Part shown: one piece after another, positions 1 through 64,000 of the stretch | Layout: every line of letters begins with the position of its first letter | Position numbering within the stretch: the stretch's first letter is position 1 | NCBI GenBank assembly: GCA_951406725.2 | Contig: OX597825.1 | Location: forward strand, 69,626,001 to 69,690,000 | DNA from: Octopus vulgaris | Lineage: Eukaryota | Direction of reading: 5' to 3' | DNA: 64,000 nt | Made by a program: the position numbers and the translations under genes | The notes under the pieces: model-generated | What the model saw: only the letters and a program-made list of their open reading frames with translations | The model's database searches: none | Told to the model about the DNA's origin: nothing

Positions 1-89
1 CTCAGACCAGGCGATGTGTGTTTTATGAGTGAAATATCTAGGCTCCACGCGGCAGAAGTTAATGGCGAAACTTCTGCTGACTATTTCGT

Positions 90-159
<70 letters not shown>

Positions 160-1618
160 CTCACCTTCTTCCTCTTGCAGCCCTTCTTTGCTGAGTCCTC
201 TACCTCCTCGACCGCCTTCGTTCCCTCTTCTACAGAGGTCTCATCCAACTGCTCCAGGACCTTACTTTGTTCCTGGGGACAGTTTGTTTTTATATGGCCA
301 GGCTCCAGGCACCAATGAGAACTGGGTGGGGCGACCTTCAAGAATCACAGGATACCTAGAACCGGCCATTTTCAAAAATATCCGGAAATACCAGATTCTT
401 GGCTGGATGTGTTCACAGGGTCAAAACCGCTTTTGTCCCCACTCAATCAGCCGCAGGGAAAATTTTTACGTTGAGGAGCTTGGCTCTGCTGCCACCCGGA
501 CCCCGGCGGATAGTGTCTTCAATCCACTCGGGTTCTATTCCGGGTGGCAAACCACAGACCCAAGTCCTTGTCAACTCATTCCCACAATACATGGGAAGAA
601 ACAATATTTCCCCGCCCTCTAAGGGTTGACCCGCAAAATTGCGAGTCTCCTCAGGGGCGTCAAATAGCAACCACACCGTCGCATACTTGACACCCTTGGA
701 AATAAATTTTATAGTTGGCATATACTTCGCCAACTCTGATTCTATATCGATTTTTCTGAAGAGGGAGATGGTGTCGAGCGACTTGAGGTCCTCAACACCA
801 CAGGCCTCTTTTCCAAATCCTTCAACCACTCCTTGGGTGGGACAATTTCCCACTCCAAAATGGTGTCCTTTTTCTTCGCCATGTTTTTTGTAATAAAAAG
901 TTCAACAGAAGGTCCAAACAGTTCAAGAGAAAGAGTTGAAAAAAGAATGAAGTAAAAAGAAAGAAAACAGTTCAAGAAAAATTCCAAAAAAGAGTCACAA
1001 CAAAAAAGAAAGGAAAAAAAGAAAAGAATTCAAGAAAAAATGAAGTCCCCAAAAAGAGAGAAGAAGGGAAAAAACAGTTCAACAGTTCAAAAAACACAGC
1101 AAGCACAAGTCTTTCGGCCACTAGGTAATCCAGGCCTCCAACTCGAAACTGCAACACAGCAACTGGAACAGAGATTCCACAAAATTTGGGGAAGAAGTTC
1201 AACTATTTTTGGAGGCGAGATACGCCCCCAAAACAACAATTCTCACGATTACTTCAGAAAAACTATTCACTTAAAGTGAACAAATTGCTTCCACAAATTT
1301 CACAAAAAATTGGTGAAGAAGTTCAACTGTTTTTGGAGGCAAGATGCGCCCCCAAAACAGCAATTCTCTCAATTAAGTGAGAAAAACTATTCACTTAAAG
1401 TGAAAGAATTTTCTCCAACTGTAGGCAGACCAGAGTTCAGAATCCAGTGAGGATTTCTTGTTTGTACAAACAGTAATTACAGCAAGCAACAAACCTCAAC
1501 TGGACCCCAAAAAACAAAAGTTTTACCTTACAGCTGAACTTTTTCAATCAATATTTCGCCAGCTGAACACCAGCGTGGTTACTTCTTTCAGCGCTAAGGA
1601 AAACACGGACATGCACAG
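1..1618 (-). mobile_element. L1/Tx1-like non-LTR retrotransposon 5' portion (5'UTR plus frameshifted ORF1 with zinc knuckle); continues off the left edge
   Basis: Minus-strand ORF pieces 443-853 and 81-341; the latter has a CCHC-like knuckle (sHWCLEPGHIKTNCP). A T-rich 5'UTR has two ~120-bp tandem units (about 1175-1420). A (TA)n tract at 93-153 interrupts ORF1. Confidence 0.6.
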
Positions 1619-1658
1619 TGGGAAGCAAGCTTCTTACCGTACAGCCACTCCCGCGTCC
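1619..1658 (-). mobile_element. Truncated tRNA-derived head of SINE family B
   Basis: Reverse complement GGACGCGGGAGTGGCTGTACGGTAAGAAGCTTGCTTCCCA matches the family B head at 17533. Confidence 0.7.
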
Positions 1659-1682
1659 ATATTGCTCATGTGTATAAAAGTT

Positions 1683-1720
<38 letters not shown>

Positions 1721-1722
1721 CA

Positions 1723-1789
<67 letters not shown>

Positions 1790-1793
<4 letters not shown>

Positions 1794-1932
1794 TGGTATC
1801 TTTCTGTTGAAGAGCGTAGTCTCGAAACGTAAAAGACTTGTTTTATTTATATTCCTGAGCGCCATACTAATACAATTGTTTGTTTGTATTCCACCTGCCT
1901 TCGTCTTTTGTTTATTTTCATAAAGCTTCCCG

Positions 1933-1935
<3 letters not shown>
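1790..1935 (+). mobile_element. Penelope-like pLTR remnant with minimal hammerhead-like motif (family H1)
   Basis: tcttt-CTGTTGAA-gag cgtagt ctc-GAAAC-GT-A-aaaga at 1799-1836; flanked by (TA)n; homologous copies at 3265-3420 and 59352-59530. Confidence 0.55.
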
Positions 1936-1982
<47 letters not shown>

Positions 1983-2754
1983 GATTTCTCTTGATGATAT
2001 ATATATATAAATATATCTGCTATGTATTGAGTACCTTACTTATGTGGTTAACCCCGATCACCGGGACCTACATACACACATACATGCACACCCATATATG
2101 TATACGCGTATGTGTAAATTTAATATGCTCTGCAAGTAAATATGGAATTATTTATATATAAATATTGCTTGCAACTATTACCACATGCAAACATAATGAA
2201 ATAAAAGATGGTTGAAAATATAAGTATACGGAAGGAAAACAATCAAATCAGGCAAATTTTCGTTTTCATTGTAATTTCTCAGTCAAAATTCTGATATATC
2301 ATTTTCGTAGATAAAATTCTCATCATGGATGACGTAGCAATAAATTATATTTTACATTCACATGCATGTTATTGTTTTCCATAATATCGGAAATATAACT
2401 CTTGGTTACGGTGGTTTGACAAAAAGAAAATACTTTAAAATTTACCAAACGTAATATAGTTTACTCATAAACTCAAATCTACCGTTATCGGTCCGGTTGT
2501 AATATTCTATTCAAACATGTTCCTTCATCTTTTGTGTATAATAGATTCCATGGAGTAAAAGCAAGTATGACAAAACGTATTTTATTCATATCTATTTTAT
2601 TGCATGATAGATCTGCCGAAGCCAACAATTGCGGAAAGAAAACCTATAATTCTCCTGTAAATAAATTCACTCTACGATGTTTTGCGAACACAAACGCGCA
2701 CACACATAATATACATACACACATAGTTATATACACACACACACACACACACAC

Positions 2755-2850
<96 letters not shown>

Positions 2851-3228
2851 TCCTAGAATCGAGGTGTAGGAAGAAGGTTAGTTTCAAGCAATCGGTACAA
2901 AATACAAATAGTAACTTTCAGGAACAATACTGGTTTACTGATTTGGAAGGTTATGGATTTTTTCGTAACGAAGCTGAAAAAAATAAATTTATATTTCGTA
3001 GTAGGTTAAGGAATGGAATAGATAATATCCGGTCTCCATATATTTCATAGCGAGCAGAACTTTGGAAGTGGTAAATATCCGAGCGAAGTGTATACTACAG
3101 GAGGAGGCCCAGGGTATCTTGATTAAATACGGTTTATATTCTTGTTAAGGAGGTACATGTTAACAAACTGAAAATTCAATCAGAATAAATAATTAAATAA
3201 ATAAATAAATAAACAAATAAATAAATAA

Positions 3229-3264
<36 letters not shown>

Positions 3265-3266
<2 letters not shown>

Positions 3267-3420
3267 GGTGAGAATTTACAAAAGAACAAAAGACAAAGAC
3301 GGGTGTTTAAATAACAAACATATGTATTAGTTTAACGCTCGGGATGTGAGAAAGTCTTTTATGTTTCGAGCCTACGCTCTGCGACTGAAAGGAACACAGG
3401 CTAGCGATCTATCATGGCGA
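3265..3420 (-). mobile_element. Family H1 copy (hammerhead-like motif 3355-3392, degenerate)
   Basis: Reverse complement cctttcagtcgcagagcgtaggctcgaaacataaaagac, with the same downstream sequence as 1790-1935; begins at (TA)n. Confidence 0.55.
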
Positions 3421-3431
3421 ACACACACACA

Positions 3432-3512
<81 letters not shown>

Positions 3513-3589
3513 CGTGTGTTTGTGTGTTTGTGTGAGTGTGTGTGCATGTATATATATATATATATATGTTCTTTTATTTTTTTATACTT

Positions 3590-3992
3590 TTGTTTCACCC
3601 ACTTGACTGTGGCCATGCTGGAGACCGTCTTTAGTTGAACATATCGTCCCCAGGACTTATTGTTTATAAGACTAGTACCCATTGTAACGGTTTCTTTTTG
3701 CCGAACCGTAAAGTTACGGGTCCGCAATCATACATCGGGGGTCAAGCGATGGTGGGGAACAAACATAGACACAAATACACACACTCGCACACAAACATAT
3801 ACATACACACACTTACACACACAGAAAGCAACATATATATATATACGACAGGCTTCTCTCAGTTTCCGTCAACCAAATCCACTCACAAGGCTATGGTCGG
3901 CCCACGACTATAGTAGAAGACACTTAACTAAGGTGTCAGGCAGTGGGACTGAACTTAGAATCATCTTGATACCACACAACCATTACTGCGCC
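3590..3992 (-). mobile_element. tRNA-derived SINE family B (octopus OR/CORE-like)
   Basis: Reverse-complement match to 17533-17957, including the internal (CA)n. Confidence 0.85.
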
Positions 3993-4521
3993 TAAACACA
4001 CACATACACACATATATAAGAAATAGTGGCACAACAAAGCACCAATGATTGTTGGAAATAGCAGTCGATAACCGTATGAGTGTATGTAAAGCATCATTGA
4101 ATGTATAGAGGCAAAATTGTGTGTGGGCGGCGAACATAAAAAGAAAATTCGTCTTACCTCTAGGAGAAAAGCCAGAGAAATGGACAACCGAGTATTTGGG
4201 TTTCGGACTTTCCAAAATATGTTTGTTATTGCAAATCTAGTTGGTCTTCGTAAGATAGGTTCCCCTAAGATTAAATATAAAATGTCCGCTACTTCAATGC
4301 CTACACACTCGGCTGATAGCCCAAGCCACAAACAAAGCCGAAATCAGTGGATGGTTTTACATAAAAAAAATTATAAATATAATTATAATACAATTGTATT
4401 ATTTTTCAGAGATAATCACTGTAAAGTTTGAATTATAATAAATAGGAAAAAAGTTGCACAAAAAGGCAGCAATTTTTGCTATAAATATCAGCTAATAACC
4501 GTACGACGTTATGTAAACATG

Positions 4522-4590
<69 letters not shown>

Positions 4591-5849
4591 TAAAATCCGT
4601 TCTGTCTGTTTATGTAAGTGTCTTCTATGATTTCGGGCATCCTCCATCCGGTTGCGCTCACATTTGATATGAAGATACCGTCGGTATCAGGGCGTGTATA
4701 AGTCTTTAAAAAATTACAAAAATCGATTCCAGATGAGAATGCGATCGATAAAGCCGTGGGAACGTGCATTTGTAAAATCGTTTTTCTTGGAATAGAAAGA
4801 AATCTATCTTTATTTTTCTTTTGCTGGTGTCTCAAATTTAGGTTAAATCAGTGTTTCTCAAAGGGAAGCCTATGTGACGGTCGGACAAATTGTTTTGAGA
4901 AAATTCGGTTTAAATGTTTAACAACTCAGCACCGTCCATTGGACGGGGGGCATTTTGCTTGAATATATATATATATATATAGATAGATAGATAGTTAGAT
5001 AGATAGATACAGATATACTTCAACACACACACACACATACACAGACACAGACCGTGAGATGAAAATTCCTTAATTTTTTTTCTTTTTCCGAACAACTTCA
5101 CAAAGATTGTAATAAACATGCGCGTAGAAAAATAATGAGAATTTTTATTTATTTGTGTCCAAAACTAATATTAGCTTCGTTTCTGCTTGCATAGAGACTT
5201 ACACACATTTTCTATTTTTAAAGGTATGAGATACTTTAATCCGTCGTATTTGTTCGATAACATTGTAGTCACTGTGTTGGTACAACGAGAGAAACTTGAT
5301 ATGTAGCGAAATTTTCTGCACACAATTCAAAACTCTAATTACTCTGTACCTGCCGAGTATTGTCAATATATGCAGTCACAATTCTCAAATTGATCCCGCT
5401 TACGCAGTTTTCCTTATATCTGTCATATAATTGCCTTATAAAAATCTGTTACCGCTAAAATTCCCAAGTTTCTCCGTCATTAAAATTAAATCACATGTCA
5501 CATTTAGAACTTTCGCAAGTTTGACTGATTTGTTTGTTCAGTGGAGATTTTGTGGCTGGTTAATAATTCCTTTACTGGTTTTGATTGATTTTAATCTTCG
5601 CTTCCATAGTTGTACATAACGTAATGTAAAAGTTTGGTAGCTTTCAGCTGTCACAAATCTATGCACTGTATATCTTGATATTCTGTTATACAGACGTACT
5701 CGTCTACAAATCATTAGCGGTATCGTTGAAGTCAACTATCAAATCGTCTTTCTCGGGTGAACCCTGTTGTATCCACTACGTCGCAATCAATTTTCCTTCG
5801 TCTCTGTCGTCAAATCTCCCCCGGAGACTGTTCTCTATTGGATCAAACA

Positions 5850-6500
5850 TGCGGAAGGCGATTTGGCGAAAAAACTGACATTTCTAAGCGTTTTGAGTGC
5901 CTGACTCTACCGATCGCTCTTCACAGTACAGCTACGTTCCAGAAAATTAAAGTGAATGATGCCCTTTGTCCTTCCCCAAAACAAGCACCATTGATATCTT
6001 TACCGAGTGCTGGGTCTTGAAGTTCATAGACACTGGAATAGAGATATGAAGCCATTCTATGGTGTGAACGGTTGCATCCACTGTTATCAAATTAAAAAGA
6101 AACGTTTCATTGTTGGCTTCAAATGCTTCCAGCTGATGAAGCCGAGTTCCATCGAATCTACTGTTAACTACTGAGACGCCCTTTAAATCATTTCTGATAC
6201 CTTAACTTTCCTACCGTCTTCCGTAACGCATTTTGATCACAGTCCAGCAATGCAGCAAATTTATAGATTGTAAATCGTCTGAGCGTGCGAATCTATTTGT
6301 CCATTCGATGGTGATTCTTGTCCCTGGCTATAGTTATTGGTCTACCACTTCGTAGTTTAAGCTCGAAACTGGTTTCTTCTTCTTTCAATTTCTTCATATA
6401 TCCCTGATTTCATCTCCGTTAAAATCATTTACCATTGCCTGGATGTCGGGCATCCTATATTCCTCCTTCATTAAAAACTCCATGACGACACTTTGTGATA
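5850..6500 (-). mobile_element. Degenerate mariner transposase fossil
   Basis: Minus-strand translation with stops: EKLKEEETSFELKLRSGRPITI and KGIIHFNFLERSCTVKSDR*SQALKTLR, both typical mariner segments. Confidence 0.65.
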
Positions 6501-6731
6501 CCTGTTATTTCTCTACAATTAAGAATGGCAGGTAGGAAGTTTACTGTAAAAGAAGAGTTAGACTCACTGCATTCAATTTGAGCGATATCATATTTTCGAA
6601 TATTAAAAATGGCAAAATTTTTCAAAAAGGTAACAGATTATATATTCCTTTTTGAATTGGTGTTTGTTTGGCAATAAAACGCTTTTTGGCCTCACTCACC
6701 CTGTCCCAAAGTCACATGACAGACATACATT

Positions 6732-6778
<47 letters not shown>

Positions 6779-6918
6779 TATAGATATAGAGATGTATATA
6801 TTTATATAAATAAGGATAATATCGTTATTTAAAATGCCGATCATATCAAGTGGCTAGCATGGTAATAAAAACCTCATACGTAATAATTATTTTAAAATTA
6901 TAATTTAGACCATCTAAA

Positions 6919-7108
6919 AGAGACAAAGAGAAAACTAAACTAGCAAAAATATTATTGGATAATTCCAGATCTCGGATTTCTGGTTTTGCATAAGACATGC
7001 AGTGTGTATTCCACTGATGAGGCAAAACATTCCTTATGCAACGTAGGAAATCTGGGATCTGGAATTATCTAATAGTTTTTTTGCTAGACTATTTGTCTCT
7101 TTGTCTTC
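6919..7108. repeat. Imperfect inverted repeat (~75-bp arms) with CTGATGA in the loop; Penelope-like remnant
   Basis: ggataattccagatctcggatttc...ttgcataag pairs with cttatgcaa...gaaatctgggatctggaattatct. Confidence 0.7.
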
Positions 7109-7272
7109 TCTCCTGGTGCTGTATGAACATTTAATGTGGTTCTAGAGTCAAGTTTTGGCTGCTATCAATCATGGTGGAATCTGTTAGATACCCTTACTTA
7201 TAATTATATATATATATATAAACATATATGTATTTACTTACATATATAGATATATATGTAAGTATATATATA

Positions 7273-7331
<59 letters not shown>

Positions 7332-9072
7332 TTATACACACACGCAAACATACGTATACACACCACACACATATTTCCATATATATGTGTATGTATGTAT
7401 ATTTGCGAATGCTTATGGACTCCATTTGTCCGTTTATCCAGAACGGGTTGTTTACGAACCCGTAACTTAGTGATTAAACATGACGTTCGATAGAATAAGT
7501 AGTGTGCCAAAGCATGTACTGGGGTCGATTTGTCGACTATTCCAACAATATTGTGGTCTATGGTTACAGTATAATGTCTGAAGTAAGCGATGGAGAAGAC
7601 TACATTAAGAATTAGAGTTCTGTATTAAAATTTAGAGAAAGCGTATCTTGCATAATCAAAACACTTTTGTGTTATCACTTATACTATGAAAGAAATATTT
7701 ATTGAAAATGTCTTACCGTAATCTAGCTTGTTCATATGTCAGAGCTCTTACGTATGCAATGACTTAAGTAGCGTAATTTGAAGCGACTTTGTTCCCATTG
7801 TGATTCCACTAAACTGTCTGTACATGATGTTAACAAACTTAATATGATTATTTTGAAGGTTTCAATTTCTGACTTCAGTGATAGTTGGTGAATATAGATG
7901 ATAATTGTCTTCACTACTTTTGTTCACTATTATTGTTAACCTTTTCATTATAGGTAATATCTTGTAATAAATTTAACGAGATGATTTGTAACATTCAAAA
8001 TCTCTAATGACCGCAAATCTTTTTTATGAGTATGCAAAATTTTTGTATTACTGTATCAGTAAAATATTTCATTTCTTAGATGATTTTTATTCCTCTCGAT
8101 AAGTATTTGATATAAATTTATGTTGTGCTGAAATCCTGACGCTTCTGTGGGATAGCAAGTATACTGTCCTAAATCGCACAAAGGCAGATACGCACTGTCA
8201 GTGAAGGACAGTGTGGTGTGTGCAGGTGTTTGTGAAGACAATCGTAGAAATCGTTGAGAACAGATATTGTTTGTTCCGTTTGTTTCTGATTTATATTTGT
8301 ATTTTATAAGCTTGTCACAAGTCCACATTATAAAGTGGCATATAGATTGAGTTCAAAGAAGGACATCACAATGTCGATGAGACACAACAATTTACTGTAT
8401 ATTACTATATATTACAAAGCACTTTTTTTACTATATCAGCAGAATTTTTCAGTTTTTACATGATATTCATTTCTTCCGATTTGTATTTCATATAAATTTT
8501 AGATATGGTCATCCATTATAGGGAGTGATAGCTGCACAATCACATAAGTTATTCAAGGTTCTGTTCAAGTCTTTCAGTGAGCTGTAGTTACTATTCTTTT
8601 TGTACAACCTATTCATCATTACTTTCTTCGCCGAATTGTTCTGTTGGGTGTCATTTTCTGAAGACGTCCGAAATATCATCTCGTATCTCATTAGAATTAT
8701 ACTTTTATGGTCCTTTCTCCAGCGTGAAGCATGATATCGAAACCAAAAAAGGGCATCTGTTGGGAAATCAGAATCAGTTGTTAATCTAAATCCACTGAAA
8801 AGTTACAGGAAAAGAATAATTAAAATTTCTTGGGATATATTGCTAAAAGAGATGGGCAATAATGAGTCAGTGCGGTAATAAAGCTTTATATGACTTTGCT
8901 AATACATACATACGTACGTATACATGCAAGCATACACACACACATCTATGCAGGCATGCATACATGCATACCTGCATACATCCATACATACGTTCATACA
9001 TACATATACTTGCATGTGTGCATGAACTTAAACGCACACACATGCAACCACACACATATGTATATATATATG

Positions 9073-9128
<56 letters not shown>

Positions 9129-10400
9129 TGTGTGTGTGTGTGTGTAAGTGCGTTTATGTACCTGTGATTTGTTTGTCTAATGATGCTTGTAAGTTGAACG
9201 AAAGGGAATAGAGACTCAAAATACAATTACAGTACATCTTGGAATAAATAAGTAATTTATTCTGAACACGATCATCCTTCTAGCAGAGAGACGTTCATTG
9301 AAATATACGAATACCCGATGTATCTCTCAGCAGAGCTGCATAAGGTGTCGTATAAAATTTTATTGTTTATACATTCCATGACATAAACACTGATGCTACG
9401 CAGAAACAATCGACACGTTGTAAAATCAATTACGACACACTTGCTTAATACAGTCACGTAATTGGACGTTACCCTAGTTATTGAAGTTAACACAGGCTCG
9501 CTTGACATACGGTCTTACTTTGGCATTATTACAAGTGCAATAACTGCTATATCCTTGCCCCCATCTCTCTATGGGGCATAGAAGAGAGAATCTGTAATGG
9601 AAATAACTCCAACGAAAATGCATGATTTTTTTTTCAACAAATCACGCGCTGCATTTGTTCATTGAATTCTACACGAATTTGCGTGTGTAAAGAATTGAGT
9701 ATAATAAATCAAGAAATGGAAATTATATGGTACTATGATATTTATTTAAAATATTGTTAATGTTACTATAATTGAAAACAATTACGCTGCCAGCGTTCTG
9801 GAGATACGTATTGCATAATGGTATATGAGAAATAACGAATCCATTACGTGTCGGCTGTTTCCACTTAGTTTAAATACATATGGGAAAACTTATATGTGTA
9901 TCATATCTACTATTCTATTGATTAAAAGTGAAGGTATTTTATTATCTGATACAGTAGTGAAGAAGTTTTTATACAAATGCCTATAATGGTGTAGGAAAAA
10001 AATTCGAAATGTTATTGGATCAAATTAAGGAAAACTGGATACATTGTTAACTTTCTCAAACTTCGTGCTGCGGCCATGGAAGGGCACTGTCAGTTTAGTG
10101 TATTCCAGAAAATAAGGAGAAATTAAGAAAATTACTATTTGACTAAATATCATAAAATACTTGTAGTATTATTTACTACTAAGCCGGATATCAAATACAA
10201 TTAAATGGTAGCTCAATTTTAGACGTGACAGCAAACGTGACCTCCAAAATAAATTAGAAACAGCAGGCGTTCATATGTATGAAGGTTCATGAACATAAAT
10301 AAGTCTTGTAAATAGATCCATAACTACTTCACCAAGAAATGTTTCCCTAATTTCAAATGAATACGTAGACAATTCTAAAATAATTATTTCAAAAACATTT

Positions 10401-10436
10401 CAGTACCGGTTTCAGTCATTGAGACTTCTTCAACTG
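10401..10436 (-). ncRNA. Minimal hammerhead ribozyme-like motif (family H2)
   Basis: Reverse complement cag-TTGAAGA-AGTC tcaat GACT-GAAAC-CG-GT-A-ctg: perfect 4-bp stem II, palindromic stem III ACCGGT, C3>U. Confidence 0.55.
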
Positions 10437-10497
10437 TAAGCATGGAAAACAATTAAATTTTGGGAAAATATTCACATACACACACGCACACACTCAA

Positions 10498-10532
<35 letters not shown>

Positions 10533-10595
10533 AATTTTTTACGTAATGAGATAAAACCAAGGCTTTGTGGATATTAAAACATTTATAGATAGAAT

Positions 10596-10646
10596 GTCTT
10601 ACATCTGTTTCCAGGATATTTATTAATTATATCTCTTTATCAGAGA
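10596..10646 (-). ncRNA. Degenerate hammerhead-like motif (family H3)
   Basis: Reverse complement tct-CTGATAA-agagatat aattaataa atatcctg-GAAAC-AGAT-GT-A-aga; G8>A; element bounded by (TA)n. Confidence 0.45.
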
Positions 10647-10939
10647 TGGTGTGAGAAGATGGTTAAGTAATAGTTAGTTTAGATAGGATACAAAATAGAG
10701 AGTGAGGTGGAGGAAAGAAAATAGATGTGAGATATGTAGGGATATTGAAGTTGTAGTTCCATTTTTTAGGCAGTGTGGTATATATGTAAGATCCCAATAC
10801 CTTATGAATAAAATCCAACAGAATTTAAAATGAGTCCTTCCAAATATATAGTTTATACATAATGTAAGATTCCAGTACCTCATGAGTGAGATCCAGTAGT
10901 ATTTAAACTTGGTGTTTCCAAGTACAGAACTTATACACA

Positions 10940-10976
<37 letters not shown>

Positions 10977-11005
10977 GATCTTACATATATATATATATAT
11001 ATATA

Positions 11006-12009
11006 CAGGGGTTGGACAAAATAATGGAGACACCTTAAAATTTCAAACAAATTTATTTCAATATGGGCTAGGACCGACTTTGGCAGTAATTACAGCTTGA
11101 ATTCTAGGAGGTATGGACTAGTACAAAATTTGAATTGTTTCTAAAGGAATTTTTGCCCATTCTTCAGCTAAAACAATTTCCAATTCTTTTAGTGATGATG
11201 CTGCGGGATATCGACTCCTTCCTTGTTTTTTCTAAAATGCACCATAAATGTCCAAGAATATTGAGAGACTGTGATGACCAGATAAGATGTTCAACTTCAC
11301 TAGAATGTTCCTCGTGCCATTCAGTAACAACTTTAGCTATGTGAATTGGTTCATTATCCGCAATCTTCCTCAAACACAGTATGAATTTGATCAGAGAATT
11401 TGCTTGAATAGTCTTGACTATTAATTCTCCCATGAATGGAAACCATTGGGCCGACGGATTTCTATCATATAGCCCCCCAGATCATCACAGATCATCACAT
11501 GTTTGACAGTTTGAAGAAGTCAGTTTGAGTCAAATGTTTTTTTTGGCTGGTCGGAAATAAGGTAAAGGATGACATGTCTGAGAAAATAACATTCTTCCAC
11601 TGATCTAGATGCCAATTCTGTAGGTTTTTACTCCAATCTGTAAGTTTTGGTTTTCCGGAGTTTTGTTTCCGCGAAGAGGCTTTTCTCTCTTTCTCAAAGG
11701 CTGCCATTACTTTCGAGACAGTACCACTTGATATACCAAACATTTCGTCTGTTTTCGTTATGCTAGCGCCTGCCATAAGAGCACCAACTATTTGACTTCT
11801 TTGAAAGTCCGATAGCTCTGCCATTTAAAAAAATTTAATTACCTTCCTCTGATGATATCTGAAAAGAAACAGCAATTTTAGCAAACATATTAAGCAACAC
11901 TAGTAATAAATAAAAAAAACATAAAAATAAATAAACTTTTGACGGTTTTATAGATATTTCAAAATTATGATGCTATGATGGTAGGTGTTTCCATTATCTC
12001 GTCCAAACG

Positions 12010-12012
<3 letters not shown>
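11006..12012 (-). mobile_element. Tc1-family DNA transposon, internally deleted, both TIRs present
   Basis: TIR CAGGGGTTGGACAAAATAATGGAGACACCT at 11006 with its inverse ending at 12012, TA flanks. Transposase pieces MAELSDFQRSQIVGA...WKNVIFSDMSSF and HLIWSSQSLNILGHLW. Confidence 0.92.
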
Positions 12013-12061
<49 letters not shown>

Positions 12062-12080
12062 CATACTTATAAAAACATAT

Positions 12081-12180
<100 letters not shown>

Positions 12181-12470
12181 ATATATGTATAAGTAGGTAT
12201 GTATTTATATATGTATAACGTGTGTGCGTGTGCTTGTGTCCGTATATACTTAAGCGTAATGTTATTTAATTAGATTTCGGAAATAATTTCATGTTACACG
12301 TTGTTGGTTGTGTTATATATTCTCAAAATAATTTGATCTTTGAATAGAGTGAGAATAACTGTAAAATGGAAGACATGAATATGTCAACTAATGATGCGAT
12401 TCACGGAAACCGATCTGAGGAATGAAATCAAAGCAGAAATTGATTGCCGACAAAACAGCGCCAACGAAAT

Positions 12471-12533
<63 letters not shown>

Positions 12534-12705
12534 CATTATTATTATTCTAGACATCTTAAATTATTTCGTGCATGACATGATATAAATTCTGTTTAGATCA
12601 ATATGAATATCTATGGTCCAATGTTTCACTTCAACTTTACCTCCGACACCACATATTTTTCTTTTCCTTTTACCTACATCATTAGATTCTCTCTCTACAC
12701 ACATA

Positions 12706-12764
<59 letters not shown>

Positions 12765-12825
12765 TATACACACACACACACATGTATATATATATATTAT
12801 ATACATACACATATATATTTATATT

Positions 12826-12882
<57 letters not shown>

Positions 12883-13028
12883 GGGGGAGAAAGAAGGAGA
12901 AAGAGAAACAAACAGATAGGTGGGCACGGTGGCAAATTGATGGAGCGATAGAAGTTATATAAATAGAAGCATTCGTAGATGTATTCATAGATCTATATAA
13001 AATAGTCAGATACACCTCACGCAGATTA

Positions 13029-15275
13029 CACTGGGGCACAAAACAAATTTTTTTCGAAAGCTTTTTCACTTGATTTAGGGTAATTTTAGGGTGCTGAACT
13101 CAGATCTGACATCAGTTTTCTGACAGCTCGTGTTGTTTTTTTAGTTACTCGCATCAGATTTTCCAACGAATTGATAATATTGAGAAATTAGCATGCTATT
13201 TGCTTTCGATTTTCATTCATATACTTATCACTAGAACGAAGATAAGTGCTGATAGAAGGAAATGTAGACTACCTGTTAACTTGCCTCAAAAGATGTGGAT
13301 TTATTTTACTTTGTTATTGCTGTAATTATAGTAAAGTTCTCCTTACAGTAGGCTATTGATATTATAGTAAGCCACTCAGGCTCCCCTTTTCTTGATTACA
13401 GCTAGTGCTGTTAAAACGATGTACATCAAAGAAGAGAGCCAGGTTATATGAAAAGTAGTTTTGTAGTAAGTTTAATTATTTATTAAAGTGATCAATGTCT
13501 GAAATTTAGAGACGGAAAAAAACTGTTTCGTGGTGGCCATAGCTTCAGTTTATTCTATAATAATTTGTATTATTTTTCTTTGAGAAATATACATTTACAG
13601 TTGATTAATCTTATGTTTTACTTTGCTGATAGGCTTTCTTGAGTGTTGATTTAGGTTATTACTGTATGTATTCGTGATGTGCAGAAAAGTTTGTGTTAAT
13701 CACCAGAACAGCTTTTGTTACGTGTGTGGAAAGCTCTGAGAAATAGGTTTACAAAGAAATTTTAAAATAACTACAAACTTTATTTGGGTGCAATCTTGGG
13801 GGCAAAGATAAACTGTAGTCACCTCATGTTTGTTGTAAAAACTGCTACATGGCACTAACCCAATGACGGAAAGGTAAACGGAAAAGTATGCCATTTGCAG
13901 TACCAATGATATGGCGCACACCAACAAACCACTATACCGATTGCCATTTCTGCTTAAGTAACATAACATGCTTCTCTAAGAACAAATCCAAGATTGTTTA
14001 CCCAGATTGCCCTTCAGCTTTAAAACCAGTTGATCATGCTGAAAATATTCCAATTCCAGAACCTCCTTCATCTTTTGACAAAGATATTTTAAGTGAAGAA
14101 AGTACTGCATCTACTTCAATTGAAGGTATGCCGAGTGATAGAGCAGATCACTGTGATGAACCAGGATCTTCAAAAAATGTTCCTCATTAATTAATTCAAC
14201 TAGAGTTAAATGATTTAGTTAGAGATTTAAGTTTAACAAAAGAAATGTCTGAACTACTGTGTTCCAGGTTGAAACAATGGAACCTTTTATACGATGATGT
14301 AAAATGCTCGTATATTCGAAAACGGCATACAGAATTGCATTAATTTTTTACGGAGAAAGACGGTATTTTGTTTTTGTGGTGATGTTGAAGGACTCCTACG
14401 TGAGATGGGGTACGGCTATAATCCTGAAGAATGGAGGCTCTTCATAGATTCCAGCAAAGCAAGCCTGAAAATCCGTTTTGCTGCATAAGGACAATCAAAA
14501 AATATCAATACCACTAGCACATGCTGTAGGATTAAAGGAAACTTATGAATCAATGGATAAAATTTTGCACTTGATTAAATATTCTGAACACAAGTGGAAT
14601 ATATGCAGGGACTTGAATGTTATTGGTTTGCTTCTTAGATTACAAACGAGGTATACAAATCATCAGCGATTTTTGAGCTTTGGAACAGCAGAGATGACAA
14701 GCATCACAATGATCAAAACGAGTGGCCAAAAGAGAAGTGATTTCACTCCAAGGAGATACTACGTTAAATATATCCCTTTAGTTGACCCTCACAAAATTTA
14801 TCCTTTTCCCTTACTCATTACTTTATTCGTTTAAGAATTTTGTTAAGGCCATGAAGGAAAACGGTGACGGCTTCAAATATCCCATTGAGAAATTTGTTTC
14901 TAGCAAGAGTGAAGCTAAGATCAAAGCTGGTGTTTTAATGGACCAGAAATTCGCACACTAATTTGTGAGGAGCGTTTTCAAGAAAAATTAAGCCCAGTAG
15001 AGAAAACTGCTTGAGGAAAGTTTGTTTCACTTGTAAAACATTTTTGGAGAAATAAAATAAAAATCAACTATGCTGCAATTATGAATGACTTTTTGAAAGG
15101 TTATAAGCAACTTGTGGCAAGGATGTCTGCAAAAATTCATATTCTCCACTCTCATCTTGACTTATTTCTATCCAATATGGGTGATGTAAGTGATGAGCAT
15201 GGTGACCGATTTCACCAAGAAATCAAGGAGTTAGAAAGCCGCTATAGTGGCAGACTTACACCAAACATGCTCTCC
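13029..15275 (+). mobile_element. CMC-Chapaev3-type DNA transposon fossil (frameshifted transposase, 3' truncated)
   Basis: Starts CACTG. Motifs CVNHQNSFCYVCG, MPFAVPMIWRTPTNHYTDCHFC, ELNDLVRDLSL, EWRLFIDSSKASLK, KETYESM, MSAKIHILHSHLDLF...VSDEHGDRFHQEI. Confidence 0.85.
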
Positions 15276-15840
15276 AAAAGTGCGGTGTAGTAAGAGGTCG
15301 GACGAAGATTAGAAAAACGGAGATGGGGATCACATCTCGATTTTCGGTCAATTGCTTGTGTGGCTTACACCAAAACAGCAGTATCAGAAAAAAGTGTTAT
15401 ATGAAGAATTTTTGATGATCAAGACTTAGGAAGTCTTGTAGGGAAACTTCTTGCATACATATGATGCAGTCTTATAGGACGACTTTTCCCATAAACACCT
15501 GCAACTGTGTATGACCTGTTAGCTTGTGCCACCCTTTCTTGATTATGTAGTCACGAGCAGAGATAGGTATTGGCATCCACCATTGATCGAGCGAAACATC
15601 GAGATAAAACAGAGGCAAGGAGTTATGATTCACTGCATCTACTCTAGGCTGGTACTTTTTTTACTATTGAATAAATTTTAGTAAAATGAAATCATGTAAT
15701 TTGCCAAAGAAAGGATACGTTGCCCGGTCCAGGTATCAAAAATACGGGCTTATGATCGTGAGTTCATCACCCAAGCCACTAACCAAGGTGTTAAATGTTA
15801 AACTTAAATCCACAACCAGAAATATATAATACACCATCAA

Positions 15841-16242
15841 GGCGGCGAGCTGGCAGAAACGTTAGCACGCCGAGCGGAATGCGTAGCCGTATTTCGTCTG
15901 CCGTTACGTTCTGGGTTCAAATTCCGCCGAGGTCGACTTTGCCTTTCATCCTTTCGGGGTCTATAAATTAAGTACCAGTTACGCACTGGGGTCGATTTAA
16001 TCGACTTAATCCGTTTGTCTGTCCTTGTTTGTTCCCTCTGTGTTTAGCCCCTTGTGGGTAGTAAAGAAATCTGCCGTTACATCCTGAGTTCAAATTCTGC
16101 CGAGGTCGACTTTGCCTTTCATCCTTTCGGGGTCGATAAATTATGTACCAGTTACGTACTGGGGTCGATGTAATCGACTTAATCCGTTTGTCTGTCCTTG
16201 TTTGTCCTCTCTGTGTTTAGCCCCTTGTGGGTAGTAAATAAA
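15841..16242 (+). mobile_element. tRNA-derived SINE family A, head plus two body units, with TSD
   Basis: Head GGCGGCGAGCTGGCAGAAACGTTAGC, B-box GGTTCAAATTCC, core GCCTTTCATCCTTTCGGGGTC; direct repeat ATATATAATACACCATC on both sides. Confidence 0.92.
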
Positions 16243-16704
16243 TATATATAATACACCATCCGGTGTTTGAAAGAGAGCAGTTATCTTTTCTAACCGGCCT
16301 TAGTGAGTTTTATGTGTGCAAATATATACGATTATCTCATTTCTTCTAGTTGTTCTTCACAACGGCATGCCAAACTTGATTTTCAAGAGAAATCCATTCC
16401 AGCATTAACACATGAGTCACTTTCTCTACAAATACTTTTATGATGCAATGTTATTACCCGTTCGAATATGCCAATAGTACGTTAATAACATTGCATTTAT
16501 AAATATCACTGGTTACAGCTCCTACCCCATAACTTTTATGATGTTTCTCACTCTAAATACATATCATCAAGTGCTCTCCTTCTAGCAAAATCTAATAACA
16601 CTGAATAATATGATACTGATAAAATTGGCGTAATATCATCCGGATAGTTCCTTCCAGAGCACTAGCTGGTCACACGGCAATCTAAACAATTTTCTATTTT
16701 TTCT

Positions 16705-17094
16705 TTTCTACTCTAGGCACAATTTTTGGGAGGGGGCCAGTCGATTAGATCGACCCCAGTACGCAACTGGTACTTAATTTATCGACCCCGAAACGATAGA
16801 AGGGAAAGTCGACTTCGGTGGAATTTGAACTCGGAACGTAAAAACACGAAATACCTATTTCTATTTCTTTACTACCCACAAGGGGCTAAATACAGAGACG
16901 AAAAACAAGGACAGACAAAGGGATAAAGTCGGTTACATCGACCCCAGTGCGAAACTGGTACTTTATTTATTGACCTGGAAAGGATGAAAGGCAAAGTCGA
17001 CCTCGGCGGAATTTAAACTCAGAACGTAACGGCAGACGAAATACGGCTACGCATTTCGCCCGGCGTGCTAACGTTTCTGCCAGCTCGCCGCCTT
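16705..17094 (-). mobile_element. SINE family A, dimeric body
   Basis: Reverse-complement match to 15841; the second body unit ends in the alternative tail. Confidence 0.9.
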
Positions 17095-17126
17095 CAGCAT
17101 TCTATATATCATAAGCTTCAGATCAG

Positions 17127-17345
17127 ACGGCGGGATAGCAGAATCGTTTCGCGCTGGGCAAAATTCTTAGCAGCATTTCGGCCGTCTTTACGTTTTGTGT
17201 TCAATTTTCACCGATGTTCACTTTGTCGTTAACCATATCGGGATCGATAGAATAAGTACCAATTAATCACTAGGGTCGATATAATCAACTTATGCCTTCC
17301 TCCCCCCCTTAAATTGTTGGCCTTCTGCCAAATGGTGAAACAATT
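17127..17345 (+). mobile_element. Old diverged SINE family A copy
   Basis: gacggcgggatagcagaatcgtt...gatagaataagtacc...gggtcgatataatcaact. Confidence 0.7.
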
Positions 17346-17532
17346 ATATTCTTCAGAGGAAACACTGAGTGATATGATCTCTTTGAAAATGAAATGTTGA
17401 TTGTCCAACTTCATGTAGTGAAATATAAACTGCTAATTAAAACTACGCTCTTAAGGAGGGGAAACGTCATTAATTCGGGAATAAAACGATAGAAGCAGCA
17501 TCGAAATTTTAATTAAAAATTAACGCAATATA

Positions 17533-17703
17533 GGCGCAGGAGTGGCTGTGTGGTAAGTAGCTTGCTAACCAACCACATGGTTCCGGGTTCAGTCCCACTG
17601 CGTGGCATCTTGGGCAAGTGTCTTCTGCTATAGCCCCGGGCCGACCAATGCCTTGGGGGTGAATTTGGTAGACTGAAACTGAAAGAAACCTGTCGTATAT
17701 ATG

Positions 17704-17736
<33 letters not shown>

Positions 17737-17957
17737 GTGTGTGTCTGTGTTTGTCCCCCTAGCATTGCTTGACAACTGATGCTGGTGTGTTTACGTCCCC
17801 GTCACTTAGCGGTTCGGCAAAAGAGACCGATAGAATAAGTATTGGGCTTACAAAGAATAATTCCCGGGGTCGATTTGCCCGACTAAAGGCGGTGCTCCAG
17901 CATGGCCGCAGTCAAATGACTGAAACGAGTAAGAGTAAGAGTAAGAGTAAGTAAGAG
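17533..17957 (+). mobile_element. SINE family B, full length with (GAGTAA)n tail
   Basis: A-box/B-box-like head (TGGCTGTGTGG, GGTTCAGTCCC), CORE-like CTTGGGCAAGTG, internal (TA)n(TG)n. Confidence 0.92.
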
Positions 17958-18279
17958 TATACAGCCCGAGCAATGTAGGATGGACTTTGGTACCAAGAGT
18001 GAGGTGTGTTTCGAGGTACACAGACCTCCCAGGAAATTAGTTACTATAGAATGATTTATGGAAGAATGGCTATTATGCATTAACCTAGCATGTCATTCAA
18101 ATGAATCTTTCCTACATTTAGGTACATAACCAAGCCTGCTTCACTTCCAGATGATCGGAAAATGACGATGCTGGAAGGGACAATTTCATTATACATATAT
18201 AACAAAAGTTATATAATACAATATATGAATATTACAATATGCATATCATGCAATATATATATATGTGTGTATTTCCATA

Positions 18280-18935
18280 ACGCTAAGTTAATTTATCGAT
18301 CACCTATGGCGAACCTCTAAGTTATTTTATCGATCTCGTTTGGCGAACTGCTAAGTCATTTTATCCATCACGTTTGGCAAACCGCTAAGTTATCTTATCG
18401 ATTTCCTTTGGCGAATCGCTAGTTATTTTATCGATCTTCTTTGGCGAACCTCTAAGTTATTTTACCGTTCTCCCTACGCGAACCGATAGGTTATTTTATC
18501 TATTCACGTTTGGCGAACCACTAAGTTATTTTATTGGTTTCCTTTGGCGAATTTCTAGTTATTTTATCGATCTTCTTTGGCGAGCCTCTAAGTTATTTTA
18601 CCGATCTCCTTTTGCGAATAGCTAAGTTATTTTAACGATCACATTAAGCGAACCGCTATATTATTATATTGAACACCTTTGCCGAACCGCTAATGTTATT
18701 TTATCGATCACGATTTACGAACTGCTAAGTTACTTTATCGATCATGATTGGCGAACATCTAAGTTATTTTATCGATTCAATTGATGAACCACTAAGTTAC
18801 TTCATCGATCACGTTTGGCGAACCGCTAAGATAGTTTATCGATCTCCTTTTGCGAACCGCGAGATTATTTTATCGATCACGTTTGGCAAACCTCTAAGTT
18901 ATTTTATCGAACACGTTTGACGAAGAGCTAAGTTA
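18280..18935. repeat. 34-bp minisatellite, about 19 diverged units
   Basis: Unit approximately TTATTTTATCGATCWCSTTTGGCGAACCGCTAAG, head to tail with no spacers. Confidence 0.92.
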
Positions 18936-19449
18936 TACGATGAGCTTCTACACAGTTTTCCTTTACCAAAGTAACTCACAAAGCATTGACAATTTTGGGA
19001 TTATAATAGATGTCACTTGACTAAATTGTCGATTCTGTATTTTTTTCCATTATAAATATTACTACAGTTTGCTGTGTTCGTTGAACACATTCATATAACC
19101 CTACCCAACGGCATTGTTAAGATATTTTTCAAAGTCTTTTCTTGAAATTCTCACTAAGAATTAGATTTTTTATTCAAGTCATTTTACTCTAAATGTTACA
19201 AAATAATACGGCATCTGTAAATGAATATGTGTGTTTCATAAAAGTGTATAAGAATATCATGAGAAAATAACGGTTAAGAATTCTATAAAGTTCGAATATT
19301 TTCTGTATCCTCTATAAAATAACAAGATCCTAATATTTTCAAACAAGAGAATGAAAAATATAGTAACATCTACGCAGTTGCATCACTTGTAAGGAATCAT
19401 TAGTAAAGGAATTAGGATGAAGCGAATGCTAAAACCAACGCGTAAACTC

Positions 19450-20250
19450 AGAGAACGTGCTAATGGAGCTGAATATAGAATAAAGTAAAGGTGTAATGTC
19501 CACCCAAGTTATCAAATGAAATAATAGTCGTAACGTTACAGATAATTTTCTTGATTTCTTTCTGAGATTCCATATATTTCAGTTATGTCAGAAAATATTG
19601 ATTTTTACTTTCATAACAAAGTCTTAATTTGTCATGTAACTTATCCCACGTTGCATTATCTGGTTATATATTCTGATATGTTCCAACATCTTCCCGTTAA
19701 TAATGGCGTGTTACGCATGTTTATAAATTTGAAGCGATCTCTTATATGAAAATAATGGTTTAGACGAAGTAGAGTGACAATTTCAAAATATGAAAATGCA
19801 TGGATTCGTGGTGAACTTCATAATGCTTTTAGAATCCATTGGCAACATTTTTCCCGTTTTCATTTGATTTGGTGGCATCATAATTTCCATGATATTCGTT
19901 TTGATCTTCCTAAATCGAATACTACCAATCTATCTCTTGTGTATGTAAGCTTTATTTATCTAATGATTTCCCATTGCTATCGCAATGAAAGTAGATACCC
20001 GCAGATGATTTGTATCTACATTCATCGATTACATCATACAATCTGTATGACCTGATTCAAGTTGCTATAATCTTCATAACGCGCTCTGTATTGGTCCTTA
20101 ACAATAGCAATATCTATATTCCTGGTCGCTCCCCGTGATTGAAACTCACTGATTTTGGCTTTCTTAACTGGTTCGAAAATCACTCCAGTATTATATATGC
20201 TGTTAACGTTTGTATCTATATACATCAGTGCTTAGCAGTGTCACCCTGTA
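19450..20250 (-). mobile_element. Very degenerate Tc1-like fossil
   Basis: Terminus (reverse complement) TACAGGGTGACAC at about 20250; HTH-region-like SIYNTGVIFEPVKK...RGATRNIDIAIV; a NIWNL segment resembles the Tc1 IENxW motif. Confidence 0.35.
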
Positions 20251-20319
20251 ATCTACTTACTGAACAGCGCAACCAGTAATTGAACGATGACGGGAATATA
20301 TTAAGCAGGACCTGTGTCT

Positions 20320-21050
20320 TGCAATGAAATCGAACTTATTTTGAAACGAACCATTACTGGTGATGAAAAATGGATTGTCTACAAAAGCACCAATCAAAAA
20401 CCATCATGGTCCAAGCGTAAAAGAACCAGCACAAATCACATTGAAAGCTGAATTGCGTCCAAAAAGGTTATGCTGTCAATTTGGTGGGATGAATAATCTG
20501 TTGTATATTTGCATTAAAAAAATCCATGTTGTTAAATTCGTGGGATTACAGACATTACATATTTTAAGCTGCTTCGATCATTTCAGATGTTTACTGTCAA
20601 CAACTAATGAAACTAGAGGAAGCAATCAAAGATAGACGGCTAGAGTTGGCAAATCTTAAATCGTGTTCCACCATGACAACGCTAGGCCCCCACAAGTTTT
20701 GCTTATTCTTGAAAAAATATTGGAGCTTGATTAGGAAGTGTTGCCACATCCACCATATAGCCCTGAACTTGTACCGTCAGATTACCATTTATTTCGAAGT
20801 TTGCAAAACTCTCTGAATGGTGTAAACTTTTAATAATGACAATAACTTGAAACCGCATTTGTTTCAGTTTTTGGGTGATAAGGACCAGAAATACTACGAG
20901 CGCAGAATCACGAAGTTAGTAAAAACATGGCAAAAGGTCTTGGAGCAAAATGGAAAACGTATCAGTGCTTAAAGTTCATTCTTTGTATGAAAACAAAAAA
21001 GACTTTTATTTCACACTTAAAAACCGAAATTACATTTTTGTGAACCCAAT
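20320..21050 (+). mobile_element. Mariner (DD34D) 3' half with right TIR
   Basis: LKRTITGDEKWIVY, KKVMLSIWWD, FHHDNARPH, HPPYSPELVPSDYHLFRSLQNSLNG; ends ...GTGAACCCAATA. Confidence 0.9.
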
Positions 21051-21936
21051 ATATATATATATAAATGTAACTCCTCCCATCTGTTTTGTGATTAGATGGA
21101 ATTAATATGGCGGCTGCTTTCTTTTGATAGGTCAATCTACCCTGTCAAAACATCTCTACTAATGGTATATCGTTACATATAAACTCTCAGCTTTGGCATT
21201 CATATGAATATCGATGGCGTAAGACGAGCTCGTGTGTGTATTCGTCTGTGCGTATGTGCACGCGTGTGTGTGTGAGTGAGGGTAAACGCGCACGTGTTTG
21301 TGCACTCATACATGATGGTACTGACTGGTTGAATGTAAATGATGAGAAGATGTGGGAAGATAAACATCTCAAGAAGTGATGTATTTATAAACACCGAATC
21401 GTGAAACGAAAGTAGAAGTTTAGGGAGATATATAAATCGATAGCAAAAAGCCACTAAAACGATGTGGGTTGGGGGCTATGCGTGATGAGAAAACGAGATA
21501 AGATTCAATATTTAAAATGGATAACCATAAATAAATATGTTTTTACTGTACAGTGTTTATAATATACTATCATCACTTGTGCAATAACATACTACGTATA
21601 AAGCCGTATATTGTTAAGAGGAAAGACGTAACGTTAACATAACAATTAGCTGAACGAGTGAAAATATTGGATGGCTACTGTGAAGGTGGATGAAGAGAAA
21701 ACATTATATTCTATCAAAGTGCAGCGTGTGATGTTGTATGCTGTGACAAAAAGTTAATAGAATTGGGAACAAAAGGTAATTGCATGCGTAAAATATACGC
21801 AAAATCTTCCTCGCTTAAGACGTATGAAAATACGAGTTTATGTAAAAGATGAAATTCTCTTTGTCTCTGTTGCGTGTATACATACATATACATACACAAA
21901 CATACATGTGTGCGTGTATACATTCATATACATGTA

Positions 21937-21937
<1 letters not shown>

Positions 21938-22015
<78 letters not shown>
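21938..22015. repeat. (ATCT)n microsatellite
   Basis: Direct reading; a second tract lies at 62297-62390. Confidence 0.95.
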
Positions 22016-22077
22016 ATAAAGAGATGTAATGACTATCATTTTTAACTCTTGTTTCTGATATATATATATATATATAT

Positions 22078-22715
22078 AATCAGTATTAAATATGAGTATC
22101 ATTATAATTAGAGTTCAGCAAAAAAATTTGCTTTGCCACATACCGAACTTTTAGAAATAACAGCCAAAGAACTTAGCTATTTCTTCTACTATAAGAAGAA
22201 TCTCCCAGACAACGTATACCCGAAAACAATTCACGTAGGCATAGAGGAAACGATAACGAAAATTCACTCGGCATTTGATTACTTGTGGACGCGTTTCTGA
22301 GATAGATAGATATGGAGATGCTAGAATTACATCTTCATTCTACCATTCTCTTCATCATCACAAAGATTTCAAGATTATAAATTAGAGAGCACCGAAAAAA
22401 TTGAACATACCTATCTGATTCAAGTAACATCAGACAAACTATATCCAACTCCAGTACCAACGAATTCAAAACGTACGAATGACGCTTCTTATTCTCCTTC
22501 ACCCACCAACTGTAGGAATTTGTTACTCGACAACACACGTGGGTAGGTGAAGGAGAATACGAAGCCTCATACGTATGTTTTGAATTCGTTGGTACTGCAG
22601 TTGGATATAGGCCAGGGAAAATAAAGAAATGACACTTGTTCAAGTTGATGCGCAGTGAGATTAAACTCAAAACAGTGTAGTTACGGAGTAAATATCGTGA
22701 TCTAGGAGCCATGTT
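22078..22715 (-). mobile_element. Penelope-like non-coding element with hammerhead motif (family H4) and internal 40-bp inverted repeat
   Basis: Begins at (TA)n and shares accgaa-tttagaaata-cag-caaaga...tagctatt-cttctacta with 31741. IR about 22440-22478 versus 22572-22610. Confidence 0.6.
22283..22363 (-). ncRNA. Type I hammerhead-like motif with long stem II
   Basis: Reverse complement ttgtg-ATGATGA-agaga...tctca-GAAAC-GC-GT-C-cacaa: 5-bp stem I, palindromic ACGCGT stem III, C3>A. Confidence 0.6.
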
Positions 22716-22717
22716 AA

Positions 22718-22873
22718 GCGCAGGTGTGGTAAGTAGCTTGCTAACCAGCCACATGGTTCCGGGTTCAGTCCCACTGCGTGGCATCTTGGGCAAGTGTCTT
22801 CTGCTATAGCTCCGGGCCGACCAATGCTTTGTGAGTGGATTTGGTAGACGGAAACTGAAAGAAGCCCGTCGTA

Positions 22874-22934
<61 letters not shown>

Positions 22935-23150
22935 TTGTGTGTTTGTGTTTGTCCCCCTAGCATTGCTTGACAACCGATGTGGTGTGTTTACGTCCCCGTC
23001 ACTTAGCGGTTCGGCAAAAAGAGACCGATAAAATAAGTACTGGGCTTACAAAAGAATAAGTCCCGGGTCGATTTGCTCGACTAAAGGCGGTGCTCCAGCA
23101 TGGCCACAGTTAAATGACTGAAACAAGTAAAAGAGTAAAGAGGAAGAGTA
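22718..23150 (+). mobile_element. SINE family B
   Basis: High similarity to 17533-17957. Confidence 0.9.
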
Positions 23151-23796
23151 ACATTTCCATGCTTACAATGTTCACTCTTGATCCAATGAATTTTCGCTGA
23201 AAGATATTCCCTCCATAGCTATCACAATTTTATTTCAGTAAGACAGTAATTTATGATGTAGCAGATGATTGTGTGCTAAATCTAGCGAGTCCAAGGACTT
23301 CTATTAAATTCCATTTAATATATCCTTGAAAAAGAGAGGTTCTTTATTTTATTGATTCTAACAACAAAAGACAATGTTAATCTTGGCAGAGATTAAATGT
23401 AAAGGTAGACTTGAAGTGACAGCATCCCGTAAGTCATATTAAAACCACCGACTACTGACCGTTCCAAACATCGCTCGGCTTCCGAGGTTATAAAGCTATT
23501 CGTCTTAAGAAGAAATTATTTTCTTGTATTCATTATCATTCAGCGTATCTTCCTACAGCGATGCAATATCCTTGGCAAGGTGATTCTGAATTTCTAGTTT
23601 GATCCCAAATTCAGCTTTTGCTTTAAATTCATTAACATTTCAAATCAGAACTTTCTTGCTATAACTTCTGAAAGTTAGTCTGAATTGCGCTTGAATTATA
23701 AACGAAATGTAGTCTTTACTAGTGATTAACATACATTCATTTAGTTACATTTTCTACTTGCTAATCTCACCCACATAAAAAAGATGCATTTTTACG

Positions 23797-24016
23797 TATG
23801 AAGGGGCGCTAAAAAGTTCACGGCTTTAAGATATCATGAAAGGCTTGCTTGGAGGCCAAAACTTCTAACTTCTTTCGTAGGGCTTAGAAAAACCGAAGGA
23901 TCACTACAATAAGTGTGTGAACCTGAGAGGGGGATATGTTGAATAAAATCATAATTAACTGATCCTCTTGTAGTTTCTTTTATCCAAAGCCAGGAATTTT
24001 CAGTACAAGCAGGGTA
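23797..24016. mobile_element. Mariner-derived MITE (~220 bp)
   Basis: TIR-like ends gaaggggcgctaaaaagttcacggcttt / aaagccaggaattttcagtac; opposite-orientation copy at 45937-46160. Confidence 0.7.
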
Positions 24017-24811
24017 TGATTCTCGCAATACTTTGAGAAAACAACGGTGTTTTATCCAAGGGTAACTAGGTTTCGCTCTTACAACATAGACCTTCAACCA
24101 AGCGATTCGATCTACATTGATTAAACTTAAATTTATGTCCAAGTGTCATACATCTCGGCTCTACTTCCATCTTCTTCAACCAGAGTCATCCAAATGCTTT
24201 CTCAACAGCGTCTATAATATTCGTGACGGCTCTTCTTGTCCTTATTCGTGTAACGCCCTAGGCCCAATAGGCTTTACTGAGGACATGACTTGTGGACACT
24301 TAACTGTCAACCTTCACTGGCAAACATTTAGTTCACCCAATCGTGCAGCAGCTTTCCAGTAACTCCGGCTTCATAGGTCTCTTCTCTTGCGCCCCTACAT
24401 CCTCTCCTCATGGGACACAGTTAACTCCAATCAAACTAGCTGACATTTTGAACGCCGAAACTAAGGTTTATTAGACGTCTCATTAATAATTGCTATGCTG
24501 TCGAAGTATTGAGGACACACAATCACTTCCGGAGCCCAGTACAGTGCCCAGAAGGGGATGGTTGGTCGAAAGTTTGTGTAATATTACTTAAATGATCCTC
24601 TACAAATGCTGATATCACTCAAACTGAAAAATCGCTATATTCAACAATTGTTGGATACACCATTCAAAATGATATTTAACTAGGCTCGGATATGTGTGAA
24701 AACCTATGAAGGACGGTGAAATTTTATTTTCCAAATTCATATATGCATTATATCCTATGACGAAAGCAGGAATATATGAAATAATAATCATAAAAACAAA
24801 CACGACTTTAT

Positions 24812-24819
24812 ATAATAAA

Positions 24820-24865
<46 letters not shown>

Positions 24866-24978
24866 GCCACAAAAATAACAATAATAACAATAATAATAAT
24901 AATGATAATAAAATTAATAATGATAATAATGATAATGATAATGATGATGACGACGACGTTGATGATAATGATGATGAT

Positions 24979-25017
<39 letters not shown>
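24812..25017. repeat. (AAT)n/(GAT)n compound microsatellite
   Basis: Direct reading; it abuts the tail of a partial minus-strand SINE A (25020-25133). Confidence 0.95.
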
Positions 25018-25915
25018 CCTTTCTACTACAGCTACTAGGCTCTAAATTTGGGAGAGATGGGACGGATAGTCGATTACATCGACACCTAAACATAACGGGT
25101 ACTTATTCTATCGACCCAGAAAGGATGAAAGGAACAAGGCTTTAAATTTCAAGGGTAAACATTGACTTTATGAAGATACGAACTTGCGCACGTTGAATAG
25201 TGTTACATATCAAGTTGTACTCGTGTTGCGAATACATACGTGATGGAAACACGTGTAGTAATGACCTCAAAATATTCATTGGTTGTATTCTTCTTAGTAT
25301 ACTGTACATCATATGTACCAATGTTTCTCTTGAAACATCGTTTTATTTGCAGGATTCCTGCCACCAGGGACTTACTATGTGATCTCTGTTTTCTTTATCG
25401 ATTTCAATGGTTAGATAACCTGAAATACTTGGAACGAAATACCAAGCCAAAACACACACACACGCACGCACACAAACGCATGGCACACACACATACAAAC
25501 ACACATACACACACACACAAACACACACATACTAGAAGGATGGCGAAGAAGGAATGTCAGTGTGTCTCAGTCGCAATTTGTTTACATTCAAAAGTTATAT
25601 AATAATCTGTTCGTTAGCCGTTATAGAGATGGAGGGAGAGTGAGTAAGAGGTGGAGTAAAAGTGTAGGAGAGAAAGGGGTGAAGTGTCAGTAGAGAAGAA
25701 AGAACTGAGGAAGAAGTAGAGGCAGATGTATAATAAGGCAAAATGCATCACATGGTTAGTTGAAAGGAGAGGCGAAGGGTGAGAGAAACAGACTGTGAGA
25801 AAAAAGCGGGAGAGAGAAAAGAGGTAGAGAGAAATGCTAACGACGTACTGTGGAGAGGGGAAGGAAATGTAAAGAGAAAGAAATATGTTTAGGATACAAT
25901 ATTTAAGAGTGTGTA

Positions 25916-26685
25916 AGGCGGTGAGCTGGCAGAACGGTTAGCACGCCGGGCGAAATGCTTAACGGTATTTCGTCTGCCGTTACGTTCTGAGTTCATATTC
26001 CGCCGAGATCGACTTTATCTTTCATCCTTTCAGGGTCGGTAAATTAAGTACCAGTTACGCACTGGGGTAGATATAATCGACTTAATCCGTTTGTCTGTCC
26101 TTGTTTGTCCTCTCTGTGTTTAACCCCTAGTGGGTAGTAAAGAAATGGGTATTTCGTCTGTCGTTACGTTCTGAGTTCAAATTCCGCCGAGATCGACTTT
26201 GCCTTTCAGCCTTTCGGGGTCGGTAAATTAAGTACCAGTTACGCACTGGGGTAGATATAATCGACTTAATCCGTTTGGCTGTCCTTGTTTGTCCTCTCTG
26301 TGTTTAACCCCTAGTGGGTAGTAAAGAAATGGGTATTTCGTCTGTCGTTACGTTCTGAGTTCAAATTCCGCCGAGATCGACTTTGCCTTTCAGCCTTTCG
26401 GGGTCGGTAAATTAAGTACCAGTTACGCACTGGGGTAGATATAATCGACTTAATCCGTTTGGCTGTCCTTGTTTGTCCTCTCTGTGTTTAACCCCTAGTG
26501 GGTAGTAAAGAAATGGGTATTTCGTCTGCCGTTACGTTCTGAGTTCAAATTCCGCCTAGGTCGGCTTTGCCATTCATCCTATTGAGGTCGATAATTTAAG
26601 TACCAGTTACGTCCTGATATCGATGTAATCGACTGCCCCCCCTCCCACAAAAATTTCGGGGCTTGTACCTAGTGTAGAGAAGAAT
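25916..26685 (+). mobile_element. SINE family A with four tandem body units (184-bp period)
   Basis: GTATTTCGTCTG recurs at 25965, 26149, 26333 and 26517; single tRNA head. Confidence 0.93.
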
Positions 26686-28951
26686 ATTTTACAGGAAGTG
26701 GTGTTCTGGAGGACTGCAGAAGATTACATGAAATGAATGTAGTGTTCTCTACATCCATCCATTTTCACCACTCTTCTGGGATCGTTGTGGGATACAGTAC
26801 TCAAGGACTTCTTCTACACTGTCCAGTCAGAAGCAACCGTTATTAGACTTACCGGTTGGCAAATAAAGAGAGTTGAGCAGAGGAGGCAGTCATATTAAGA
26901 CAGAGAGAGAGAGAGGGAGGGAGATAGATGAGGGAGAGAGGTAAAGGGGAGAGGGAGAGAGAGCTGGCACTTGTAAACCCGGAGTAGAGATATATCGACA
27001 GCTGGAAAAAGTAGATATAAACAAACAGCTGAACTGAACTGAAATGAATGGTTTGTTACTGAAAACAAGAGTCATGGTGATTATGGTGGTGGTGTTTTGA
27101 CAGTGAAAAGTATTTTTTTATTGAAATAAATCTAGAATACTATTATTCTACCTGTTCGTTCAAACGTTACTTGTTTATTTATTAGAGGAAAGGAGGAGGT
27201 TGAGTGAGAAAGAGGAAGAGGTAATGTGAGAGAGCAGATAGCCAGTCGATGCATTATGCTGTCATTCATGTGGTTAGTGGAAGTGAGAGGAGAAAAGAAA
27301 GAGAGAATATAAAGTGCTTACTTAAGGGAAATTTGAAAATCATACAATATATTATTGTGACTGAAAGTGAAATAACACAGCAAAATAAAAATAAAAATGC
27401 AAATCATTCTCTCTTCCTTAAATAACTTCTCTTAATCTCTTTCTTTCTGTAGAATTTCCACGGGTTTCACTAGATATTTATAGAATCAAAATTTAATACG
27501 ACATTTGAATACACTTCTCTTTACAGGCATTTAGTTTTCATCTACTTTTCCGCCTTTTCCTAAATGTGTATGTTCCAGTTGATGTTATCACCAAATTACA
27601 AGTAATATTTTTGATAGTCAATATATATTATATAAAACAACAGAAACCTTTACATTCGATTATTTAATGCAATGCATTTCTGAATGAAATTTGATATAAA
27701 TTATTTAGGTTATTTATTACAATATAATGGAACTCTCCCTGAATTATGACGTGCACTTTGTATTCTGTTGAATACATGCCTCACACTTCAACGTATTTGG
27801 TTGCATGTGTCATGTTACCGAATATTATTTCCGCACAAGATACGTAAGGTCAATTACAATTTGGCTTCGAAGACATTTTCGGAAGGAAAACAATACCGGC
27901 AATTTCTGAAACATGTTTTGTATTATGCTTTGGATAGATTTATTATTCTCATAATGATATATACGTGCCAACACCGCAAAAGACAAAATAAAAAAGGAAA
28001 GAAAAAAAAGAAATATATAAAATATAAAATCAATGGAAATAAATAAATATCAGTGCGATAACAAATACATGTTAAATTTTTACAAAATGTACGTAATCAA
28101 GACGTCAAAATGTTGGGAATCTGGTGAGAAAATCTCTGAATATCTGACAAATAGCGCAAAAAAACGTCATTAAATGTAATGCGTATAATATATGTATGAA
28201 GTTCTTGGAAAATAAAAAAAAATCGAACGTTGAAGTATAGCTGTGTTTGTAACAATGGCCTGACATTGATTGATATTTTTGTTAATTAACATGAAATCTT
28301 GATTTCTTGTGTTTATCATTTATATATTTTATCCTCATTTTCCTTCTCCATTAAAAGAATATATCAGATAAATTTAAATAGAAGAAAGTTCCTTCAACTG
28401 GTCCAGCTCTCTGTCAAATGTGAGAGTGTCATCGGAAAGTATCTAGATGCAGTGATGCAATGTATCTCATCTATAATGAAATCACAAATGTCAACGTTCT
28501 CAAACAATATTCGAAGTGATATTATCAAATCTGTTGTCACTTATGTAAGGAAGTAATTATTAAATTAAATCAACAGCAGATAATCATATGACAGATTCTT
28601 CAAGTAGAACATCTTGGGGAAGACGAAGAGCGAGATGGTTGGATGATACCCACGGTCTAAGTTGGTCACTTGGGAATCCAACCGGAAGATCTGGTGATGG
28701 TTGTTTCTGATAGGACTGTATAGAGGAAGTGCCTGAAGACTCTGTCCAATGATAATCCCAGAAGAGTGGCGAAAATGGATGGATGCGGGGAACAATAATA
28801 CATTTATTTCTTGTAATTGAATCTACTGCAGTTCTCTACACTGAACGGGATTGTGGAAGGTATTTGTTTAGTAATGAAATTAAAAAGCTTTTCTTTGAAG
28901 TATATGATGTAGAGTCGAGAAAATGGTAAAGAACTAAAGATAACGACTCCT

Positions 28952-29160
28952 CCGCCGGGCGAAATCCTTAGCAGTATTTCGTCTGCCGTTAGGTTCTGAG
29001 TTCAAATTCCGACGAGGTCGACTTTGCCTTTCATCCTTTCGGGGTCGATAAATTAAGTACCAGTTACGTACTGGGTTCGATGTAATCGACTTAATCCGTT
29101 TGTCGGTCCTTGTTTGTCCCCTCTATGTTTAGCCCCTTGTGGGTAATAAAGAAACAAAAA
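28952..29160 (+). mobile_element. SINE family A, 5' truncated
   Basis: Matches the family A body and tail. Confidence 0.88.
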
Positions 29161-30559
29161 ATATTATTTCTTGTTTTTGAAATAATCCCTTAGATATAAG
29201 TATAAAACTACTTGGGGATCAGCGCTATGAGTGAACTACTAATATCTATGGATCAAACGATGGGTCCCGTCACACTGCAAAAGACTTGTATGTTTACTGC
29301 TATGAACATTGATATTTTGCCTCAATCTTAAATCCACTACGATGGTTATAGACTTTATTTCAATGCCTAAGAAACAACATCGCATAGGGCTTCATGCTTA
29401 ATAACTTCAAAAACTTATTTTAACACAGATGGGACTCCTGAGAAGTCAGACTTGGAATCTTAAATATTTGGACGTCCCTCGTAAAATTTCTGATTAAGAT
29501 AAGTGGAAATACTGTTACGTAGCATCGAATTTAACTTCATTCCTTGCCTTTGAATTACAACAGAAATACAACAGAAATACCCTTGAGGGTATCTACAGCA
29601 CAAACAGTAAAACCTTGATTAAGTCGCTGCATGTGAAGTCGCTGATGATGTGCTGAAACGAAGTAATTGACTGGGCATTGAAGAAGAATTTAAGTTAATA
29701 TATGAAACTATAATTTAATCAGAGCAAAATGTAGATATTGTGGTTCTGGATGAAATTGCTGATCCGTACAAATTGATATAAACGGCAAGAGGCTACATAT
29801 AAGCCTCTATATTTGCAACATTATGTCAACATGAATAGTATTCGGAGGAATTATAAACACGCTGAACATTAAAATAGAAGGTAATTGGAGGCCTTGCAAA
29901 AGTGGTAGATCTTAATGTTCTCTGTTCTATGGATCTGAAAAAAGAGGATGACAGACTTCGAATGAAATTAAGGCATTTCACGCTTCATAGTCACTGAAAT
30001 ATATAAGTGATTAGTAAAATACAGTCAATTGCATCAAGGAAAATAACGATCATATTGTCTTCCAGATTATGCAGGAGTTCCTTAAAATCTATGCAGCATT
30101 TCCTGAGAAATTACCAACATTGAGCCACTTCTTTCTCAAGCTCCGATTAGTTAAATATAAATTGCTGGTATCATATAGAGAAGAGAGCCAATGAGAGATT
30201 CTTCACTCTCCTCCTGTTTAGTATGGAGAAATAAATCTCTGATAAATCAAGAAGTGTCTAACATTTTCAGAGATATTATCAACAGGAGACTGCTATTACG
30301 ATTTATTAAAGTATATTGGCTTCCTTATTCATCGGTATGCATATGAATGTGCACCATTATGAACATGATTATTGCTTCCATGGTTTCCCGAAAGGGACTG
30401 ATATTTCTTATTGTTACGTAAGATTTAGCACAGTCATCTTATATAACACAGTCTGCAACTCTGTAATTTGTAACTTCGATTTATCCGATATCTAAATGTA
30501 TATATATGTGTGTGTGTGTGGGTGCGTGTTTGTGTGTATGTGTACATGTGAGCGTGTAC

Positions 30560-30718
30560 ATATATGTATGTATGTATGCATGTATGTTTGTATGTATGTA
30601 TGTATGTATGTATGTATGTATGCATGTATGCATGTATGTATGTATGTATGTATGTATGTATGTATGTATGTATGTATGTATGTATGTATGTATGTATGTA
30701 TGTATGCGTGTGTGTATG

Positions 30719-30752
<34 letters not shown>

Positions 30753-30770
30753 TGTATTTATGTATGTACG
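30560..30770. repeat. (TATG)n microsatellite
   Basis: Direct reading; similar tracts at 53120-53296, 54938-55070 and 59570-59787. Confidence 0.95.
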
Positions 30771-30976
30771 TGCATGGTAATGTACTGGAATTTATATGAA
30801 ACTCCACATGATTAAACTGAATAATAATCCTTAATGATGCCAAGACATTTCAACATTTTCACATCAATTAAAAAATTTTGCAATAAATAACATTAATTTA
30901 TAGAACAAATATTATTTCTTTTAATCAGACATAGGTACTCTATCGACTGAAAAAAATTAAAGATAAAAGATATATA

Positions 30977-31366
30977 GCCGCAGGAGTCTGGTGTGTGGTA
31001 AGGAGCTTGATTCCCAAACACATGGTTTCGGGTTCAGTCCCACAGCGTGGCACCTTGTGCAAGTGTTTTCCACTATATCTTCGAGCTGACCAAAGCCTTG
31101 TGAGTGGATTTGGTAGATGGAAATTGAAAGAAGCGCGCGTCTTTGTCTTATTGCTTGTCTCCCACCATCGCTTGACAACTGTTATCCGTGTGTTTATATC
31201 CCAGTAATTCACTGGTTCGGCAAAACAAACCGACTGGATAAGTACCAGGTTTAAAAAAAAAAGCAGCGGTGTTATTTCAGTCAATTAAAAATTCTTTAAT
31301 ACGGTGACCCACCATGGCCGCTCTCTCATGACTGAAACGAAGAAAATATAAAAGTTAAAAGATAAA
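30977..31366 (+). mobile_element. SINE family B, diverged
   Basis: Head, CORE-like segment and tail align with 17533. Confidence 0.8.
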
Positions 31367-31933
31367 ATACTTTATTGAAACATGAGAATAAATAACAAAT
31401 GATTTCAACATATTTTTTCTGTATGCATGTTGAGAAAGAGGGATAATATCAAAGCGCAAGATTTCTTCATAACTGACGTGACATTAAGGAATAAAGGACA
31501 GGCTTATTATACTGAGATAAGAAACCAGTGTGTACTTCTATCCATTTCGTAAATGCTATGTCAGGTTGAGAGATGATCTCACTTTCGCATGTGGAGCACG
31601 TCAGAGTTGTCATTTGGTAATTATGTTAAAACCTGTAGAGATGGAGGTAATATTTTAACAAGTCAAGAATTTTTTGTGGTATGGTATTTCACATTCTGGC
31701 ATTTGTCATTCTCACTACCCCCTCTGTATATATATATATATACTAAGTAATTAAGGGTTTAGCAACGAATTGCCTCACCAACACACCGAATTTAGAAATA
31801 GCAGTCAAAGATATATAGCTATTCCTTCTACTAAAAGGGGGATCTCAGTAAAAACACAGACCTGAAAGGCAAACACAGACAGGTAAGAAAGAAAGAATGA
31901 AATGACGCCAATCCATCATGCAATTTTAAGTTA

Positions 31934-32025
31934 CCTACGGACGTACGTTTCGAGATCAAGTTTTAGGATAGCATAAGAATTAGAAAATTCTACTTTACCC
32001 AAACTTCTTCTCTCATCGGCGCAGG
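31934..32025 (-). ncRNA. Type I hammerhead ribozyme motif (mirror copy)
   Basis: Reverse complement of 32476-32567. Confidence 0.72.
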
Positions 32026-32475
32026 ATACGACAATTATGAATAATTGTATATTAAATTTTGAGATACTAGAATGCATCATCTCAACTCAGTGTCAGAGCG
32101 AGCCAAAGCATGACCAGTACCACGAAATTCAAAGTTTGAATGAAAGTTTGTGTCACCAGCCCCCTTCCACCCGCGTGTAGCCAAGACAAAATGCTGCGGT
32201 CATTCACTGGGATAAAATATGGTTATCAGTAATAATAATAAAAGGTGAAATTAATTAATTAGGGATAATTATCAATTACACCAAGTAGATTTCGGCATGT
32301 AAAAGCCCCATTCGAGGAAAATTTAAGTAATACTAAGAGGGCTGGTGACACAAACTTTCATTCAAACTTTGAATTTCGTGGTACTGGTCATGCTTTGGCT
32401 CGCTCTGACACTGAGTTGAGATGATGCATTCTAGTATCTCAAAATTTAATATACAATTATTCATAATTGTCGTAT

Positions 32476-32567
32476 CCTGCGCCGATGAGAGAAGAAGTTT
32501 GGGTAAAGTAGAATTTTCTAATTCTTATGCTATCCTAAAACTTGATCTCGAAACGTACGTCCGTAGG
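32476..32567 (+). ncRNA. Type I hammerhead ribozyme motif, predicted cleavage after C32561
   Basis: cctgcg-CCGATGA-gaga...tctc-GAAAC-gtac-GTC-cgtagg: 6-bp stem I, long stem II, palindromic ACGTACGT stem III, U4>C. Confidence 0.72.
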
Positions 32568-32858
32568 TAACTTAAAACTGCATGATGGATTGCCGTCATT
32601 TCATTCTTTCTTTCTTACCTGTCTGTGTTTGCCTTTCAGGTGCTGTGTTTTTACTGAGATCCCCCTTTTAGTAGAAGGAATAGCTATATCTCTTTAACTG
32701 CTATTTCTAAATTCGGTGTGTTGGTGAGGCAATTCGTTGCTAAACCCTTAATTACTTAGTATTACTTAAATTTTCCTCGAATGGGGCTTTTACATGCCGA
32801 AATCTACTTGGTGTAATTGATAATTATCCCTAATTAATTAATTTCACCTTTTTATTAT

Positions 32859-32922
<64 letters not shown>

Positions 32923-33166
32923 ACATACATACATATATTTATATATATATATATACATATATATGTATATATATACACACATATATATATATATATGCAT
33001 ATATACATATATATACATATATATAGAAATACATATACATATATATGTATACATTCATATATATATGTGTATATATATATATTATATACATATATATATA
33101 TGCATATATACATATATATACATATATATAGAAATACATATACATATATATGTATACATTCATATA

Positions 33167-33223
<57 letters not shown>

Positions 33224-33679
33224 ATATACATGCATATTATGTATATGTGTGTATGCTTGTGTGTGTGCATCTATGTATGGTATTGAGGAGTTTATTGTGT
33301 AAAACCTCAAGGGTATCTTTCATCTGAATGTGACAGCGTTACATGGTCGTGTGGCGCGTATGTCACTTTTATGTATTTTATTGCAAGAACAATTCATATT
33401 GATCATAGAGGATAAATAAGGAAACACGGTTACATGAAATATGATACAACTCCTCATGGTAAATAGGAATATCAGTGACGCTGTTTGTGAGTTAATATCA
33501 CAGCCATGTAATAACAGTTGATGCCAATGTCTGTTGTTTGGTTCATTGATTGATTTCTTTAGTTCTGCTTTACACCAAAGTGATAGAGGGGACAAGAGTG
33601 TAATGGACGATAGGGAGAGATTTGACATAAGAGGTTCAAGTCAATAGAGGAACGCTGAAATTAAAAAGCAGTGGTCGTT

Positions 33680-34257
33680 TGTGGTCGAGATTTGAGGTTG
33701 TTTTCGGACAATTCATGAGGCATCCATTTTCCAAGTTTAGGAAACTTTCCAAGTTGTTGAAGTTGACGATGAACAGTTGTATGGTTAGAACTAAGCTTTT
33801 TTGCCAATTCTTCAACTGATAATGCAGGATTTTCTTCAAGTAATACCTCAAGGAGCTTATCATCAAACTCAACTGGATATCCTGTTCAAAGTTCCATCTC
33901 AAGGCTGAAATCTCCACTTCTAAATTTTGCAAATCATCTTCTGCAAGTTCTTTCATCCAAGCATTGTTTCCCATAAACTGCGTGTATGTTTCGAGTCGCT
34001 TCGGCTGCAGAGTTTCCTTTTTTGTACCCATAAAGCATTATTTACCTCAAATACTCTTTGGATACTTCCATGTTAGAAAGGGTTTTAATCAAGGAAATTT
34101 TAATCCTATTATTCTGTAAAATAATATTTAATTAGTTTAAATGTACACAAATGCATAAAAATAATTCTTAATTCCATTAGACATTCTAAAATACTAATAA
34201 ATTTCATTAAATTAAAAAAAAAGGTAAAATCGGACAGAACTTATGGGATGATCTAAT
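33680..34257 (-). mobile_element. Mariner 5' half (HTH region) with left TIR
   Basis: ATG at 34071: MEVSKEYLR*IMLYGYKKGNSAAEATRNIHAVYG...FRSGDFSLE...GKWMPHELSE (WVPHEL-like). Confidence 0.9.
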
Positions 34258-35109
34258 GCTTATTCGAAATTTAGCGCTGAAGAATTTTATTGAGAATTTC
34301 TTGAATAAGCAGTTTCGGTATCGGCTGCATTGAAGAGATCATCATAGAACTTAATATGGCGAAAATAATTCGAAAAGATAACATGAAGTGTTTTTTTGTT
34401 TTTTTTGCTAATAATTCTTAATAAGTTTCAAAATCTATACTTCTTGACAGAAACGCTTTCGTAGTCCATTATCATTTATAATGGCTACTAGTGAACATTA
34501 AAATATAGCAATTATATTTAGATAAAAAGAATGCAACAACAATGGAAAACGAAGGGTACTTGTTTATTTAGAGATCAAAATTAATTTGCTGTAACAGATA
34601 TGTATGTACATAAAGAGAGATACAAAAATACACACACACAAAAGCATACATACACATATGTGCATACATACACTAAAAGATATGTTTATTGTATTATGAA
34701 GGAAGAAGAAAGAATATTAACAAATTCTATATGAAGGAATATTGTAAAGTGACTTCGAGAATTTAATTTCTTTGAAGTGCAGCCTCTTCTTCTGTGGTAT
34801 TTAGAAGATAATGGTCTGCCGTTATGATATATGAGAAGAAAAATTATCTCTACAGAAAAATCCGATTAAGTTATTTCTAAACGATTCTTTTTTTTATATA
34901 TCTCACACATACTGTCTTCTAAAAATATATGTATATGCACACACAGATATATGAATATAGTCAGATTAATCTAACCCACGTATGTGCTTGTGTACGTGAA
35001 TATATGTAAGCGTGCGAATGGATATTTATTATATATACATATATAAATAGATATACATCAGCAAATATATGTATATGGAAGTAACAATACATATATCGAA
35101 ACAAATATG

Positions 35110-35175
<66 letters not shown>

Positions 35176-35271
35176 AATATGTTTATATGTATATATGTAT
35201 ATATACATACAATTAAAATATATAACGCGTATATAACTTGTATATAATATAACGTATACATATATGTAGGA

Positions 35272-35307
<36 letters not shown>

Positions 35308-35912
35308 ATACATGCATATAATTATATAGTAATATGAAATATTTATCTCTGCATGTATTTATCCATAGGGGAGTGTACTAACGCATACATCATACTTGTA
35401 TGTTTAATGCGTATATAAATACACACATATTTATATTGTGTATGTATACAAGTAGGTATGTGTGGTGCGTGGGCAGTAGAAATGTTTTCCCCAAAAACAC
35501 TATTTGTTATCGTTACTATACCGTCGGAATGGAAATATTCGTACAATCTAACCAAGCTGATGTGCTGTGGGTAACAATGATGTACCATCTAATTACCAGA
35601 CGTCTAAACTAAAGAAATACATCCTGGAGAGTAATATATACATAAGCACAGTTTGCGAACATACGAATCATATGTTTACGAGTGTGTATTTCGTCTGTGT
35701 TTCTGGGGAAGAACCACAGCATGTGGTTTTGCTTTTATGATTAGATATATTTCTTATAGGACGGTACTAGCTGTAAAGATTCACATCAAAGAATACGGAG
35801 TCGCGGGTTCGATTCTAATATACAGCAATTGAAGAAAATATCACTTGTATCACTACTACACGTGAAAAATACTTTCTGTGTTAATTTTGGTTGTCAAATG
35901 TAACAAAACAAA

Positions 35913-36141
35913 GGGTGGCGAGCTGGCAGAACCGTTAGCACGCCGGGCGAAATGCGTAGCCGTATTTCGTCTGGCATTACGTTCTGAGTTCAAATTCCGC
36001 CGAGGTCGACTTTGCCTTTCATCCTTTCGGGGTCGATAAAATAGGTACCAGTTACGCACTGGGGTCGATGTAATCGACTTAACCCGTTCGTCTGTCCTTG
36101 TTTGTCCTCTCTGTGTTTAGCCCTTGTGGATAATAAAGAAA
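35913..36141 (+). mobile_element. SINE family A monomer with TSD
   Basis: Flanked by the direct repeat CAAATGTAACAAAACA. Confidence 0.92.
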
Positions 36142-36316
36142 CAAATGTAACAAAACAACGCGATTGTCCTGATGATGAGTGGAAACCTGCAGAGGCATAC
36201 ACGCTCATACACTCACGAAGGCAAATATCTAATAACCCGTCATATGTAGAGCAAAGAGAAAGTCCTGAGCTGATGATTTGGATATCTATTCTTAATATGT
36301 TCCAAAAGTTTCCAAG

Positions 36317-36700
36317 TCGTAGGAGTGACTGTGTGGTAAGTAGCTTGCTTACCAACCACATGTTTCCGGGTTCAGTCCCACTGCGTGTCTGCTACTATAG
36401 CCTCTGGCCGACCAAAGCCTAGTGAGTGGATTTGGTAGACGGAAACTGAAAGAAGCTCGTCGTATACATGTATATATATATGTATGTGTGTGTTTGTCTT
36501 TGTCCCCCCTAATATCACTTGACAACCGATGCTGGTGTGTTTACGTCCCCGTAACATAGCGGTTCGGCAAAAGTGACCGATAGAATAAGTACTAGGCTTA
36601 CAAAGAATAACGGGGTAAATTTGTTCGACCAAAGCCGGTGCCCCAGCATGGCCACACTCACTTGACTGAAACAAGGAAAAGAGTAAAAGAGAAAGAGTAA
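36317..36700 (+). mobile_element. SINE family B
   Basis: Similar to 17533, with a short internal deletion in the CORE-like part. Confidence 0.88.
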
Positions 36701-37624
36701 GTCAATATGCTAATAGTTGTTTCCTTCACAGGAGAGCAACGTCTACTACCCGATGAATGCGTTTTCATCACACACTCGGTTCATTAACGAAAAGAATTAT
36801 GAGAAGCCGCTGTTTCGACCTCCTCGTGTCACGGCAGTCAAAGCCACTACAGACCAATATATCTATATGAGCTCGACGATCTTGCTTTTAGCTTGTTTGT
36901 TTGCTGAAGTTATAGAAAGGACATCGAACTCTTCTCGAAATCGATAGACGGAAGTGCCTTACGCTGACGAGACACAGCGATATTGAAACAATGGCTGTCT
37001 CACAGTCTCTTGCGCTGAGAAATCGAGTGTCTTGCGTACTGTGAACACACTTTCGTTGTGAAGGACAAGTTGTTTTCCTGTGACAAAAAAAACCAACAAA
37101 AACAAAAAACAACAACAACAACATAAGAACACATCATGGTTCACGTTTATAGCTGTTGTAACGCAATATGTATAAATATACAAGTCGTAGAATGTCTATA
37201 TAACGCATCTCTCCATCTCCTGTCGACTCAGCAAAGGACTTAAGTAACCACGCAAGATATCTAAATGGAACTTGTTGCTCCGGCATACGAACATGAGGAT
37301 TCATACTTGAAGAAGTAACATATCTGTGTCGCAGGTGAATGTCATAAGACACTAACGGGAAACGATTTGGTTGCCAAATATCATTTACCTTTCGATATTT
37401 CCAACAAATATATGAGGTTGTGTTGACATTAACCGAAAAGCAAATTTACATATCAACAAGTAATTTGAGAAGAAAAATGATCAGGATTGAAGTAGGCAAA
37501 AAAGTAATGTCGAAGTATCTCATATCTTAAAATTCGGGAAATTGTTTAAAGCTAAATTAATAAAATCAGTCGAGAAATCTGAAGATGTTGACACAAATGC
37601 GCAAATCCTTGCACACACACACAA

Positions 37625-37720
<96 letters not shown>

Positions 37721-38109
37721 AGCGCGCACACCTACACGCACTTGTACGGACGCACATAGAGAGACAGACACACACACACGTGTGTTTGTGAGTGTGCGTC
37801 CATGATGTGTGCATGTGTGCATTGATGTGTGTGTGTGTGCATGATGAGTGTGTGTGCGTGTGCATTGATGTGTGTTTGGATGAACATATATACATACGTA
37901 TATATGAATAAAGAACATATATATATATATATAACGTGTTTTAATGATTTCCATTGATATGTTTGTTCTGGAATCATTGTTTTCAAACTGATTACAGAAA
38001 TTTTTATAGCGTCTGTAACACGTGAAATATTACAAACGCTAATACACTCCATCAAACACACACTTACAGAGATATACACACACATATAAATACATATATG
38101 GATCTATAG

Positions 38110-38154
<45 letters not shown>

Positions 38155-38156
38155 CG

Positions 38157-38218
<62 letters not shown>

Positions 38219-38273
38219 GAGACACACAAACATATACACTCACATGCATAACTGCATAATACACACACACACG

Positions 38274-38311
<38 letters not shown>

Positions 38312-38317
38312 CATATA

Positions 38318-38460
38318 TACGACGGGCTTCTTTCAGTTTCCGTCTACCAAATCCACTCACAATGCTTTGGTCGGCCCGAGGCTATGACCAAGGTGCCACG
38401 CAGTGGGACTGAATCCGGAACCATATGGTTCGTAAGCAAACTACTTACCACACAGTCACA
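38318..38460 (-). mobile_element. SINE family B 5' part
   Basis: Reverse-complement match to the head region; runs into (TA)n/(CA)n. Confidence 0.82.
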
Positions 38461-38473
38461 TTGTAATAATATT

Positions 38474-38662
38474 CTTTCTATTCTAGGCACAAGGCTCGAA
38501 ATTTTGGGGGATGGTGCCAGTTGATTAGATCGACCCCAGTACGCAACTGGTACTTAATTCATCGACCCCGAGAGGATGAAAGGCAAAGTCGACCTCGGCT
38601 GAATTTGAACTCAGAACATAATGACAGACGAAATACTGCTAAGCATTTCGCCCGGCATGCTA
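38474..38662 (-). mobile_element. SINE family A with alternative tail
   Basis: Matches the 16705 terminus and the family A body. Confidence 0.85.
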
Positions 38663-38859
38663 AATTATTGTAATAATAATGATAACTCGTAGTTATGAAC
38701 ACCTGTAGAGTTGAACGAAACTTATTATTAATCTAATAGTAACTGTGTTAATACTGGTGTCGTTGAAATGTCTAACGCCGATAACGATCCTGATAATTAT
38801 ATATACTTCATAATCCTACAAATTATATAACCGAGGATAATTCTATCATCGCGTCATCT

Positions 38860-39120
38860 AAAACATGTAATTGTACGAAGGTTTCGAATGCCCGCTAGTT
38901 AACAGCTGTTTGGTCATAATTAACGCATATAAATGTAATCTACATACATTTACCCACGTAGGTTATACTCCTTTTTGTTCATAGTAAGTTTGCGTAATTG
39001 TTTTCACATCTTTGGAAGGAGAGCTAAAGCGGAAACAGTATCACTCTCAGCAAAAGTCTGGGAATTAAAAGAGAAAAATGTTGATTTATATCTAACATGG
39101 AACCTTGTCAGACATGCTAA
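38860..39120 (+). pseudogene. Penelope-like element Cys-rich linker / GIY-YIG endonuclease remnant
   Basis: Frameshifted KTCNCTK..ECPLVNSCLVIINAYKCN (CNC-CPL-CL linker) and SLSAKVWELKEKNVDLYLTWNLVRHA (LSxxxWxLKxxxxxxxxxW). Confidence 0.7.
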
Positions 39121-40005
39121 CTTGAATTTAATTTTAACATTGGTATATCTTTATAATAATTGCATCAGTTATCGTAATCATAGCAATTACAATTCTTTTG
39201 TGTTATATTTCTATATACTCTCTTAATACTGATTAATGTTATAACCTCTAATAACCCTTATCGTTTTTATAAACTCTTTTAACACTTCGTAATTTACCGC
39301 TTCCGCCCAAATTTTAAATCATTAGAAAATGTTTTGGTATAATCGTTAGATTAAAGTATTACGGTTGATTTATCGGTTCTGCTTTTATTTCTCAAGTAAG
39401 ATCTGACCTTTCAGCAAAACGGTTCTTTACAGAAAATTAACTCATAACCACACGTTTTGTTATCCTACATTCCTATGTATATTCATAAATTCATAAGTTT
39501 ATACATTTATAAATTTATAACTTTAAGATAGCACACATTTTATTTTTTCAATACCGTATTTATTTATTTATTTATTCATGTTTTCATTCATGCCGATCTG
39601 TCTTCCAGACACCGTGTGAACACGTTTGCTTCATTTTTCCTCTCTATTCTTCCTCTATTCCCCCCCCCTCTATTTTTGTTTTTCATCTCTTGTTTTTATC
39701 ATCGTTACATCATTTTTGTTAGTCTGTTCTCTTATTCTTTTTCTTTTTTAATCCTATACTTCTCCCCTCTAACTTTATCACGATACACTGACTGAATGAA
39801 CAACTAATGTTAACTTTTAAATAGTACAATACATCTTTTATTTGTAGGACGATGTCGGCCACTACTTTGAGCTTGTCTCGATAAGGTCAAATGTTTTGCT
39901 TAGCGCTTACTATCTGCTATATTCAGATAAATTCTGCTAGCTTTTTAGACGAAGCTGCTAAGGTTTAACGACATTTTAAGATATTAATGCCTATACCTAC
40001 CTTTA

Positions 40006-40715
40006 TATCGGGTCATTAAGAATGAAATATCCGAGTTTGAACTGAAAGTTTATTTTACTTTATCTCAACACAAAGCAATGCAGTTAATGCAGTATGCACC
40101 TAAATTATCAACTCAATTTTGCCATTTTATCGATAGCATATTTATACCGGCATCGAAAATTCTGGAGAGCAAGAGATGATGAAATCACGAAAGGCTGCTT
40201 TTGCATTTTCTTCAGATTTGACATCTTTTCCTTGCGAAACGTTTTCTAATGTCTGCAAAACACGATAGCCAGTTGGTGCAAGGTCTGGTGAATATGATGG
40301 ATGACAGAGTACTTCCAAGTTCAGTAGCTGTAACTTGTGTAGCGTTCTTTGTACATCATGTGGTCGAGCATTGTCTTGCAAGAGAATCAGCCTGCCTCTA
40401 TTGACCAATCTGGATTGTTTAATTTTCAATTTCACTCATCATTTTATCCACTTAGTTGATGTATCCATCCACTGTAATTGACTTACTAGGTCTCATGAAG
40501 CTTCAATGGATGACAACAGCGCTGGATCACCAAACAGACACAATTAGCCTTCTTTGGTGAATATTTTTTCCTGGATTTTGTTTTGGCACTTCGTCTTTAT
40601 CCAATCACCGTGTAGAAAGCTTGCTATTGTTGAAAAGAATCCATTTTCTTCACACATAACCAGACGATGCAAAAATGGTTCGCTTTTAGGCCCTGACTGC
40701 AAAGAAGAGCAGGTT
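40006..40715 (-). mobile_element. Mariner (DD34D) 3' half with TIR
   Basis: RLILLQDNARPH...LEVLCHPSYSPDLAPTGY; terminus at about 40006. Confidence 0.9.
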
Positions 40716-41280
40716 TTCCAGTCAACATCATAGTATTTGGAGTGATCACTAGTGATGGCGACATGATGCCTCCATTCGTCTTCTCACACGGCCTCAGATT
40801 GAAAGTGGAGGCCTACATCAGCTGCCTGGAGGAGGTGGAGCTGCTGTGGATGAAGAGGGTGGCTGGGTGAAGAGGGTGGTTGCAAGAAGACCCTATGCCT
40901 GGCAACAGGGCCCTACACAATGGCACAGAAACAGGAGACTCAGTCATGGCTGTAAGACAATTTCTGCAATCCTATCACCACTAAAATCTGGCCACCTAAC
41001 TTCCCACATGCTACCTCCTTGATTATCTTGTGTGGGTGCATTTGGGCGAGAGACCAGGAAAACCCCTTGAACACCAAAGATGAACTGAAGGCTAGGATTA
41101 TGGCAGTATTTACAAACTTAAATAAAGAAACTGTCCAGAAGAGTTGCAGGAGTTTCCAAAGTCGTTAGGAGGTTGTGCTTGAAACCAATGGCGATTTTAG
41201 CGAATAAATTTACTCTTTAGGTATTTCAAGATATCTTTACATAATTTTGGTATGGTAAAAAAATCTTTTAAAGTGAGATA
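40716..41280 (+). mobile_element. maT (DD37D)-like Tc1/mariner transposase 3' remnant
   Basis: VFGVITSDGDMMPPFVFSHGLRL...RPYAWQQ...IWPPNFP...NTKDELKARIMAVFTNLNKETVQKSCRSFQSR. Confidence 0.8.
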
Positions 41281-42276
41281 TATATTTATGATATATATAT
41301 ATTTATATATATATATATGTATGTTTGTATATATTTGTGTGTGTGTGTGTGTATGTGTGTGTGTGTGTGTATGTGTGTATGGGTGTGTGTGGGTGATTGT
41401 GGATGGGCGTGTACAATGCCTTTCAGGATATTCAATTGTCATGCAAAAATTAAAATTTATGTCAGTGACAGTACGACATCAAGTTTCAAATTTTAATTCT
41501 AACAATTCTCATTATATTTCCGAGTTAATCTAAAATAGTTTCCCTATAGGTGTTATAATATTTCCAATATCGCAAAATAATAGACCGCCGTAAATAATGA
41601 CTGTACACCTAACATTAAAATATTGCAAATTGGTCAGTGTACTTAGGAGTCATTAGGCTATAATAGTTTTTTTTAAAATTATTATTTTGACATTCTGTGC
41701 TTCAAGAAAAATAAAGTAATAAAAATGTATTAAAGTATATTCATTACTGTTTATCGGAAGTTTTCAAGTAGTTTATTTTCAGTAAAAACTAACAAATTAT
41801 ACAAAAAAAAATAATACCAAGCATATCTTCGCCTACTTGACTTTAGATGCAGGTATAGGGAGAATACTATCGCTAGCTCATCGATATACACGAAATATAC
41901 GAATAAATATTTGTTAATGACGTATATTGTAATTATTCACGCATGTTACATCTGCAGAGTTAAATGTCCTCTGATAATAGCTTTTAAATGTTTATCCAGA
42001 ACATTAGTAATTTAAGAGAATTTGACAAATATTAATTAACAAGGGAGGCTTAAATAATTGAGTTGGACATTACAAAAAAAAACATAATTACACTGCATGG
42101 ATAACATAGAGATATTGGCATGAATACCTGGTAAGAAGCCTGCTTTACAACCGCATGCCTCCGAGTTAGGCAAGTGCTTTTTTTGCTACAGAAACCAACT
42201 TTTGAGGGGATTCGCTCGGCGGAAACTAAAAGTTTTTTATACATACATACATACATACATACATACATACATACAA

Positions 42277-42311
<35 letters not shown>

Positions 42312-43488
42312 TATGTATATATATATGTACGTTGGATACATTGGTTGTTCGTCTGGTATGTTGATTTTGTTCATTCGTTATAAATCTTGAATTATGCTTG
42401 TACTGATGATTAAAAATTGCATTACTGCACTAATTATGAAATAACGGTGATCTACAGCTAAATTCTGTTTTTAAATGGCTTGCTTCGAGAGTTGCATTCG
42501 GTTCGATGTGTTTATTTATTTTGGTAGTTTTGAATTTAAGAGTCCTTCTTAGCTTGTGGCAGTTATGTATAGTAATGCCTTCTATATAATATAAATAAAT
42601 ATATTTAATTGAAAAAATTGGTGGATTTTCTCTCTTATGAGGTTTTTCATGCTAACTACTTGATAAATTCTTATAAAGATTTTATTCTATTTTTAAATTA
42701 TATAAATGTGTGTGTGCTTGTGTGAGTGTGTGTGTGTCTAAACGAAGTAGTGTTGAAAAGTCCCTGGCTTTTATATATATATATATATATATAACACTAC
42801 TAAACCATATTTCTAATAGAATACCCAGTTAGAGGATTTGTTCTGACATTCCATCCAACATGCAAGTACCAAACTTTTACGTCGGTTTACTATGTATTTA
42901 CAGTAAGAAGCTTATAAAGAGACACACGCAGAATATGAGCATTAGTTGATAACGTTGCTTACCTATATAGAACTCTGCAGAGGAAAATAACTTAGATCAG
43001 CTCTGGCAGTTTTATTAATAACAATATAGAAACTTAAAATAAACCAACGCAACAAATATATACAGAATTCTTCGAATAATCTATGAAAGTAATATAAAGA
43101 TAACCGTTAAAGTATTTTCAAGCTATCGTTGGTGAATTCATTAGTTACAACACATTTTCTACGATTCCTTGTGGTAATAACGCATCCTTCATACTAATTC
43201 CTGGAATAAATGAGCCGGTGCAGGTCTTGAAACGTTAATGGCCCCAAGAATATTATTGCTCCAACGTAACCATTAAACACAAATGAGTAAAAAATGATAA
43301 AAGAAACGTATTCAAAAGATTAACGCCGAACACTGACTCGTATCGTGTATATAAAATGTTTTGGGGAAATAGATCTTTCCATCATATATATATGTATATA
43401 CATACATAAATACATATGTACGTGTATATATATTTATATACATATATATATATATATATATATGTACGTATCTATCTATGTATATGTA

Positions 43489-43554
<66 letters not shown>

Positions 43555-44812
43555 AATATATATGTATATACATATATACCTATACGTATATGTATATATG
43601 TATATTATATATATATATATAAGTGCACATTTATTTATTATGATATATATATATATATGTGTGTAAGTGTATAATATATATATATATATATACATATATA
43701 TACATACATATGAACAGGTATATATATTTATATACATATATATATATATATAAATATATATATTTATATATATATGTATATATGTATATGTATATATATA
43801 TATGTATATACATGTATACTTATACGTATATGTATATATGTATATTATATATATATAAGTGCATATATATTTATTATAATATATATATATGTGTGTATGT
43901 GAATAATATATATATTGTGTATCTTATTCATCTATATAGTATGCATATGCAAGCACACATACATACATACATACATATATATATATTCATATTGTTGAAT
44001 GCACACATGCACACACACAGACACACACACACGCACGCAAACACTCGTATATATTTATGTACATTTGTTCGAATGTATATGAATAAGGTTCACTAGAGCA
44101 ATTGTTGAATGCATTTCAAATATCTTTAAAAGGCCGGCTTTCTGCAGATAGAAAAATAGTTACAGCTTCTATTTTTCTTTCTTTAGCTATCTGCTTTCAC
44201 AGCTTGCTAAGTATTTCCTGTCTACTATTTCTATATTTCCTTATTGCAAACAAAAGATAAAAACATTATTTTTATGATATTTTATCTTCTACAAATACTT
44301 ACACAGCTCACTGTTATTTTATTTCTGATACGTTCCTTTATATATTTTTTCTCAGTTCGTATTATTTAAAAACGGAGAAAATGTTTTTTCAAGTATTCTG
44401 CATACAATAAAACGTATATCTGCGTTTAATATGCTACAAAGATAAGAGCTACATCTAAACGTATTGACTTTGACACGTTTATGGTTTGAGCTTCGTGACC
44501 AATACCAGATCAGGAGGTTGTTTCATCCTCTTCAAACATCTAGATATTTCTATTCTTTATTGTTGATATAATGAAATAAGTTTGTTTGCATCCATTAAAC
44601 CATCGACCCTTTGTCGTTTAATATACAGATATTTTTCGTTTTTCATTTGCTCTTTTTATTTTCCTCATATCTTCCGTTTATTGTGTATTGTAAGAAATAT
44701 TGCTTTTTCATTATTCTTTAGACAGTAGAATGTAAATGTCGTGAACTTGATTATATATATATATATATACAATCATACATACACGCATGTCACACGTATA
44801 TATATATATATA

Positions 44813-44861
44813 TACTAAGTAATTAAGGGTTTAGCAACGAATTGCCTCACCAACACACCGA
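44813..44861. mobile_element. 49-bp solo terminus of the 31741 element
   Basis: TACTAAGTAATTAAGGGTTTAGCAACGAATTGCCTCACCAACACACCGA is identical to 31741-31789; (TA)n on both sides. Confidence 0.9.
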
Positions 44862-44878
44862 TATATATAAATACATAC

Positions 44879-44926
<48 letters not shown>

Positions 44927-45936
44927 ATATATATATGTGTGTGTGTGTATGTGTGTGTATGTGTCTGTGTGTGGGTTTGAAATTACATACAAATGTATTT
45001 TCCACAGCATAAACAAAGAGCTTAGCAAACGAAATATCTTGCGGCATATTATAAGGATATACATGACAACCCAAACCGAATTAATTACCAGTCAAGACAC
45101 ACACAGACAGGCACACGTAATTATGCTTTTATGTGTACGTTGAAAAACAAAAACATTGACGGTTTTATTTACATTTGAAATCCTTGCAATCCATTCACGG
45201 TATATCCTTGAATGGTTAAATCGATTGTTTCATTACAGGTTTGTCGTGGAACCCTTCGAATCTTCCCGTCAGTCAACCAAATGGCTTTTCGTTGCATGAA
45301 ACCTAGGACGTCCGTATGTAACATCAACACCGTGCCATTTTGGGGAGCACTGCTCCATTATTGATCTCCAATGAGTTTTATAGACAGTCATCAGCTATTC
45401 AGACCCAATTATATTTCGAGTTTTCATGGCGAAAGTCTGTTATTGTAGTGCAGTTTCGGCCATGTGGAAAAAGTGCCACCACCAGGGAAAAAATCATAGG
45501 GTAGTCTTGCATTTCTAGTGAGTTGGAGTGTACTGTTTATGTTTAGGGACAGACAGGCACTGTAATATTTCTTTATACATGTAGCGACTTAATTTTGGTT
45601 CTGTCACAGAAAACAATATTGTTTGAAGCGTATTTTCGGTTTCTTTAATCATAAACTCAGTCCAAGTCCGCGCGAGGTATGTAGGATCCGTGTGGGAGTC
45701 ACTTTATTGAAGAATACCAAAGAAGAATAAATATAATAAATTTCTACATAGTTTTTGTCTACCAAATATTACTCCGGTATTTCCCGATCCGTCGTCTTAG
45801 TGAAAGGGATATTTTCCTATTGTAATACAAAGTGGGATCGAACGCTGAAAGACGTAGTTTCAAAGCTAACAATTTAGCAAAATGTCTTTGCTAGCATTAT
45901 CTTTAATATTGGTTTGTGTTCTCGAGTATTTGTATA

Positions 45937-46160
45937 TATGAGGGGAAGCTAAAAAGTTCCTGCCTGTGGGTAAAAGAAAATACAGGAAGATCAGTGAATT
46001 ATGATTTCATTCAGCATATTTCCCTCTCGGATTCACACTCACACACTTATTACAGCGGCTCTGCAGTTTTCTAAGACCTGTAAAAGAACTCGAAGAATCA
46101 ACCTCCAGCCAGCCCCTCACGATATCCTTAAAGTCAGGAAAATTTCAGCACACCCTCTTA
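45937..46160. mobile_element. Mariner-derived MITE, second copy
   Basis: tatgaggggaagctaaaaagttcctg ... caggaaaatttcagcacaccctctta; the interior is the reverse complement of 23797-24016. Confidence 0.72.
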
Positions 46161-46769
46161 TAAATTTAATCATAATTAGAGGATTGCTCGCTGTTTAAAA
46201 CCATATCATCGTGACTTTTTTTTTAGTGAATCACGGATACGGTTACTGTATACCTTTTAATATTACGCTTAGTTTGAACTTGTTTCAAGTCTGAATTCAC
46301 AGCAGCTCTCGTTATCGTATCGTGAGCAGTCACATGTGAATTTACCTTACGTCTAATCCTCTCTATAGGGACATGTGTAAAATAATGTTTTGGTAATGTG
46401 GCTCTATCGACTGCTTTAACCAAATAAGAGGCATTATTAATATTTATTAAAACTTCAAACATTCTTATAGAAAGAAAAAAGACACTATAGAGCTTTAAAT
46501 ATTAACGCTTTAAGGCTTACTATTAAATACTTCTTAATACTTCAAACACTGTTCTGAAGGGAAATAAATGATAAAATTGAAAGCTTGGACGAGATCTAAG
46601 GAATCTTTACGTTTGAACATCATTAATACATGCATGCAGTTATTAGATCGGATGATGTTGCAAGATTAATACTCATGCCAATATTAATTTGGGGCTACTT
46701 TGCTACAATAATGACTTATAACATGAGTGTTAGGCCGCACGTTTGTCATAACGTCTTTGATCAGTATTA

Positions 46770-47057
46770 TTGGTACTCCGTCGCGTACGACGACTAAGGT
46801 TCGAGTTGATCCGATCAACGGAACTGCCAACTCGTGAAATTAACCAGCAAGTTTCTGAGAATTTTACAAACGCGCTTGTCATTAACGTAGTTCTCCGGGA
46901 GATTCAGCGCGACACAGAATGTGACAAGGGTCACCGGTTTGGAGAACAGGTACAATTCATTTTTGCCAGCTGTGGGGACATTTTTGCCATCGGTAATCGA
47001 CCTAACAGCCTTAAAATCGTAAACTGAATACCCTGATCACTAAACCACGCACCTCCA
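46770..47057 (-). mobile_element. Third tRNA-derived SINE family (C), diverged
   Basis: Reverse-complement head GGAGGTGCGTGGTTTAGTGATCAGGG...GGTCGATTACC; body unrelated to families A and B. Confidence 0.55.
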
Positions 47058-47145
47058 CTCGATCATTATAAGTCGATCAAAAATATGTTGAAGCGTTTCT
47101 CGAGGATCTATGTCAATTAGAATGGATATCATTTTGGTTTTTTCA

Positions 47146-47370
47146 TGGCAGAAACGTTAGCACGCCGGGCAAAATGCGTAGCCGTATTTCGTCTGCCGTT
47201 ACGTTCTGAGTTCAAATTTCGCCGAGGTCGACTTTGCCTTTCATCCTTTCGGGGTCGATTAAATAAGTACCAGTTACGCACTGGGATCGATGTAATCGAC
47301 TTAATCCCTTTGTCTGTCCTTGTTTGTCCTCTCTGTGTTTAACCCCTTGTGGGTAGTAAAGAAATAGGTA
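47146..47370 (+). mobile_element. SINE family A
   Basis: Near-consensus body and tail. Confidence 0.92.
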
Positions 47371-48051
47371 TTGGAATCGCTGAGAGTGCAAAACACCCTT
47401 CTAAATCGGACTCCAAATCATCGTACGATTAACCAGTTCCCAAGCCATCGCTGGTACTCATTTTCATCCCTGGGTACTGCAGCAATGTCAAATGAATTAC
47501 TATGTAAAAGGACATAAACTGCCGTTCGGAATCAAGATTCAAGATTAATAGCTTATCGTGAGCTCAACAGTCTAAAAATAGAGCCAGGATCTTAAGATCG
47601 TGGATACAGAGGTTTATTTGATAGAGCAGAGAAATTGATTGAATATTCTATGTAAATACTGCAAAGTATATTGCTCTATGCTCTACTGATATTACCAATC
47701 CCCGATACTAGTAACTTTTTACCTTTCACACATGGTCACACAGTCACACATTAAACTTGCGAGGATAACCCTCCATCATGTCTTCTATTTTGTCGACCGT
47801 AATACAACAACTACCACCACCGCCACCACCATCACATACATAGACACACACACACACACACACATACACACACATCTATATATAAAGAATAAAAAGTGTT
47901 CAATGGTACAACAATGCACTATAATACGGGCAATGGGCTATATACCTGTTGTAATTTAGTCATCCACAGTCTGATATGATATTTCGGTATTATATTCCTT
48001 CTTCAGATATTCTTTACACACAATACACAATGCTTCACTCGAACTACGATA

Positions 48052-48114
<63 letters not shown>

Positions 48115-48276
48115 AATATTAGGGAATAAATCCAAACTTACAGGGAAAAATCAGATTTAGGATTGAATCCAATTTTATAGTAAAATATTATATTATATTA
48201 AATCAGAGACAAAACCACTATTAGGCAAATCATACAATGAAAAACTTAAGCCAATACATAAGATTATTTAACTTAT

Positions 48277-48360
<84 letters not shown>

Positions 48361-48869
48361 CAGTGGTTAGCTAATGTTGGACTTTATGAAATAGAGAACA
48401 AAACATCCCGAGCCATACATAGATGGTCACTTTCCGCTTTCTCTTATGCATATGTTCCTCTCTACAGGATGTCGGTTTGTCAAAAGAATACTCATTATTA
48501 CCACCCCGAGTGATCGGGGCAACCTGTGTTGCAGGAACCTAAACCACAATCTTACGATTATGAGTCAAACACACTGATCACTCCACTAATTTTAACATAC
48601 TTCATTTAAAGATCAAAGTCAGAAAATCATGCATATATGATCATCTACAAAATGTTTCGTTTGATCTTTAAGTGCTTAAATATCGGTCGATAAGCACTGG
48701 TGTCCCAGGTAGTGTATGTTGTTATAACATCCTTTGCCTGTCGGTGTTCAGTCATTATTAGTCTGACTTACGGTGCACCATTTTTCAGATTACAAAAACC
48801 ACTATAATAATAATGAAGGTATAATATCTGTGTTATGCTCATAATGTTCAAAGGAGGTTTATTGTTATT

Positions 48870-49250
48870 GGATTGACCATGGAGGGGGATCATGAGAGAA
48901 AGGTTGCGAAATATCGAGAGTTATAAGAGCTGAGCAGAAACTAAGGTTAGCAGACACCATATGAGGCGATTTAAGTAGGCTGCTGGAGTGTTTGAGCCGT
49001 TGATATTGCAAAGCTCTGATTGGATTTGAATTTACTGGAGTAGCAAAAAGGAGAACCATAAATTCTATTCCTGACACTGAGAAGGTCACTACATGTCTTG
49101 AGATAAAGAGAGCAGACCAGTTGTTTTTCCTGCAACTGAAATTAGGACTTGATCAACTCAGGCGTGGCCTACTGGGCGAGCTGATCTAATGTCAAAGGAC
49201 CTCCAAAACTCCCGAGACCCCGACAACATCACTGAGCTGTATCTTGCAAC
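48870..49250 (-). mobile_element. LINE reverse transcriptase remnant
   Basis: SALITLDISQPFS resembles the RT motif xxLDISKAFD. Confidence 0.45.
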
Positions 49251-49264
49251 AAAGGAACAAGCTA

Positions 49265-50129
49265 GTAGTGTTTTCTACGTTCTTAGTCTAATGGAAGCAT
49301 AGTGTATCTTGTCTTCGTGTTTTTTTGAAATTAGAATATTAGAATGTTGAGTCAGTTTTAAAGTATATTATTGCTACATTAAAACACCTTCAGAAAGTCG
49401 CGGAAATATTTACACATAATAACATATTCTATTATATCTTGAAAGTTATTAAAGTATGTACTGCGAAGCTAAATAGTAGATTTATAATGTAATATACTTC
49501 ATATAATGTTAACAGACGTAACGCAGTAACCATTAAATCTGTAATTAGAAATAATGGGAGCAACATTATCTATGCTATAATTATGTTACTCTCTACGTAT
49601 GTAATCCTGAAGTCGAGGAAACTTTCCATAATAGAGAGAGAGACAGCATCGTTTATACAATTCGTAAGACAACCAACTCCAGTCAGATAAGCGCTATGGC
49701 GATGGAAGAGTTGCGACATGTGCAGACCGAACCAGTGGGAGCGTCGAATTTCAAGTCAAAAAGCGTTTAAACACTTGATTGGGGAACATCTTATGTCACA
49801 AAGTGATCAGATCAATCGAGTGGAAGTTACAGCTCTATGTCTGGCATCTACGCTTCACACCATACAGATTTGTAGTGGGAATGGACAGTCAGCTGAACAG
49901 TCAAAGAGAAAAGGTCAGAAATGTCATTCACAACGAGGAAGTGAAAGGGGACGGTAATCTACTATGAAAATAGAGCAATCAGCATACATTACATAGTTTG
50001 CTCCAAACCTGCAACAATGTAATTCATTCAAATATCAGGTGAATCTCTATAAAGCAATAACTACAGCTGTTATAGTTGAAAAAGACGTTCTTAATAAGTC
50101 GAGTCAGCAGTAACTTCAAAAGCAATAAT

Positions 50130-50184
<55 letters not shown>

Positions 50185-51768
50185 ATATTTCGACCTGCCG
50201 TATTTCGTCTGCTGTTACGTTCTTAGTTCAAATTCCGCCGAGGTCGATTTTGCCTTTCATCCTTTCGGGGTCGATAAATTAAGTACCAGTTACGCACAGG
50301 GGTCGATGTAATTGATTAATCCGTTTGTCTGCCCTTGTTTGTTCCCTCTTGGTTTAGCCCTCTTGTGGGTAATAAAGAAACATATATATATACATATATC
50401 CCCTCACTATGCAAAAGTTGCATAATTATAATCATAATTATAATTATAAAATTATAAGGTTACCGCTAATGGTTCTTTTAACATACCGAACTACTTAGTA
50501 AAATTATTAATTATTAATTGATTAATTAATTTTACACTTTATTATTATTATCCCCTAACTATATAGAATTGCGTGTGCCAAAATTCCCTCAAATTATATT
50601 GAACTTAACTAGACAATAGCCTTTTGCATTATGTAGTTTTTGAATATATTATGAGCAAACAACTAAGAGGAGGGTCACGGCTGGATCACTTTTGGCTCTA
50701 GCCTTTGGTTGAAAGCAAACCTCATAAACTACTGCATATTATTACTCATGCTTTCTCTGAAGTTACAGTTATTTCTTGTTAACAAACTAACATCTCTGTG
50801 GTCAATCGATTTCCTAGATATAACAGCAATATATATATAAAAAATATTTTTCTACATTAAATAGTTTTCGATAAATCATCTGAATAAAAGATGAGAGAAC
50901 AACAGGATCACTTTTTATTGTATGCTTGCTACAATCAGAGATGTATGCAACAAAGCAGTAGTGTTTTCTACGTTCTTAGTCTAATGGAAGCATAGTGTAT
51001 CTTGTCTTCGTGTTTTTTTGAAATTAGCATATTAAATGTTGAGTCAATATTATTGCTACATTAAAACACCTTCAGAAAGTCAAATATAATTCTAAATCTT
51101 GAAAGTTATTATATGTACTACTGAACTAATGTCCATTTCATATAATGTTAACAGACGTAACGCAGTAACCATTAAATCTGTAATTAGAAATAATGGGAGC
51201 AACATTATCTATGCTATAATTATGTTACTCTCTACGTATGTAATCCTGAAGTCGAGGAAACTTTCCATAATAAAGAGAGAGACAGCATCGTTTATACAAT
51301 TCGTAAGACAACCAACTCCAGTCAGATAAGCGCTATGGCGATGGAAGAGTTGCGACATGTGCAGACCGAACCAGTGGGAGCGTCGAATTTCAAGTCAAAA
51401 AGCGTTTAAACACTTGATTGGGGAACATCTTATGTCACAAAGTGATCAGATCAATCGAGTGGAAGTTACAGCTCTATGTCTGGCATCTACGCTTCACACC
51501 ATACAGATTTGTAGTGGGAATGGACAGTCAGCTGAACAGTCAAAGAGAAAAGGTCAGAAATGTCATTCACAACGAGGAAGTGAAAGGGGACGGTAATCTA
51601 CTATGAAAATAGAGCAATCAGCATACATTACATAGTTTGCTCCAAACCTGCAACAATGTAATTCATTCAAATATCAGGTGAATCTCTATAAAGCAATAAC
51701 TACAGCTGTTATAGTTGAAAAAGACGTTCTTAATAAGTCGAGTCAGCAGTAACTTCAAAAGCAATAAT

Positions 51769-51823
<55 letters not shown>

Positions 51824-52592
51824 ATATTTCGACCTGCCGTATTTCGTCTGCTGTTACGTTCTTAGTTCAAATTCCGCCGAGGTCGATTTTGCCTTTCATC
51901 CTTTCGGGGTCGATAAATTAAGTACCAGTTACGCACAGGGGTCGATGTAATTGATTAATCCGTTTGTCTGCCCTTGTTTGTTCCCTCTTGGTTTAGCCCC
52001 CTTGTGGGTAATAAAGAAACATATATATATACATATATCCCCTCACTATGCAAAAATTGCATAATTATAATCATAATTATAATTATAAAATTATAAGGTT
52101 ACCGCTAATGGTTCTTTTAACATACCGAACTACTTAGTAAAATTATTAATTATTAATTGATTAATTAATTTTACACTTTATTATTATTATCCCCTAACTA
52201 TATAGAATTGCGTGTGCCAAAATTCCCTCAAATTATATTGAACTTAACTAGACAATAGCCTTTTGCATTATGTAGTTTTTGAATATATTATGAGCAAACA
52301 ACTAAGAGGAGGGTCACGGCTGGATCACTTTTGGCTCTAGCCTTTGGTTGAAAGCAAACCTCATAAACTACTGCATATTATTACTCATGCTTTCTCTGAA
52401 GTTACATTATTTCTTGTTAACAAAGTAACATCGATGTGGTCAATCGATTTCCTAGATATAACAGCAATATATATATAAAAAATATTTTTCTACATTAAAT
52501 AGTTTTCGATAAATCATCTGAATAAAAGATGAGAGAACAACAGGATCACTTTTTATTGTATGCTTGCTAAATCAGAGATGTATGCAACGAAG
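49265..52592. repeat. Direct tandem duplication, two ~1.65-kb units, each with a SINE A fragment
   Basis: Units start at about 49265 and 50957; core offset 1639 (identical ORF translations at 49718/51357 and 50076/51715). Confidence 0.95.
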
Positions 52593-53522
52593 CAGCAGCA
52601 GCAACAACGACAACAACATATCAAATATAAAAATTAAATCAATACTGAACTCTTCCATTATTGTTTAGAAATGGAATATTTCTTTCGCCGTTTGAAATAT
52701 AACTTGTTTTATAGTAATTGCTAACATAGACTCTCAGTTGTTTCTTTATATCATACAATTTCTTCTTTAAATTATTATATTTCTTTAAATTATTATAGCC
52801 TCGGGTTAATCCATACATAGTGGATAAAACTGGGTTGAGAAATACTGTATAGAAAGATCTGGGTGGATTGTGGCCGTATTTCAAAGTAAAAGCCATGTCA
52901 TGCACTGATATATGTTGATTTTGACTACGAATTGAAACGGAGTTTGAACATTCATAATGAACAAGCCAAAACAGAAGTGAGACATTGTTGCAGCAAGTGA
53001 TCAGCACCTGAACCGACTCTCAGGGCTCAAATGTCATTTGAGATCCCAGGCTTGGAAAGAGCACGTTCAGATGCAGGGAGACGTGAAGCTCTGCAAGGAA
53101 CTGACAATCACCATGCATGTATGCATGTATGTATGTATGTATGTACGTATGCAGGTATGTATGTATCTATGTATGTATGTATGTGTGTGTATGTATGTAT
53201 TATGTATGTATGTGTGTGTGTATGTATGTATGTATGTATGTATGCATATATGTATGTATGCGTGTATGTATGTATTATGTATGTATGTATGTATGTATCT
53301 AACTTCTGCTGAATTCTAGATCTGAAATTTTCAGCGGTTGTAAGCTAATGTCTAAATTCCTGTTGACGAATTAGAAAGGAGCTCTCTCGCCAGATTCAAT
53401 AGGTGTACCATTATCTTTTAAGCCTTATAATTTACGGCCTACGGGAAATAATTTGTATGCCCCCTTTGCTTGTCTCTGATTTTTTTTATCGTTTGCCGGT
53501 TTTTCACACTCCATCTGTGTTC

Positions 53523-53575
<53 letters not shown>

Positions 53576-53789
53576 TTTATTTATTTATATGTATACATAT
53601 ACATGCACACATATTTATAATATATAATATATTAATAATATACATATATTTGTGCATGTGTGTGTGCGTGTGTGTGTTTATTATTTATAGATATATTTAT
53701 GTATTTACAATTAGTGGTATATGTACTTCAATACGATATATGATTAATAATATAATTTACTTATTGTTATTTATGATTTTCTTTTGCAG

Positions 53790-53960
53790 ATAAGTTTCTT
53801 TTCGACTAGTACAGATCTAAGCAATGTGGATCGATTTCCTTATTTCTTTCGAACAATACCATCAGATCGATATCAAGCTCAGGTGATGGTTGAGTTGGTG
53901 AAAATGTTTAACTGGACTTATGTATCCGTCATTTACGAGGAATCAAGTTATGGTATCCAG
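53790..53960 (+). CDS. Internal exon of a metabotropic glutamate receptor-family class C GPCR (Venus flytrap domain; mangetout/mXR-like)
   Basis: Acceptor ttttcttttgcag, donor CAG/gtaaaa, 171 bp, phase 0-0; ISFFSTSTDLSNVDRFPYFFRTIPSDRYQAQVMVELVKMFNWTYVSVIYEESSYGIQ. Confidence 0.95.
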
Positions 53961-54062
53961 GTAAAATATAAATTCATTAATAACGATATTGATATATATA
54001 TATATATATATATATATTTAAACATACACAGACACCTATATATATAAATACATATATATACA

Positions 54063-54093
<31 letters not shown>

Positions 54094-54769
54094 GTACATT
54101 TTATGATTTTCGAAGCCATGGTGATATCCGTTTGGCAGCTGATGAAGAGGATATATGTATGATATGATCACTCTCTGTGAATCTTTTATATCTTAGGCCA
54201 CTGAATTTGCTAAAGGTTGTTTATGGTGGGTTTGTTGTTTCTACTATTAAATATATCTATAAGGCGGCAAGCTAGTAGAATCGTTAGTATGCCGGGGAAA
54301 ATTCTTCGCGATACTTCATCCGACCATAATTTATGAGTTCAAAGTGGGTTCCATAAATGTATATGTATATATAATTTAATAAACACAATACAAAAGCAGG
54401 ACAGTGGAGATATTCAAGGAAACCGAGCGAAAACAAACACGGAGGGTCGTTAGACCACAATAAGAGCAAAATAGTGAGCGATGAGAAAAATATTTTCGTT
54501 GAAAAGAGAAAAGATATAAAAGAGAGATAGAAGACGTCCTGTCCTTAGAATATCGTGCAGGAAAAGAAAGATTGTCGCGTGAAAAAAGAAATATGGACGA
54601 TGATCACGTGTGAGCAGCGAGAGAGGAAGAGAAAGAGTGGAGAAAGAGAGTGGGAGACACAGATAAATATATATGAATAAAAAAGAGAGACAGAGACGGG
54701 CAGAAAAAAATAAATGTCCCTTACATTTGAAAACTATGGAAATATATTTTTTTAAAAAACATTTCCTTT

Positions 54770-54890
54770 AAATTTTCCACAATTTAATTGTTCTTCATAC
54801 TTTACACTAGGTTGTTAAGTCGCAAATACTGAAACCGGTACGAAAATGTTCTTCATGATAAAATTAAGTTAGCATTTTCTATCTTGTCTT
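54770..54890 (+). mobile_element. Degenerate family H2 copy
   Basis: aattttccacaatttaattgtt...aagtcgcaaatactGAAACCGGTA aligns with the reverse complement of 10370-10470. Confidence 0.5.
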
Positions 54891-55712
54891 ATTTGACTTA
54901 TACATACCAACTCATGTGTTCCTTTCTAACCTTCTGTATACATACATACATACATACATACATACATACATACATACATACATACATACATACATACATA
55001 CATACATACATACACATATACACACATACATACATACATACATACATACATAAATACATACATACATATATGGATTGATAGATAGATAGATACACACACA
55101 CATGCACACATACATACTTACACACACACGCACACACAAACATACATATATACATACATACATCTGTGCAGTTTAGTGTATATAGGTATATGCAAAGTAG
55201 AGGATTTCTGCAACCTGTAGCAACACAAACAGTGTTATCTCCCTAGGGCGGTCTTGAACATAGTTTGAGCATCTATTTACTTTGATGCAATATAGCCATA
55301 TGCTGTTCAAAAACACAAAGAAGGAACATGCAACACATCTGAATTTACTTAACGAGAGGTTAGCTTGCAGTATATATTAATATATTTTAACAGAAGTGAC
55401 GAGAAATCTAAATTTAAAAGCAGCGCTGATAACGATTTTGAGTATATTTGCGGAAAGGTTTCTCTCCTCTCCTTCTATCCATGGCAGTATAATCCTTGAA
55501 GTAAAATAAGAGATTGTTATGAATATAAACTTTTGATCATGGCTATTACGGATTAGGTATTACCTTTGGCTAACACCAATAACCCCTTTCAATTTCCCAT
55601 CGGATCTTCAGCGCTAATGATGTGCTGAAATGTAATAACGCAAGAAGAATTCTTCGAGAATTTAGAAAATCATAATTCAGGGAAAGCGAATTACACACGC
55701 GCAAATCCACGC

Positions 55713-55757
<45 letters not shown>

Positions 55758-55909
55758 ACACATACACATACACACGCACTCAGTCATAAAGATTTAGTTA
55801 CTAAAATGTACATTATTGATTATTATGCACATGTTCACAAAGATACCAAAACATATGAAACTTCGTTAACCAAAAACGCACACTCATATGCATGTATATG
55901 AATATATAT

Positions 55910-55984
<75 letters not shown>

Positions 55985-56283
55985 CATATACACATATATA
56001 TACATATATAAACGTATGTGAACTTTCATAACTATAGATGTAAAGTCAGAAGTAAATATATCTATGCGCGCTTGTGCTAGTTCGTGGGTGTATAAACATA
56101 ATCGAAAACAATATGCAAATATTGACGCAATAAGTTGCTTAAATGCACGCATATAACACCGTATAGATATTCATACATCCAAGCACGAATTCAGTCCAGA
56201 ATTCGTGTGCGGATAAACATCACAGCCACATATATGCACATAAAATTTCAACTTTTCAATTCTTTATTCTCTCATTCAAAGTA

Positions 56284-56450
<167 letters not shown>

Positions 56451-56765
56451 CTGTACACACAGAGACACATAGACACAATTACACATACAGACAGACGCGC
56501 ACACGCCCATACACAAACTTACATATACATATATGTATCTGAGTGTATATGTACATACATACACACACATGCACTACATGTATAACTGCATTATTTTGAA
56601 AGATTTTTTCTTGCATTTTGCATTATTGCAGACATGTATGTAATTTATCAATTTATTATTAAATATGACGATTTAAACTATTTACATGCTTTCAAGTTAC
56701 GAAACACTTTGTGATATTTGAATTTTCTTATACTTAAATCAAATTTCAGCAAACTATTTCTCTAC

Positions 56766-56799
<34 letters not shown>

Positions 56800-56802
<3 letters not shown>

Positions 56803-57150
56803 ATTTGATGGAATAAAATCCAAACTTAGAAGGTAAAAGAATTCAATTTAGAAATACTAAATCAAATTCCACACAATATAATATATATAAAATATTAGAG
56901 AAAAAACACCTGTTATCAATTCAAAATGAATAAGTAAATAACACCATCTAGAAAATTACATATAATAGAAAAGTTTAAATTAAAATAACAATTAAAAAGT
57001 AAAGATTAAGTTTATAATTGACTTAATCTTTACTTTTTAATTGTTATTTTAATTTTAACTTTTCTATCATATGTAATTTTCTAGATGGTGTAATTTAATT
57101 ATTCATTTTGAGTTGATATAAGGTTTTTTTCTTCTAATATTATATTATAT
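56800..57150. repeat. AT-rich fold-back element (~125-bp arms, 9-nt loop) in (TA)n
   Basis: ...aaaaagtaaagattaagt ttataattg acttaatctttacttttt...; its 5' part resembles 48115-48270. Confidence 0.85.
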
Positions 57151-57397
57151 ATATATATATATATATATAGTGTAATAAATAAAATATATGCATACATACA
57201 AACATATATGTACGTACCGACATCTACATGTATATATACATGCATATATAAATATATATATACGTACAGGACATCACAAGAAGACGAAAAAATCAACAGA
57301 ACGAAAACGGAGAAGACATTTTGTTACAACAGAAGGACAGAGACGTGGAACAAGACGAAACGAAAACGAAAACGGGGAAAACGGGAAAAACGGGAGA

Positions 57398-57510
<113 letters not shown>

Positions 57511-57532
57511 GTATATGTATATACATATATAA

Positions 57533-57600
<68 letters not shown>

Positions 57601-58010
57601 TTATACAAATGCCTTAAGTGAGTATATAAACGCACACAAACACATAATATGCTATTTGTTAATCTGCTCACATTAGCAGCCCACACGGATTTTCCAGATA
57701 CCAGCTTCAACCAATCTATTAGTTATGCATTCAAATTTTCAACAGGAATTACTACTCACTTTTATCACTCATTTATCTGTTCAGTATCGCAGTGCCTTCA
57801 ACGGTACATCTAAATTTGCGGCATGTCAATAACGATTTTTATCTCATGGACTATTTGTACATTGAGCTGTTAGTGAGGTTTGGAGGTCAATCATACAGGT
57901 GAACAATTGAAATCGTCATACCCCCTCTCTACATTAGAGTCATTCACACACATCTAAACATTCACACATAGTATATATGATTCTCAATGTATACATACAT
58001 ATATACATAT

Positions 58011-58042
<32 letters not shown>

Positions 58043-58129
58043 GTGCATATATATATGTATGTATATGTGCATATATATATATATATATATATGTATGTAT
58101 ATGTGCATATACATATATATATATATATA

Positions 58130-58247
58130 TCACGTGATCACGTGACCGACCAGACCATCAGATGTTGTTACACATCGCTGGTCACAATGCGTTCGCATTG
58201 TTTTAGCCTTCGAATGACGCCACCCCGCTGGCTAAGCGAGCAGGCCA

Positions 58248-58248
<1 letters not shown>
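58130..58248 (-). mobile_element. Short structured repeat terminus (probable retroposon 3' end) in (TA)n
   Basis: Second copy at 59065-59136 has the same TCACGTGAT terminus abutting (TA)n; several hairpins. Confidence 0.55.
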
Positions 58249-58285
<37 letters not shown>

Positions 58286-58294
58286 GTATATGTG

Positions 58295-58340
<46 letters not shown>

Positions 58341-59351
58341 CATATACAGAAGTGGGTGTGAGTGTGTACATGTGTATGTGTGTGTGTGTTGTAGTTTGTG
58401 TGTGCGTCTGTTAGCGCGCCAGTGCCTGGTTTGTGTTATTTGGATACCATATACGCTACTACCACGACTGTAATTGCTAAGCTAAGACTACAGAATCTAA
58501 CAATCTAAGATCCCAAGATAATTCCAATACAGAGATATTAAACGCGGGAATTCTTACATCAAACTCTCCTTTCATGTGGCTGAGCAATGAAACAAATAAA
58601 ATGTCCATTTGCATCGTTCAAAAATCAGAAGAAAAAAAAGACATTACGAAAAATACAGGAACTGATTCAATATTGTATATTTTGCATCATGCTGCTGTTT
58701 TATTTTGGCGATAAATATTAATGTGTTTATTGCTGGCTTTCATAATCTAAAACACAGTATTTACTCACAATAAAAGCGTTATTCTTATTGTGGTCTTGTT
58801 TTCTTTTGCAAGGTTATATTGACTTAGGAGGCATTGCATGTACTTTACTGGTTTGTTCTGTTATTTCCTACAGTCATCGGAGAAATCGACCAACGGTCAT
58901 GACTTGTGTAGATCCTGGTTATTAATTTATCGGTCGTTCTTTTCGTATCACTTAGTCTATGAGATGAAAATAAAGCACCATCGACTGCCAATGGGCGAAA
59001 TACATAGAAAATGACTCACACACATACACATGCATACATACACAAACCTATGTACATATATATATCACGTGATTACGTGACCGACCAGACCATCAGATGT
59101 TGCTACACATCGCTGGTCAATGCGTTCGCATTGTTTGTTCGAAACCGCTTAGAAAGAGTGGTGAAATCGGATCTGCGAGCGTCGTGAGCTTTGTGTTTTC
59201 TCTCTAACGCCCGGTCTGGGAAACAATAAGGGTTTCGCAACAAGTTGCTTGACCACATACCGAAAATTTTAGAAATAGCAGTCAAAACTACTGTTTCTTT
59301 TTCTTCCGAAATAGTAGTCATTTGACTGCCATTTCTAAATATATATATATT

Positions 59352-59530
59352 TCAACAATTTATAGAAAAACAAAAGACGAAGACACGTGTATTAGTTTAA
59401 CGCTCGGGAAGGTAAGAAAGTATTTTACGTTTCGAGGCTACACTCTTCGACAGAAAGGAATACGAGAAAATAAAAGAGAATAAAAAAACATCTTTAGGGG
59501 CTAGCGGTCAAACATGGCGGCTTGCTGGAC
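59352..59530 (-). mobile_element. Family H1 copy (hammerhead-like motif 59421-59458)
   Basis: Reverse complement ccttt-CTGTCGAA-gagtgtagcctc-GAAAC-GT-A-aaatac. Confidence 0.55.
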
Positions 59531-60134
59531 AAATACAATAGGTCCGTTGCTGTATGAGTATACGTACATGCATGCATACATACATACATACACATACATA
59601 CTTATTACGTACATACATACATACATAGATACATACATAGATACATACATTCATACATACATGCATACTTACATACATACATACTTACATGCATACATAC
59701 ATACATACATACATACATACATACATACATACATACATACATACATACATGCATACATACATACGTACGTACGTACGTACGTACGTATCTATACGTGTAC
59801 AACAATACCGTTCTTGATAGTTTTTGCCCGAAACACTTCGCAATGGAACGGAACTCAAGACAAATGTTTGGGAGGCAGAATTCTTCTACATACAGCAACA
59901 GCTGTACCTTAATTAATTCTGTTCTTTTTAGTAGGTCTTGTATACTTGTGTTCAGAATAATTATTGGCTTGTCCGCTGTTATTGTTTCGATTTGGATTAT
60001 GTATGAAATCAGCAATTTCAGCTTAGAATCTGACAAACGAGACAAGTAATTGACTTTTATATAGATTACTCACGCGGTTTGACTTAGAAATGAACAGGCA
60101 AATTTATGCGTTGTTTATTGCTTTCTGTTTTTTT

Positions 60135-60547
60135 TCTTTTTAATTGTTTCAGTCATTTGACTGCGGCCATGCTAGGGCACCGCCTTTAGTCGAACAAATC
60201 GACATCAGGACGTATTCTTTGGAAGCCTAGTACTTATTCTATCGGCCTCTTTTACTAAACCGCTAGATTACGGGGACGTAAACACACCGCCATCGGTTGT
60301 CAAGCGTTATTGGGAGGACAATCACAGACACACAAACATATACACACATACACATACACACATATATATGTATATACATATATACGACGGGCTTCTTTCA
60401 GTTTCCGTCTACCAAATTCACTCACAAGGTTTTGGTCGGCCCGAGGCTATAGTAGAAGACATCCGGCCAAGATGCCACGCAGTGGGAATGAAACTGGAAC
60501 CATGTGGTTAGTAAACAAGCTACTTAACACAGAAACACTGCTGCGCC
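60135..60547 (-). mobile_element. SINE family B
   Basis: Full-length reverse-complement match. Confidence 0.9.
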
Positions 60548-61124
60548 TTTTGCTGTTAATGAATACATATTAGTTTTTTTAATGGAAAACTATTAGAGAT
60601 ATATCTTGAAGATTTACTTTAATGTATAATATGTCCTTATCTAGAACGTGTATAGCAGTCTGGTGTCCAATATTTATAGTATGTTTTATAATTCAATGGC
60701 ATAATGACATATCTAACTGGAGCAATTAATTAAGAAAACGCTTAAACAAATGTTAAACGTATTTACTGAACCACGTATTGATATATACTTTCATTTTTTA
60801 AATAAATTGCATATTACGATTGAATATTGAATCTTGCAAATATAATTGTATGTATGAGTGATTTACGTGATGAGTGTACTATGACATGTATGTGTATGTG
60901 AAATGAAAAATAAAGCCAGGGAAAAAATTCTACAGATGTGCAAAGATCTAGTTGAAATGCTAAAAAGAAAGCAGCGCAACGTGTTAATTGTTTGCTATGT
61001 TAGTTTTTCACAGGATTAACAGATACAGGAAATCTGATTCGTTAAAGGATTTTCTAAGTATAGAACTACGATTTTCCTCGAAGCATATGAATGTATATCG
61101 GTACACTTCGTGGATGAAATCAAT

Positions 61125-61400
61125 TTATTTATATGATATAAGACTAGCAATCTTAAGATAAAAGATTCCCAGAACTCTTTTTAATGTAATAGCCACAAGA
61201 GGAGACCAATCTGCGTTTCTGGCTCTTGAAGATTGAAGAGAATGGAGATTAATGTTATTGCCTCTTTGGATTAGCCTCGGTATCTTTCCCCAAATAACGC
61301 CCACAACTTCATTCCAATATTTATTTGGCACCTTACAACTGAAGTGAAAATATCCTCTCCCCATTTTCCTCTATCTATCACTGTCATCTCAGTCGACATT
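61125..61400 (-). mobile_element. LINE RT N-terminal remnant
   Basis: WGKIPRLIQRGNNINLH...NADWSPLVAITLKRVLG loosely follows W.G.P.WK.A.I.PI.K...NYRPI.L...K.LE. Confidence 0.35.
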
Positions 61401-61691
61401 GAATTGTTTCCTACTTCGCTTCTCACAGCTACAGAATTCATCAACCATCTCTATACATGAACCAACTGACTACGTCTTACTCACGTCACAGAACATAACA
61501 ATTTTCCGTATCGTTCAGGCTAAAGTTCGCCTTCTCGGTAATTGTAAATCACTTAAAATATTTGGTTTCATTATTTAACTAATTCCCGTAGAAATCAAAT
61601 TTGTATTGTTATATTATCTATAGTAACATCTCTTTCGCTCTCTCTTTCTCTCCCATTCAATTATAGAAACACACACATGCATGTGTGTATG

Positions 61692-61730
<39 letters not shown>

Positions 61731-61880
61731 CTGTTCACTATATAAGTTAAGGTCCGAAAGAATAGTTATCAAGTAGCCAAAGATCACGGAAGGACCGAGG
61801 AATTAGTAATCACACTATATATATATATATGTCTATATATATATGTGCGTATATATATTTATGTATATGAGTTGAAAAGA

Positions 61881-61932
<52 letters not shown>

Positions 61933-62295
61933 TTATATATGTATATGCTTATTTATTGAGTATATTTCCCCTGTCAATAAAAACATATATCTTTGTCTAT
62001 GTATAAATCGAAATATCTACATGAAAATATACCGGCGGCGAAAGACTTGCGGTAAACACCACGATATTTTAAACCAAAGATTTCTTTTACAAATTTCATA
62101 CTCGTAGTTTCCGACTAATATCGCTTACGGTAGAAAAAAACGAGCTCAATTTTAAGAAGACTGCTTTCGAATGAAGAGCCACTTCACAGCGATGCCAAAT
62201 TCTCCCCTGTTCAGAGCAGGTGATACAGAAACTCATTAGGTTGAAAAGCATTTACACTTATTTCTATTGTAAGGCATGTGATGTCGTAACAGAAG

Positions 62296-62390
<95 letters not shown>

Positions 62391-62597
62391 ATACATACAT
62401 ACACGCATCCGTAGAAGCTTGCATACATAGTTATATATATATGTATATATATATCGTTTTTGGACTTCATATCGTTTCAAGAGTCAAGTCTATTGCAAAG
62501 GTTGCAAGACGCCACGAAAAGGAATAAGTGGAGATTTTACCGGTGAGTGCGTTAAATTATAAGGCACAAAAAGAAAACGTATATATGTATGTATATA

Positions 62598-62677
<80 letters not shown>

Positions 62678-63252
62678 TATATGCATATATATATATATCT
62701 ATATATATATTTGTACATATATATATATATACATACATATGTATATATATGTATATATTTATATTTATATATGCATATATATATATATATATATAGTTAC
62801 ATATATATATATACATATGTACATACGTACATACATCCGTATGTATGTACATATACATGCATATATTTATACACGCACATACATATCCAAATATATATAT
62901 ATATACACACATAAATATATCTATGCATTTATACAAATATACACACACATATTCATATATATGCATGTCTGTGTGCGTGTATGCATACACACATATCCAC
63001 TCAGGCACACACACACATACACACACAGCACACCTGTATAAAAGCAAATTGGAACTAGAACCTAGAGTGCAGCTGATGACAAAGAACAAGTGATTAGCTA
63101 TCGCTTTTTTCCGAAACAATTTACTTCCATTCTATATATCATCGTTGCACTTGTGAAAAACAGGAACCTGAAATGTCAAGAACTTAAATATCAAGCTAAA
63201 GTACGCAGGTATCACTGGCATGTAAGCAATTGCATGTGTATGTGAGTATCTA

Positions 63253-63331
<79 letters not shown>

Positions 63332-63484
63332 ATGTGTGTGTGTGTGAGTATGTGTGTATATGTATATATATGTATATATGTATGTATATATATATGTATA
63401 TATGTGTGTATATATACAAATATATATTTATTTATATATATATATGTATATATATATGCGTGTGTATATATAAATATATACAAA

Positions 63485-63679
63485 GGCGTAGGAGTGGCTG
63501 AGTGGTAAGTAGCTTGCTTACGAACCACATGGTTCCAGGTTCAGTCCCACTGCGTGGCACCTTGGGCAAGTGTCTTCTGCTATAGCTTCGGGCTGACCAA
63601 AGTCTTGTGAACGAATTTGGTAGACGGAAACTGAAAGAAGCCCGTCGTATATATGTATATATATATATATATATTTATT

Positions 63680-63725
<46 letters not shown>

Positions 63726-63920
63726 TTTGTGTGTCTGTTCCCCCAACATCGCTTGACAACAGATGCTGGTGTGTTTACGTCTCCGTCACTTAGCGATTCG
63801 GCAAAAGAGACCGATAGAATAAGTACTGGGCTTACAAAGAATAAGTCCCGGGGTCGATTTGCTCGACTAAAGGCGGTGCTCCAGCATGGCCGCAGTCAAA
63901 TGACTGAAACAAGTAAGAGT
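63485..63920 (+). mobile_element. SINE family B, full length
   Basis: High similarity to 17533-17957. Confidence 0.92.
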
Positions 63921-63923
63921 GTA

Positions 63924-63988
<65 letters not shown>

Positions 63989-64000
63989 GATAGATAGATA

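Follow-up and report, generated by a model that had tools for sequence, protein, structure and literature searches.

A retrozyme-like hammerhead repeat in Octopus vulgaris with the integration footprint of a Penelope-like enzyme

The palindrome at positions 31740..32863 of the window, the 64,000-nt stretch of Octopus vulgaris DNA analysed here, represents a single insertion of a non-coding 591-nt unit, present as two back-to-back arms. The repeat bears the integration footprint of a Penelope-like enzyme. With moderate confidence, we read it as a young animal non-LTR retrozyme, written into (TA)n by a borrowed Penelope-type reverse transcriptase (RT)/GIY-YIG enzyme through two-end priming, probably from a circular monomer. 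Two-end priming driven by a Penelope-like element (PLE) appears very likely to us and, if it is granted, a circular or repeatedly read monomer is a fairly likely template.

Architecture of the palindrome and its repeat family

An earlier note on this DNA had described a nested palindrome of the form A'-spacer-B'-A-B between (TA)n tracts, and self-comparison bears out both pairs of blocks. A' (31740-32166) and A (32335-32762) are identical in 422 of 428 alignment columns, differing by 5 mismatches and 1 gap, and B' (32230-32337) and B (32755-32863) are identical in 108 of 109. The target microsatellite can be read on both sides, at 31727..31741 on the left and 32864..33240 on the right. By self-comparison, unit mapping and end scoring, arm 1 (31740..32337, minus strand) covers unit positions 1-598, that is, B'-spacer-A', and has its 3' end at a short site, S1 (unit position 8). 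Arm 2 (32335..32863, plus strand) covers unit positions 172-591 and then 1-108, that is, A-B, and has its 3' end at a long site, S2; the proposed circularly permuted or tandem unit is thus recovered. The spacer (32167..32229, minus strand) corresponds to unit positions 109-171 and is copied in one arm only, as judged from self-comparison and unit mapping. The 5' ends of both arms meet at the inversion junction (32335..32337) with a 3-nt overlap, within the range of 0-11 nt seen at nine junctions of the family. End scoring places the tail segment at 32763..32863 on the plus strand, within block B. The longest stop-to-stop frame in the unit is 67 codons, in keeping with the non-coding character that had been claimed. 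ARAGORN found no tRNA in the 64-kb window, which argues against a tRNA-derived head.

Near-perfect palindromes next to microsatellites are a recognised assembly hazard, and a fold-back artefact was considered here. The two arms, however, differ at six places and are not mirror images, their start and end points in the unit being different, and they share their end rule with 26-28 other loci on many chromosomes. On this internal and comparative evidence, we consider an artefact barely credible.

We searched the genome (2.8 Gb in 227 contigs) for further copies. Exact matches to the ribozyme 24-mer number 424 genome-wide (221 forward, 203 reverse), against 0 for a reversed-pattern control. On contig C1, 40 of these matches fall in 20 loci, and extrapolation from these loci suggests ~200 ribozyme-bearing insertions in the genome. 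The family is young, as the earlier note proposed: the best-scored places are 97-100% identical (98-100% for the top 40) and copies are ~99% alike. Merging the fetched loci yielded 52 distinct insertions, about a quarter of the loci, drawn from the best BLAST hits, with one query favouring tailed copies. All 52 are built from the one unit, head to tail, with a period of 588-591 nt and nothing between, and the longest arm contains ~10.4 units. The unit has a GC content of 37% and is dispersed as dimers to multimers in (TA)n. No open reading frame (ORF) lies between units among the fetched insertions, consistent with the non-autonomous element that the note had envisaged. Family insertions at G000:C7:29194700-29197450 and C1:16395200 are hosted by (GATA)n, not (TA)n, so the (TA)n target rule is not strict. 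Parts of the unit are also covered by assembled contigs of four runs (X1, X5 and X9, which we guess to be RNA, and X15, of unstated kind); these contain no splice joint or defined end, and such contigs cannot reveal starts, ends, strand or circles.

Two older relatives of the family are ~78% and ~70% alike. A profile of the 3' region, shared among the three families, matches the 64-kb window eight times, three of them within the palindrome, and the five matches outside it suggest that the superfamily is very abundant. An aged copy of the ~70% relative (3' domain) with a decayed hammerhead lies at 22087-22480 (minus strand); in its family, which likewise occurs as tandem and inverted copies, stem I reads UUUGUG/CACAAG and stem III ACGCGU. 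Short fragments of the 3' end or tail of the same superfamily lie at 44812-44862 and 59225-59306 (minus strand) and at 50422-50549 and 52061-52188 (plus strand). A ~1.7-kb tandem duplication with 95.6% identity (49259-52598) doubles one tail fragment. The window further contains tandem repeats at 25964-26634 and 18281-18936, with periods of ~184 and 136 nt, respectively, the former belonging to a repeat that is dispersed across the window.

Hammerhead motif and predicted RNA fold

The type I hammerhead motif lies where the earlier note had located it. In copy 2 (32476..32567, plus strand), stem I is formed by CCTGCG (32476-32481) and CGTAGG (32562-32567), the core CCGATGA occupies 32482-32488, stem II is GAGA/TCTC, and GAAAC-GTAC-GTC leads to a predicted cut after C32561. 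Stem I thus comprises 6 bp and stem II 4 bp plus a long extension, a 53-nt insert, while stem III is the palindrome ACGUACGU, beside the GUC site. The core, CCGAUGA, has C at position 4. Copy 1 (31934..32025, minus strand) matches copy 2 in every letter, and its cut is predicted after position 31940 of that strand. A descriptor requiring the core boxes, stems I and II and a near-palindromic stem III matched the 64-kb window twice, both times in the palindrome; as a control, 20 Markov-resampled windows gave three matches. The note had spoken of a fold on each strand. The motif is indeed present on both strands, but as two inverted copies of one sense-strand ribozyme, and the descriptor finds no hammerhead on the antisense strand of the 591-nt unit. 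We therefore rejected a viroid- or HDV-like replicon with ribozymes in both polarities. Rfam, which the note had proposed as a check, gave no hammerhead match in 31000-33600 at E<=10: none of the 49 matches is a ribozyme. Perhaps the 53-nt insert in stem II accounts for this miss.

Of 110 units, 103 retain an intact hammerhead core and stems, and stems I and II show the covariation on which the note had staked its ribozyme, with double changes in both stems across three families (25 sequences, 22 distinct). All cells of stem I are paired (100%), with double changes in three of six pairs, and 88.6% of those of stem II, with double changes in three of four pairs. Pairing of the two stems together is 95.5% and falls to 22-48% once the pairs are slid; none of 500 shuffles reached the observed pairing. 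The number of double-change pairs was reached by 75 of 500 shuffles, the covariation resting on three families and hence on few independent events. The young and sister families differ in stem II, as GAGA/UCUC versus GGAA/UUCC and GAAA/UUUC, and in the oldest family this stem is displaced by a bulge.

Stem III has a predicted energy of +2.4 kcal/mol as a hairpin and -9.8 kcal/mol as a duplex between two copies. These values fit the dimer design of metazoan hammerheads, in which stem III is stable only between two copies (PMC4209133). In the minimum-free-energy structure of the monomer ribozyme, the core pairs with stem III. From the energies and the covariation, self-cleavage of the unit is predicted; eight of nine Xenopus retrozyme dimers gave no cleavage (10.64898/2026.07.22.740005). 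We also considered an intron, with AG/GTAAC right after stem I at 32567 and a pyrimidine tract to 32639, and rejected it, as no joint was seen, one contig is unspliced and the sister family has GGTGAC at that place.

Cut to cut, the predicted monomer is 591 nt long. Folded as a circle, it has a predicted energy of -148.3 kcal/mol, against -124.2 +/- 8.7 kcal/mol for shuffles (z -2.8; 0 of 40 shuffles as stable), and the predicted circle re-forms stem I across its junction. The antisense circle folds weakly (-103 versus -148 kcal/mol). Towards the end of the unit, a structured 3' domain (32655..32861, plus strand) is conserved in families 70-90% alike. It is 96% paired across 17 sequences, with mostly one-sided pair changes; only four pairs show double changes, a number reached by 291 of 500 shuffles. 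In the predicted fold, S1 lies within a loop and S2 directly behind the tail hairpin. On this model, the 3' domain is a candidate signal for the reverse transcriptase.

End sites, candidate enzymes and template

The 3' ends of the arms cluster at two sites ~100 nt apart. Among 85 scored ends, 45 lie at S1 (unit 8-14), with one more halted at position 4 by a substitution, and 36 lie at S2 (unit 64-126, mostly 100-121); a TA tract flanks 80 of the 85. Both ends are in view in 33 of the 34 two-armed insertions, the remaining one being cut off by the fetched stretch. A script scored these 33 as 27 S1/S2, 1 S1/S1, 1 S2/S2 and 4 with another end. Inspection of the flanks showed that the S1/S1 case enters the tail after a deletion and that a substitution conceals S1 in one of the cases with another end, which brings S1/S2 to 29 of 33. 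One-armed insertions end at S1 in 14 cases and at S2 in 4. The tail-favouring query may inflate the share of S2, but would not alone pair S2 with S1. The outer ends are fixed at S1 and S2, while the inversion points vary between insertions. Owing to this clustering, we interpret block B as the tail between two start sites, which is present in one arm only.

Partial tandems, an inverted 5'-truncated copy and a tail at one end only agree with the Penelope-like behaviour that the note had claimed. Its template-switch origin holds in part: copying from a tandem or circular RNA probably stands, but the inversion is better explained by two cDNAs primed from both target ends at two fixed RNA sites than by a chance switch. 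In the portions of the Penelope and retrozyme literature available to us, strict pairing of the S1/S2 type was not found quantified or shown for retrozymes.

Enzymes that could act in this way are present in the genome. GIY-YIG matches are abundant (148 among the best 150 of 6136 candidates), and autonomous PLEs with RT and GIY-YIG frames occur. One family, encoding a 775-amino-acid (aa) RT+GIY-YIG protein, is intact, all 131 scored places showing 100% identity to the query after rounding. It has a period of 4271 (4.27 kb), also forms tandem arrays, and carries in its pLTR a hammerhead whose core is CCGA and whose stem III is a palindrome centred on GUAC. Its copies end in (TA)n, ~683 or ~720 nt past the ORF, with a tail of ~40 nt where that of the unit is ~100 nt. 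In all ten two-armed insertions fetched, a short end is paired with a long end. It is because this intact PLE obeys the same end rule that we ascribe the footprint of the retrozyme to a PLE enzyme.

Linkage to a Penelope RT/GIY-YIG ORF, which the note had suggested looking for, was not found, physically or in sequence, in the four families examined. The partner search covered 52 GIY-YIG places, mostly within 1.5 kb of the match, so that longer pLTRs could escape it; neither the unit nor the 3'-domain profile matched the pLTRs of the 781-aa, 775-aa, second 775-aa and CCHH-less endonuclease families. Inspected by eye, the end fold of the 775-aa pLTR contains no obvious counterpart of the unit's 3' domain. 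Profile matches near PLE ORFs (L054, L095, L100, L186, L293 and L269) were rejected as partners, as they lie outside the PLE's own ends or upstream and represent separate TA-tract insertions. The unit is not itself an autonomous EN+ PLE, since neither it nor its arrays contain an RT/GIY-YIG ORF. It could be the pLTR of an autonomous PLE still to be found, the insertions then being 5'-truncated copies: hammerhead, tail and inversions are all pLTR features (PMC4209133, PMC8557442), and the four families examined are not all the PLEs of the genome. Units directly adjoin up to ~10 times with no ORF, however, and no more than 4 of the 150 loci of the three related retrozyme families have a PLE protein match, in each case as a separate neighbour; we regard this origin as very improbable.

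Several elements in the fetched loci are notable in their own right. L213 (G000:C8:53366000-53375900) represents a very young PLE family of period 4271 with a pLTR hammerhead, in which the 775-aa RT/GIY-YIG frame is overlapped, in a different phase, by an upstream frame of ~430 aa; such an arrangement is uncommon, PLEs being described as single-ORF. We take its CxxC linker to be Neptune-type. A second young PLE family, at L046 (G000:C16:20835000-20843000), has a period of 4787, a 781-aa RT/GIY-YIG frame, an upstream 359-codon frame without a Pfam family, and a pLTR in which TGACGTC and ATTGG boxes recur and a scan detected no hammerhead. At L272 (G000:C8:24418220-24421507), a 665-codon frame with only a weak RVT_1 match has at its end a GIY-YIG-like domain that lacks the CCHH motif; it may be a PLE of the Hydra clade. 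A 447-codon frame beside an older-family copy (L111), presumably a LINE-type RT judging by its motifs, was set aside as unrelated to the retrozyme. At least ten further distinct type I hammerheads with palindromic stem III, several as inverted pairs, lie in the fetched flanks (L024, L025, L028, L029, L049, L087, L095, L097, L098, L102, L107, L112, L117 and L130), which indicates a genome rich in such elements.

We analysed the template through variants in an alignment of 190 unit pieces, 68 of them full. Microsatellite and homopolymer runs (positions 90-111, 177-180 and 496-504) and gaps were masked before counting, and three degraded pieces and the reference-private sites 292 and 561 were dropped. 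Subfamily haplotypes of up to ~10 linked sites are uniform within insertions. Pieces of the same arm differ by 0.0030 substitutions per site (108 pairs), those of opposite arms by 0.0040 (78 pairs) and those of different insertions by 0.0135 (7212 pairs), and in 93 of 98 cases all units of an insertion share the allele at a family site. The 44 multi-piece insertions carry 13 private variants found in all covering units (5 of them in both arms), 4 found in a subset and 64 singletons, where private refers to the 52 sampled insertions and an unsampled parent array may share them. Nine cases are non-uniform, five at family sites and four among private variants; for example, the arms of the insertion at C8:109.42 Mb differ at site 424, and the longest array contains T/C blocks at site 514. 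Such cases point to the use of two templates, to a multimeric one or to subsequent conversion. The 5' ends of the arms do not pile up at the predicted cut site (unit 396-402), where just 1 of 86 falls, and this implies a template that was continuous across the cut site. New variants fixed in every unit imply a bottleneck of one unit followed by multi-unit copying, as on a circle. Judged from sequence, the uniformity within insertions probably reflects repeated copying of one monomer, which would be circular.

Two other routes to such arrays have to be weighed. Monomers or solo pLTRs could insert singly and the arrays grow later in DNA, by unequal crossing-over or slippage, with the palindrome as a secondary rearrangement. 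Growth of this kind has been proposed for vertebrate retrozymes (10.64898/2026.07.22.740005), and the block-like variants of the longest array would agree with it. It is improbable here, given that many insertions have more than one unit in both arms, that variants are star-like, singletons far outnumbering subsets, that inversion points vary while outer ends do not, and that the intact 775-aa PLE has the same geometry. The second route keeps two-end priming by a PLE but takes as template an uncleaved linear multimer from a uniform parent array, the hammerhead being a passenger and no circle being formed. The anole PLE still inserts normally when its hammerhead is mutated, and its main in vitro substrate is unprocessed RNA (PMC11167929); the autonomous 4.27-kb family, too, lies in tandem arrays. 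Counted from the 3' end, variants confined to a subset of units are partly in register (416A at C12:8.72 Mb, 514T/C at C9:34.22 Mb), and the lack of 5' ends at the cut site fits a linear multimer equally. Multi-site haplotypes and private variants are nevertheless fixed in all units of 3-7-piece arrays, which calls for a one-unit bottleneck and re-expansion that a purely linear route does not supply, and the hammerhead stems are kept by compensatory changes across families 70-80% alike. We judge the linear multimer rather unlikely.

In the favoured reading, hammerheads in a tandem transcript of two units would pair through their palindromic stem III and cut as a dimer, and the freed 591-nt monomer would be circularised. 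The PLE protein, probably as a dimer, would bind the structured 3' domain, cut both (TA)n strands and start reverse transcription at S1 on one end and at S2 on the other. Each cDNA would extend for 0.1 to 10 units before the two are joined at their growing ends via microhomology of 0-11 nt, producing the nested palindrome. The anole PLE cuts and extends both DNA strands, two internal RT start sites define its tail, and its protein is predicted to be a dimer (PMC11167929). Its in vitro insertion does not need hammerhead cleavage and its start sites are alike on both strands (PMC11167929), which counts against the favoured reading. The window copy is predicted to be a dead end and is probably not a source, owing to its one ribozyme per arm and to the fold-back of its transcript over 428 bp.

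A more specific version, which we offer tentatively and at somewhat less than an even chance, is that a PLE RT dimer takes one circular RNA, primes both (TA)n ends at S1/S2 and rolls round the circle, with the 3' domain recruiting the enzyme. If so, every two-armed insertion would be a one-step record of rolling-circle 'twin priming'. The 3' RNA domain, conserved across retrozymes 70-99% alike, would then be the signal by which the parasite recruits the enzyme, without being related in sequence to the helper pLTR.

Comparison with known systems

Chlamys non-autonomous PLEs (MRC1 of Chlamydomonas) are likewise non-coding and form multi-copy head-to-tail insertions with PLE structure (PMC8557442). 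They differ in generally being without canonical hammerheads, in preferring (CA)n or (C)n, and in resembling their autonomous partners at the 3' end (PMC8557442); for the octopus unit, no such match was found to the four families. In layout, the unit parallels EN+ PLEs (Neptune-type linker; Poseidon_Ac), which show partial tandems with an inverted 5'-truncated copy, a one-ended tail, two start sites and AT-rich or (TA)n targets, and in which a hammerhead whose stem III is palindromic likewise precedes the end sites (PMC4209133, PMC8557442, PMC11167929). A tail at one end only is noted as frequent in PLEs in a figure legend of PMC8557442. EN+ PLEs differ from the unit in the RT/GIY-YIG ORF between their pLTRs, which the unit does not have, and in a tail of 30-40 rather than ~100 nt.

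Retrozymes are tandem type I hammerhead repeats expressed as circles (PMC7229834) and are related to pLTRs (10.64898/2026.07.22.740005). Read from its letters, the unit appears to belong with the animal non-LTR retrozymes: it has a hammerhead per unit, tandem low-GC repeats, no coding capacity, and PLEs in the same genome. Those retrozymes, too, are non-coding repeats in tandem, each unit bearing a type I hammerhead; their GC content is below 45%, and they are dispersed as dimers to multimers and co-occur with PLEs (PMC7229834; 10.64898/2026.07.22.740005). At 591 nt, the unit is longer than the invertebrate retrozymes of 170-400 nt (Cervera & de la Pena 2020, PMC7229834) and within the 51-972 bp range of the 2026 retrozyme survey (Li, Clavereau & Pollet, 10.64898/2026.07.22.740005). 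The portions of PMC7229834 and 10.64898/2026.07.22.740005 available to us do not mention, for animal non-LTR retrozymes, a two-armed inverted layout, two fixed end sites or targeting of (TA)n; in the text of PMC7229834, the words 'inverted' and 'microsatellite' each occur zero times.

The note's undescribed retrozyme-like family therefore needs narrowing, in that the class is already described (PMC7229834; 10.64898/2026.07.22.740005) and the family itself may be new, as judged against the literature. PMC8557442 covers octopus, Penelope and the hammerhead ribozyme, and the 591-nt family is not described in the portions available. The origin of tandem and inverted PLE insertions has been named an open question (PMC8557442), as has the mobilisation of animal retrozymes (10.64898/2026.07.22.740005). 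To both, the octopus family brings a small defined RNA with two mapped start sites and a near-strict short/long pairing that it has in common with an intact PLE. Several young candidate enzymes reside in the same genome, which makes the question accessible to in vitro testing along the lines of PMC11167929. As a class, the element joins systems already known; its value lies in a clean footprint that makes an open mechanistic question testable.
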